The notes under the pieces are model-generated. The model saw only the letters and a program-made list of their open reading frames with translations. It did not search any database and was not told the DNA's origin. Shown in pieces: positions 1-64,000 of a DNA stretch of 64,000 nt. A program made the position numbers and the translations under genes. The DNA lies in the NCBI GenBank assembly GCA_950097015.1, contig CATNEN010000039.1:5890001-5954000 (forward strand), read 5' to 3'. This stretch comes from Macrostomum hystrix (taxonomy: Eukaryota > Animalia > Platyhelminthes). Within the stretch, counting starts at the first letter, position 1, and each line of letters starts with the position of its first letter.

Positions 1-81
1 CTAACCGTCTCAGTGACCTTAGTGTCGAGTGGACAAAGTTAGTATGAAGAATCATTATCTGAATTAAATTTTAACTGGCAG

Positions 82-1337
82 TGGAATTCGGACGATTGGG
101 CATCCGGTTCCGCGCCTACGGCTGCCAGCACAAGCGTCGGAAGCTCCTGATGGCCGAGAACGTCCTAGCACTGGCGTCTCTGACGTCGCCGAAAAACGAG
201 ACAGTTCTGCACCTGCCGCTGGAGATGCGAGCTGGCGACTACAGCAGGCGGGTGAGCGCTTTTTGCATGCAAAGTGACGAAGGTGACAGACAGCGTATTC
301 AATTTTAGTTCTGAGAATACGTGCCTGGAGTTCCGGATGAGTACGGGTAGTTATACTGAGAAATCTGAGTTGTTACTGAGGCCACCAGAGGCCTTTTCAT
401 GGAGCCATCTCCGGTTTCTCTAACTATCAACTGGCACTGAAATCTCATTAGGACTCCGAGGAGGAGGCCAAGGAAGATCCCGACGAATTTAAGTTGGACG
501 GTTGGACATCGCTGGGAGTCACCGGCTTCCCGGAGCTGTTCGTCGGCATCACTTACAACGCCTCCACCGGACAGCTGGCCATCGAGATCATCAAGGGCAG
601 CTCATTCAAGCTGCCTGGCATGAGCAGAGCACCAGGTTCGGCCTTTTATGCATAAATGGCTTTTTATAAGAAACGAATAAAGCAAAATAGGCAGTTGCGG
701 ACGTTGTTTAGAGCCGCAAATGCCAGACTGACCAAAATGGGAAAAACTTAGAATCCTATAAACTCCTATTGCTGTAGATACCTACGTGAAGATTTCATTG
801 ATGGCATCGAACGGTCACGTGCTGCACAAGTCAAAGACTCCGTCATCTGAGGGCACTCAAAATCCCATGTGGAAGGAGAACTTCGTTTTCCCTGTAAACA
901 AGTTTCAGCTTTCAGACATAACCATTATGGTAGCAGTCTACGCCAAGAAGACTATGAACAGAAGAGAGATTATTGGCTGGTTCTCTATCGGTAAGTTGTT
1001 AATTGACTTCTAACCCGTCACCAAAGTGACCCGTCACCAAAGTGACCCGTCACCAAAGTGACCCGTCACCAAAGTGACCCGTCACCAAAGTGACCCGTCA
1101 CCAAAGTGACCCGTCACCAAAGTGACCCGTCACCAAAGTGACCCGTCACCAAAGTGACCCGTCACCAAAGTGACCCGTCACCAAAGTGACAGTCAATGAT
1201 GACGCAAACTCCATCCACTGCCAGGCTGCAACAACAGTGGCGAGGAAGAGCTGGCTCACTGGCAGGACATGAAGGATGCCAGAGGCGAACCTGTGCGTCG
1301 CTGGCACCGACTTCTTCAGACGGACAAAAAGTCCTAG
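82..1337 (+). CDS. SYT16: Synaptotagmin-14/16-like C2-domain protein, last four exons (82-251, 452-635, 778-990, 1225-1337); 5' part lies outside the window
   Basis: GT-AG exons join in frame: PELFVGITYNASTGQLAIEIIKGSSFK..RAPDTYVKISL..NPMWKENFVF..IGWFSIGCNNSGEEELAHWQDMKDARGEPVRRWHRLL*, the characteristic SYT14/16 C2B end. SYT14 versus SYT16 cannot be resolved. Confidence 0.85.
1013..1190. repeat. Intronic 16-bp minisatellite (ACCCGTCACCAAAGTG) x~11
   Basis: Perfect tandem copies directly visible. Confidence 0.95.
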
Positions 1338-1925
1338 AAAGTGTAAGATGCAACGGTTAGCACGGAGCCTAATAGTCATTTATTCAGACTGGGCTTAACT
1401 GTTTTCAAATCTGCTCGCAATTCGACAAAATTTGATCCTAACCCCAAGCAAGCTAATTGTGATGAGCGCTTTTAACATGTTATCCATGCTTACGCCAGTA
1501 ACTTTTACGCATAAACTTTATTTGCGGACTGCATACCTCGCGGTGGTTGCTGCCTAGGCAACCACTTTTGCGTACAGCCCAAAATGCGTGTTCGTGGTAT
1601 CAGCAGAAAATATATCGTTGCACTTTCATTCATTGAAAAGTAACTGATCTCTAGAAACGAAGAAGTTGCTCCATCTGTTTCGATCGTTATTTTAACAAAT
1701 ATGATGTAGCAAATGTTTTCTTTGACAATGTGTGCCGACAGCGGCAACAGTGGCGATTCTGGTTTCAGACAAGCAAATTTAAAGGGCGTTGAAGTTCTCA
1801 TTCATACGTTCCTTGCCTACCTGTCACTAGGAGGCTAGCGAACAACGCAGGATACCATTAGGGCACACCCGCGGAAATTCCGTTTGTAACCCTATTCCAG
1901 CCATTTAGAGAGCTTGGACAAGCCT

Positions 1926-2010
1926 CAGCCAATAGGAATCGACGCCTGGCTTGGGGGGGTCCTGAACGGCTATAAAAGCGAGACACTGGTGACGTAATTT
2001 TTCAGTAATG
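1926..2010 (+). promoter_or_regulatory. Pol II core-promoter-like cluster: CCAAT box, TATAAAA, CRE-like TGACGTAA, Inr-like TCAGT
   Basis: AGCCAATAG ~1927, TATAAAAG 1971-1978, TGACGTAA ~1990, TCAGT 2002-2006 about 30 bp after the TATA. Confidence 0.4.
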
Positions 2011-2652
2011 CTCCCGTTCAAATCCCAAAGCATTCCACCTTGGCCTTCAGTAGTCAGCAGAACAGTTTTCTTTGTGGAATATTAAAGTGTGGATTTCAAA
2101 ATTCTAAAAATTCAGGAGGCTATCGTTGTCACTCTTCTTGTCTGCGTATTTTATCATCACATTAATTTATCGCATCATATCATCAACAGTGAGATTTTTA
2201 CAAGCCATGTTTTTCTTTTGCGAAATGACACAAAGTAGCATAACATTATAAACTTGAGTTGGGTTTTTTACTACTACTAGTAGTGTAGATTGTGGTGCAT
2301 AACTTTAATTAAAAAATGCTGAAGTGATTTTTTACTACGCACGTAATCTAAAAAGTCCAAATCCATTCTAAGTATTCTATGTACTCTTTAGTAAAAATAT
2401 GTTGCATCAAAATATTCGGATGACGTCAGTCATATTGAAACTAAGAAACGGTGGTTATAGTTTTGTGGATTTTTATCGGCACATTGATAAAGCGGGACCG
2501 TAAACCACTAAGCTTTGAGTAATACTAAAATATAGTTAAAAAATTACAAACCATAAATGACCTACAAATGAATTTAACATGTAAAGGCTTAAGACAATCT
2601 AAAGACTGCTGCTACAAAGGCCCATATAATTCGCACAATTAGGTCATGCCAT

Positions 2653-3417
2653 TCACTTTTTAAGCTCCAGCGTCCATCGACCCCACATGTGGCTCGGTCC
2701 GTTGCGAGACAGAGCTCGCCTACGCACCGGTGCCGACGCTGGACCTGCTGCTGCTGCCGACGCCACTGCGGCAGCCGTCATCCTTCTGGCACGCTGCATA
2801 GGATGCAGAGAGAACAAGGCCGAGCTGCCGAGATCGTACACACCGATAGGGCGAAGGATCACGGTCTCCGAGTTGGCTTCGGACGTTGGCGACGATGGTG
2901 CAGAATAATTGCGGCGCTGCCCGGTCGAAGCTGTCTGCCAGCGAAGATGGTGGCAGCCTCGAGTCGACCCTCGATATGCGTCAGAGCAGGCTTTTCCAGC
3001 ACTGACGGCCCCCAGCCTGATGCTGTTCATGGCGCCGTTCAATACTCGCTGAAGTTCATCGATTTCAAAATTACTTTCACCAGCTCTAACCGTCGTCAGA
3101 TGCTGACGACCTCGGTGGATAAGTTGCCACTCCTTCACTAATTTCAAAGCGCCTGCCGCAGCCGCTGCTTGGGACTTGCGGACCGACGCGACCCGGCATC
3201 CAGATCCCGACGAAGCTAGAATGAGACCTTCGTCGACTTCGCCAATTCGATAGCATTGTTTTACACTGCGCAGGAAGTCAACCTTGACGCAGTCAGAATG
3301 CCGGCTATTTTGGTGGTGACAAGCTTCCAGGCCGTCCCGTTGACTCAGGCTGACGATGACTTCGCTTCTGTGTGCTGGTGAATCTGGTGAGCTGCGCACG
3401 ATTGAAGAGAACGCCAT
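2653..3417 (-). CDS. Hypothetical intronless 254-aa protein
   Basis: ATG-initiated GC-rich ORF in AT-rich surroundings; minus-strand TATAAAA at ~3717-3723; no recognised domain. Confidence 0.5.
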   Translation of the reverse strand: MAFSSIVRSSPDSPAHRSEVIVSLSQRDGLEACHHQNSRHSDCVKVDFLRSVKQCYRIGEVDEGLILASSGSGCRVASVRKSQAAAAAGALKLVKEWQLIHRGRQHLTTVRAGESNFEIDELQRVLNGAMNSIRLGAVSAGKACSDAYRGSTRGCHHLRWQTASTGQRRNYSAPSSPTSEANSETVILRPIGVYDLGSSALFSLHPMQRARRMTAAAVASAAAAGPASAPVRRRALSRNGPSHMWGRWTLELKK

Positions 3418-5075
3418 TCAGGATTAGGGGTTAAGGTTACTTCTCTGGTGAGCTATTTTAGCAGCATTTAAAATGGCGAACCATCACGGCTAAATTAGAT
3501 TTTTGAGTCGTGAATATCACGCTATTTGAAGTTGTTTCGTTGCATTTCTAGGCTGTCGATGTTCATGTTGTTACAACCAACAAGTCGACACCAACAGTAG
3601 TGCAAGTTCAAAGTCAGCTGTCATGTTTCATGCTGCAGCTGTGGTATGTCGGCAGTTTTCACAAAGGCTGACAAAAACGAAACATATAAAGTAGGGCCTT
3701 TCCTAGGCCAGGCGGGTTTTATAGAATTTGCTGCAAATGGCAGACACTAAAATGTTTTTTTGCTATCTCCCTCGCTGCGGAGGAATATACAACAGAAAAG
3801 TCTTCTAAACTGCGCGGCGTTTGTGCGTTTCGACCGAGTCCGAGATTGGTGATTCGCGATCCTCCGCTGCCGCGCACCTTATAAAAAGCGCAATAATAAA
3901 GGAAGGTGTCCCACTGGGAGACTTACGCTGAGGAACGGGAGACAGCAAGTGGGAATGCAGTTAAAAGGACAGGTACTAGGAGACTAGAAACGAATCTGTG
4001 CAAATAGTAATCTGTGCCATTCGCTCTTGGGCTTAGTGACTCGCAGCTTGCTTATGCCCCGCCTATGCTGAAGCCAATGACATGGGCCACTTCAGTGCGC
4101 TTGGAGTAGGCGGATGGCAGCAACTGGTGACCCCAGAACTGGTCCGGCATAATGCTAGTCCAGAATATTTTCCGCAGCAGAAAGGTCCCTTCGAGTTGAT
4201 AGTGAAGTCCGGAAGTTTCAACAAGTTGTCCAGATGCGAAGGGCAGCCCAGGAAAAATACTTTCTATTATGCTTGGTTGGCAACATATGATCTACTAAAG
4301 TACTCGTACTAATAAAGTAGAAGGACTATTTACTAAGCAAGTAAACGGTGTAGTTTACTATCTATGAGCGTAGCTTGCACTCTGTGCTTCCAATGAATGA
4401 CTGGATATAGGCTAGCTTGGCCTATGCAATACAGGTCAATGAAAAAAAACGAATTAAAAAATCGATATAGGACTGAAAAACGTAAAACAGTCCACTAATT
4501 CGTAATTTATAACTATTATAAAATGCAGTACAATACGGGAGATTAGCTATTTACTTGTCGGGGAAAAGCAGCCTTCAAAAAGGTTTCCTTAAAACACATG
4601 CATCCTGTACGAGATAATAGTACGGTCGTATTTATACGTCTGTATACCTAAAACCAAGCCGAATAAACTCGTTTTGTTGATTCTGAACAGTATTTTGCAC
4701 TGCAGCCAACGTGCACAAGGCATTTTTGCTACTTTGGTCATGGTTATGTGTTGATTTGAAAACTGGTGGTTTGAAAGTCTAAGCCGGTGCCGAAATAGAG
4801 TCATTCCTCTCGTTGCATGATTCAGCAATGTTACGCTTCTACCAGTTTTCAGGTCAAACTGCGGTTTGATTTGTCAGGTCTGCGCTGGCAAACACACGCA
4901 TTATCTGCGCTTAAACTGTTCAGTGAGTTGGGTTCTGATAAGTAACTAAGACTGGCTTTTGTGCCCTAAGAGTTCTGTGACCTTTGCTACAGATAATGAG
5001 TTGACCAACGGTTCTTTGTTAGCAACTGTTGGGCTGTTGTCCCCCCGCACTGCTCTCTGATCGCTGTATTTAGTT

Positions 5076-5432
5076 CGGAGCACGTCTACACGCTGTTTTT
5101 AAAGTTTGTACAACTGTCAGTCAATCCGGAGCACGTCTACACGCTGTTTTTAAAGTTTGTACAACTGTCAGTCAATCCGGAGCACGTCTACACGCTGTTT
5201 TTAAAGTTTGTACAACTGTCAGTCAATCCGGAGCACGTCTTCACGCTGTTTCTAAAGTTTGTACAACTGTCAGTCAATCCGGAGCACGTCTTCACGCTGT
5301 TTTTAAAGTTTGTACAACTGTCAGTCAATCCGGAGCACGTCTACACGCTGTTTTTAAAGTTTGTACAACTGTCAGTCAATCCGGAGCACGTCTACGCGCT
5401 GTTTTTAAAGTTTGTACAACTGTCAGTCAATC
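5076..5432. repeat. 51-bp tandem repeat x7, immediately upstream of the SDR start codon
   Basis: Unit CGGAGCACGTCTACACGCTGTTTTTAAAGTTTGTACAACTGTCAGTCAATC at 5076, 5127, 5178, 5229, 5280, 5331, 5382. Confidence 0.95.
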
Positions 5433-5455
5433 TAGAAAAAAATCACAAGTAAGCG

Positions 5456-6922
5456 ATGGGCCTCATCAAGAAGGCGATTCTGGGCGCGGTGATCTCGATT
5501 GCATTGTTCCAGGTTCTGCACTTCGCCTTGTACGACGCCTACGCTATCTGGCGCTACGCCCCAACAAAGGAGAACACGGCCGGCAAGAGAGTCCTGGTCA
5601 CCGGCTCCAGCAAGGGTGTCGGCCGAGGCCTGGCCGAGCTCTATTGCGAGCTGGGCGCTCACGTCACCGTGCACAGCAGAAGCTTGAGGTCTCTGGCCGA
5701 GGTGAGTCATGGTGTATAAAGCTTCTGGCAGATACATTTGAGTCTTTAAGCTGGAGTTCCAACCGTAACTAATAGGTGCAAGCCGACTGCCGCAAAGCAG
5801 GCGCCGCCAGCGTTCATGCGGTTGCGGGCGACATGTCTGTGCTCGGCGAAGCTGAAAAGACAGTCAACGCCGCGGCGAAAGCCATGGGCGGACTGGACAT
5901 CGTGGTGGTGAACCACATCAGCTCGTACGTGTTTGAGACATTGTACTCGGCTGTGTCCCGTCTGCGCTCCGGTGAACTGCAAAAGTCGCTGCAGGTTGAC
6001 CTGTTCAGTTACGCGGAGGCTGCGCTAGCCGCCGTGCCGCACCTTGAGAAGACAGCCGGCAGCATTGTGTTCGTGTCCAGCGTAGTCGGCAGAATGCCAG
6101 TGCCTTACTTTTTCGAGTACGCATCGGCGAAACGATCGCTAGATGGCTTCACCGCAACTCTGAGACAGGAGCTCGCAATCAATGGGTCAAAAGTGCACGC
6201 GGGTCTTGCGGTTCTGGGAGCCATCGACACGCAGTCCGCTAAGGATCTGCTTCCGTGAGGGTCGCATTCCGCTTTTTTTAGACCTACCCTGTATGAGTGC
6301 ACCTGTCTAAAAATTACCTGGTTGCTGATTGAATTTAATGCAAGGACTACTAGACAAGACTACTTGACTACTGATCTACTAGACTAGACTACTAGACTAC
6401 TGATCTACTAGACTAGACTACTAGACTACTGATCTACTAGACTAGACTACTAGACTACTGATCTACTAGACTAGACTACTAGACTACTGATCTACTAGAC
6501 TAGACTACTAGACCAGACCCTCATATAATAAAGTTTTCCTTGTGGTCTTTGATATAATGTAAGAATCTGGGTAAAAAGACAGAGAGCATATGTACTTTAA
6601 CGAATGGTGACATAATAGACAGCTAAGAACGCCCAAAAAGGTCAGATTTGGGAAAATGATGACATCCTTGTCCATATTTCTGGAACAGATGAGGCTCTAG
6701 TTTCTACAAAAATGCATGTACGTTTCCGTGTGTAGGCAGGTGTTCAGCGCGCCGATTCAATACGCACCGGTCAGGCAGACAGCCCTAGGCATAGCATCTG
6801 TGTCCGTTGGTCGCGTCAGCCAGCTCGTGACTCCTTGGGCCATGAAGCCTTTCATTCTGCTGTCAAACCTGTCACCGGAGCGGACTGAACGTCAGATTTC
6901 CCAGGGTGCGAAGAGGCTCTAG
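5456..6922 (+). CDS. HSD11B1L: Membrane-anchored short-chain dehydrogenase/reductase, 11-beta-hydroxysteroid dehydrogenase 1-like (exons 5456-5701, 5776-6254, 6736-6922)
   Basis: N-terminal hydrophobic anchor, TGSSKGVG Rossmann motif, GGLDIVVVNH, catalytic YASAK, LGAIDT; splice phases consistent. Confidence 0.85.
6345..6515. repeat. Intronic ~29-bp CTAGACTA-rich minisatellite
   Basis: Tandem CTAGACTAGACTACTAGACTACTGATCTA. Confidence 0.9.
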
Positions 6923-7318
6923 AAAGCTGCGATGTGCAATCTGCTGATCATACTGCATCTGCTATTACTATTTGAGACTGAGAACAGCGACTCTCATTGT
7001 AGCCATAACAATGTTCTGCATTATTGATATTTAACCAATGTTTAACTACTGAAGAGCCCTTGTCGATAAGATTTGGCACCTTGTCTGAAGTATTTCATTG
7101 TTTGAAAAAGTAAATTTTTTATTTATTGGCAAGAACAAGAAAAATGTATTATGCCGCACTATGATTATTTTAAATTTCCGTAAGTTTTTGTGATTGCAGG
7201 GTTAAACAGCATACAATCGGTTTTACAATTTTTGCTCTTCCCATTACTCCAACCACTAAGACAGGCTTGAACTCAGGGCACCAACAGAACCCCATGTCAC
7301 TTGACTACAGGCGTATAA

Positions 7319-7590
7319 AAATAATTGCAGGAGTAAAGAGGGCACTGCCCATTTCGCTGACTTCTGAGAACACACGCACACAGATACTGTACGCAGGCAC
7401 ACGTTCACACAGGTGTGCACATCTGCCCTGACTATCTCATCGTCCAACAGTGTACACTCTCAGTGTGCCTTGGAGGCCATCAAGGGCGTGAATTGCACTA
7501 CAAGCCCCCGGCCCCTCAGCCTTCTCTCCGTGGAGCTCAGGGACCTTGGTGAGAGAGGCGATTGCGTCAGACCTCTCTGCCACTTACCCC
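7319..7590 (-). mobile_element. tRNA-derived SINE family 1, diverged copy
   Basis: Shares blocks (ATAATTGCAGGAG, CAGTGTACACTCTCA, AATTGCAC..CCTTCTCTCCG) with copies at 8.9, 10.1, 15.4, 52.4, 52.7, 58.0, 62.2 and 63.8 kb. Confidence 0.75.
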
Positions 7591-8015
7591 TTGGCAAGCA
7601 TAGCCATGATTAGGCTAAAAACACACTTGCCTTATCAAAAACAGCCATATAACTACAAGTGAAGTACGAGTTTTAGCATTGCTCGAACCGACTACGTAGA
7701 AATTCTTTTGTACTCGTAGAAATAAATTGTGCACAAATTACCATGCTCTAGTATTAGCTAGACTAGTATTAGTGAAATTTAAACAAAACAGGATAAACAT
7801 GTTAGTGCAACCAAATAATAAGACGGGTGTTGTATTAAAAGGTAGGCGAATTTATTTTATGAAAATTATATAAATATATAAAAAATGTTTTCAGACTTGC
7901 TAGGGTTTGAATATCATTCTTTGCCTCTTATATGTATTTAGCAAGAAAAATTACATTACGATTTTTTTATAAAAAATCATTTCCACAATGAAAGGGCATT
8001 CAAGTTTTTTGAATC

Positions 8016-11000
8016 TTAAAAAGACGTCGTTGTTTCATCAACAGTGAAGCCGGCGTTATCGTGACCCGCGCCAGTTCTGCCGCGAACGCTGACCTCAGCA
8101 GAACTGGCAGCACGGCTAGCATTGCTGCTGTTCAAGGCCCTCGCCTCATTTCCGTTTCCAAGATCTTGATCTAATTTCTCAGTGGCACCATCGCCGCTAT
8201 TCTCGCCAGCTTGATCCGTGCCGTCTTCCGCCGTAGCTGGTCGCTCCTCGTCCAACGACAGCGACTTCATTGCGACACCGTCCTCGACTGCCTTGCCGGC
8301 CTCCTCATCGGCCACGGTCTCGCCGCTGTCGCCGACTCGGCTGCTTCGCATCCACTTGGGCCGAAGGTAGAAGGCGACCACGTTGCAGATCACGAGTAGC
8401 ATGATCAGCGCGATCCACTAGGGGAGTTAAAGCAAAACATTATTTTTAAATGCGACAGCAAACAGTTTCGAAAATTGTCATACTTTCTTAAAGCTAAGAC
8501 CTACTAATGGTGGTGAGGTCTATGTTTTATAGTTTATACTCGTACAATGCTAATACAGATTTTGTCCTTAAATATCAGAGCACCTAAAATAGCTATTGTA
8601 ATTCATCCAAAGCAAAACTTAATTTAAAAATGTATACTCACCGTGACAAAACAGGTGAGCAGTGTCTCGAGGCCGAAATCATACCACCGCGAGCCAGGGT
8701 CATTGTCGGCTGTGCCACTGATTTCATCGTAGATCCACCAAATAAGCAGCACAACAGCCTCGATCGGAGCCACTATGCTGCAAGAGAGACAGTTCGGACA
8801 TTTTTATGACAAGCGCTTAAATTTAAGTTGACAGACCCTGTAGTGGTCTGCCTCGCGCAGACCCGAAAGGAAATTATGAAATGAGAGCATTTATTTAGTG
8901 GTTATAAATCGGGGGCGGTGAGTGCCTGAGCGGTCTTATGTCCCGAAGCTCCATTCCATGGCGAGGCCACATTTATTTGGGGCGCAGCCGCAGAGAGAAG
9001 GTTTGGGGGCTGTCGTGCAATTTACGCCCTTGAGGGCCAACCTGCAAGGTACAGTGAAGTGTACACTGCTTGACGATGAGAGAGTCAGAGCAGATGTACA
9101 AATCTCTGTGAGTGTTGGCCTGAGTACAGTATCTGTATGAGTGTGTGCTCAAGAGGCAGCAGAATGTGCATAATTGCCTCATCGCTGGCTGCAGGTCTTG
9201 AGTCACCAAATGATGTGCCATGGCCCACAACCACTATCACTGTCTACAAGCGTTTACAAGCCCAAGGGCTACTTACAGAATTACAGCCATTGTCACGTGC
9301 GTCAGCTTCCAGTCTCCGATGCCATAATTGTTCACTAGATCTTCCTTGAAAGTGTTCCATCCGACTTTGAAGACTAGAGCTTGGAACATTAGCCCAGACG
9401 GCAGCAGGGCGAAACCCCAGATGAAGTCCTAAGTCAAAGCAAAGCTACTTAGTTTAAAAACGATTCATTAGTTATAACGCTTTTTGTACAGTAAGACACT
9501 CCGTTCAACGCAAGTCTTCTCATAATTAAGAACAGGGTTATCTCAATTAATTAACCTGATTGTCCAGCGCTTGAATGTAGAGTGCAGACGGCAATCCGAT
9601 CAGAAACATGAGCAAGCCGCACACGGGCGTCGCGAGACGTCTCGGCACTGGATAAAAATGCGTTACGTTACGTCACATTATATATAGAGTCATAATACTC
9701 AGTAATACTATGCCATATGCTTATTATTATTATTATTATTATTATTATGCCATATGCTACTATGCTGTAATAAAACTCACTTCCGAAATCGCAAAGAGTC
9801 AAGGATGTGTGCTCAACATCGGCGATAACTGAGCTGAGACCGGCGAAACTCAGGCACAGGAAGAACAGGATGCACAGAATCTTGCCAATGACCCCCAGGC
9901 CGCCAAAAAGAATCGGAATCCACACGAAAGTCAGACCAGTTGAAGCTGGTCCCGTGGTCTTGATGACCTCCAGGATGCCAGTGCGGGACAGGCTCGGATT
10001 GCGCAAAATCAGGGTAGAGAACACGGTGCCGAATATAGTGATGGCGCAGAGGAGGCTGTGGGCAATCAAGCGGATGTTTTATCCTTAAATTGCATTTTTT
10101 TGCACTTAATAATAATAATTGCAGGAGGGCTGCGGGCAATGGCACACCATCTGGTGACACTAGACCCACACACTAGGTCAGAATGACCACACAATAGTCA
10201 GTCAGTGTACACTCTCACTGAGCCTCGGAAGTTGACCCTCGAGGGCTTAAATTGCACGACAAGTCCATAATCCTTCTCTCCGTGGCTGCGCCCCAAAAAA
10301 ATGTGGCCTCGCCGCGGAATCGAACTTGGGGACCTTGGAGCCAGAGGCAAACGCGCTGAACGCTTTGCCATTCAACCCTTAGTTTTTTGACAAAAATGCT
10401 ATCACAAATACAAATCAGCATTGAGACATTCACTCGGTCCCTTGAGTAAACTGCTTTAGAGGGCGATAAAACGAGTAAATCTCATGGCACGCACCTGACG
10501 AAATTGTTTGTGATGGGAATCAGGTGGGCGTACTTCACCACGCCATTCTTGGCACTCATGTAAGTCGCGTATGGCACAATGAGACCCATGGCGGCGCCAG
10601 TGTCAAAAGCGTTTTGTGTTAATGAGTCTACCCATAGCTTGGCGTTGGACAATGACTCTGAAGTGAGAAAGTGGGAAAAATATTTTTTTGCTAACATTAT
10701 CGCAACTATTGTTTTAATTTTTCAAGATAGCTTAAAAGCAGATAGAGACCACGGGGTATTTCAAATACCCACATTCTTCTTTTTCTGTATCTCCTTAAAT
10801 GTTCAACCAATCAAAAGCTAAAATTTTCCGCTCTATCTGATTAAAAAACTTTCCGAATCACGAAACCTCGGCATCGTCGAGATATTCAACAGTTCTCGTC
10901 GGTGTGTCAGTGTATGGCGACCAGCGAGGCAGAAAACCCGGCGATCCTGGCGATAGCCAAGGGCTGCCCCGAGGTCTTTAAGGGCCTGCGCAAGGTTAAG

Positions 11001-14000
11001 GACGTCTCGGTGCAAATCAACATCAAGCCAGATGCCAGTCTGCCACCCACCGTCAAGGGTCCCAGTGCACCTCCGGGAAGCGCTAGATCGCGAGCTGGAC
11101 GAGCAGGAGCAGCTAGGTATCATTCAGCCTGTCGAGGGCCTGGCACCTTGGGTCAGCCGCATCGTCGTCGTGCCGAAGGAGGACCGCAAAAGCGTTCGCA
11201 TCACCCAGGACCTGCGAGACATGAACAAGCCAGCCCTGAGAGAGCGACACCAAATCTCGACATTCGAGGAGGCAACCAGCGACATGGCGGGATCGACGAT
11301 CTTCACCAAGCTCGACATCTTCAAGGCGTTTCACCAGATCGAGATCAGAGAAGACAGCCGCAAGTACTTCGTGTTCTCGACTCCCCGAGGAATGCGGCAG
11401 CTCACACGCCTGAGCATGGGATTCGCATCGGCATCGGAGATCCTTCAGCGCGTGATGCAGACGGTGCTGGCGGGCCTAGCGGGCGTCAAATGGATCCACG
11501 ATGACATCATTATCCACAGCCAGGACCTGGAGGTTCACAGAGGGCACATCGCTGCCTTCCTGACCAGACTTCGAGACCACGGCATCACCTTGAACGCTAG
11601 CAATTGGAATCCAGCCGTCGAGCGAGAAGATCGCCGAGCTGCAGGCCTTCACGGAACATCAGTCGGTCAAGGAAGTGCGGTCTTTCCTAGGCCTGGCCAA
11701 CCACCTGGAGAAGTTCATGCCGCAGCTCGCCGACAAAGCTCACACACAAAGGCCAGGAGTTTGTCTGGGACAGCGAGCAGCAGCAGGCGTTCCAGGCCGT
11801 CAAGGACTGCATCTTGGCGAGCCGCACCCTGGCCTTCTTCGACAAGCAGATGCCGACCGAGCTCGTCGTCGATGCGTCACCCGTGGGGCTCGCCGCAATC
11901 CTGCAGCAGCGGCACTCCGGCAGGCTGGTCCGGCCAGTGGCCTTCGCGAGCCGCACCGTGAGCGATGTCGAGCGCCGCTAAAGCCAGATTGATCGTGAGG
12001 CCCTGGGCGTCAAGTTCGGCTGCCAGAAGTTCTATCTTGATGGTTGCCCGCACTTCGACATCTACACCGACCACAAGCCACTGCTCGGCATCTACAAGGC
12101 GGACTCCCGGCCGCCACCTAGGCTAGAACGCATCATGCTACAGACTCAGCATTTCTCTTTCACGCTGCCCTTCCGCAAGGGCGAGGGCAACCCAGCGGAC
12201 CCTCTGAGCCGGAACCCGCTTCCGAGCCGCGTTAGCAGCAAAGACGAGGCCGGCGACAAGAGGCTGCTCAATGCTGTGGTCGAAGCAGCCACCCCGAAGG
12301 GCCTGACGCTCGAGAGGATCCGAGAGGCCACCAAACGCTGAAGGCCGTCATCGAGGCGCTCGCAACCGGCAACTAGCAGTGCGGCACGGCGACTCCCGGG
12401 CACAGTTTCCGGTCCCTGATAGACGAGCCCAGCGTGCACGCCGGCGTGCTGCTCCGCGGCAGCAGAATCGTGATCCCCTGCGAGCTCCAGCAGCTGACCA
12501 TCGGCCTGGCGCACCAGGGACACCTCGGGCAGAAGAAGACGTGCGACCGGCTGCAGCGGAAGGTCTGGTGGCCCGGCATGGCCCAGCAGGTCGAAGCCAC
12601 CATCTCGCGCTGCCTTCCGTGCCGGGCGGCCCTGCACAACGGAGCCCACAAGCAGCCGCCTATGCAGCCGACACCGCTGCCTCAAGGGCCCTGGCAATCT
12701 CTGAGTGTCGACGTCAGCGGTCCTTTTCCATCCGGCGAGATCGTGGTGGTCCTGGTGGACTATTTCAGCCGCTACCCGGATGTCCACGTAGTGCGCGGCC
12801 TGACCAGCGCTAGCATCATCAACTGTGCCATGGCCTCGTTCGCCCGGTTCGGAGTCCCGCAGCAGCTCACCACCGACAACGCGATGTACTTCACAAGCGA
12901 GGAGTTCAAGGAATTCGTCGACGGCCTCGGCGTCAAGCATCGCAGGGTCACGCCGCTCTACCCGGCAGCGAACGGCGAGGTAGAGCGCTTCAACCGCAGT
13001 CGCGGCAAGGCCGCCAACGCTGCCACGGCCGAGGGCAAGGACTGGCGATGGGCCATCGACGAGTGGCTGCTCGGCTACCGGAACTCGGTGCACCGTGGCA
13101 CGGACCGCTCGCCCAACGACCTGATGTTCAACAGAGCCGTCGGCGATGTTCTACCCTCCGGCCCCACAAAGCAGCGTGTCAGCGCCGGGAGGCAGCTGCA
13201 GCGACACGACCAGCTCTTCAAGCAGGCGATGCGGCACGCCGCGGACAAGCGCCAGGCAGCGGTCCCGCACGGCATCAAAGTGGGCGCGCGGGTCCTGCTC
13301 AGGAACCGCGGCGAGGTCAAGCTGTGGTCACCATTTGATCCGCGCCCCTGGGTCGTCAAAGCGACGAGCGACAGCGCCCTGAGTCTCGAGCGCGATGGGG
13401 CTGTCCTGAGGGGCACGTGACCGAGGTCAAGCCGCTACGAGGAGGCACCTGGGACCTTGACGGTCCTGACGGCACCCAGACCGGCGGTGCGACGCCTGCC
13501 ACTGACAGCAGCGACAGCCCGATTGCGCTGAGGGCGCACCCAAGGCAGGCGAAGCGGCCGGTAAACTACAAGCTGTTAAGCGCTGAGCGAACTGAGTGAA
13601 CTGAAAAGGTTTCGACTAACAATTGCGTTCTTGTGACCTTTGTGTTCAGGTCATTTTTTTCTCACTTCGGGGGGGGGAGATGTAGTGGTCTGCCTCGCGC
13701 ACTCACACTGTCCGCCCACGCGCCCGTACAAATGCTATTGTGTAACGCCTCAACTGCGCTCACATTGTCGATTGACCACGCGTGCAAGATTTCATTCCTG
13801 CACACTTTTGCGTGCAGGATGTCATTCCTGCACAAGCTTTATTCGTGCGATTTATTCAAGACGTTCAGCAGTAACCCGTCAAATGCTTTTCAGAAACAGT
13901 TTATTTAAATGTTTTATAAAACCAAATTGAAAAAGAAACAAACGCCATTACAGTGTGCCCGGGCTAAGTTAAATTTTATTTTCCAGGTTTTCCCAGCATT

Positions 14001-16920
14001 GAAACTGAAAATTAAAAAATGGATTTCATAAGAAACTATAGTCCAAACAATGATGCAGTCTGACACCCCCTTCCGTGCACAGCCAGCCCTAAAATTAAGT
14101 TAATTTGTCTACCTAGACCTTATCCGATCGACTGCTGCAGCTCTGGTCAGATTCACACCAGAGAGAGAGAGGGGGCCCTCTTACATAGTCAATTATTTTG
14201 ATAAGCGCAGCATTTTGATAAAACTTTAAATGTTAGTACTTGGGGGCTCTGCCCCCACACCCCCACACTTGACCCCTCTCTGTCCACTCACTGAAATTTA
14301 TGATGCAACTTAATAGTCAATCGACAATGGGATTCCAACACGCCCACTCATCGGTGTGCAGGAATCATTCTGCGACATGTTTCGCATGTTGCTGAATCGA
14401 CGACGATACTGGCTCGGAAGGCTTTGAAAGTTAGTTCATCATAAAGGGTGGAAAATTTTGATTTATCTCGTAGACTTTCACGAAATCGGTCATTTGGTTT
14501 GGGAGCTATCGTAAAGTGGGCAGTGGCTATTTGAAATAGCCCGTGGCTTCCCCCAGGGGGAATAGCGTGGTCTTTCTGCTGTTAAGAGCGACGTACCCAG
14601 ATCCGGTGTAAACAGGAAGCGAATTCCATAGTCTCCATACGGCTGCAACGCTGCCCAGGTGTAGGTAATCACAATGATAATTAGCAGAGTGGGCACCAGC
14701 ACCATGTTGACTTTTTCAATCCAGCGGATGCCGCCGATAACGCAGGCACCGGCCAGGAATATCGAGATGGCGTGGAACATGACGGGCCAGGCCGAGTTCT
14801 GCAAATTCGAACCGTCCATCTCGTTTCGATCGATTTCGCAACATCGAAACATAAAAAATGCTTTTGAGATTGCATCCCTCGCGTACCAAGAGGCATGTCG
14901 CCTCTTAGTTTTTTAATCAGAATGGAGCCACGCCAAAGGCGCCAAGTTTCTCAAATCTAGTCTCACCGGTCGATTGGGAGGCCAATAGACACCGAATTGG
15001 CGCACTGGGGTATACCGAATGCATTAGAAAGTATGGGAAAAGTTGACCTCGTTGGAAATCGTTGAATCCCTCGACGTTGTGGAGGGGAGGGGACTTGGTT
15101 CATGTTTCAGAAGGTGCGCAGTAAAATGTTAGACCGTGACTAGAATTTCTTGCGCCTACGATGTTCCGTACGCAGCAACGAAATGTCAGGCAGAAATTCG
15201 CCGCCCTCAATTTGATCGAAATCCACTCTGCAACTTTGGTGAATCTAGTGTGGCAAATCTCACCGCTACTTCGCTTGTTAATTAGCTGAAAATGGCCACC
15301 GTAAGAGAAATCAGCGAATTCTAAAATCCAAGAAATTCGGATGAAAGAAGGCTCTGAAGATAGGCGGTGAGTGACAGAGCGGTCCAAGGTTCCTGAGCTC
15401 GATTTCCCGGCGAGGCCACATTCATTTGGGGCGCAGCCGCAGAGAGAAGGCTTGAGGGCTTGTCGTGCAATTTACGCCCTTGAGGGCTAACCTCCAAGGT
15501 ACAGTGAAAGTGTGAGAAAGAAAGTGTTTCTGACGATGAGAAAGTCAGAGCAGATGTACACACCCTGTGTAAGCGTATGGCTGCTTGGGGTATATGTGTT
15601 CGTGTCAGCTCAGGAGTCAGCGAAATGGGCCTCCTCGCTGGCTGCGGGTCTAGTGTCACCAAATGATGCCCGCAGCCCTCCTGCAATTCTTATTTTATTA
15701 TTCTTCTTATTATTAGTTGAAGATCAGCTCAAAGTGGTTGAATGCTGCGTATCCTGCCTTGAATATTAATTAAAGCTAGCAAAAGAATCTAGTATCGCGA
15801 ATCTCACCGTCAGATTGTCAAAAATCGCGGCGCTCTCCTCCTCGGACTGGGGCAGCTCGCTGACGATCGATAGGCGAATCATCTCGTACAGGTAGAAGAT
15901 GCACCAGCCCAGGATCACGGCGTAGTAGCAGCTGGAATAGTCGATTATTCATAATAAATAATAATTGCAATCTTGGGTGCGTCAACTTAAGCCAAAATAC
16001 GAAGCCCGCATGTGACTGTTTGACCAGGCTTTTGAAGAGCTTGTCGAGTCGTGGGTGCTCACGTGCCTCAACGCTGCGGGTCGACTGTCGATAAAGGATC
16101 ACCACAGCCACACGGTAAAATCTCAGGAAATCGACTGTTGGTAGAAGCAGTACATCAGGGCATACACACCGCTTACTTAATTTTCTCTTCAGCCCACATG
16201 ATGTGCAGTGGCATCATCCACCCTCGCCCTCCGCTTTAGCCAGTTTAAAGATTTTCAAGATTTGTGAGGCATTGTTAAGCGTCTGTATTGTCGGCTTGAT
16301 TTCTGGAGCCTTTGTGAGCCTTTGTCGGGCAGTTCTCTGTTGGCGCATTGTTCAGCTAAAACAGACACCCCTTGTTATCTAGGTTGAGTATATTTGGGAA
16401 AACTGCAGAAGCCTATAATGTAAAAATCGACTCAAACTGTTCACTCTGTCCAGCATGCTCAGATATACTCGTACATAAAAACTTTTTTCTTTTTCATCAA
16501 CATGACAGATGAAAATTTTGTGTATTATACAGCCCTATGCTTCTCGACAATAATTGAGAACACAAAACTGATCCGTGCAACTACGAGTAAAAGCTAATTG
16601 GTTTGTTACCTGATAAAAAACGTGACGGATGTGACCCACGCGCCGCACCAGATGAACTTGTCGCCCATGGCTCGGTAGAACGACTGAATCGGCGATTTTT
16701 TGTAGTAGCGACCGATGACGTATTCAACGAGGAGCATTGGTGTGGACCAGAGGAACAGGAAAATTATCCAGGTGGCCAAGAAGATGAGAGTCCCCTGGCT
16801 GGCGCTGTTCTGGGCGGCAATTCTAGGAAAGCGCCAGACATTTCCTGTACCGACGACCGTGCCAAGGCACGAAAAAATGATGCCGGCCGTCGAGCTGAAC
16901 TCCTTCTTCTCCTCCGTCAT
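8016..16920 (-). CDS. Sodium-dependent NSS/SLC6-family transporter of prokaryote-like type, ~618 aa; exons 16920-16610, 15931-15808, 14798-14597, 10657-10495, 10055-9781, 9647-9556, 9428-9277, 8777-8642, 8417-8016
   Basis: TM1 motif GTVVGTGNVWRFP, EYVIGR, CYYAVILGW, WVDSLTQNAFDTG, STGLTFVWIP, FAGLSS; all eight introns GT-AG with compatible phases; 1857 nt in total. Confidence 0.9.
8839..8859 (+). mobile_element. 21-bp fragment identical to the start of the gypsy LTR, flanked by 5-bp direct repeat GACCC
   Basis: GACCC-TGTAGTGGTCTGCCTCGCGCA-GACCC; 21/21 match to 13681-13701. Confidence 0.8.
8911..9230 (+). mobile_element. tRNA-derived SINE family 1 copy (intronic)
   Basis: GGCGGTGAGTG head, TTTGGGGCGCAGCCGCAGAGAGAAGG and TGACGATGAG..GCAGATGTAC blocks. 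Confidence 0.8.
10108..10378 (-). mobile_element. tRNA-derived SINE family 1 copy with internal deletion (intronic)
   Basis: B-box GTTCGATT on the minus strand, (TTA)n tail, shared blocks. Confidence 0.8.
10855..13952 (+). mobile_element. Decayed, 5'-truncated Ty3/gypsy (Mag-like) LTR retrotransposon in the transporter intron, antisense to the host: RT-RNaseH-integrase with frameshifts and stops, PPT, 3' LTR 13681-13952
   Basis: RT (WVSRIVVV, DLRDMNK, FTKLDIFKAFHQI, WIHDDII), RNaseH (VDAS), integrase HHCC and DDE (VDVSG, TDNA, NGEVERFNR); PPT (G)nAGA directly before TGTAGTGG...CCATTACA. Confidence 0.92.
15361..15715 (+). mobile_element. tRNA-derived SINE family 1, near full-length copy
   Basis: Head GGCGGTGAGTGACAGAGCGG..GCTCGATTTCCCG, shared body, CTCCTGCAATT plus (TTA)-like tail. 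Confidence 0.8.
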
Positions 16921-18252
16921 CGCTTGATGAGGCCGCTTACCTGGCGTAAGGTTTTAGATCTTGGAATACTTGCTTGGCATTGTTATCAAATTTATTCAGG
17001 TGAAAGGTAAAAGTAATTTACAATTACTGGGATGATACTCAAAGTTTAGTCCATTAAAAACTCACCTGCTTATTTAGCAAAGGTACTAAATTTACTAAAC
17101 TAATTTCGTTCTGCGAAGTCTCAGTCAGTCCCAGATCAGTCCTCACACTAAGAGTCAACGAAAAGCTTTGCTTGGCGAGAGGTCGCATTTTGGCAGATAT
17201 TTATATCGGACAAAAAAACTGACTCTGCATGACTAAATGAATGCCCTATGTTGCTCGGATAAAGAGCTGAAATGAATAAACAAGGCGACAGGGCTGCAGC
17301 GCGTAGATAAGCGAGCCATTTTTTCTGTTTTAAAGTTTTTTTCACCGAACGACCGCGCTGAATTCTCAAGAAAATCTTTTTGCAGCAATTCAACGACGAT
17401 AAAGTAAATAGGTTGCACACAGGTGCGCAGATCGAATGGTAGAAAATGTAAATCGGTCTTAACTGTGTATTTTACTGCTAGGCAACAAAAGCTACCACAT
17501 TTCTTCGCCCTAAGTTACAGGTAACTCAGCCATACTCGTCGAACTCTGTTGCAGTAAAGGCAATCGAAGTTCTGCCTCGAGCACTGATAAGTTATTTAAT
17601 CATTGATTTAAATTTTAGGACTTTGCACAAGACGCATTGGAGTTGAATATAATTTTATGAAACTATGAGTGCAGTCTCAAGTATAATTTCAGTTTTCTGT
17701 ATCTGAGGCCGAAGTGCTCTACGGCATTTCTGAACTGCTTAACCTGACCTGTGAAGTTTGGTTGTGTCCTTTTGATGCTCAAATTTAAGAACAAGACGAT
17801 TTTTTCTGAAACAAGACTTGTTACTATCAGTAACTAGATAGTTAGAAGCTATTGTTTTCTGGCAGAAAATGTTTCTTATATTAAACAAGGTTAACGAAGC
17901 TCAGGGCTTCAATAATGATTTCATTCACGAGGTAGATTTAATTATATTTTTTATTGCACCTGAGCCTCCAAATAACACGAACCAGCTGTTCTAAAACTAG
18001 AAATTTCGTCATCAGTCTTTTATTTTAATTGTTTTTTCAGTGAGTTAGCCTTAAAAAAGGAGAACTTTTACAGACGTATGCCTGGCGAAATGCTAAAAAT
18101 AAACTTTTAAAAGCAGCATTAGAAAGCATCTATTGCGAAATAATATCGAGCCCCCCAAGTTGACCATCCACGTGGTCTGTTTCGCCTCATTACAGCGTAC
18201 ACAAATTTTATCAGGCAGCTTCTTACCGCAAGCAACTTACCGACTTCTTACC

Positions 18253-18500
18253 GACTCTGGCTACTGTCTGTGCTGTGACTCTGGCTACTGTCTGTGCTGT
18301 GACTCTGGCTACTGTCTGTGCTGTGACTCTGGCTACTGTCTGTGCTGTGACTCTGGCTACTGTCTGTGCTGTGACTCTGGCTACTGTCTGTGCTGTGACT
18401 CTGGCTACTGTCTGTGCTATGACTCTGGCTACTGTCTGTGCTATGACTCTGGCTACTGTCTGTGCTGTGACTCTGGCTACTGTCTGTGCTGTGACTCTGA
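18253..18500. repeat. 24-bp minisatellite (GACTCTGGCTACTGTCTGTGCTGT) x~10
   Basis: Directly visible. Confidence 0.95.
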
Positions 18501-19250
18501 CTCTGCTTCGTAGATCAGTAATAATGTAGGACACAAGTTCTCATGGTCTGAGCATGCTCCTTGCCTCGTCTAAATTTAGTGTGCCCTTATCTGCTCAGCT
18601 CTGGCTTGCACGCATTGCGGACTGCGCCGTTCCAAGAAAATTTCGCGATAAATCCGGAAGTTTTGCGGAGACTGCGACAGACACACACAAGTCAGGAAGG
18701 AGTTGTTGTTAACTCTAGCTTCTCAGCTCTGATTTGGAGCTGGCTGAGCTATGAAAGAGAGAAAGATTGTTGGCTGCTTGTTTCGACATCAGCAAAGTCT
18801 GACAATAAATTGACGGATGTGGGAGCGACACAAAAGGGACTTGGGTGGTGTCGGATATTGCCTGGCCTCAGAAGGGGCTGTAAGCTCAAGGCTTAGGGAT
18901 AACAGAAGGCTTGACTCCCTGAGACTGCTGGCGCGGGTCTTGTGCTTAATTCCTTGTTAATTTGCGGCACCAAAAACCGTCATACAATGGCTCAGCGGCC
19001 TAGAGCGGCTTCCGTTCTCTTTTCCTTGCCTCTCCAGTCACCCGTTTTCGGAATGGAATGGCAACTCATCCCAACCAGGCCACCGGTAATCCCCAGCTAG
19101 CTGTAAACAAGGGAAAAGAAATTGGAAAGCCGCTCGCTATAAATAGGGGCCTCCACCAGAAGCTACAGGCCTGGCAGACTCATCGCTCTTTAAAGTTAAA
19201 CTTTAGCTAGTTAACTTGAGGCTCGAAAAACGATAGGAAAAACTGGTGCC

Positions 19251-19785
19251 ATGCGCTGTCTGCAGATTCTGCTTCTGCTCTGCCTGTTGGTCTGCTGGAC
19301 TTGCAGCGGTTCTCAAGCTGGTTCTCGTGAGTACAAAGGATTCGAACCAAACTCGAATTGGATGATCATTTTATGTGCATTCTAAATTTTACAGATTCCG
19401 ATTGGGATGAGGCAGCAGAAGGGTGAGTTGTGCGTTTGGCTGTCTTATGTATCCCAATCAATTGTAACCCTGGTCTGCATGAGTAAGTTCACCGCGTGAC
19501 GTCATTAGGCAGATTATACAGTTTGGGACTGTCTCCCCTCCCGAAATATTTTCCAGCCCTGACGACGAATTCGGCCGCGATGAAGGCCGCGACTGCCGCC
19601 TGGTCTGTCATCCGCGCCATGGCTCTGGACGCAGGCACCACCCGTTGGACCTGAGCAAGCGCCCGTTTGGCGCCCTGTTCCGGCCCAAGAATCGGCCCCC
19701 GTCGCCGGAGTCGGACCGCAAGAAGCGACCATTCGGGCCGCTGTTCAGACCCATTGGGCGCAACCACAGACGACGCGATGATTGA
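19251..19785 (+). CDS. Putative neuropeptide precursor, 110 aa (exons 19251-19326, 19395-19422, 19557-19785)
   Basis: TATAAATA at ~19137, GCCATG start, signal peptide MRCLQILLLLCLLVCWTCSGSQA, two GTGAGT...CAG introns in phase, related peptides after KR and RKKR, C-terminal G-R amidation signal. Confidence 0.8.
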
Positions 19786-20131
19786 GGCTTGAGACGAGTT
19801 TGAATTAACTTCAGCAAGGCCGACTGAACTTAAAGGCGTGAAACCGCATGTTTTGGACATTTTACCTTGTACTTTAACGTACGTGACTCCAACAGAGATG
19901 CACCATCCACGCTAAATCAGAAAATGGTAGACAGATAATTAAAACGTAAATTTACAGGACACTCTCTTGACATGACATTGTGCCCTTGTCATTGCTCAAC
20001 CAGTCAAATGATTTTGCGCCTTATTTCTGATTCTGAATGAAAGTAAAGAGGCAAATAAGTTCGAAGATCTAATACTATTGGTTCAGTGATACAGATCGAG
20101 GCCTATGGTAATATTTAAATCTTTCGAGCGT

Positions 20132-22741
20132 TTAGGTATTGTGAGAGGCAGCCGATGCTTCAGCAGGAAATTTCCTGGCGTATTCAGGTGTTGTAGGAAC
20201 ATAGCCGTGTCGGATGAGGCTGTGAGCTGTGTCCGCAATGCTTTGACCCAGGTCCATCGGCTGGACACGCAGAAGTTCGCGCATCTGAAGACGAAGGCGA
20301 GTGGTTCACGTAAAGTATGCGGCACACAGCTGAACGCATGCAAAAAGCACAGGCGCACAAACCTTGGAGTTGTCGTACACGGACTCGCAGCCAAGACCGT
20401 ACAGCAGCTGCGACACATCGGACCTGAAGTAGCCGATCAGGCGGATGAGCATGTCCGGAGCGGACCTCAGCGGCACCCGGTAGCCGAGCGGGCCCAGCTG
20501 CTCATGAAGGATGACGGCAACATCGCGCAGGCCCAGAGTGCCAGTGTTGACAATCACTCTCTGACCGTCCGTGTCGGAAGTTTTCAGAGCGCTCAGGTGC
20601 GCTTTGGCAACGTCGCGCACATCGATGCAGGGCAGGCACACCTGTGGCAGCTGAGGCGCCTCGCGGTTCAGAATGAAGCGAATCAGGTTGAGCGAAGTGC
20701 TGTAACCGCTCTGGGTCAGCAGAGGCCCGATCACGATGCCTGGGTTGATGCACACCAAACCGAAGTGCGGGTCTGGCCTCAGATTGAGTCGATTGGGGTG
20801 GTTTTGCGATCACTGCGATCTCTTTTACAAGTTAATTTTGATATTTGGCACTTAAATAAACCGCCATACTTTTGATCGCCTTGTAGAGCCTCCAGGCTTC
20901 TTTCTCAGCCAGGGTTTTGCTGGTCTCGTAAGTCAGACCCAGAGGACGATTTTCAGTTTCGAACCAGACGCTCTCGTCGTAGATGCGACCTTTCACACCC
21001 ATGATGCCTGAAGGTGTTTCAGGGCAGTCAAGGGCGTGAGTGAAAGGTTAGTAGGTTTGTAGGTTAGTAGGTTTGCGCTGCTCTGTTCAGGGCTTGTCAG
21101 TGTCGACAGAATTCAAAAAGATCGCATTTAAACGTATTTGCTGTCGCTGCTACCATTTTTTTCCTGGAATGTACAGGCTTTTGGTCGCTAAGTGAAGTAC
21201 TCTTAAAATAAAAAATCTAATGATTCTCTCATTTGCTGCTGGCGCCGCTCTATTAGCAACAACTTTTACTCTAGCACACACCTAAGCTAGTGATTAAGAG
21301 TAAATTTTTATGCGTTAAAAATTGACAAATTATTTTGCTCTCAAGCAACAGCTCAGAGCTTTTGCGCTCTTGCTCGGGAGCAAATTTTACCTATGTTACC
21401 TACGAGTATTAGCTCATTTTTCTGCATGCGGCCCAAATGTTAGGATGCATGCCACATAGTACAATACGATCGCTAGGTTACTAGGAGTGCGAACCCACCC
21501 GCTATGCTGGCCACTGAGGAAGTCACGACCAGCTTCTTGACGGATTGAGTGGCGGCCACAGCCTCGATGACGGCCCTGGTACCGTCGATGGCCGTTCGCA
21601 GGGTGACGTCGGCCTCGGCCTGATTCCGCGGCACTCGCTCCGGGAAGCTGCTGGCCACATGCACCACGAACTGGCAGCCGTTCACCAGGTCGGGCCAGCG
21701 GATCGTCTTGTCCAGCAGGTCAGCTTCGACGAACTCGACTCGATCGGCCGGGTACTCGGCCAGCACGGCCTTCAGCTGACTCACCTTTGTGTTGCCAGCC
21801 GATGTTAAATTTCTGGCGGTAACGCGTAGGTTGAACCCGTCGCCTAGCAGCAGCTTGGCAACGTGGCTGCCAATGAACCCCGTAGCTCCTGTGAGCAGAA
21901 CCAGACCTGAGCAGGATGGGGTTCGCTGGCAAGTCTGTCTGTGCTCAATTCACTGCCGCAAATTAAAGTTTTAAAGGCCAATATCTTTAACGAAGAGCGG
22001 GAAACTGCATTTCTTAGAAAATGTTTAAGAGGCTGGTTTTTGCCAAAAATACACTGTGGAGATGAAAAAAATAATTTTTTTTGCAAATGGCGATCTTTTT
22101 TATGGAACCGGATCCAAGTCCGCATAACATTTTACTTCAATAAATTTTATAATACTATATTCCTGAACTGTTAGTATTCATGCTTTTTCGATTACTACAC
22201 CTATGTTAACAACATTAACAGGGTGTAAACATGCAATTCTAAGTAAGTCATAGGACTAGAGAGTAATTAATTAATTATCGTTAATTAATTAACTTGATCA
22301 CTGATCAGAGAATAAGAAAACTAAAGCTAATTCCGAGCGGTTTTTTGCTTTTTTGGGCTGAATGCAATTTTAAACACATCAAACAAAGTCACTAATTTGT
22401 TGCAGAAAGTGACAATCTTTGTTGAGTATTCTTTGGGGTAAAACTAGCCTCCTCTACATTTTCTAAGAAACGCATGCCTTGTATTGCAAAAAATCCAAAA
22501 ATTTAATTTAGTCTTGAGGCAAAAGGGGTGGCCACTTAGTCGTATTATAGTCGGTGAACCATCAATGTATCTGAATTCGAGTGTATATTTGCTGTGCGCG
22601 AGACACGGAACCGCAAAATCGTTTCTCAGCCGCATATAACAGCAGCTAGTGTGAAATGCTGCTGCCAATCAATGCTAAAGTTTGTCTACAAAAACACTAA
22701 TATGTGTGTCGTATGTAAAGCTCACCTTGACTGGATGGCAT
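20132..22741 (-). CDS. Extended-SDR NADPH-dependent reductase (dihydroflavonol reductase/aldehyde reductase-like), ~374 aa; exons 22741-22726, 21906-21499, 21007-20870, 20772-20363, 20284-20132
   Basis: LLTGATGFIGSHV, VVHVAS, VVTSSVASI, catalytic YETSK, INPGIVIGP, IDVRDVAKAH; 1125 nt in frame. Confidence 0.88.
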
Positions 22742-23033
22742 TCTATAGATCTTGAATTAGTGAAACTTGAATTAGTCTAAAACTGCCAAATTATTTATCA
22801 ACTTTCTCAGCTTGCAGCGAGCTAAAACTGACAAGTTATCAGCTTCGCCAGGTTGCCATGCTATAGCCAAGAAGTTGCTATGTACAAATCATTGGACAGT
22901 GACTTTTCGGCTGATAAGATACGGGTGCAAGGCTTTGCTAACTTATCATTCACATTGATTTGAACCTAAAAAAAAGTGCGGTTAGCACCAGCCTTCACAG
23001 TTTCACAGTCCGCAATGGCCGAGGTCGCACAGG

Positions 23034-23474
23034 TTAAAGCAAAATCGAATTCCAGCTCATATCGCGATCAGTCGGACAGGCCGATCGGGCGGATGCGGTT
23101 GGCATAGCAACTCGTTTAAACACTTGCAGTCCCGCACAGTCGCCCAGGTGTTGAAAGGCCAACGAGGCGCCGGTGTCGTCTGGCTGGCAGAAGCACCTGT
23201 CCGCTGAGCCTGGGTCCGCCATGCAAGCAGTGCTCCCAGCTGAGTCAAGCCTACTAAAGCGGGCCAGTGTAGCCTGTGGACCAGAGAGTCGGTAGATGAG
23301 TTGGACCAGGTCAGCTTGAGCTGCCAGCTGGGGACACGCGGCTGCCACTCTGCTCAGCAGCTCGGCTTTGAGACTCCCTGCTGGCTCATTGCTGGCTGCC
23401 AAATCTTTAAACAAACTTCTTCCAGACGCAGTTACGGCTAGAAGAAGTAGAGAAAGCAGCTGATGAAGAGACAT
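23034..23474 (-). CDS. Small secreted protein with six Cys, 146 aa, intronless, family unknown
   Basis: Signal peptide MSLHQLLSLLLLAVTASG; TATAAA at ~23546-23555; GC-rich ORF. Confidence 0.65.
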   Translation of the reverse strand: MSLHQLLSLLLLAVTASGRSLFKDLAASNEPAGSLKAELLSRVAAACPQLAAQADLVQLIYRLSGPQATLARFSRLDSAGSTACMADPGSADRCFCQPDDTGASLAFQHLGDCAGLQVFKRVAMPTASARSACPTDRDMSWNSILL

Positions 23475-24029
23475 GACTCTGGAGTGTCTCAATTTTGCAT
23501 AGAGGCTCACATGAGTTAGTCTTTGCTAGCACAATGCCAGCTCCACTTTATAAAGTTATGGTGTAATTTCCGCGAGAATAGGTCCTAATTTAGCATAGAA
23601 TAATGAGCAGCGCTATTTGGGTCGTATTACGCGTTGCTAAATTTAGACACCCAATCTCTTACCTGCATGCCAAGTTGATGAAGCAGAGGGGCCAGCTAAT
23701 TATAAAACTGATATTGAATGCTTCAGCTCGCACTTTCATGAGGATATTATTATTTTTTGCAAGATCTTGGCCGCTGATGCTGCTATAGGCGTGTTTCTCC
23801 TACTCGATGTGTGCGTGTTGTGTCAACTAATAATAGCGCAAGGTCATTCTGCATTTGGCTTTTCAATATGGCAAAAGTTCTGTATTCGAGTGTCAAATTT
23901 TAAATAAGGCTTTCCAGTGCTGCTGCTGCTGTTACTGAAAACGAGGTAGAGGCTGCGCTAAAATTAGACTTAATTGAAACCGAAAATTCTCACCCAAATT
24001 TGAGTTTTTATACCAGAAGTACTGACTAG

Positions 24030-26195
24030 TCAGGGACTAATTACTGAAGGACTGATTACTGAAGGAATGATTACTGAAGGACTGATTACTGAAGGAATGA
24101 TTACTGAAGGAATGATTACTGAAGGAATAATTACTGAAGGACTAATTACTGAAGGAATGATTACCGAAGGAATGATTACTGAAGGACTGATTAATGAAGG
24201 AATGATTACTGAAGGACTGATTACCGAAGGAATGATTACTGAAGGACTGATTAATAAAGGAATGATTACTGAAGGACTGATTACCGAAGGAATGATTACT
24301 GAAGGACTGATTACTGAAGGAATGATTACCGAAGGAATGATTACTGAAGGACTGATTAATGAAGGAATGATTACTGAAGGACTGATTACCGAAGGAATGA
24401 TTACTGAAGGACTGATTACTGAAGGAATGATTACCGAAGGAATGATTACTGAAGGACTGATTAATGAAGGAATGATTACTGAAGGACTGATTACCGAAGG
24501 AATGATTACTGAAGGACTGATTACTGAAGGACTGGTTACTGAAGGACTGATTACTGAAGGAATGATTACTGAAGGAATGATTACTGAAGGAATGATTACT
24601 GAAGGACTGATTACCGAAGGAATGATGACTGAAGGACTGATTACCGAAGGAATAATTACTGAAGGACTGATTACTGAAGGAATAATTACTGAAGGACTGA
24701 TTACTGAAGGAATAATTACTGAAGGACTGATTACTGAAGGAATAATTACTGAAGGACTGATTACGGAAGGACTGATAAATGAAGGAATGATTAAGAAAAT
24801 CTGATTATTGAAGAACTGGTTACTGAAGGACTGATTACCGAAGGACTGATTACCGAAGGACTAATAACTGAAGGACCAATAACATAAGGACTGATTACCG
24901 AAGGACTGATTACTGAAGGACTAATAACTTAAGGACTGATTACCGAAGGACTAATAACTGAAGGACCAATAACATAAGGACTGATTACCGAAGGACTGAT
25001 TACTGAAGGAATGATTACCGAAGGAATGATTACTGAAGGACTGATTACCAAGGGAATGATTACGGAAGGACTGATTACTGAAGAACTGATTACTGAAGGA
25101 CTCATTACTGAAGAACTGATTACTGAAGGACTGATTACTGAAGGACTGATTACTGAAGAACTCATTACTGAAGAACTGATTACTGAAGGACTGATTACTA
25201 AAGAACTGATTACTGAAGAACGGATTACTGAATGACTGATGACTGAAGACTTAAGGGCTGGTTACTGAAGGACTGATTACTGAAGAACTGATTACTGAAG
25301 AAATGATTACTGAAGACTTAAGGGCTGGTTACTGAAGGACTGATTACTGAAGAACTGATTACTGAAGAAATGATTACTGAAGACTTAAGGGCTGGTTACT
25401 GAAGGACTGATTACTGAAGAACTGATTACTGAAGAAATGATTACTGAAGACTTAAGGGCTGGTTACTGAAGGACTGATTTCTGAAGAACTGATTACTGAA
25501 GAACGGATTACTGAAGGACTGATTACTGAAGAACTGATTACTGAAGAACTGATTACTGATGAACTGATTACTGAAGAACTGATTACTGAATGACTGATGA
25601 CTGAAGACTTAAGGGCTTGTTACTGAAGGACTGATTAGTGAAAAACAAATTACTGAAGGACTGATTACTGAAGGACTGATTACTGATGAACTGATTACTG
25701 AAGAACTGATTACTGAAGAACTGATTACTGATGAACTGATTACTGAAGAACTGATTACTGATGAACTGATTACTGAAGAACTGATTACTGAATGACTGAT
25801 GACTGAAGACTTAAGGGCTTGTTACTGAAGGACTGATTACTGAATGACTGATGACTGAAGACTTAAGGGCTTGTTACTGAAGGACTGATTACTGAAGAAC
25901 GGATTACTGAATGACTGATGACTGAAGACTTAAGGGCTGGTTACTGAAGGACTGATTAGTGAAAAAATAATCACTGAATAACTGATTACTGAAGAACGGG
26001 TTACTGAATGACAGATGACTGAAGACTTAAGGGCTTGTTAGTGAAGGACTGATTAGTGAAAAACAAATTACTGAAGGACTGATTACTGAAGAACGGATTA
26101 CCGAATGACTGGTGACCGAAGACTTAAGGGCTGGTTACTGAAGGACTGATTAGTGAAAAACAAATTACTGAAGGACTGATTACGGAAGGACTGAT
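24030..26195. repeat. ~2.1-kb 15-bp satellite (TGATTACTGAAGGAC/A) with diverging subdomains
   Basis: Directly visible; source of the spurious ITEG-repeat ORFs. Confidence 0.95.
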
Positions 26196-26514
26196 TTCAG
26201 AGAGGTTCGTTTCCGAGGGGCTGGACTGTGTCAAAGCAATACAGCTGGAATGCAATTTATTCCATAGATATTTGCAATCGCATAAAAGGCAACTAAAGTA
26301 TCTGTTTGAACTCAGCATCAAGTGCAACTGATTAGCGAATATTCTATGGCCGAAATCAGAATTCAAGGCAGAAACTTTTCGTCTGGCCACAGATACTAAA
26401 TACCCTATTTAGTGTCTGTGCGTCTGGCTACAATTCGCGATGCTCTCTGCAGACCTGAATTAACCTTGTCATTCTATTCAAAAAAGATTACCCAAGAATT
26501 CTCTTAGAGCGCTT

Positions 26515-27959
26515 ATGGGGAACCCAGACAGTCGCCAAGTGTTGAACGTCGAAGCATCGCAGGCTGAGCCGTCTATCAGGCATTTTCTGAGTCGGCACTG
26601 GACTAAATTCTGTTTCACACTGGGCCTGCTGATTCACATCGGCTGCCTGGTAGCCCTGCAGATGACGGAGACAAACTCGGAGGTGAGCCATTTGAAAACA
26701 CGTCACCAAACACGTCACCAAACATGTCACAAAACACGTCACCAAACATGTCACCAAACACGTCACCAAACATTTCATCAAGCATGCCATCAAACATTTC
26801 ATCAAGCATGCCATCAAACATTTCATCAAGCATGCCATCAAACATTTCATCAAGCATGCCATCAAACATTTCATCAAGCATGCCATCAAACATTTCATCA
26901 AGCATACCATCAAACATTTCATCAAGCATGCCATCAAACATTTCATCAAGCATGCCATCAAACGTCCAACTAAACGCCAGGTTCCACCGCAGGGCAGTCT
27001 GTTTGTTGTGCAGCAGGTTGCTGGCAGGGCCATGTACCTGAACCTGGGGACAATGGGTCTGCTCGTGCTGCTGGATTCTCACCTGTACAACAGGGGGCAA
27101 AGCGGGTCGTCGCCACTGACCCAGATGGACACTCCAGACGTCGACCTTCCTGTGTCGGATGAAGATGCCAGGGCCGTATTGCGCTTCTTCTCACGTTTTT
27201 CTAAAAGGCGCTGGCTTCCCATCATGCGAGTAAGGGCTCCAGCCAACTGGCTTTAGTGACATGCTCTGGCTTCCCATCATGCGAGTAAGGGCTCCAGCCA
27301 ACTGGCTTTAGTGACATGCTCTGGCTTCCCATCATGCGAGTAAGGGCTCCAGCCAACTGGCTTTAGTGACATGCTCTGGCTTCCCATCATGCGAGTAAGG
27401 GCTCCAGCCAACTGGCTTTAGTGACATGCTCTGGCTTCCCAGGATTCACTGACCCATCCTCTGACTTCCCAGGGATTCACTTCTGACTTTCCAGGGATTC
27501 ACTGACCCATCCTCCGACACATCACAGGGATTCACTGACCCATCCTCTGACACATCACTGGGACTCACTGACCCATCCTCTGACACATCACAGGGATTCA
27601 CTGACCCATCCTCTGACACATCTCATATCCATACGAATTGCCGCAAGCTTCACCCTTAAATAATACGCCCGCAGTTCATTGGCACTGCTGGCCAGCTAAC
27701 TTTGAGATCATGCTCATGGCTGCTGTTTCTGGCCATACTGGCCAACTTTGTCGCCCTCTTCCTGCCGACGGGCCTCCTGCCCGCAGAGGGCAAAATTGCG
27801 CTGCAGTTCACTCTGGCCGTTCCCGGCCTGCTGTGCCTTCTGGCCAGCGCGTCGGTTGTGCTGCACTGGACTTACGTAAAGTACATTGTGGCCCAGCGAC
27901 AGGTTAGTCGAATGTTTAAAATTAGCGCAGATCTAAATGACGAGGATGAGCGAGAATGA
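26515..27959 (+). CDS. Hypothetical ~233-aa multi-pass (about 4 TM) membrane protein; exons 26515-26682, 26981-27229, 27675-27959
   Basis: Three phase-0 GT-AG joined segments with hydrophobic helices (FCFTLGLLIHIGCLVAL; LNLGTMGLLVLL; WLLFLAILANFVALFL; FTLAVPGLLCLLASASVVL); both ends uncertain. Confidence 0.6.
26695..26965. repeat. Intronic 12-bp and 24-bp minisatellites (AAACACGTCACC / CATCAAACATTTCATCAAGCATGC)
   Basis: Directly visible. Confidence 0.9.
27211..27620. repeat. 55-bp x4 repeat spanning an exon end and its 5' splice site, followed by a ~33-bp repeat
   Basis: Units start at 27211, 27266, 27321, 27376, each containing CGA|GTAAG. Confidence 0.9.
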
Positions 27960-28057
27960 CTCTGATCAAAGCTTGAGTTAACAATGAACATCTGTTATGG
28001 TTGTACATTGCTAAGGAGAAGTAAAGTACATTCAACCCATTCTGACTGAGAAATATC

Positions 28058-29025
28058 TCTCTAACAGGTTACTCTCTGTATCTAACAGGTTACTCTCTGT
28101 ATCTAACAGGTTACTCTCTGTATCTAACAGCTCACTCTCTGTATCTAACAGGTTACTCTCTGTATCTAACAGGTTACTCTCTGTATCTAACAGCTCACTC
28201 TCTGTATCTAACAGGTTACTCTCTGTATCTAACAGGTCACTCTCTGTATCTAACAGGTTACTCTCTGTATCTAACAGGTTACTCTCTGTATCTAACAGGT
28301 TACTCTCTGTATCTAACAGCTCACTCTCTGTATCTAACAGGTTACTCTCTGTATCTAACAGGTCACTCTCTGTATCTAACAGGTTACTCTCTGTATCTAA
28401 CAGCTCACTCTCTGTATCTAACAGGTTACTCTCTGTATCTAACAGGTTGCTTTCTGTATCTAACAGCTCACTCTCTGTATCTAACAGGTTGCTCTCTGTA
28501 TCTAACAGCTCACTCTCTGTATCTAGCAGGTTGCTCTCTGTATCTAACAGGTCACTCTCTGTATCTAACAGGTCACTCTCTGTATCTAACAGCTCACTCT
28601 CTGTATCTAACAGGTTGCTCTCTGTATCTAACAGGTTGCTCTCTGTATCTAACAGCTCACTCTCTGTATCTAACAGGTTGCTCTCTGTATCTAACAGCTC
28701 ACTCTCTGTATCTAGCAGGTTGCTCTCTGTATCTAACAGGTTACTCTCTGTATCTAACAGGTTGCTCTGTGTATCTAACAGGTTGCTCTCTGTATCTAAC
28801 AGGTTATTCTCCGTGTCTAACAGCTCACTCTCTGTATCTAACAGGTTGCTCTCTGTATCTAACAGGTTATTCTCCGTGTCTAACAGGTTGCTCTCCGTGT
28901 CTAACAGGTCACTCTCTATATCTAACAGGTTATTCTCCGTGTCTAACAGGTCACTCTCTATATCTAACAGGTTATTCTCCGTGTCTAACAGGTCACTCTC
29001 TGTATCTAGCCTGTATCTAACAGGT
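28058..29025. repeat. 21-bp minisatellite (TCTAACAGGTTACTCTCTGTA and variants), ~1 kb
   Basis: Directly visible. Confidence 0.95.
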
Positions 29026-29335
29026 GACGAAATATCAATACCAATTCGTTGAAAGTTGATTGTTATAACAAACATTTTTCGTTGCTACTGAAAATTTTTC
29101 GTCTGGTGCATTTATTAAATTGCATGTCAAAAATCGAATGGTCACACACTACGGTACTATTGTACAGTATATGATTTGAGAGAAAGTGTTTTTGGTAAAG
29201 CAAACTAAACATTTACTTTTGTTTATTCGAAGTACAAATAAATGTTCAACTTTCTAATTCTTTCTAATTGTAGTTCAATGTACCCCAGCTTTCTTAAACT
29301 ACAATTTTTTAGTTCAACAGACAATCAGTTTTCGT

Positions 29336-32300
29336 TTATTGATGCTCAGCAGTTGACGAAGATCTTGAACGATCTTCGGTGCCGGAGAGCCTGTGAACCA
29401 GTTCGCGAGCTTGCCTGCGGGCCGGCAAATTGTAGAAATAACACATACCTAGACACTACCCCAATAATACTACTTTTGACGATGGAAAGTAGGATGGTAA
29501 GCATTTTTATACTAATAATAATAATAATTGATTACACCTGCCCCAATTGGGTCAGATGTGCAGCCGACAGCACAGCCGCAGCTAATGCGCGGCGCATCTG
29601 AAGGCTGCGTGCAGCTGTTCAGTCCACGGACTGGGGGGACGCCACACCCACCTTCAATTATCCCAGCTGATGCTGGTACCCATTTAACAGCTGGGTGAAC
29701 TGAAGCAATGCAGAGTTAAGTGTCTTGCTAAAGGACACAAATTGTTCCAGTCGGGGTCGGGAATCGAACCCCCGACCTTCAAGTCGTGAGTCCGACGCCC
29801 TAACCACTAGGCTACAACCTCTGTTTTATTTACACTAAATAAGACATTATCTATCAACTACTCGTACTTCTTGCACCCCTAAAGTGTTTGCATACCTTTT
29901 AGGAGAGTCTAACTATCTTCATCCTTAGCCAACTAGAAGGAGGAGCTGATAAAGTACATGGAAAACTTTTACCTTGTCAAATCCTCAACTTCGACTAGCC
30001 TTGAGTCCTGCTCCATTTGCAGCGCATCTCGATCAATCAGCATTTGGACCAGGTGCTCGTTGAGGCCTAGGAATGTAGTGATATTCAGCAGAACTACTTA
30101 TAAATTTCGGTAGTATGGCGTGTTTCAATCCAATTTACAAACAGGAGCTAGATTAACGAGATTTGCACGTATGAAATATGTATGAAATATTCACGTGGCA
30201 AAAGGTAAAAGCTCACAGGCCAGATTCAATCCAGATCTCTCCCATGACTCAATCCAGATCTCTCCCATGACTCAATCCAGATCTCTCCCATGACTCAATC
30301 CAGATCTCTCCCATGACTCAATCCAGATCTCTCCCATGACTCAATCCAGATCTCTCCCTGACTCAATCCAGATCTCTCCCATGACTCAATCCAGATCTCT
30401 CCCTGACTCAATCCAGATCTCTCCCATGACTCAATCCAGATCTCTCCCATGACTCAATCCAGATCTCTCCCATGACTCAATCCAGATCTCACCCATGACT
30501 CAATCCAGATCTCACCCTTGACAATCCAGATTTCACGCATGACAATCCAGATCTCACCCTTGACAATCCAGATCTCTCCCATGACTCAATCCAGATCTCT
30601 CCCATGACTCAATCCAGATCTCACCCATGACTCAATCCAGATCTCACCCATGACTCAATCCAGATCTCTCCCATGACTCAATCCAGATCTCTCCCATGAC
30701 TCAATCCAGATCTCTCCCTGACTCAATCCAGATCTCTCCCATGACTCAATCCAGATCTCTCCCTGACTCAATCCAGATCTCTCCCATGACTCAATCCAGA
30801 TCTCTCCCTGACTCAATCCAGATCTCTCCCATGACTCAATCCAGATCTCTCCCATGACTCAATCCAGATCTCACCCATGACTCAATCCAGATCTCACCCA
30901 TGACTCAATCCAGATCTCTCCCATGACTCAATCCAGATCTCTCCCATGACTCAATCCAGATCTCTCCCATGACTCAATCCAGATCTCTCCCATGACTCAA
31001 TCCAGATCTCTCCCATGACTCAATCCAGATCTCACCCATGACTCAATCCAGATCTCACCCTTGACAATCCAGATTTCACGCATGACAATCCAGATCTCAC
31101 CCTTGACAATCCAGATCTCTCCCATGACTCAATCCAGATCTCTCCCATGACTCAATCCAGATCTCACCCATGACTCAATCCAGATCTCACCCTTGACCTG
31201 ATCCTGCAGGCTCTGTTTCATTCTCCGCAGTTCAGCCAAAGCCAGTCCAGTCGGCAGTCGAGTCGTCAGCGAAGGCCTTCGCCTGCCGCATCGCTCCAGC
31301 TGCAGCTGCATCTGCGCCATCGGCTTGGCCTGTTGGTCCAAGGAATTTTAGCCTTATGCAATTCGCTTCTTCAGGTAGCAGCTTATTAGGTACATCTGCA
31401 TTTGCATGTTGATCAAAATCTGTCAGGAGACACCCATATCTAACAGGTGACGCCCGTATCTAACAGGTGACGCCCATATCTAACAGGTGACACCCATATC
31501 TAACAGGTGACACTCATATCTAACAGGTGACACCCATATCTAACAAGTGACACCCATATCTAACAAGTGACACCCATATCTAACAGGTGACACCCATATC
31601 TAACAGGTGACACCCATATCTAACAGGTGACGCCCATATCTAACAGGTGACGCTCATATCTAACAGGTGACACCCATATCTAACAGGTGACACCCATATC
31701 TGTCAGGAGACACCCATATCTAACAGGTGACGCCCATATCTAACAGGTGACACCCATATCTAACAGGTGACACCCATATCTAACAGGTGACACCCATATC
31801 TAACAGGTGACACTCATATCTAACAGGTGACACCCATATCTAACAGGTGACACTCATATCTAACAGGTGACACCCATATCTAACAGGTGACACCCATATC
31901 TAACAGGTGACACTCATATCTAACAGGTGACACTCATATCTAACAGGTGACACCCATATCTAACAGGTGACACTCATATCTAACAGGTGACACCCATATC
32001 TAACAGGTGACACCCATATCTAACAGGTGACACTCATATCTAACAGGTGACACTCATATCTAACAGGTGACACCCATATCTAACAGGTGACACCCATATC
32101 TAACAGGTGACACCCATATCTAACAGGTGACACCCATATCTAACAGGTGACACCCATATCTAACAGGTGACACTCATATCTAACAGGTGACACCCATATC
32201 TAACAGGTGACACCCATATCTAACAGGTGACACCCATATCTAACAGGTGACACCCATATCTAACAGGTGACACTCATATCTAACAGGTGACACCCATATC

Positions 32301-34771
32301 TAACAGGTGACACCCATATCTAACAGGTGACGCCCATATCTAACAGGTGACACCCATATCTAACAGGTGACGCCCATATCTAACAGGTGACACCCATATC
32401 TAACAGGTGACACTCATATCTAACAGGTGACACCCATATCTAACAGGTGACACCCATATCTAACAGGTGACGCCCATATCTAACAGGTGACACCCATATC
32501 TAACAGGTGACGCCCATATCTAACAGGTGACACTCATATCTAACAGGTGACACTCATATCTAACAGGTGACACCCATATCTAACAGGTGACACTCATATC
32601 TAACAGGTGACACCCATATCTAACAGGTGACACCCATATCTAACAGGTGACACTCATATCTAACAGGTGACACTCATATCTAACAGGTGACACCCATATC
32701 TAACAGGTGACACTCATATCTAACAGGTGACACCCATATCTAACAGGTGACACCCATATCTAACAGGTGACACTCATATCTAACAGGTGACACTCATATC
32801 TAACAGGTGACACCCATATCTAACAGGTGACACCCATATCTAACAGGTGACACCCATATCTAACAGGTGACACCCATATCTAACAGGTGACACCCATATC
32901 TAACAGGTGACACTCATATCTAACAGGTGACACCCATATCTAACAGGTGACACCCATATCTAACAGGTGACACCCATATCTAACAGGTGACACCCATATC
33001 TAACAGGTGACACTCATATCTAACAGGTGACACCCATATCTAACAGGTGACACCCATATCTAACAGGTGACGCCCATATCTAACAGGTGACACCCATATC
33101 TAACAGGTGACGCCCATATCTAACAGGTGACACCCATATCTAACAGGTGACACTCATATCTAACAGGTGACACCCATATCTAACAGGTGACACCCATATC
33201 TAACAGGTGACGCCCATATCTAACAGGTGACACCCATATCTAACAGGTGACACCCATATCTAACAGGTGACACCCATATCTAACAGGTGACACTCATATC
33301 TAACAGGTGACACCCATATCTAACAGGTGACACCCATATCTAACAGGTGACGCCCATATCTAACAGGTGACACCCATATCTAACAGGTGACGCCCATATC
33401 TAACAGGTGACACCCATATCTAACAGGTGACACTCATATCTAACAGGTGACACCCATATCTAACAGGTGACACCCATATCTAACAGGTGACGCCCATATC
33501 TAACAGGTGACACCCATATCTAACAGGTGACACCCATATCTAACAGGTGACACCCATATCTAACAGGTGACACTCATATCTAACAGGTGACACCCATATC
33601 TAACAGGTGACACCCATATCTAACAGGTGACACTCATATCTAACAGGTGACACTCATATCTAACAGGTGACACCCATATCTAACAGGTGACACCCATATC
33701 TAACAGGTGACACCCATATCTAACAGGTGACACCCATATCTAACAGGTGACGCCCATATCTAACAGGTGACACCCATATCTAACAGGTGACACCCATATC
33801 TAACAGGTGACACTCATATCTAATAGTTCCATTGACGCCGACCGCACACCTGTGCCATGGCAAGCTCGGCTTCAGCCTTCAATCTTGTCTGCTGAGCACT
33901 AATTAGTTCCGCATTCGTGTTGGACGGCTCGTTGCCATCAAGGCAGCCGCGACCCTCGCTGCCTCCGAAGCAGCAGCCGCCATTGGCACCGGTCAGCAGG
34001 AGGTCATTCAAAGCTGAACAAGCTGCTAGAAGCTCCGGCTCCAGGGGCCGGCGATTGTGCTTCGGTCGATTCTAAATTAGAAAACAGACATGAGACTGGG
34101 TGAGATGGGACTGGACATGAGACTGTGTGGGATGGGACTGGACATGAGACTGTGTGGGATGGGACTTGGTGAGATGGGACTTGGTGAGATGGGACTGGGT
34201 GAGATGGGACTGGGTGAAATGGACTGGGTGAGATGGGACTGGGTGAGATGAGGCTGGGCTGGTGAGATGGGACTGGGCTGGTGAGATGGGACTGGGCTGG
34301 TGAGATGGGGCTGGGCTGGTGAGATGGGACTGGGCTGGTGAGATGGGGATGGGCTGGTGCGATGAGACTGGACTGGAGTCTGTGAATTAGACAGACCTCT
34401 AAGTCCTGATTCCTCTCTGGATGAAGCTGCCGACCATTTAAGCGGTTGCTGAGAGTGCAAATCTGAAATTACAAACATGCATGTCTGGTGAATGGGGTGT
34501 CAGATGAATGCTGAGTGGGGTGTCAGATGGATGGTGGAATGAGGGGCTCAGTAAGTGAGATCATCAGCTTCACCTGAAGCGGTTTAGGCGGCCTACGAAA
34601 CTTTTGCCATTCGCAGCAACCGCTGCTGCAGCTGTTGAAGACCTTGGCGGCACTCTCCGGATCTTCGTCATCGATGTCGGAGGCGGCGTCGTTGCGGAAG
34701 CAGAGCTGCATCTGGCTTGGCCGCTGAACGGCGCGGTCGGATTCCCGCCCGCCGACAGCCACGCCATTAAG
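29336..34771 (-). CDS. SCHIP1: Schwannomin-interacting protein 1 ortholog; exons 34771-34574, (34462-34397 probable), 34071-33850, 31329-31191, 30066-29973, 29414-29336; 5' exons unresolved
   Basis: MQLCFRNDAASD, QTRLKAEAELAMAQ|AKPMAQMQLQLE and LNEHLVQMLIDRDALQMEQDSRLVEVEDLTR match the conserved SCHIP1 blocks; phases consistent. Confidence 0.85.
29510..29822 (-). mobile_element. tRNA-derived SINE family 2 (tRNA head, CORE-like segment, (TTA)n tail)
   Basis: Minus strand reads GTAGCCTAGTGGTTAGGGCG..GGTTCGATTCCCG (A and B boxes), GTGTCCTTTAGCAAGACACTTAAC, CACCCAGCTGTTAAATGGGTACC; a degenerate relative lies near 61.5-61.6 kb. Confidence 0.85.
30225..31196. repeat. 23-bp intronic minisatellite (GACTCAATCCAGATCTCTCCCAT) starting at a SCHIP1 donor site
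   Basis: Directly visible. Confidence 0.95.
31421..33822. repeat. 2.4-kb 20-bp satellite (TAACAGGTGACACCCATATC) x~120 with higher-order structure
   Basis: Three main variants CACCC/CACTC/CGCCC. Confidence 0.97.
34090..34380. repeat. G-rich 15-20-bp intronic minisatellite (GGGACTGGGTGAGAT)
   Basis: Directly visible. Confidence 0.9.
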
Positions 34772-34789
34772 CTGCCAGGCAGGTCAGTT

Positions 34790-35220
34790 GGGGATAGATT
34801 AGCAATCCGCCCTATTCCTTTAATCGGTGGGGGATGGATTAGCAATCCACCCTATTCCTTTAATCGGTGGGGGATGGATTAGCAATCCACCCTATTCCTT
34901 TAATCGGTGGGGGATGGATTGGCAATCCACCCTATTCCTTTAATCGGTGGGGGGTGGATTAGCAATCCACCCTATTCCTTTAATCGGTGGGGGATGGATT
35001 AGCAATCCACCCTATTCCTTTAATCGGTGGGGGATGGATTAGCAATCCACTCTATTCCTTTAATCGGTGGGGGATGGATTAGCAATCCACCCTATTCCTT
35101 TAATCGGTGGGGGATAGATTAGCAATCCACCCTATTCCTTTAACCAGTCGGAGAATTGACTAGCAATCCACCCTATTCCTTTAACCAGTGGGAGAATAGA
35201 CTAGCAATCCACCCTATTCC
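34790..35220. repeat. 40-bp minisatellite (TTAGCAATCCACCCTATTCCTTTAATCGGTGGGGGATGGA) x~10
   Basis: Directly visible. Confidence 0.93.
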
Positions 35221-36597
35221 CTATCTTCGAGCTAGTCCGATGTCTGGACGCACAGGCAATGGAAAGCCTCCAGTTGTCAGATAATGGAGGCTACATTAGG
35301 GCCTCCAAGATGAGGGTGAACAAATATTTGATGTGTGGCCAATTTCGGATGGGAGCAGCCCATTCAGGGAAAAGGAAATATTATATTTCATCTCCCATTT
35401 ATTCGCTGGAATTGAATGAAAGAAAACTGCAAGTGCAAATCGATGACGAACAAGCGATTAAGAATAGGCTGGTGATTATCGGGAACCTCTGGCCTTGGGA
35501 AATGTCGACACTGGCTGAAAAAGTAGCGATTAAAGTGAAACACGATTTCCCTTGCATGTGCGTCGAAAATATGAAACTTTTGGCCTCCTAAACTTTCTCA
35601 ACTGGTCGCAGAAGCCGCTTATGATGAGCTCGGCTTAAGCCGCTGTCCGGGAAGTATCTAGGCGTCTAGGCGTCTCCTCCTGCTGGCAGCTGATGATGCG
35701 AAGGTGAAGCTGGGAACTGGCTGGGATGCGCCCCAGTGGCTGATCCTCACTGTCTGGCTGGAAACTAAATTGCACCAAAAGATTTTGTCGATTTCTGGGA
35801 TCGGATAGTAGAAAACTCGGAGGTAGAAAAAATGTGCTTTTTTTACTGGAATTCTTGATTTCGGAATGAGTCGCGCATCCTCACATGTCTTATTTGGCGG
35901 TTTGACCTCAATCACAGAATGGCAAGTTGGAATCGATTTGAGAACACTCTCACCCACCCTGTCTTGCCCGGCTGTAAAGGGAGAATATTTATTGCAACAA
36001 AATTATTTTTTGACTTCGGCTTAAGTTCGACCCGGTTCGAAGTTGGTGAAGACTTGGCCTTCTTAACTAGCTTCTGAGTGGGGGTCATCTTGTGGGGGTC
36101 TCGCAGTGGCGGTCGCTGGGCGCGTGCTTCTGCATGCCGAATCGAGCTGTGTAATTGCATTACACTCTGGCCCTGCCTAATGCCTGCAGCCTTGGAGGTT
36201 TGAAGGGCCAGCAGCAATGAGTGGCCAGAACAGTCCATTGCAATTGATTTCTACAGGGTTAGCAGCGGCATTACTATGAGATGCGGAGAAGGCGATTAAC
36301 ATTTTGCAAACAGTGGGTCTACGTTAATTATGTTTATCTGACCGAAGCTTAATTCAAGTGTTGCACTTGCGAGTCACGACTGCGCCTACCGACGGTCTCT
36401 TGGCCGTCTGGCGCTGCCGCCTCAGATCTCCGAACTCTTTTAAGGATTTGTGGACTCTTTTGAGTAGCTTTGAGTCCAACTCTCGGGGTAGTTAAGGGCG
36501 TGGCGTCCGGGGCCTTGAGATGCGACTGGCGATGCTGATGCCGACCCTGTGCGGTTGGCTGCACATTTTGACCCGAGGGGCGGCTATTGTACTAAAC

Positions 36598-36872
36598 CAG
36601 GGGTAGGCAAACTTATTTGCTGGCGGGCCAAAGAGAGAACCTAAAAGACGACAGCGGGCCGCATTGACTGTATAAATATGAGATAGGGGAGAGATGAGAC
36701 ACGGGAGAGATGAGACACGGGAGAGATGAGACACAGGAGAGATTAGACACGGGAGAGATTAGACACGAGAGAGATGAAACAGGACACTGTAGATGTCAGA
36801 AGGGGCAACGGGCCGGATTTGGGAGCTTCGAGGGCCGCATCTGGCCCGCGGGCCGGAGTTTGCCGACCCCTG
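36598..36872. mobile_element. Non-autonomous hAT (Charlie-like) MITE, 275 bp
   Basis: TIRs CAGGGGTAGGCAAAC / GTTTGCCGACCCCTG; 8-bp TSD TACTAAAC (36590-36597, 36873-36880). Confidence 0.92.
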
Positions 36873-36894
36873 TACTAAACACTCATTAATGTCA

Positions 36895-37090
36895 ACCTCA
36901 AAATCCACAGTGGCACACTCCAAATCCACAATGGCACACTCCAAATCCACAATGGCACACTCCAAATCCACAGTGGCACACTCCAAATCCACAATGGCAC
37001 ACTCCAAATCCACAATGGCACACTCCGAATCCACAATAGAACCCTCCAAATCCTCAAAATCCACAGTGGCAGCCGGCAAATCCACAATTT
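36895..37090. repeat. 21-bp minisatellite (CAAATCCACAATGGCACACTC)
   Basis: Directly visible. Confidence 0.88.
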
Positions 37091-37559
37091 CTGAAAGCCC
37101 TGGCTACGTGCCTGAGGCCAAGCAAACTTAGAAGGTTCACATCAGAACTTTCAGTTGCAAAGGTCGCATTATGATAATTGTGTCAGTACAAAATGCCCCA
37201 GCTGCGGAAATATCCGGTCTGCTCAAAGATTATGAGCTAGGCAGAATTTCAATCAAATAAAACTAAGAGATGATTGATTAAACCATTTGGCCCAGAAATC
37301 AGTGATTGATTGAGAAAGCCGTGGACATTTGTATTCACCGAGTACCAATAAAGAACTTTGTGTTGAAGTTTGAAATTTCATATTCTATGCAGATTTGATT
37401 GACGAAGAAATGTAAGGCAAACGAGCTATTTGAGACTGTCTGCCTGGGACTGAATCACTTCATGAGTGAACTTATTATAATATTTACCTGCCAGTACATC
37501 TTAGTCGAGACATATGGGAACAGCAGAGGTCCACAGCTCCTCGGAGAACTGACCAAAAC

Positions 37560-37990
37560 CCAGTCCTTCAGAGCCCCTCAGTCCTTCAGGGAACAGCTGA
37601 GCCACTCAGTCCTTCAGGGAACAGCTGAGCCACTCAGTCCTTCAGGGAACAGCTGAGCCACTCAGTCCTTCAGGGAACAGCTGAGCCACTCAGTCCTTCA
37701 GGGAACAGCTGAGCCACTCAGTCCTTCAGGGAACAGCTGAGCCACTCAGTCCTTCAGGGAACAGCTGAGCTCCCAAGTCCCCCATTCCTTCAGGGAACAG
37801 CTGAGCTCCCAAGTCCCCCATTCCTTCAGGGAACAGCTGAGCTCCCAAGTCCCCCATTCCTTCAGGGAACAGCTGAGCTCCCAAGTCCCCCATTCCTTCA
37901 GGGAACAGCTGAGCTCCCAAGTCCCCCATTCCTTCAGGGAACAGCTGAGCTCCCAAGTCCCCCATTCCTTCAGAGAACAGCTGAGCCCAC
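37560..37990. repeat. Compound 28-bp then 36-bp minisatellite sharing CCTTCAGGGAACAGCTGAGC
   Basis: Directly visible. Confidence 0.92.
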
Positions 37991-39570
37991 AGTACTATAG
38001 CTAAGATCTGAGCCCTTCAGTACTCTAGTACATTAATATAGACTCACGTGTGTTGTGCAGAGCTGCATAGGCTGAATTACTTAGAATCAAGATTGCACCA
38101 CTGTTGGTGCTGCAGTCAGCATGAAGGCGTTATAATTCCAGGTTTAGAGTTAGTACACGCAAGCTAGAAATACTTGCACCGCGCCGGGGCGAATTAACTG
38201 CTGGGCCACCTCTTCTCTGCTGTTCCCCCGGGGCTCAACCAGCGCAGCTCTCGGCTCTTCCTCGATCCCTTCTAAGCCTGCAGACCGTGTGGACCAAAGT
38301 AATCACACGCGCCTATGCACTCTCGGTTGCTGCAGTGTCGCAGGCACAGTTTTGAGCAGTGTTGTCTCACGCAGTCCAGTGCTAGCTGCATCTCATGATC
38401 TATTCGCCTTCTTCCCGGTGTGATATGCGCGGTCCTGCCATTTGCATAGACGCGAGCAGCATTCACTCGGGCTGGACCAATGGCAGAGGGGCGCAGTTTA
38501 TGGGCCTCATACAATACAGTAGAAGGATTTATAGCGATCCTCGTAACACGAGTTAATGGCGAGCCTTGTGACTTTGACTGTTCAGATGACTTTTGGCTTT
38601 TTAAACATATTGCCACTCCAACTGTAAATTATTAATATTAGCTGCAAAAGGACTAGCTACGTTGCGCTCCAACCAACTAGCAATACAAGTGTCAATATAA
38701 GGGGCGGGATGTAGTAAAATAAAACTAACAATTTTTGGTAACATATAAGCGAGTTGTAAATATACATCATCTATAACGTAATTTGCATTTTCTATGCATG
38801 TATACAGGTCTTAGGTTTTTTAAAGTTAAATATATACAGTTCGCATATTACATACATGACATTGTCTTTCCTTCTGTTCATTTTTTATTTTAGAGAAAGC
38901 GTTTCCTAATCGAAGCACTTAAATTAGTAATACGTTTGGGTTTAATGACAGAAGCTAAATTAAAACAATATTAATTCTTGCACTTTACAGTTGAAGGATC
39001 AAAGCAGAGTGAGAATTTCGCTTTTGCTTTCGAATTTCGAAAGGAGAATTTCGCAAAGAAAAACTGCAACTGGATCTTTTTATAAAAATTCTGCTACATT
39101 AAGATGTAGGCTACAGGCTAACAAATGTATAACACTTTGTAATATTAGCTTGCTTTTTGTTTGGGTAGATTGTACCCGGAAAAAAAACAAGCGCGAGTTT
39201 GTAATTAGGCAATCAAGGAATTTAATTGACTTGTGTTTTTGAAATAGGCCTATTCGAATATATATTCGTTTTTAATCAATCGAATTAAATAGGTAAATTT
39301 GTTAATGAATTATCATTGATCCAACTATAATTACAGGCCTACCTGAGTTATAAACTAACTGCCTAACTAGTATTTTTCAGAAAAGTAAAGAACTACAATT
39401 ATTAAATTACTCCTGAGAAACATTCATTGCCCTCGCCACATCGATATTCATATATTATATTTTATGAATGTCACAGATAACTTTTAAACTTAGTTACACA
39501 GTCACAGATAACTTTTATGTGCATTGATTGAGGACAACAAAATTTATTCAGTAGGCCTATATGTTTATTT

Positions 39571-40045
39571 GGTCCCAGGTCATTTCGGTGACAAGACATT
39601 TCGGTGACAGTCATTTCGGTGACAACTCAAGTCATTTCAGTGACACAATTAGTCAGATTAGTGACAACTATTTTTGCACCTAAATATGCTAAAAACAGCC
39701 TTCCATTTTAACTATGCACACTTATAAAGTATTAATTAAATAATGCTTTAAGCATTAATAAGAAGCTGCATCGCTCTGATTAAGTCTGGGTTTTAATTTA
39801 AATGAGTTAAATTATTAAATTATTTAATAAGTAGTCAATAGTTTCAATAGTTATTTGTATCTAATTAAATGTGTATAATAATCATTTTTCAAGTTTTGGG
39901 TTGACAAGGCGAGTGCAGCTGCTGGATCATGGAAGGCTGTTTTCTCATCATATTTAGGTGCAAAGATAGTTGTCACAGAACGGACCAATTCTGTCACCGA
40001 AATGACTGTCACCAAAATGTCTTGTCACCGAAATGACCTGGGACC
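39571..40045. mobile_element. 475-bp MITE with ~55-bp internally repetitive TIRs and 8-bp TSD (superfamily uncertain, MULE/Merlin-like)
   Basis: GGTCCCAGGTCATTTCGGTGACAAGACATTTCGGTGACAG... and its inverted copy ending ...GAAATGACCTGGGACC; TSD GTTTATTT at 39563-39570 and 40046-40053. Confidence 0.88.
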
Positions 40046-40719
40046 GTTTATTTGCTAGCTTCATACAGTTTCCTAGTCTTATGCTTAAAATTGGTCCCAT
40101 CTATTAATTTTGGTAACAATCCAGACCAGGCTATTGTTTTTAATTTTGTTTACAATGTAAAAAAATTAGGCCTAATCAATGAAGTTCGAAGGATTGAATT
40201 TGAATGAATGAACCCTATTAGAGCAAATAAAGAAATTAATGTAGGCCTAGCAAACTTTGTAGGACATTGTGATCTTAGATTCTTAGTCATATAGGAAAAT
40301 CTATTAGCATACTTAATCTGTTTCCTAAAATGCAAAGAATTCCATCTAAATAGAGATTTATTGTCTAATAACTAATAAGGTGTAGGCCCTTAATAAATTA
40401 TGGCATATGTTCTATATTGTTTTTTGTTAAATTATTTTGACACATTTTTTAACTTGTGTGTGTATGGAGTACATATGAATTTGAATTTGCAAATCATGGT
40501 ATGGCAAGAGTCTGGTCTGAGTCTGGGCCCTATAAGGGGTGTCTATGGTCAAAAGTCTTATATGTTCTATATTTAGTTAAGGTTTTCAATTCCTTACATT
40601 TTGTCTTTATACTTCTTTTCCTTCTCCAAAAGCTAACTAGTATACCATGGCCAGTAGGCCCTTAGCACCTACAAACATTATTTAACCAAATGAAATTGAG
40701 CCTGCTAATGCACTACTCA

Positions 40720-41410
40720 CCTTCCTGAGTGACCTGTGGACAATGCATGCCAACATGGTGGACACTAATGCAACTATTGATTGGTTGGTCAAATACCAAC
40801 TATTAGCCAACTCTTGCTTACAAGTGCTGTGGCCAGGCCATGAAGCTACAGTGGTGCCAAAGGGACCAGTTTATTTATGGCTATGCCTAGAGTTGCAATG
40901 CTTGCCATGGCCAGAGCTCCATCTGGAAAGGGTTTTTATTTGAGTGTAGTCACATTGAGCTCACCTAACTAGTCGACTTCAGACTCCTCTGGTCAATGGA
41001 ATTAAGTCAGGAAGAAATAGAATAGCAGACACACTTGGCTCATTGTCATGTGGTGGACTGGTATAACTTCTGTCAGCATGTCTATGCTGGCTACATTTTT
41101 GCTGACCCTATACAGCAGGGGTAGGCAAACTTATTTGCTGGTGGGCCAAAGAGAGAACCTAAAAGACGACAATGGGCCACATTGACTGTATAAATATGAG
41201 ATAGGGGAGAGATGAGACACGAGAGAGATGAGACATGGGAGAGATAAGACAGGTGAGAGATTAGACATGAGATAGATGAAACAGGACACTGCAGATGTCA
41301 GAAGGGGCAATGGGCCAAATTTGGGAGCTTCGAGGGTGGCATCTGGCCCGCGGGCCGGAGTTTGCCGACCCCTGCTATACAGCTTCAGTGGCACGGGCTA
41401 CAAATTTGAA
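40720..41410 (+). pseudogene. Decayed Merlin/IS1016(IS1595)-type transposase N-terminal fragment, interrupted by a hAT MITE
   Basis: Translates with stops and a frameshift as IDWLVKYQLLAN..KCCGQAMKL..YA*SCNAC..SSIWKGFLFECSHI..VVDWYNFCQHV..DPIQ, resembling the Zn-ribbon and VVDWxNFCR motifs of Merlin transposases. Confidence 0.65.
41116..41374. mobile_element. Second copy of the hAT MITE, 259 bp
   Basis: Same TIRs; 8-bp TSD CTATACAG (41108-41115, 41375-41382); one fewer internal 16-bp unit than the 36.6-kb copy. Confidence 0.92.
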
Positions 41411-41770
41411 GTGTAGGAATCACAATTTTTCACTAAAAATACCAACGGGGCACACCGCAATGATATATGGGTCCATTGTGCAGTTAAATTCAATAAATGG
41501 CAAATGTTTAGCTAGCTACAAAATAAAAATCTATAATTTATGTGGGTTTGTGTGATTTTGTCTTCGTCCTAGAGCTTCAAATTCCTGTTCTCTTAAATGC
41601 CAGGGGTCTCTTTGTCCAATAATAGCAGGAGTAAATGAGTAAATATACTCAGATTTAATAGTTCGATGCTTTGTCATGTAATAATATTTTTTATCTATTT
41701 TATATAGCTTTTTCTAAAGCGAAATAAATTTTATTTCAAAATTTTTGCAACTATTTCAGAACCCATAGCA

Positions 41771-42898
41771 ATGTCTCTGCAATGGTTGCTAGTTAACTTG
41801 TTTGTCTATGCAGAAGTGGCCATTTTGCTGGCCATGTGCCTGCCAATATTCAGTGTTCAGCGTTGGCGTAGAATACTGCGGTCTAGACTGTTGCGCAAGC
41901 TAGACGCATGGGCCTATGTGTACTTTAATGTGTTTCTAGGCCTGTTAGCCCTTCTGCTGCTGGATGCTTTCAGAAAACTGCGACACTTCTCCGCGGGATG
42001 TGCTCGCCAAGATGATCGGGTCAATCCAAATGGATACAACTTGTGTAGGATGAGGCATTTCCGAGCGCAGAGTAACTTCACGTTGGCGGCTGGTGCACTT
42101 CTACTCTGGCTAGTGCTCAAATGGATGGTGCGCTCACTTGTGAGCAGGGCATTTCTGGAACAGGTGAGGCGACTAGTTGAAAGCAAGCGCGACTTCGCGA
42201 AAATCATCTGAATAACTTGTGAATCAACTGTACATTACATAGAATCAGGCAAAAAATGAAGTAAATTAACCTCTTCAGAATCACCTAAACCTATTCAGAA
42301 TCACCTAAACCTATTCAGAATCACCTTAACCTATCCAGAATCACCCAATCCTCTTTAGAATCAACCAAACCTCCTCAGAATCACCCAAACGTCTTCAGAA
42401 TCACCTAAATCTCTTTTTAGACTCACTAAAGCTCTTTAGAATCTCCCAAAACTCTTCAGAATCACCCAAACCTCTTCAGAATCACCCAAACCTCTTCAGA
42501 ATCACCCAAACCTCTTCAGAATCACCCAAAACTCTTCAGAATCACCCAAACCTCTTCAGAATCACCCAAACCTCTTCAGAATCACCCAAACCTCTTCAGA
42601 ATCACCCAAAACTCTTCAGAATCACCCAAACCTCTTCAGAATCACCCAAACCTCTTCAGAATCACCAAAATCTCTTCACAATCACCTAAATCTCTTTTTA
42701 GACTCACTAAAGCTCTTTAGAATCTCCCAAATTTGTCCGCAATCCCACAAATGCTCACTGATCACATTGTAGGACTTGGCGACTGAGAGAGCTAAGGTCA
42801 GTGATTTGCAGCGCCAACTGGCCGATGCTCAGCTATTAGCCAAGACATCTCCGGTTAATGGCGCTGGTGACTCTACGATAGACAAGAAGATCGATTGA
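41771..42898 (+). CDS. BCAP31: BAP29/BAP31 family ER membrane protein, short form, 172 aa (exons 41771-42163, 42773-42898)
   Basis: MSLQW..FVYAEV..CLP..RW, MRHFRAQSNF, three TM segments, C-terminal KKID* ER-retrieval motif, AATAAA at ~42920. Confidence 0.85.
42268..42730. repeat. 20-bp intronic minisatellite (CCTCTTCAGAATCACCCAAA)
   Basis: Directly visible. Confidence 0.92.
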
Positions 42899-43273
42899 TC
42901 TATTAAAATTAGTTTTTTTAATAAATAAAGCCTTAATTAGACACTGAATCCCAGATTTAAGTGGTCATTACAGTAAGTGATCTTAAGTGGTCTACAGTAC
43001 TATTAAGTACAATACGAATAATCACAATCACACAGTACTTCTGTGGAAGATGCAGTACCCCGTACAGGCCTGGCACTCCGAAAGGAAAGACACGAATGCG
43101 GCGCTTACCGGTCGGAACGCAGAATAACAGGATGACTTCAATTTCGTGTATTTGTATGTACTAACTTGAGACTTCGCAGTAAGAGACCGACACGGGCAGA
43201 TATTGACAAACAAATAGGGCAGCTGGGGGCAGGCAGGGGAGGCGGTGCACAAACAGAGTCAAGCCACCAGCGC

Positions 43274-43525
43274 GCAGGGAGGGGAGGGTTGTACGCGCTG
43301 GCCGGGTGGACGGGCAAAGCTACGCAGAGCTGATTGGCGGGAGGGGCAAAGCCACGCAGGGAGGGGAGGGTTGTACGCGCTGGCCGGGTGGACGGGCAAA
43401 GCTACGCAGAGCTGATTGGCGGGAGGGGCAAAGCCACGCAGGGAGGGGAGGGTTGTACGCGCTGGCCGGGTGGACGGGCAAAGCTACGCAGAGCTGATTG
43501 GCGGGAGGGGCAAAGCCACGCAGGG
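43274..43525. repeat. GC-rich 82-bp tandem repeat x3 containing CTGATTGG and GC-box-like motifs
   Basis: Units at 43274, 43356, 43438. Confidence 0.9.
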
Positions 43526-43944
43526 CCGGGGTAAGGGTTGACAGACAATGCTCGCGCCCAGCCAATCTGATGGCGGCACAGGGCACCCTGAGCAGGGCCG
43601 GGTTAGGAGGGAGAGAAAGGGCGAGGCCAAGACCGAGCCAAACACAACGGCCTTGGCGAGCAGCCGACCTGAGAAACACAGAAATGCACTTTTTATATTG
43701 ATTTAATTTTCACGGGTCGATGATTTAATTATTTATTCTTGAGCAGCACTTTTTTATCGATTCTGTATTAATCATTCAAAGTAAGAAGTATTCCGAAAAC
43801 AATAATGCTTTCAGTTATACAGAGTCTTACTATTTATAGTCTTATTTAAAAACCTGTCTTTATTATTTCTTATTTTGTCCATACATTTTAAGCTTTAACT
43901 AATTATTGTGGAATAAAAAGTTGTAGGTCATTGCAGTGATTTTT

Positions 43945-44235
43945 TGCCAGAATCCCAACTAGATTTGTAGCCAGAATCTCAACTAGATTTGTAGCCAGAA
44001 TCGCAGCTAGACTTGTAGCCAGAATCGCAGCTAGACTTGTAGCCAGAATCCCAACTAGACTTGTAGCCAGAATCGCAGCTAGACTTGTAGCCAGAATCGC
44101 AGCTAGACTTGTAGCCAGAATCGCAGCTAGACTTGTAGCCAGAATCGCAGCTAGATTTGTAGCCAGAATCGCAGCTAGACTTGTAGCCAGAATCGCAGCT
44201 AGACTTGTAGCCAGAATCGCAGCAGGATTTGTAAA
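43945..44235. repeat. 24-bp minisatellite (GTAGCCAGAATCGCAGCTAGACTT)
   Basis: Directly visible. Confidence 0.93.
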
Positions 44236-44368
44236 ATAGCTTTTGTGCAAATTGCTAGTGCAAGAATATAATGTTATTGATAAACAACCCTTTTTGCTGC
44301 TGTGAGCTGCATTATTCTCCTACCCTACAATGCTAACATTTTAGCTAGCGAATTTCCCGAGTCCGCAA

Positions 44369-46314
44369 ATGGCTTCCAGCGAGCCAGAGAGGGGCTACAG
44401 GGTGGGCAACCTGGCCAAGCTCGAGTCCAGGTTCAAATGTGCCTACTGCCACCTGCTGCTGAGAGACCCAATGCAGGGTGACTGCGGTCACAGGTACTGC
44501 AGGAACTGTGTACAGCTGATGCACTCGGAGGCCCGTGAGCTCAGGCAGCCGTCTCTTTGCCGCGAATGCGACCCAAGCGACTCCGAGCGGGCTGAGATCT
44601 CTACAGACCGAACTTACCCGGACCTGGCCATGAAGCGAGAGATCAACAAGTCGCTGCAGGTGAACTGCCCGAACTCTCCGTGTGACAGCAGCATGCAGGT
44701 GATTCAGCTCGATGAGCACCTGAAGGTGTGCGACTTCAGGCCAGAGCCGTGCAGCCAGTGCGGAGACGAGGTGCCGTTGAGCAGCATGGATGAGCACAAG
44801 TTAAAAAAGTGTCGCAGAAGACTTGTAGACTGCGGTGTCTGCCATGAACCTGTACCTTATGAGCTGCTGGATGAGCACAAGAGCTCAACATGCAAGGGTA
44901 GCACAGTGCAGTGCGAGTACTGCCAATCCCGCATCAGGGACACTGATGAGGCAAAACAGACTCATTGGCTGAAGGAGTGTCCGGTGGGCTGGCACAGCGG
45001 CAACTGTCCGTACGGTTGCCAGGACGTTGGCAAGGACTTTGAGAAGCACCGAGCGGAGCACTTGGCTACACACCTTGACAGACTGTTGGCAATGTCCAAG
45101 CAGCCCAACAGCTCCCAGCAACAGCAACAGCAGCAGCAGCAGCCAGCTGAGGCATCCAGGGGGGCTGCCCTCATGCCAGCCTCTGAGCTCACCGGAGCAG
45201 ACTTTGATGAGCTGAGCAAACTAAAAGAGAAAGCGGCTTCTCTGGAGTCCAGGATAAAGTCCCTTGCCTTGCCAGGCGACCTGCATCAGCTGCTGCGAGA
45301 TCTTCAGGGCAGCATCGCTCAGGGAGACAAGGTGGCGGAGCTGCTCAACGTTATCAAGGAGCAGTTTGAGAAGTGCTACGACAAGATCCGGCAGTATGAG
45401 CTGAAGATGCAGAAGGACCTGGAGAAGAAGCTGGACATTGAGCGCAAGCACCAGGAGCTGGTGAAGCTGCTGGCCTACAAGGAGATGAAGATCCTGGACC
45501 TGGAGCGGCGGGTTGAAGTGCTGGAGCACGCCGGCTACGACGGAGTCCTCGTGTGGAAGATCACGGATGTGCGGCGACGCAAGGAGGAGGCCAGGGAGGG
45601 CAAGGTGTGCTCAATCTACTCGCCACCGTTCTACACGGGCAAGGCTGGGTGAGTGAGGACCTCGATCCCGAATCTCTCAATCCGCTCCCGAATCCCCCAA
45701 TCCGCTCCCAAATCCCCCAATCCGTGCCCAAATCCCCCAATCCGTGCCCAAATCCCCCCAATCCACTCCTAAATCCTCCAATACACTCCCAAATCCCCCA
45801 ATCCGCTCCCAAATCCCCAATCCGCTCCAAAATCCCCCAATCCGCTCCGAAATCCTCCAATTCACCCAAACCCCCAAATCCGCTCCCAAATCCTCCAATT
45901 CACCCAAACCCTCAAATCCACTCCCAAATCCTCTAATTAGCTTCTCCGCCGCCCCTCAGGTACAAAATGTGCGGCCGGCTTTACCTGAACGGTGACGGCG
46001 CGGGCAAGAACTCGCACATCAGCCTGTTCTTCGTGATCATGCGAGGCGCCTTCGACGCTCTCCTGCCGTGGCCCTTCGCCAAGAAGGTCTCCATGATGCT
46101 GCTGGACCAGAACTTCGAGGAGCACGTGATCGACGCCTTCAAGCCGGACACTTCGTCGTCTTCCTTCAAGCGGCCCACCACCGACATGAACATCGCCTCC
46201 GGCTGCCCGCTGTTCATGCCGCTGCTGGAATTCGAGAGCAGCTCCCGCGGCTACGTGAAGGACGACACAATGTTCATCAAGTTCATTGTGGACAAGAGCG
46301 ACCTGCCCACCTGA
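44369..46314 (+). CDS. TRAF2: TNF receptor-associated factor (TRAF2/3-like), copy 1, 544 aa; exons 44369-45648, 45960-46314
   Basis: RING (CAYC..CGHRYCRNC..CREC), TRAF zinc fingers, coiled coil, MATH domain (GYKMCGRLYLNGDG..WPF..DMNIASGCPLF). Confidence 0.93.
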
Positions 46315-46636
46315 AATATTTATTGTCTTTAGTTCTCTAAACCAATTGCTCATCATGCATCAGATTGTACTTTTATTCTGGGGCAGAAATGATTGCTTGA
46401 CGCAAATGTACAAGCCTTCAGCATTTGATTATGCTTTAGTTTCTCATGAATTTGTTTTATTAGGTTAGTTTCACAAATTTTGTGACTGTTGCTACCATGT
46501 AAATCGTGTAGCCTTAATACGTCGTACATTAAAGTTCTGTTAAAATTAACTTCTAGTTCAAATGATATTATTCTGATTGTTACGCCTTTCTCTAATGAAA
46601 CTTGTAACTCAATATCGATTGCAGTGACCATCTTGG

Positions 46637-47468
46637 TCCTAAATCCTCCAATCCTCCCGCCCTAAACCTCCAATCCGCCGTAAATCCTCCAATCCGCCCT
46701 AAATCCTCCAATCCGCCCTAAATCCTCCAATCCTCCCTAAATCCTCCAATCCGCCCTAAATCCTCCAATCCGCCCTAAATCCTTCAATCCGCCCTGAATC
46801 CTCCAATCCGCCCTAAATCCTCCAATCCGCCCTAAATCCTTCAATCCGCCCTGAATCATCCAATCCGCCCTAAATCCTTCAATCCGCCCTGAATCCTCCA
46901 ATCCGCCCTAAATCCTCCAATCCGCCCTGAATCCTCCAATCCGCCCTAAATCCTCCAATCCGCCCTAAATCCTCCAATCCTCCCTAAATCCTGCAAACCG
47001 CCCTAAATCCTCCAATCCGCCCTAAATCCTGCAATCCGCCTTAAATCCTCCGATCCGCCCTAAATCCACCAATCCGCCCTAAATCCTGCAATCCGCCTTA
47101 AATCCTCCGATCCGCCCTAAATCCTGCAATCCGCCCTAAATCCTCCAAACCGCCCTAAATCCTCCAATCCGCCCTAAATCCTGCAATCCGCTTTAAATCC
47201 TCCGATCCGCCCTAAATCCACCAATCCGCCGTAAAGCCTCCAATCCACCGTAAATCCTCCAATCCGCCCTAAATCCTCCAATCCGCCCTAAATCCTCCAA
47301 TCCTCCCTAAATCCTGCAATTCGCCCTAAATCCTGCAATCCGCCTTAAATCCTCCAATCCGCCCTAAATCCTTCAATCCGCCTTAAATCCTCCAATCCGC
47401 CCTAAATCCTTCAATCCGCCCTAAATCCTCCAATCCTCCCTAAATCCTGCAATCCGCCCTAAATCCTC
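46637..47468. repeat. 19-bp minisatellite (AAATCCTCCAATCCGCCCT), related to the TRAF intron repeat
   Basis: Directly visible. Confidence 0.93.
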
Positions 47469-47559
47469 TTGATTTCAGCTTGTGTTGAAGTTTGTCTTGA
47501 ATTCAGTTATTTGAGTCATTCCTTAATATCTAATTTCTTGATATTTGAGTTGATTAAGA

Positions 47560-48015
47560 ACTAGGTGCTGATTGGGTCAGGCAGAGGTATTAATTGGGTT
47601 AGGCACAGGTGCTGATTGGTTGAGGTACATGTACTGGTTGCTAAGTCAGGCACAGGTGCTGATTGGTTGAGGCACAGGTACTGCTTGTTAATTCAGGCAC
47701 AGGTGCTGATTGGTTGAGGCACAGGTACTGGTTGTTAAGTCAGGCACAGGTGCTGATTGGTTGAGGCACAGGTACTGGTTGTTAAGTCAGGCACAGATGC
47801 TGATTGGTTGAGGCACAGGTACTGGTTGTTAAGTCAGGCACAGATGCTGATTGGTTGAGGCACAGGTACTGGTTGTTAAGTCAGGCACAGATGCTGATTG
47901 GTTGAGGCACAGGTACTGGTTGTTAATTCAGGCACAGGTGCTGATTGGTTGAGGCACATGTACTGGTTGTTAAGTCAGGCACAGGTGCTGATTGGGTGCA
48001 GGTGCTGATAGGGTC
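47560..48015. repeat. 47-bp tandem repeat x~9, most units with CTGATTGGTT (inverted CCAAT box)
   Basis: CAGGCACAGGTGCTGATTGGTTGAGGCACAGGTACTGGTTGTTAAGT. Confidence 0.92.
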
Positions 48016-48047
48016 AGGTACACGTGAGTTGTCTGTCCGCAGACTAG

Positions 48048-53513
<5,466 letters not shown>

Positions 53514-53667
53514 CCGACTGCGGAATGAGAACACTCGCTGTCACTGGCATAGATGTGTACATGTTTTGTTGCACTTTTACAGCAAGGAGTACAATTCTTT
53601 TAACTTAATTATATCCCAATAGTTGCTACCCATGTGTTATTCAGCTATATTGACAGGAAGTATAAGT

Positions 53668-53702
<35 letters not shown>

Positions 53703-53733
53703 ATCTGTCTGTCTGTCTGTCTGTCTGTCTGTC
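53668..53733. repeat. (TCTG)n microsatellite in the 3' region of the ANKRD gene
   Basis: Directly visible. Confidence 0.95.
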
Positions 53734-54269
53734 AATCACATAATGCGACAATGAATAATGTGGATAATGAGTTGTATTTCTTCTGATGTTTGCGAAGCGG
53801 AGTCGCGTAATATTATTTACTAAGGTTTTTTATTTTGCACTTTTTTTAACATTCTCTTTGGCCTAAACCATAAAATTCTGGCAAGATGTGTTTCTCATTA
53901 GGCTAAATTATTAGGAGCACTGTTTCGTGGGCCTGATGTACAGTTGTTTAAATTAATTCATAGATGCCCAAACATACTCATTTTGTGTTGTCAGTTCTTC
54001 TTGTGCATCAAATTGCTTGTGAAACTAATGCAGTCATTATAAAAATAAACTAAACTGTTGCTTGGAGTTGAAGTGCTTCTACTGAGCCTCGCAATGCGGC
54101 TTATCAATAAAAATTAAAAAGGAGAATAATTATTGTGCAGCTTCAGTGTGGGATTCATTTTGCAATACTCGACAATTCAATCTGGAACTAATGTATCGCT
54201 TTAAACGTTTGTGCGCTTTAGTTGGACGTTGCTCAGATCCTCATAATAGAAGTCTTACGTGCGTACGCT

Positions 54270-54344
54270 GGGAATTCCCCGTGTTTCTAAAAATAGTCAT
54301 GCAAGTTTAGTTCCAGATTCGGAAAGACTTGCCGCGGGAAAACC
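54270..54344 (+). promoter_or_regulatory. kappaB-like sites upstream of TRAF copy 2
   Basis: Palindromic GGGAATTCCC at 54270-54279 and GGGAAAACC at 54336-54344. Confidence 0.45.
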
Positions 54345-54451
54345 GTGCTTTTTTCATATAGCCGCCTACAATGCCAACAACAGCTGCCCCGTCTCGAAGC
54401 AATTTGCTCCCTGAAGCTAAAGTAAATCAGTGTAATAGACGACACTATCAA

Positions 54452-56566
54452 ATGGCTTCCAGCGAGCCAGAGAGGGGCTACAGGGTGGGCAACCTGGCCA
54501 AGCTCGAGTCCAGGTTCAAATGTGCCTACTGCCACCTGCTGCTGAGAGACCCAATGCAGGGTGACTGCGGTCACAGGTACTGCAGGAACTGTGTACAGCT
54601 GATGCACTCGGAGGCCCGTGAGCTCAGGCAGCCGTCTCTTTGCCGCGAATGCGACCCAAGCGACTCCGAGCGGGCTGAGATCTCTACAGACCGAACTTAC
54701 CCGGACCTGGCCATGAAGCGAGAGATCAACAAGTCGCTGCAGGTGAACTGCCCGAACTCTCCGTGTGACAGCAGCATGCAGGTGATTCAGCTCGATGAGC
54801 ACCTGAAGGTGTGCGACTTCAGGCCAGAGCCGTGCAGCCAGTGCGGAGACGAGGTGCCGTTGAGCAGCATGGATGAGCACAAGTTAAAAAAGTGTCGCAG
54901 AAGACTTGTAGACTGCGGTGTCTGTCATGAACCTGTACCTTATGAGCTGCTGGATGAGCACAAGAGCTCAACATGCAAGGGTAGCACAGTGCAGTGCGAG
55001 TACTGCCAATCCCGCATCAGGGACACTGATGAGGCAAAACAGACTCATTGGCTGAAGGAGTGTCCGGTGGGCTGGCACAGCGGCAACTGTCCGTACGGTT
55101 GCCAGGACGTTGGCAAGGACTTTGAGAAGCACCGAGCGGAGCACTTGGCTACACACCTTGATAGACTGTTGGCAATGTCCAAGCAGCCCAACAGCTCCCA
55201 GCAACAGCAACAGCAGCAGCAGCAGCCAGCTGAGGCATCCAGGGGGGCTGCCCTCATGCCAGCCTCTGAGCTCACCGGAGCAGACTTTGATGAGCTGAGC
55301 AAACTAAAAGAGAAAGCGGCTTCTCTGGAGTCCAGGATAAAGTCCCTTGCCTTGCCAGGCGACCTGCATCAGCTGCTGCGAGATCTTCAGGGCAGCATCG
55401 CTCAGGGAGACAAGGTGGCGGAGCTGCTCAACGTTATCAAGGAGCAGTTTGAGAAGTGCTACGACAAGATCCGGCAGTATGAGCTGAAGATGCAGAAGGA
55501 CCTGGAGAAGAAGCTGGACATTGAGCGCAAGCACCAAGAGCTGGTGAAGCTGCTGGCCTACAAGGAGATGAAGATCCTGGACCTGGAGCGGCGGGTTGAA
55601 GTGCTGGAGCACGCCGGCTACGACGGAGTCCTCGTGTGGAAGATCACGGATGTGCGGCGACGCAAGGAGGAGGCCAGGGAGGGCAAGGTGTGCTCAATCT
55701 ACTCGCCACCGTTCTACACGGGCAAGGCTGGGTGAGTGAGGACCTCGATCCCGAATCTCTCAATCCGCTCCCGAATCCCCCAATCCGCTCCTAAATCCCT
55801 CAAATCCGCTCCCAAATCCCCCAATCCGTGCCCAAATCCCCCCAATCCACTCCTAAATCCTCCAATACATTCCCAAATCCCCCAATCCGCTCCAAAATCC
55901 CCCAATCCGCTTCGAAATCCTCCAATTCACCCAAACCCTCAAATCCGCTCCGAAATCCTCCAATTCACCCAAACCCTCAAATCCGCTCCGAAATCCTCAA
56001 ATTCACCCAAACCCTCAAATCCGCTCCCAAATCCTCCAATTCACCCAAACCCTCAAATCCACTCCCAAATCCTCCAATTCACCCAAACCCTCAAATCCGC
56101 TCCGAAATCCTTCAATTCACCCAAACCCTCAAATCCGCTCCGAAATCCTTCAATTCACCCAAACCCTCAAATCCACTCCCAAATCCTCTAATTAGCTTCT
56201 CCGCCGCCCCTCAGGTACAAAATGTGCGGCCGGCTTTACCTGAACGGTGACGGCGCGGGCAAGAACTCGCACATCAGCCTGTTCTTCGTGATCATGCGAG
56301 GGGCCTTCGACGCTCTCCTGCCGTGGCCCTTCGCCAAGAAGGTCTCCATGATGCTGCTGGACCAGAACTTCGAGGAGCACGTGATCGACGCCTTCAAGCC
56401 GGACACTTCGTCGTCTTCCTTCAAGCGGCCCACCACCGACATGAACATCGCCTCCGGCTGCCCGCTGTTCATGCCGCTGCTGGACTTCGAGAGCAGCTCC
56501 CGCGGCTACGTGAAGGATGACACAATGTTCATCAAGTTCATTGTGGACAAGAGCGACCTGCCCTGA
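54452..56566 (+). CDS. TRAF2: TRAF2/3-like, copy 2, 543 aa; exons 54452-55731, 56215-56566 (an in-frame upstream ATG at 54371 is possible)
   Basis: Nearly identical to copy 1 over the CDS. Confidence 0.93.
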
Positions 56567-56847
56567 TGGCTCCTATTTTGTGCTGAATTTCACCCTTGTG
56601 ACCCGTGATTTTGGTTCAGTGATGCGGCAGATTTTTCTGCAAAATGACTTGTATAAATTTATTTGGTGTGTTTGTACTGTAATTTTTAGGCATTCAGAAA
56701 GTAAAGTGCCTGAAAACCACATTTGTTAATTTTTCAGCTAATTTTTGTCCGTCTGTCTATATATACATGAAAATTCGTTAATTCGTATTCGAAAATTCAT
56801 ATCCATGAAAGTGCATTAATTAGATTTTTTTTCTTCTGAACTCTAAC

Positions 56848-57380
56848 TACCTGCCCATCTGCCATCTGCCCACCTGACCCATCTGCCATCTGCCCACCTG
56901 ACCCATCTGCCATCTACCCACCTGACCCATCTGCCATCTACCTACCTGACCCATCTGTCATCTACCTACCTGACCCATCTGCCATCTGCCCACCTGACCC
57001 ATCTGCCATCTGCCCACCTGACCCATCTGCCATCTACCCACCTGACCCATCTGCCATCTGCCCACCTGACCCATCTGCAATCTGCCATCTACCCACCTGA
57101 CCCATCTGCAATCTACCTACCTGACCCATCTGCCATCTGCCCACCTGACCCATCTGCCATCTGCCTACCTGACCCATCTGCCCTACAGCATCCTGACCCA
57201 CCTGTCCTATACCATCCTGACCCACCTGTCCTATACCATCCTGACCCACCTGTCCTATACCATCCTGACCCACCTATCCTATACCACCCTGACCCACCTG
57301 TCCTATACCATCCTGACCCACCTATCCTATACCACCCTGACCCATGCCATCTATCAACTCCTCATCTGACCCACCTGACC
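56848..57380. repeat. 24-bp C-rich minisatellite (CACCTGACCCATCTGCCATCTGCC) and derivative
   Basis: Directly visible. Confidence 0.92.
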
Positions 57381-57673
57381 ATTCTTTCGCCTTCCTGTCG
57401 TCCTTGCGATTAGTTTGGAGAAGGGGTACAAATGGCGCGCATGTTATTGCCTGGCCAGTTGAGCAGTTTTTATTCAATGGCTCACAATCGGACAAAAAGT
57501 CACGCGCCTACAGTCTTGGCCGCAGAGATAACAGCAATTCTTGCAGGCATCCGGGCTCCATATAAATGCTTGCTCGAATGATAGCCGCCAATACCGGCAG
57601 AAACCGATAAGATTGGTGCTAGGGACTCTAACTAGGCATCAGGGACTCTAACCAGGCATCAGGGACTCTAACC

Positions 57674-60600
57674 ATGCCAGTATCGCCTTCGCCGCAACCG
57701 TCACCGCAACCGTCGGCGAATTGTCGGCGAGGTCCGCGACCCAGTAGGGCGCGCCACGCTGATTTCGAGTTTAGCACCGTCTACGTTGACGAAGACCTGG
57801 ACTTGGATGATGTGCTGCAGCAGCTGCGGGCTGAACAGCAACAAAGACCATGCGCTGACTATGGCAACAGCGCCCTGCGAACCCCACAGAAATCTGCTGG
57901 CCGTCGTAGACAGCAACAGCAGCAAAGGTCAGGCGCGTTTGTCTCTCGAATCAAGGTCCCTTGAGCTCGATTCTGCGGCAAAGCCACATTCATTTGGGGC
58001 GCAGCCGCGGAGAGAGGACATGGGGGCTTGTCATGCAATTTACACCCGTGAGGACCTACAAAGTGAAAGTGTACACTGCCGGACGAGAAGGTCAGGGCAG
58101 ATGTACACACCTGTGTGAGTAGTGTGCTTGCGTACGGTACTTGAGTGCGTGTGTGCGAGACGTTTTGCGCCCCCTAACTTCACATGCAGTCCTGCGAACG
58201 ATCCGTTCTCTCAGTTGTCCAGCTAGCCAAGAAACATTCCCCGGTGTCCATCATTGTCAACCGCATCAGCAAAAACAACAACAAAAACAGCAGCAACAGC
58301 AGCAGCAGCATGTCACTAGAATAGTCAGCACAATTACGGAACAGGTGAAGGATATCTCTATCATTCAAACGGTAAGTAAGACGATACAAAACAAAGAACA
58401 GCAACAGAATGAGCAGCAGCAGCAGCAGCAGCCACGAGAATCGGCCGCAGGATCGCCCCTCACCCTAGACGAAACCCTTCGCGACGAAGCCCTGAGATTC
58501 ATGCTGACATCCTCGCTGCGCGGTCTGGGCCGGATTCCGAAGGCGCGCGACAACTTCTGGCGTCGAGTTTGGATCGTCACCTTCACCCTGATGCTGCTGG
58601 TGTCTGCGGCATTCTTCACAGTGCTTATGCAGCGCTACCTTATGTACGAGAGCTTCACGCAGACCATCAGCCTGGTGAGTTCAGTTCAGCTGAGTCGCTC
58701 ATATGCGCTGCAGCTTGAAGTATGAGCTGCCTCCTCCAGTTTTTAGAGGCCGGCCCCGCCCACATCCAGTTTAAAGAGGCCTGTCCCGCACTCCCCATCC
58801 AGTTCAGAGAGGCCTGTCCCGCACTCCACATTCAGTTTAAAGAGGCCTGTCCCGCCCTCTCCATCCAGTTTAGAGAGGCCTGTCCCGTCCTCCCCATCCA
58901 GTTTAGAGAGGCCTGTCCCGCCCTCCCCATCCAGTTTAGAGAGGCCTGTCCCGCCCTCCCCATCCAGTTTAGAGAGGCCTGTCCCGCCCTCCCCATCCAG
59001 TTTAGAGAGGCCTGTCCCGCCCTACCCATCCAGTTTAGAGAGGCCTGTCCCGCCCTCCCCATCCAGTTTAGAGAGGCCTGTCCCGCCCTCCCCATCCAGT
59101 TTAGAGAGGCCTGTCCCGCACTCCCCATCCAGTTCAGAGAGGCCTGTCCCGCACTCCCCATCCAGTTTAGAGAGGCCTGTCCCGCCCTCCCCATCCAGTT
59201 TAGAGAGGCCTGTCCCGCACTCCCCATCCAGTTTAGAGAGGCCTGTCCCGCCCTCCCCATCCAGTTTAGAGAGGCCTGTCCCGCACTCCCCATCTAGTTT
59301 AGAGAGGCCTGTCCCGCCCTCCCCATCCAGTTTAGAGAGGCCTGTCCCGCACTCCACATCCAGTTTAAAGAGGCCTGTCCCGCCCTCCCCATCCAGTTTA
59401 GAGAGGCCTGTCCCGCCCTCCCCATCCAGTTCAGAGAGGCCTGTCCCGCCCTCCCCATCCAGTTTAGAGAGGCCTGTCCCGCCCTCCCCATCCAGTTTAG
59501 AGAGGCCTGTCCCGCCCTCCCCATCCAGTTTAAAGAGGCCTGTCGACATACTCATAACTACCAACTCGCCCAACGCGACAGACGGCGCCAGCCCTGGCCT
59601 TCCCGGACGTGACTGTGTGCAATCTGCAGCCGATTCCGCTGCAGCAGCTTCGCCAGCTCGAGTCCGGCCAGCTGCACTCGCGCTTCAACTACACCCCGCA
59701 CGTCTGGTCCCGACTGGTGCAGAGCCGACACCGGCAGTTCAACCTGACCGACCAGCTCAGCAGTCACGTGGCTTCCATGCCCGGCTACTTCGCCAACCTG
59801 CCAGCCAACCTGACCGGCCACCTGGGCTACGACAGCGGCCAACTGCTGGTCAAGGAGTTCTGCCGCTTCAGGAACACTCGCGGCCGCATTCAGAGCTGCT
59901 CGTCGGCACAGATCTCGCCGATGCGCGACAGTCGCTACTTTAAGTGTTACCGGCTCGCCTTCAACGGTGCCTTAGCCGCCGAGGTGACGAGCCTGCAGGT
60001 GCTGGCCTTTCTGGACTATCGCGAGGCTGGTCGCTGCGAGAACTGCATCTGGGGCAATCTGCATTCCACCGAGCAGGGCCTGCTGGTGGACGTCCAGGTG
60101 CAGGGCTACGAGCCGATTCTGCAGCATTGCAGGTTGCACAAACTGCAGCCCGGCACCATTAACCACCTGGTCTATCGGTGAGCGCGCAGAGAAAGCATGG
60201 ATGTCACCTGTTAGACAGCAATACAAACTTTTAGACTGCAGTAAAACCTTTAAGACAGCTGTATCACCTGCTAGAGTGCAAAATTTAGCTATCAGATTTG
60301 TTCCAATCCTTATAGTCTCATGCATGACTTGAAAACTAATTAGCTAAAGGTGTAAAAAATTACGGAAAGGATGTCTAGCCGGCCAGGAGTTATCAATCTA
60401 CACCTCTAGACTCCATTAATCTCTAGGCACCGTAGCTACCAGCTGTTGTCGCCGCCGTTCGGTCAGTGCGACCCGGCCTATCCGGAGTTCATCGACCTGC
60501 TGGTAGGCGAAGCCGCCTCAACCATATTCCGCCGCGATCCGGACGCCTGCGACGGCTCCAGACTGCAGGCCAACCTGGCGCGCCACTGCGGCTGCCGGAG

Positions 60601-62137
60601 TAGCCAGGAGCCGCAGCTGGCTGAGCTGGCCAGCCTGCCCTACTGCGAGAGCCTCGGCGACTGGCAATGGCTGGCGGGCCGGCTGGCGCCGAATCACAGC
60701 CTGCTGGCATGTATGGACAGACAGCTGGAGGCCCGCTCAGCGAGTGACTGCAGCGCCAAGCCATGCAACTACCCGCAGCCGGAAGTGCAGCTGCTGACGG
60801 CAAGGTCTGGATAAACACGATTATTTAATGATTGCTTTTTCTACCACTGCAATCTAACTCAATGACTACTCGATAGTCGCTTTAAGCATTCTCAATTGGG
60901 GTAGACAAAATTGTGGCTGGCTCAAGCAATACCCTGCGAAGAGATGGGAAGAGTCGTCGGACGGCCTAAATTCCTGCCCCAGGTGCAGCCAATCAAAACC
61001 GGCGCTTGACACATTAGCGTAGTGTGCTCGATCAGCCAATGGCAAGCGGGGAGGGGGATGGGGAGGAAAGCTAGAGGCGGCCTAAAGCGCTCATCATGAC
61101 ACAGCCAATGCAATCGTAGCGACATAGATTATCCTACCCCTCGTATTTTCTTCCTAACCCGTTTCTTTCAAACCGCAATCAACCGCAGAGCTTTCCCCAC
61201 TGGCTCCCTGCTGGATCTGTTCGGCGTTCTCAGCCGCTCGACTGGCATCGATCAGCCTCTGTTGCACAGCCGGTTTCCGCGGCTCAGTCAGCTGCACCGC
61301 CAGCTGAAACAGACTGACCAGGCCAGAGTTGGCGATACGGAGAGTAGGTAAACACCGTCGCTAATTCAGGCCACTGATGCAGCGATTCGGCTTGCTCTCG
61401 TTGTAGAATTATTTCCAACTGAAGAGTCCACTGAGGAGATGGACAGAAATACACGTAACCTAGCTAGGCCAGGTGTACAGTCAATGACAAAATTCAAGGG
61501 CACATCCAGGGTTTAAGTCCATAGACAAGGGATGCAATGCTGCTTGTCATTTTACAACTGTGTGAACTGAAGCTATTGCTCAAGGACACAGACCTTTCGT
61601 TTAGAAGTCAGAAGCTTAAATTAGCTGTCCACATAGCAAGAGGTCATGGGATTTTTTTAATCTGTCGCACAGGCGCACGATAAAATCAAAGTTTGACGGA
61701 CGACGTCACAGCCACAAACCCCCACCTTCAGCAGCAACCTGTCCAGCTTGCTACCCAAACCAGACAGCCTGGAGTTTCTGCAGTTCCGCTTGGAATGCGA
61801 AGACCTGCGCCTTTCGCTAGTGTCCTTTGAAGTCTCCATGCCAAGCCGGTCGTTTGAGCTCTTCCGCGAGTCCTCGCTCAGCGACGCCTTCAATCTGGTC
61901 AGCTCCATCGGCGGCTCGCTGGCTCTGTGGAGCGGCTTCACAGTGGTCGGACTGGTCGAGATGCTAGAATTTGCCGTCTACTGCTTCAAGGCCGTGCTGG
62001 CTAGACGGCACCTCGGCTCTATTTCACCCGCCACAGTCGAGCCAGACGCAGAGAAAGTCCAGCAAATGAAAGAAGCTGCCAGGATGCAGATAAAAAGGCC
62101 TGCGGATTTGTCAGACACCGCGGTTTCTATGTACTGA
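57674..62137 (+). CDS. DEG/ENaC (amiloride-sensitive) channel subunit, divergent, ~750 aa; exons 57674-57927, 58215-58674, 59582-60177, 60427-60804, 61189-61347, 61732-62137
   Basis: TM1 RRVWIVTFTLMLL, FPDVTVCNLQP, Cys-rich thumb (PPFGQC..CGC..PYC..PC), TM2 SSIGGSLALWSGFTVVGLVE; 2253 nt in frame; first exon least certain. Confidence 0.85.
57953..58160 (+). mobile_element. SINE family 1 partial copy (intronic)
   Basis: GAGCTCGATT, TTTGGGGCGCAGCCGCGGAGAG, GCAGATGTACACACC. Confidence 0.78.
58735..59543. repeat. 33-bp intronic minisatellite (CCATCCAGTTTAGAGAGGCCTGTCCCGCCCTCC) x~24
   Basis: Directly visible. Confidence 0.95.
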
Positions 62138-62229
62138 GCGGCCAATCAGAACTTCTTTTATTGTCGCGCATAGATTCTAACCACTTTACCGATATTTCTA
62201 TGGAAAAAAAGTCCAAGGAAGCGTTTCTC

Positions 62230-62465
62230 AGCCTCGGCTGTGCAGCCCGATGGCACAATCCATTGATCCTTGAGCGCACACGCACACAGCCCTGACCTGC
62301 CGTTTTCATTATTAGGCTGTGTGCACTCTCACTGTGCCTTAGAAGTTGGCCCTCATATCGTTGCACTATAATGCCGACTGACTTCTCTTCGCGGCTGCGT
62401 GCTAAACAGGTGTGACCTCGCTGCGGATTCGAGCCCATGGACATGACCCCACAATTCAAACCCCT
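62230..62465 (-). mobile_element. SINE family 1 diverged copy
   Basis: GTGCACTCTCACTGTGCCTT..GGCCCTCA..TTGCAC..CGCGGCTGCG blocks. Confidence 0.6.
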
Positions 62466-62478
62466 AAGCCAACGCGAA

Positions 62479-63073
62479 TCTCTATCTATCTATTTGCAGG
62501 GGGGCCCGGGGCACTTGTCGCACAAGCGACGGAGCGGCACGCCCCCAGACCGGCGAACTAGGCGCTTAGCGCCCATCGCGCCGCCTCCCCTGAGCAGGCA
62601 TGCCCACACACAGCAGCATAGACCAGCCGGGGAGGGCAGGAGGCACCCAGAATAGGCAGCAGTGCCCCCCACCCCAGCCCCACACGCACAAGAGCAGACC
62701 AAGCCGAGGAAGGCTGATATGAAATCAGTCCTCAGCGGGGCCGGGTGATGAGTGTACACTTATCCAATCGCGCTGACGGAAATCCAGAAAGCGCGCGGCG
62801 GTGTACACCCGCCCTCCAGCCACCCCCCGCAAGGCCTCACGCCCCAGCGCCAACGCACACAACTCACACAACGCAGAACAGGCACACAGAAAGGTAGGAG
62901 CGAAGCTAATATTTCAAGCTTTGATTGCACGAAATATGGCGCACCTCCGCCGGTCGCTACTGTCCAAACCCTCCAACAAGTCCCGAAATTAATCGTGACT
63001 TGAAGGGAGAATCAAACTAGCGTCCATTGGAGTGCGAGGCAGCGACGCTAGCCGCTGACCCACTCGCCCCCCC
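62479..63073 (-). mobile_element. 595-bp tRNA-headed retroposon (SINE family 3) with (ATAG)n tail and 13-bp TSD
   Basis: TSD AAGCCAACGCGAA at 62466-62478 and 63074-63086; minus-strand head GGGGCGAGTGGGTCAGCGGCTAGCG..GTTTGATTCTCCC; tail TCTCTATCTATCTAT on the plus strand. Confidence 0.7.
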
Positions 63074-63453
63074 AAGCCAACGCGAAAGAAAGCTGCTTGT
63101 TTTTCAGTTATACAGATATTCAATAGAAACTAGATGATACGATGTCAGGCAAGCTTCTGAGTAAAGTCAGTCTTCTAGTGCTGAAGACGATGTTATCCAC
63201 AAATAGATGGTTTGTTGTTTCCGTTTATAACTCAAGGATTAAGAATTGCTTGTGTTGTAACCAAATCTCTAGGCCGTAGATCATCTTCAGAATAAAATAT
63301 ACTTGTAAAATATAAAATGACACGCTAAATATTTGTTTATCTTCATGACTTGTCTGTCCACAATTCAAAGTTCAATGAAGGACATGATTTATTTGCGACA
63401 GTATTTCAACAGCAGCAAGCAATATGCATGGGTGGGTTCACTCATCGAGGCCA

Positions 63454-63675
63454 TCAGGCATTGCTAGCGAAGAACTTGGCCAAGGTCTGGCAGGCGTCGC
63501 GAATCTGCTCCATCTGGCGGGGGTCGCTGCGGTCGCCCCTGGCGGCGCAGAAGCCGTGGGTCACGCCGTCGTACCGGCGGTGAACGCAGCGGTTGTAGAA
63601 CGGCTGGTCGCGCAGGCCGCGCATCAGGCTCTCCATGTCAGGGTCGTCGCTGGCCGGTAGCAGAGCAATGGGCAC
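63454..63675 (-). CDS. Dienelactone hydrolase family (alpha/beta hydrolase), last exon
   Basis: Acceptor TTGCAG|GTG; VPIALLPASDD..YDGVTHGFCAARGD with catalytic Asp and His motifs. Confidence 0.75.
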   Translation of the reverse strand: MPIALLPASDDPDMESLMRGLRDQPFYNRCVHRRYDGVTHGFCAARGDRSDPRQMEQIRDACQTLAKFFASNA

Positions 63676-63772
63676 CTGCAACCGGGTCAGCCAGCCTCTT
63701 TTAATTAACAGTTTCACAGGTGGGTATATCTGTTCTGATATTCTCATCGTCAAGCCATAATAACTACAAGCC

Positions 63773-64000
63773 CTCCAGTCTTCTCTCCGCGGGGCCTCGC
63801 TGCGGATTTGTGCTCAGGGACCTTGATGTGGTACGAAAGTTAGTCGCTTTAACCGCACTGTCACTAAGCCAACAATAATTGCAGGAGGGCTGCAGGCGAT
63901 GGCGCATCATGTAGTGCCAGTAGATCCGCAGCCAGCGAGGAGGCAATTCTGTCCATGTCGCTGACTCCTGAGCACACATGCACACAGATACTGTACGCAG
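63773..64000 (-). mobile_element. SINE family 1 fragments (two tandem pieces, the second truncated by the window edge)
   Basis: CCTTCTCTCCGCGG..CTCAGGGACCTTG; AATAATTGCAGGAGGGCTGC..GCAGCCAGCGAG. Confidence 0.7.

Follow-up and report, generated by a model that had tools for sequence, protein, structure and literature searches.

Within the 64,000 nucleotides of Macrostomum hystrix DNA analysed here (hereafter the window; contig CATNEN010000039.1, assembly GCA_950097015.1), a small gene of three exons on the forward strand encodes a secretory precursor of 110 residues from about 330 coding bases. Its features, in window positions, are as follows.

19138-19145, + strand: TATA box TATAAATA, read directly from the sequence
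19179..19250, + strand: 5' UTR, minimum extent (transcript contigs start at 19179, 19195 and 19210 in runs X5, X6 and X1, respectively)
19248-19253, + strand: GCC ATG start context, with the ATG at 19251
19251..19326, + strand: coding part of exon 1, 25 codons and 1 base, translation MRCLQILLLLCLLVCWTCSGSQAGS
within 19251..19326, + strand: predicted signal peptide MRCLQILLLLCLLVCWTCSGSQA↓GS, putative cleavage after Ala23
19327..19394, + strand: intron 1, 68 nt, GT..AG, phase 1, GTGAGT...TTTTACAG
19395..19422, + strand: exon 2, a micro-exon of 28 nt encoding (H)SDWDEAAE(G)
19423..19556, + strand: intron 2, 134 nt, GT..AG, phase 2, GTGAGT...TTTTCCAG
19557..19785, + strand: coding part of exon 3, with the TGA stop at 19783-19785
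19594..19620, + strand: Cys pair CRLVCHPRH (consensus CxxVCxPRH) at the end of the acidic pro-region
19657..19662, + strand: Lys-Arg convertase site ahead of peptide 1 (LSKR invariant in 4/4 sequences)
19663..19716, + strand: predicted peptide 1, PFGALFRPKNRPPSPESD, 18 aa, predicted [M+H]+ 2012.035
19717..19728, + strand: Arg-Lys-Lys-Arg convertase (furin-type) site (SDRKKR invariant in 4/4 sequences)
19729..19761, + strand: predicted peptide 2, PFGPLFRPI with a Gly-Arg after it, expected as PFGPLFRPI-NH2, [M+H]+ 1042.620
19762..19782, + strand: basic/acidic C-terminal tail NHRRRDD, poorly conserved, (R)PRD in M. lignano
19786..19880, + strand: 3' UTR, minimum extent (19880 is the last position of the X1 contig)

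A preliminary description had placed a hidden three-exon neuropeptide gene at 19137-19785. Its model proved to be base-exact, including the translation of exon 3, and everything it described was found in the sequence except the start of the TATA box, which begins at 19138, one base away from where the range had been opened. The longest transcript contig begins 41 nt past the first T of the TATA box and 34 nt past its last base, at 19179, a spacing compatible with a TATA-directed start if one allows for the 5' bases that assembled contigs commonly miss. The 5' UTR contains no ATG, and an in-frame TAA lies upstream of the start codon at 19212-19214. No AATAAA is present ahead of 19880, and an ATTAAA is found at 19938.

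Assembled contigs of four public runs from two studies contain both exon joints, 19326/19395 and 19422/19557, joined exactly as had been predicted in all four runs. The X1, X5 and X6 contigs all lack intron 1, as does the X4 contig, in which the last two exon letters differ by a synonymous change; intron 2 is skipped in the contigs of all four runs, and in each of them exon 2 sits between the two joints. X4 represents a near-identical strain or relative, whose coding sequence departs from that of the gene described here only by this synonymous change and by a spacer deletion of 3 nt that preserves the frame. The contigs of X5 and X6 continue into a convergent neighbour gene on the minus strand, and since the introns of this neighbour read CT..AC in the same contigs, the contigs are transcripts and not genomic DNA. 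A retrocopy is excluded as their source because the genome (220 Mb, 42 contigs) holds the gene in single copy, as established by a protein search with exon 3, which returned the locus itself and three weak matches only. The best of these (L002) lies off-frame inside a mariner-like transposase and was rejected as a paralogue. The gene is genuine, spliced and transcribed, and its structure goes well beyond anything expected by chance.

Among about 15 billion proteins the only relatives found were three "hypothetical proteins" of M. lignano, 94 aa each, namely BOX15_Mlig024080 g1/g2/g3 (PAA61818.1, PAA53004.1, PAA92260.1), which, judged by sequence, are the orthologues of the M. hystrix gene. BLASTP of exon 3 against the M. 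lignano protein P0001 gave 66% identity (E 8e-20), and the independently annotated M. lignano protein is co-linear with all three exons, displaying in the same order a signal peptide, HxDWDExAEG, an acidic spacer, CxxVCxPRH, LSKR-PFGALFRP and SDRKKR-PFGPLFRP-X-GR. Its N-terminus, MRFAWTLLLLGLLACWANCGSVEA↓GS, matches exon 1, and HPDWDEMAEG is the counterpart of exon 2. The two precursors differ in length (110 aa in M. hystrix against 94 aa), in a 10-residue insertion, GSGRRHHPLD, that the M. lignano protein lacks, in the amidation site (GR against GRR in M. lignano) and in copy number, with one gene in M. hystrix and three homeologous copies of Mlig024080. The gene is thus not wholly undescribed, since its M. 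lignano orthologues are already in GenBank and UniProt; they stand there only as hypothetical proteins, and no paper mentioning them was found. The identifier Mlig024080 was absent from the main texts of the literature searched and from the supplements of the Macrostomum papers searched, and the peptide strings were likewise absent from the literature searched, with "LFRPamide" in a cnidarian RP-amide paper as the sole match.

Comparison of the two species revealed that conservation is concentrated in the processed part of the precursor. The four sequences (M. hystrix gene and three M. lignano copies) share KR-PFGALFRP and RKKR-PFGPLFRP without change, and likewise the C, V, C, P, R and H of the Cys-pair motif. 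Peptide 1 reads PFGALFRPRHPPHPDSD in M. lignano, with an identical PFGALFRP core. Between LSKR and GR the two species agree at 31 of 37 positions, among them the whole of the two 8-residue cores and all basic sites, against about one third of the positions in the spacer (both manual counts on the alignment). This pattern, documented in two species of one genus, is typical of a prohormone. The two motif copies share 7/8 residues, and 4/7 of the shared residues use different codons, indicating that the repeat is maintained as a protein sequence and does not stem from a recent DNA duplication. The check in relatives proposed in the preliminary description thus came out in its favour, the two PFGxLFRP copies, both cleavage sites and the Gly-Arg amidation signal being retained in M. 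lignano together with the whole prepropeptide layout of signal peptide (by hydropathy), acidic spacer and basic sites; the CxxxC feature it had pointed out persists as the conserved CxxVCxPRH. The proposed PFGxLFRP(I)amide motif, by contrast, has to be qualified at its end, as PFGPLFRP-X-G-R is kept in both species with X being Ile in M. hystrix and His in M. lignano. The constrained pharmacophore would accordingly be the Pro-capped N-terminal core PFG(A/P)LFRP and not the "...RPI-amide" ending.

The conserved Cys pair could also be read as the mark of a small secreted protein that stays uncut, an intact chain of ~87 residues with one disulphide, cleavage of the precursor being a prediction. 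We consider this extremely improbable: conservation is focused on two short repeats flanked by invariant dibasic and tetrabasic sites, the remainder is poorly conserved and accepts a 10-residue indel, and no fold or domain was detected by Pfam or by a profile search of the PDB. The sole match in the PDB search, pre-pro-osteocalcin (E 0.05), was rejected, its alignment over signal peptide, pro-region and an RxRR site reflecting generic secretory-precursor likeness.

In the proposed course of maturation, a signal peptide would route the precursor into the secretory pathway. It has an n-region with Arg2 and a hydrophobic core, LQILLLLCLLVCW, with Kyte-Doolittle 9-residue means of 2.9-3.8 over residues 4-8 that fall below 0 after residue 15; cleavage would probably follow Ala23, where SQA↓GS obeys the -3/-1 rule (VEA↓GS in M. 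lignano), both signal peptide and cleavage being judged from hydropathy and this rule only. Prohormone convertases would then cut after KR, after RKKR and after the Arg next to Gly, a carboxypeptidase would remove the basic residues, and peptidylglycine alpha-amidating monooxygenase would convert the Gly so exposed into the amide of the new C-terminus. Processing is predicted to release PFGPLFRPI-NH2 (its M. lignano equivalent being PFGPLFRPH-NH2), the non-amidated 18-mer PFGALFRPKNRPPSPESD, which carries no amidation signal, and an acidic pro-region peptide in which CxxVCxPRH may close a small disulphide loop. Processing machinery is encoded in the genome, with a 7B2 gene and eight matches, at exon level, to the PHM/DBH-type Cu2_monooxygen domain (PF01082), a model that cannot tell PHM apart from enzymes of the dopamine beta-hydroxylase type. 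In M. lignano, PC2 expression is neural (PMC4490696).

Searches for more distant relatives returned no family. Pfam gave no match on exon 3 or on P0001 (hmmscan, E up to 10), and word-indexed searches with the same two queries found no further relatives. A profile HMM run against 1.84 billion representatives recovered, beyond M. lignano, only P0002 and P0003 (from an ENA contig and a JGI metagenome contig), which were judged unrelated, being translated tandem repeats without a signal peptide. A metagenome scan with the alignment of these sequences yielded 311 pattern matches, of which 0 were confirmed. In a language-model comparison (Atlas), every neighbour of the M. lignano protein is a small precursor of neuropeptides (kisspeptin 2, DH31, NPFF, orexin, CCK and QRFP) at 0.87-0.88, scores that lie under the 0.9 lead threshold and offer a lead only.

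The preliminary description could name no bilaterian family, which agrees with the empty Pfam, PDB and profile searches; it had overlooked that LFRP[K/R][N/H] of copy 1 comes close to the FRPRN of neuromedin U, a resemblance that stops short of membership. Copy 1 reads ALFRPKN in M. hystrix and ALFRPRH in M. lignano, NmU-8 has the conserved ending YFLFRPRN and a cockroach pyrokinin is LVPFRPRL (PMC1397894), so that FRP[K/R][N/H] matches 4/5 of the last NmU residues, with Leu ahead as in FLFRPRN. These likenesses, together with that to Antho-RPamide-4 and the first language-model rank of kisspeptin 2 (feature score 0.88, 143 shared features, below thresholds), speak for a strongly diverged member of neuromedin U/pyrokinin (PRX-amide), kisspeptin or the cnidarian RP-amides. 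In the two Macrostomum precursors, however, the NMU-like stretch is internal and followed by R/P-P instead of Gly-basic, hence neither C-terminal nor amidated, and the amidated copy 2 ends in Arg-Pro-X-NH2, the reverse of the Pro-Arg-X-NH2 of PRX-amides and distinct from Arg-Pro-NH2 as well. A genome-wide search with the Pfam NMU model (PF02070) gave four weak matches that do not include the precursor locus, and the two best of them turned out to be chance QFLFR-type strings. Considering also that Pfam stays empty up to E 10, that the Atlas score falls below its lead threshold and that beta-tubulin contains this 8-mer core too, an illustration of how easily short matches arise, we hold descent from any of these families to be very unlikely.

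The cnidarian likeness raised in the preliminary description failed on inspection. RP-amides end in Arg-Pro-NH2 and are known from Hexacorallia only, and the closest cnidarian peptide is Antho-RPamide-4, GP(Hyp)SLFRP-amide (PMC7523074). The Antho-RPamides (LPPGPLPRP-NH2 and GP(Hyp)SLFRP-NH2) resemble the Macrostomum peptides in being short and Pro-rich, in (S/P)LFRP or PLPRP and in an N-terminal Pro-type cap. They derive from R-P-G-(K/R), whereas M. hystrix has RP-I-G-R and RP-K-N and M. lignano RP-H-G-RR and RP-R-H, with no Gly directly after Arg-Pro in either copy of either species, and no similarity between the precursors was detected. Kisspeptins carry the C-terminal motif F-G-L-R-F/Y-NH2. 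The peptides described here end in RPI-NH2 or RPH-NH2 and match no Pfam model. The FVRI-amides of spiralians and flatworms (npp-1 type) end in (F/Y)-V-R-I-NH2; F-R-P-I-NH2 and the F-R-P-H-NH2 of M. lignano differ from them in that Pro intervenes and Ile is not conserved. In overall design the precursor resembles the planarian npp/spp precursors (Collins et al. 2010, PMC2953531), small secreted proteins with a few or several short peptides between basic sites. Many of these have no relatives outside flatworms, and their processing is PC2-dependent (PMC2953531); the main text of that paper contains no planarian peptide with LFRP, PFGP or PFGA.

The gene is best explained as an orphan secretory prepropeptide, probably the precursor of a neuropeptide or hormone, whose peptides would most likely act on some receptor. 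A convertase-processed secreted peptide of non-neural origin, from prostate and seminal fluid, from adhesive, pharyngeal or epidermal glands, or with an antimicrobial or defensive role, would also account for a family seen in the genus Macrostomum only, with a terminal residue and spacers that evolve quickly, and Macrostomum reproductive glands do express many small, fast-evolving, lineage-restricted secreted proteins (PMC5977470, PMC10468722). Repeated cores exactly behind KR and RKKR combined with a conserved Gly-basic signal are nevertheless the signature of a neuroendocrine precursor, and M. hystrix and M. lignano have identical cores, in contrast to what is typical of fast-evolving seminal-fluid proteins. 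The absence of the Mlig024080 identifier from the supplementary text of a neoblast/germline re-analysis argues weakly in the same direction, and the peptides, short and Pro-rich, seem insufficiently amphipathic or cationic for an antimicrobial role. A non-neural origin is thus unlikely.

Some observations run against the neuropeptide interpretation. The would-be amide residue differs between the two species (Ile and His), which is unusual since the C-termini of amidated neuropeptides are normally their most constrained part; the M. hystrix amidation site relies on cleavage at a single Arg (GR-N); peptide 1 is without an amidation signal; and the documented conservation spans just two species of a single genus, which would also suit a fast-evolving secreted peptide of non-neural origin. 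It is possible, if rather doubtful, that the PFGxLFRP peptides are ligands of a signalling system limited to macrostomids or to wider flatworms and recognised through the Pro-capped N-terminal core instead of the amidated C-terminus. In a bolder version, the peptides could be what is left of an NMU-like LFRPRN ancestor, with the vertebrate-type core surviving in a spiralian and the amidated end remodelled.

Matching no named peptide family, the product is a candidate neuropeptide of restricted lineage; it does not amount to a new kind of system, lineage-restricted prohormones being common in flatworms. Its interest lies in that planarians and parasites are the main source of flatworm neuropeptide catalogues. 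In Macrostomum, an early-branching model that can be made transgenic, each verified precursor provides a testable ligand for GPCR deorphanising, RNAi and reporter work, and an invariant N-terminal core next to a variable amidated residue poses a small, concrete question on peptide recognition. The M. lignano "hypothetical protein" Mlig024080 merits annotation, and micro-exon genes of such modest coding length are recoverable from raw sequence.

A degenerate DNA pattern for PFGxLFRP, applied genome-wide, matched 9 sites against 2 for a control. Two of the nine belong to the precursor gene, five, all in frame, to beta-tubulin genes or fragments (PFGQLFRP) and two to open frames only 18 and 8 codons long. 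Kinship with beta-tubulin, whose segment GPFGQLFRPDNFVFGQ contains the same octamer, was rejected: beta-tubulin is a cytoplasmic protein without relation to the precursor, and the shared octamer is coincidental. Owing to these PFGQLFRP matches, motif searches with PFGxLFRP are easily misread.

The peptide locus is a genuine, transcribed and spliced gene. The preliminary description had read here a TATA box, a GCCATG start and two canonical in-phase introns around a 28-nt micro-exon; all are present in the window sequence, which confirms this observation and gives the following model.

19138-19145, plus strand: TATA box TATAAATA
19212-19214, plus strand: in-frame TAA upstream of the start
19251, plus strand: start codon ATG, context GCC ATG
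19251-19326, plus strand: exon 1, coding for MRCLQILLLLCLLVCWTCSGSQAGS plus one extra base
19327-19394, plus strand: intron 1, GTGAGT...TTTTACAG
19395-19422, plus strand: exon 2 (28 nt), coding for (H)SDWDEAAE(G)
19423-19556, plus strand: intron 2, GTGAGT...TTTTCCAG
19557-19785, plus strand: exon 3, coding for PDDEFGRDEGRDCRLVCHPRHGSGRRHHPLDLS-KR-PFGALFRPKNRPPSPESD-RKKR-PFGPLFRPI-GR-NHRRRDD-stop

The intron phases (1 and 2) are compatible, the CDS of 333 nt encodes 110 residues, and a scan of the 5′ UTR revealed no ATG. Of the words sampled from 19150-19950, eight sequencing runs from two studies contain 25-57%, the proportion expected of a spliced transcript, and assembled contigs of four of these runs (X1, X4, X5 and X6) were aligned to 18000-21500. 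In one contig each from X1, X5 and X6, 19326 is followed directly by 19395 and 19422 by 19557; the two skipped segments both read GT..AG. The same two joints, which are those the preliminary description had proposed, were seen in X4, a run with a different organism label (at least 99% alike). It shows two differences from the window sequence: the last Ser codon of exon 1 is changed synonymously, and the acidic spacer has lost 3 nt in frame at 19574. Contig starts fall at 19179 (34 nt past the end of the TATA box), 19195 and 19210, and one contig ends at 19880; such assemblies do not show how strongly or in which tissue the gene is expressed, nor where its transcripts exactly start and stop. 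The X5 and X6 contigs extend into a neighboring gene that is convergent, on the minus strand, with introns (20285-20362 and 20773-20869) reading CT..AC on the plus strand. Contigs in which the introns of both genes are missing, one gene on each strand, derive from transcripts and not DNA; the RNA nature of the runs as labeled is only the tool's guess, and it is the missing introns that demonstrate it. A processed retrocopy as the contig source is excluded because a genome search found a single copy of exon 3 in the M. hystrix assembly.

The minus-strand neighbor occupies 19881-21008 and beyond (exons ending at 20284, and at 20363-20772 and 20870-21008). The 3′ UTRs of this neighbor and the peptide gene meet or overlap, which leads assemblers to fuse both transcripts into one contig. 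The product of the neighbor, containing YETSK, looks like an extended short-chain dehydrogenase/epimerase; Pfam searches with two of its exon pieces returned no match.

Querying 5.8 billion clusters with exon 3 yielded one protein match, P0001 (BOX15_Mlig024080g1 of Macrostomum lignano, 94 aa, "hypothetical protein"; 66% identity, BLASTP E 8e-20), whose cluster comprises g1, g2 and g3, the three homeologs in M. lignano, with 97-99% mutual identity. P0001 reads MRFAWTLLLLGLLACWANCGSVEAGS-HPDWDEMAEG-PEDEPDDAGCHWVCRPRHLS-KR-PFGALFRPRHPPHPDSD-RKKR-PFGPLFRPH-GRR-PRD and aligns co-linearly across the three exons, the micro-exon among them, providing independent support for the splice model. The segments C..VC.PRH, LSKRPFGALFRP, PP.P.SDRKKRPFGPLFRP and.GR are invariant in all four sequences, and both cleavage sites (KR and RKKR) and both cores (PFGALFRP and PFGPLFRP) recur in g1-g3, so that the two motifs are conserved in a relative. 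By our own count on the alignment, 31/37 positions are identical from LSKR to GR versus about a third in the spacer, where the M. hystrix sequence bears a 10-residue insertion, GSGRRHHPLD. Within the M. hystrix gene the two cores have 7/8 residues in common, four of them with different codons (CCG/CCA, TTT/TTC, GGC/GGG and CGG/AGA), indicating that the repeat is old and has been maintained as protein sequence.

A profile built from the alignment and searched against 1.84 billion representatives retrieved P0001 and, beyond it, only two translated tandem repeats, neither of which has a signal peptide; a word-indexed search with P0001 returned itself alone, and a metagenome scan with the alignment gave no confirmed match. 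Because flatworms are sparsely represented in these libraries, the failure to find relatives outside Macrostomum is weak evidence of real absence. Outside Macrostomum, the profile search found a PFGxxFRP-like unit only in P0003 (294 aa, from a JGI metagenome contig), a translated tandem repeat of ~70 residues carrying (K/T)KVRPF(G/A)PYFRPRTP four times. It has no signal peptide and was judged unrelated. A candidate paralogue, L002 (G000:C1:21395227-21398418), proved to be a mariner/Tc1-like transposase remnant whose off-frame stretch DCRIVCYRMH is a chance lookalike of the precursor's CRLVCHPRH loop.

The encoded protein is built like a prohormone, which it most likely is. Sequence and hydropathy point to an N-terminal signal peptide, with one basic residue, a hydrophobic stretch of 13 residues and small side chains at -3 and -1 (SQA|GS; VEA|GS in M. 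lignano), followed by an acidic pro-region closed by a conserved Cys pair; the pair is invariant in 4/4 sequences, bearing out the CxxxC-containing element suspected earlier. The 8-residue core occurs twice, each directly after an invariant convertase site, and after the core of copy 2 come a single variable residue and then Gly-Arg(-Arg), a substrate for carboxypeptidase and amidating monooxygenase. Convertase cuts at KR and RKKR would release from copy 2, upon conversion of its Gly to the amide, PFGPLFRPI-NH2 (predicted [M+H]+ 1042.620) and from copy 1 a free-acid 18-mer, PFGALFRPKNRPPSPESD (predicted [M+H]+ 2012.035), with the pro-region peptide as a third predicted product. Amidation in M. 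hystrix would require a cut at one Arg only (GR-N). At the position predicted to carry the amide, M. hystrix has Ile and M. lignano His; the constraint therefore falls on the Pro-capped N-terminal core and not on the C-terminus, the reverse of most amidated neuropeptides. The prepropeptide architecture initially proposed is largely right, and its "RPI-amide" ending over-specific. The genome codes for PHM/DBH-type copper monooxygenase domains and for 7B2, the chaperone of PC2. The M. lignano PC2 homologue shows expression in the nervous system, and hatchlings die when it is knocked down (PMC4490696).

Neither exon 3 nor P0001 matched Pfam at E up to 10. The sole match in a PDB profile search was pre-pro-osteocalcin (E 0.05), the alignment spanning signal peptide, pro-region and RxRR site, which is a generic likeness and not a family relation. 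The ESM Atlas neighbors of P0001 were exclusively small neuropeptide precursors (kisspeptin 2, DH31, tachykinin, NPFF, PDH, orexin, CCK and QRFP), with scores of 0.87-0.88 that the tool rates as a lead, not evidence.

The cnidarian RP-amides, which the gene had been said to resemble, are defined by C-terminal Arg-Pro-NH2, as in Antho-RPamide-4, GP(Hyp)SLFRP-NH2 (PMC7523074). In both flatworm species, however, Gly never directly follows Arg-Pro; the defining end is absent, and the proposed resemblance fails. Copy 1 (ALFRPKN in M. hystrix, ALFRPRH in M. lignano) is a striking local match to the PRX-amides NmU-8 (YFLFRPRN) and cockroach pyrokinin (LVPFRPRL) (PMC1397894), but its FRP stretch is internal without Gly, and the copy 2 predicted to be amidated ends R-P-X-NH2, not P-R-X-NH2. 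In a whole-genome search with the Pfam NMU model, the peptide locus was not among the matches, the two best of which were chance strings, and PRX-amide membership was rejected as well. That an 8-residue match proves little is illustrated by PFGQLFRP, which at least five beta-tubulin genes or fragments in the assembly (L005-L008 and L013) carry within their conserved segment GPFGQLFRPDNFVFGQ; L005 resembles a truncated or degenerate tubulin copy continuing into a DRPLK(N/D)RGE(S/T) repeat.

Judged by these comparisons, the gene is an orphan of a putative prepropeptide family so far seen only in Macrostomum, in keeping with the earlier view that it matches no named family. "Undescribed" holds insofar as neither the peptide strings nor the M. 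lignano gene id was found in any paper, although the protein is already in databases as an unnamed hypothetical protein (Mlig024080). No planarian peptides with these strings appear in the main text of Collins et al. 2010; other flatworm peptide catalogues may describe some.

Elsewhere the window contains the following features.

11032-13420, plus strand: Ty3/gypsy-type retroelement remnant, a reverse transcriptase ORF (RVT_1, E 2e-19) with an integrase ORF (Integrase_H2C2, rve) downstream
44369-45652 and 54371-55735, plus strand: two intronless ORFs with near-identical TRAF-type matches (TRAF3_RING, zf-TRAF)
48965-50251: ankyrin-repeat ORF between the two TRAF-type ORFs

The retroelement region is GC-rich (0.61 over 12001-14000). 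The segment 24001-34000 displays a strong GC skew with a change of sign (+0.34 at 24-26 kb, -0.39 at 30-32 kb), and its long ORFs match low-complexity repeat models only (GLTT, OEP); it probably consists of minisatellite or repeat arrays.
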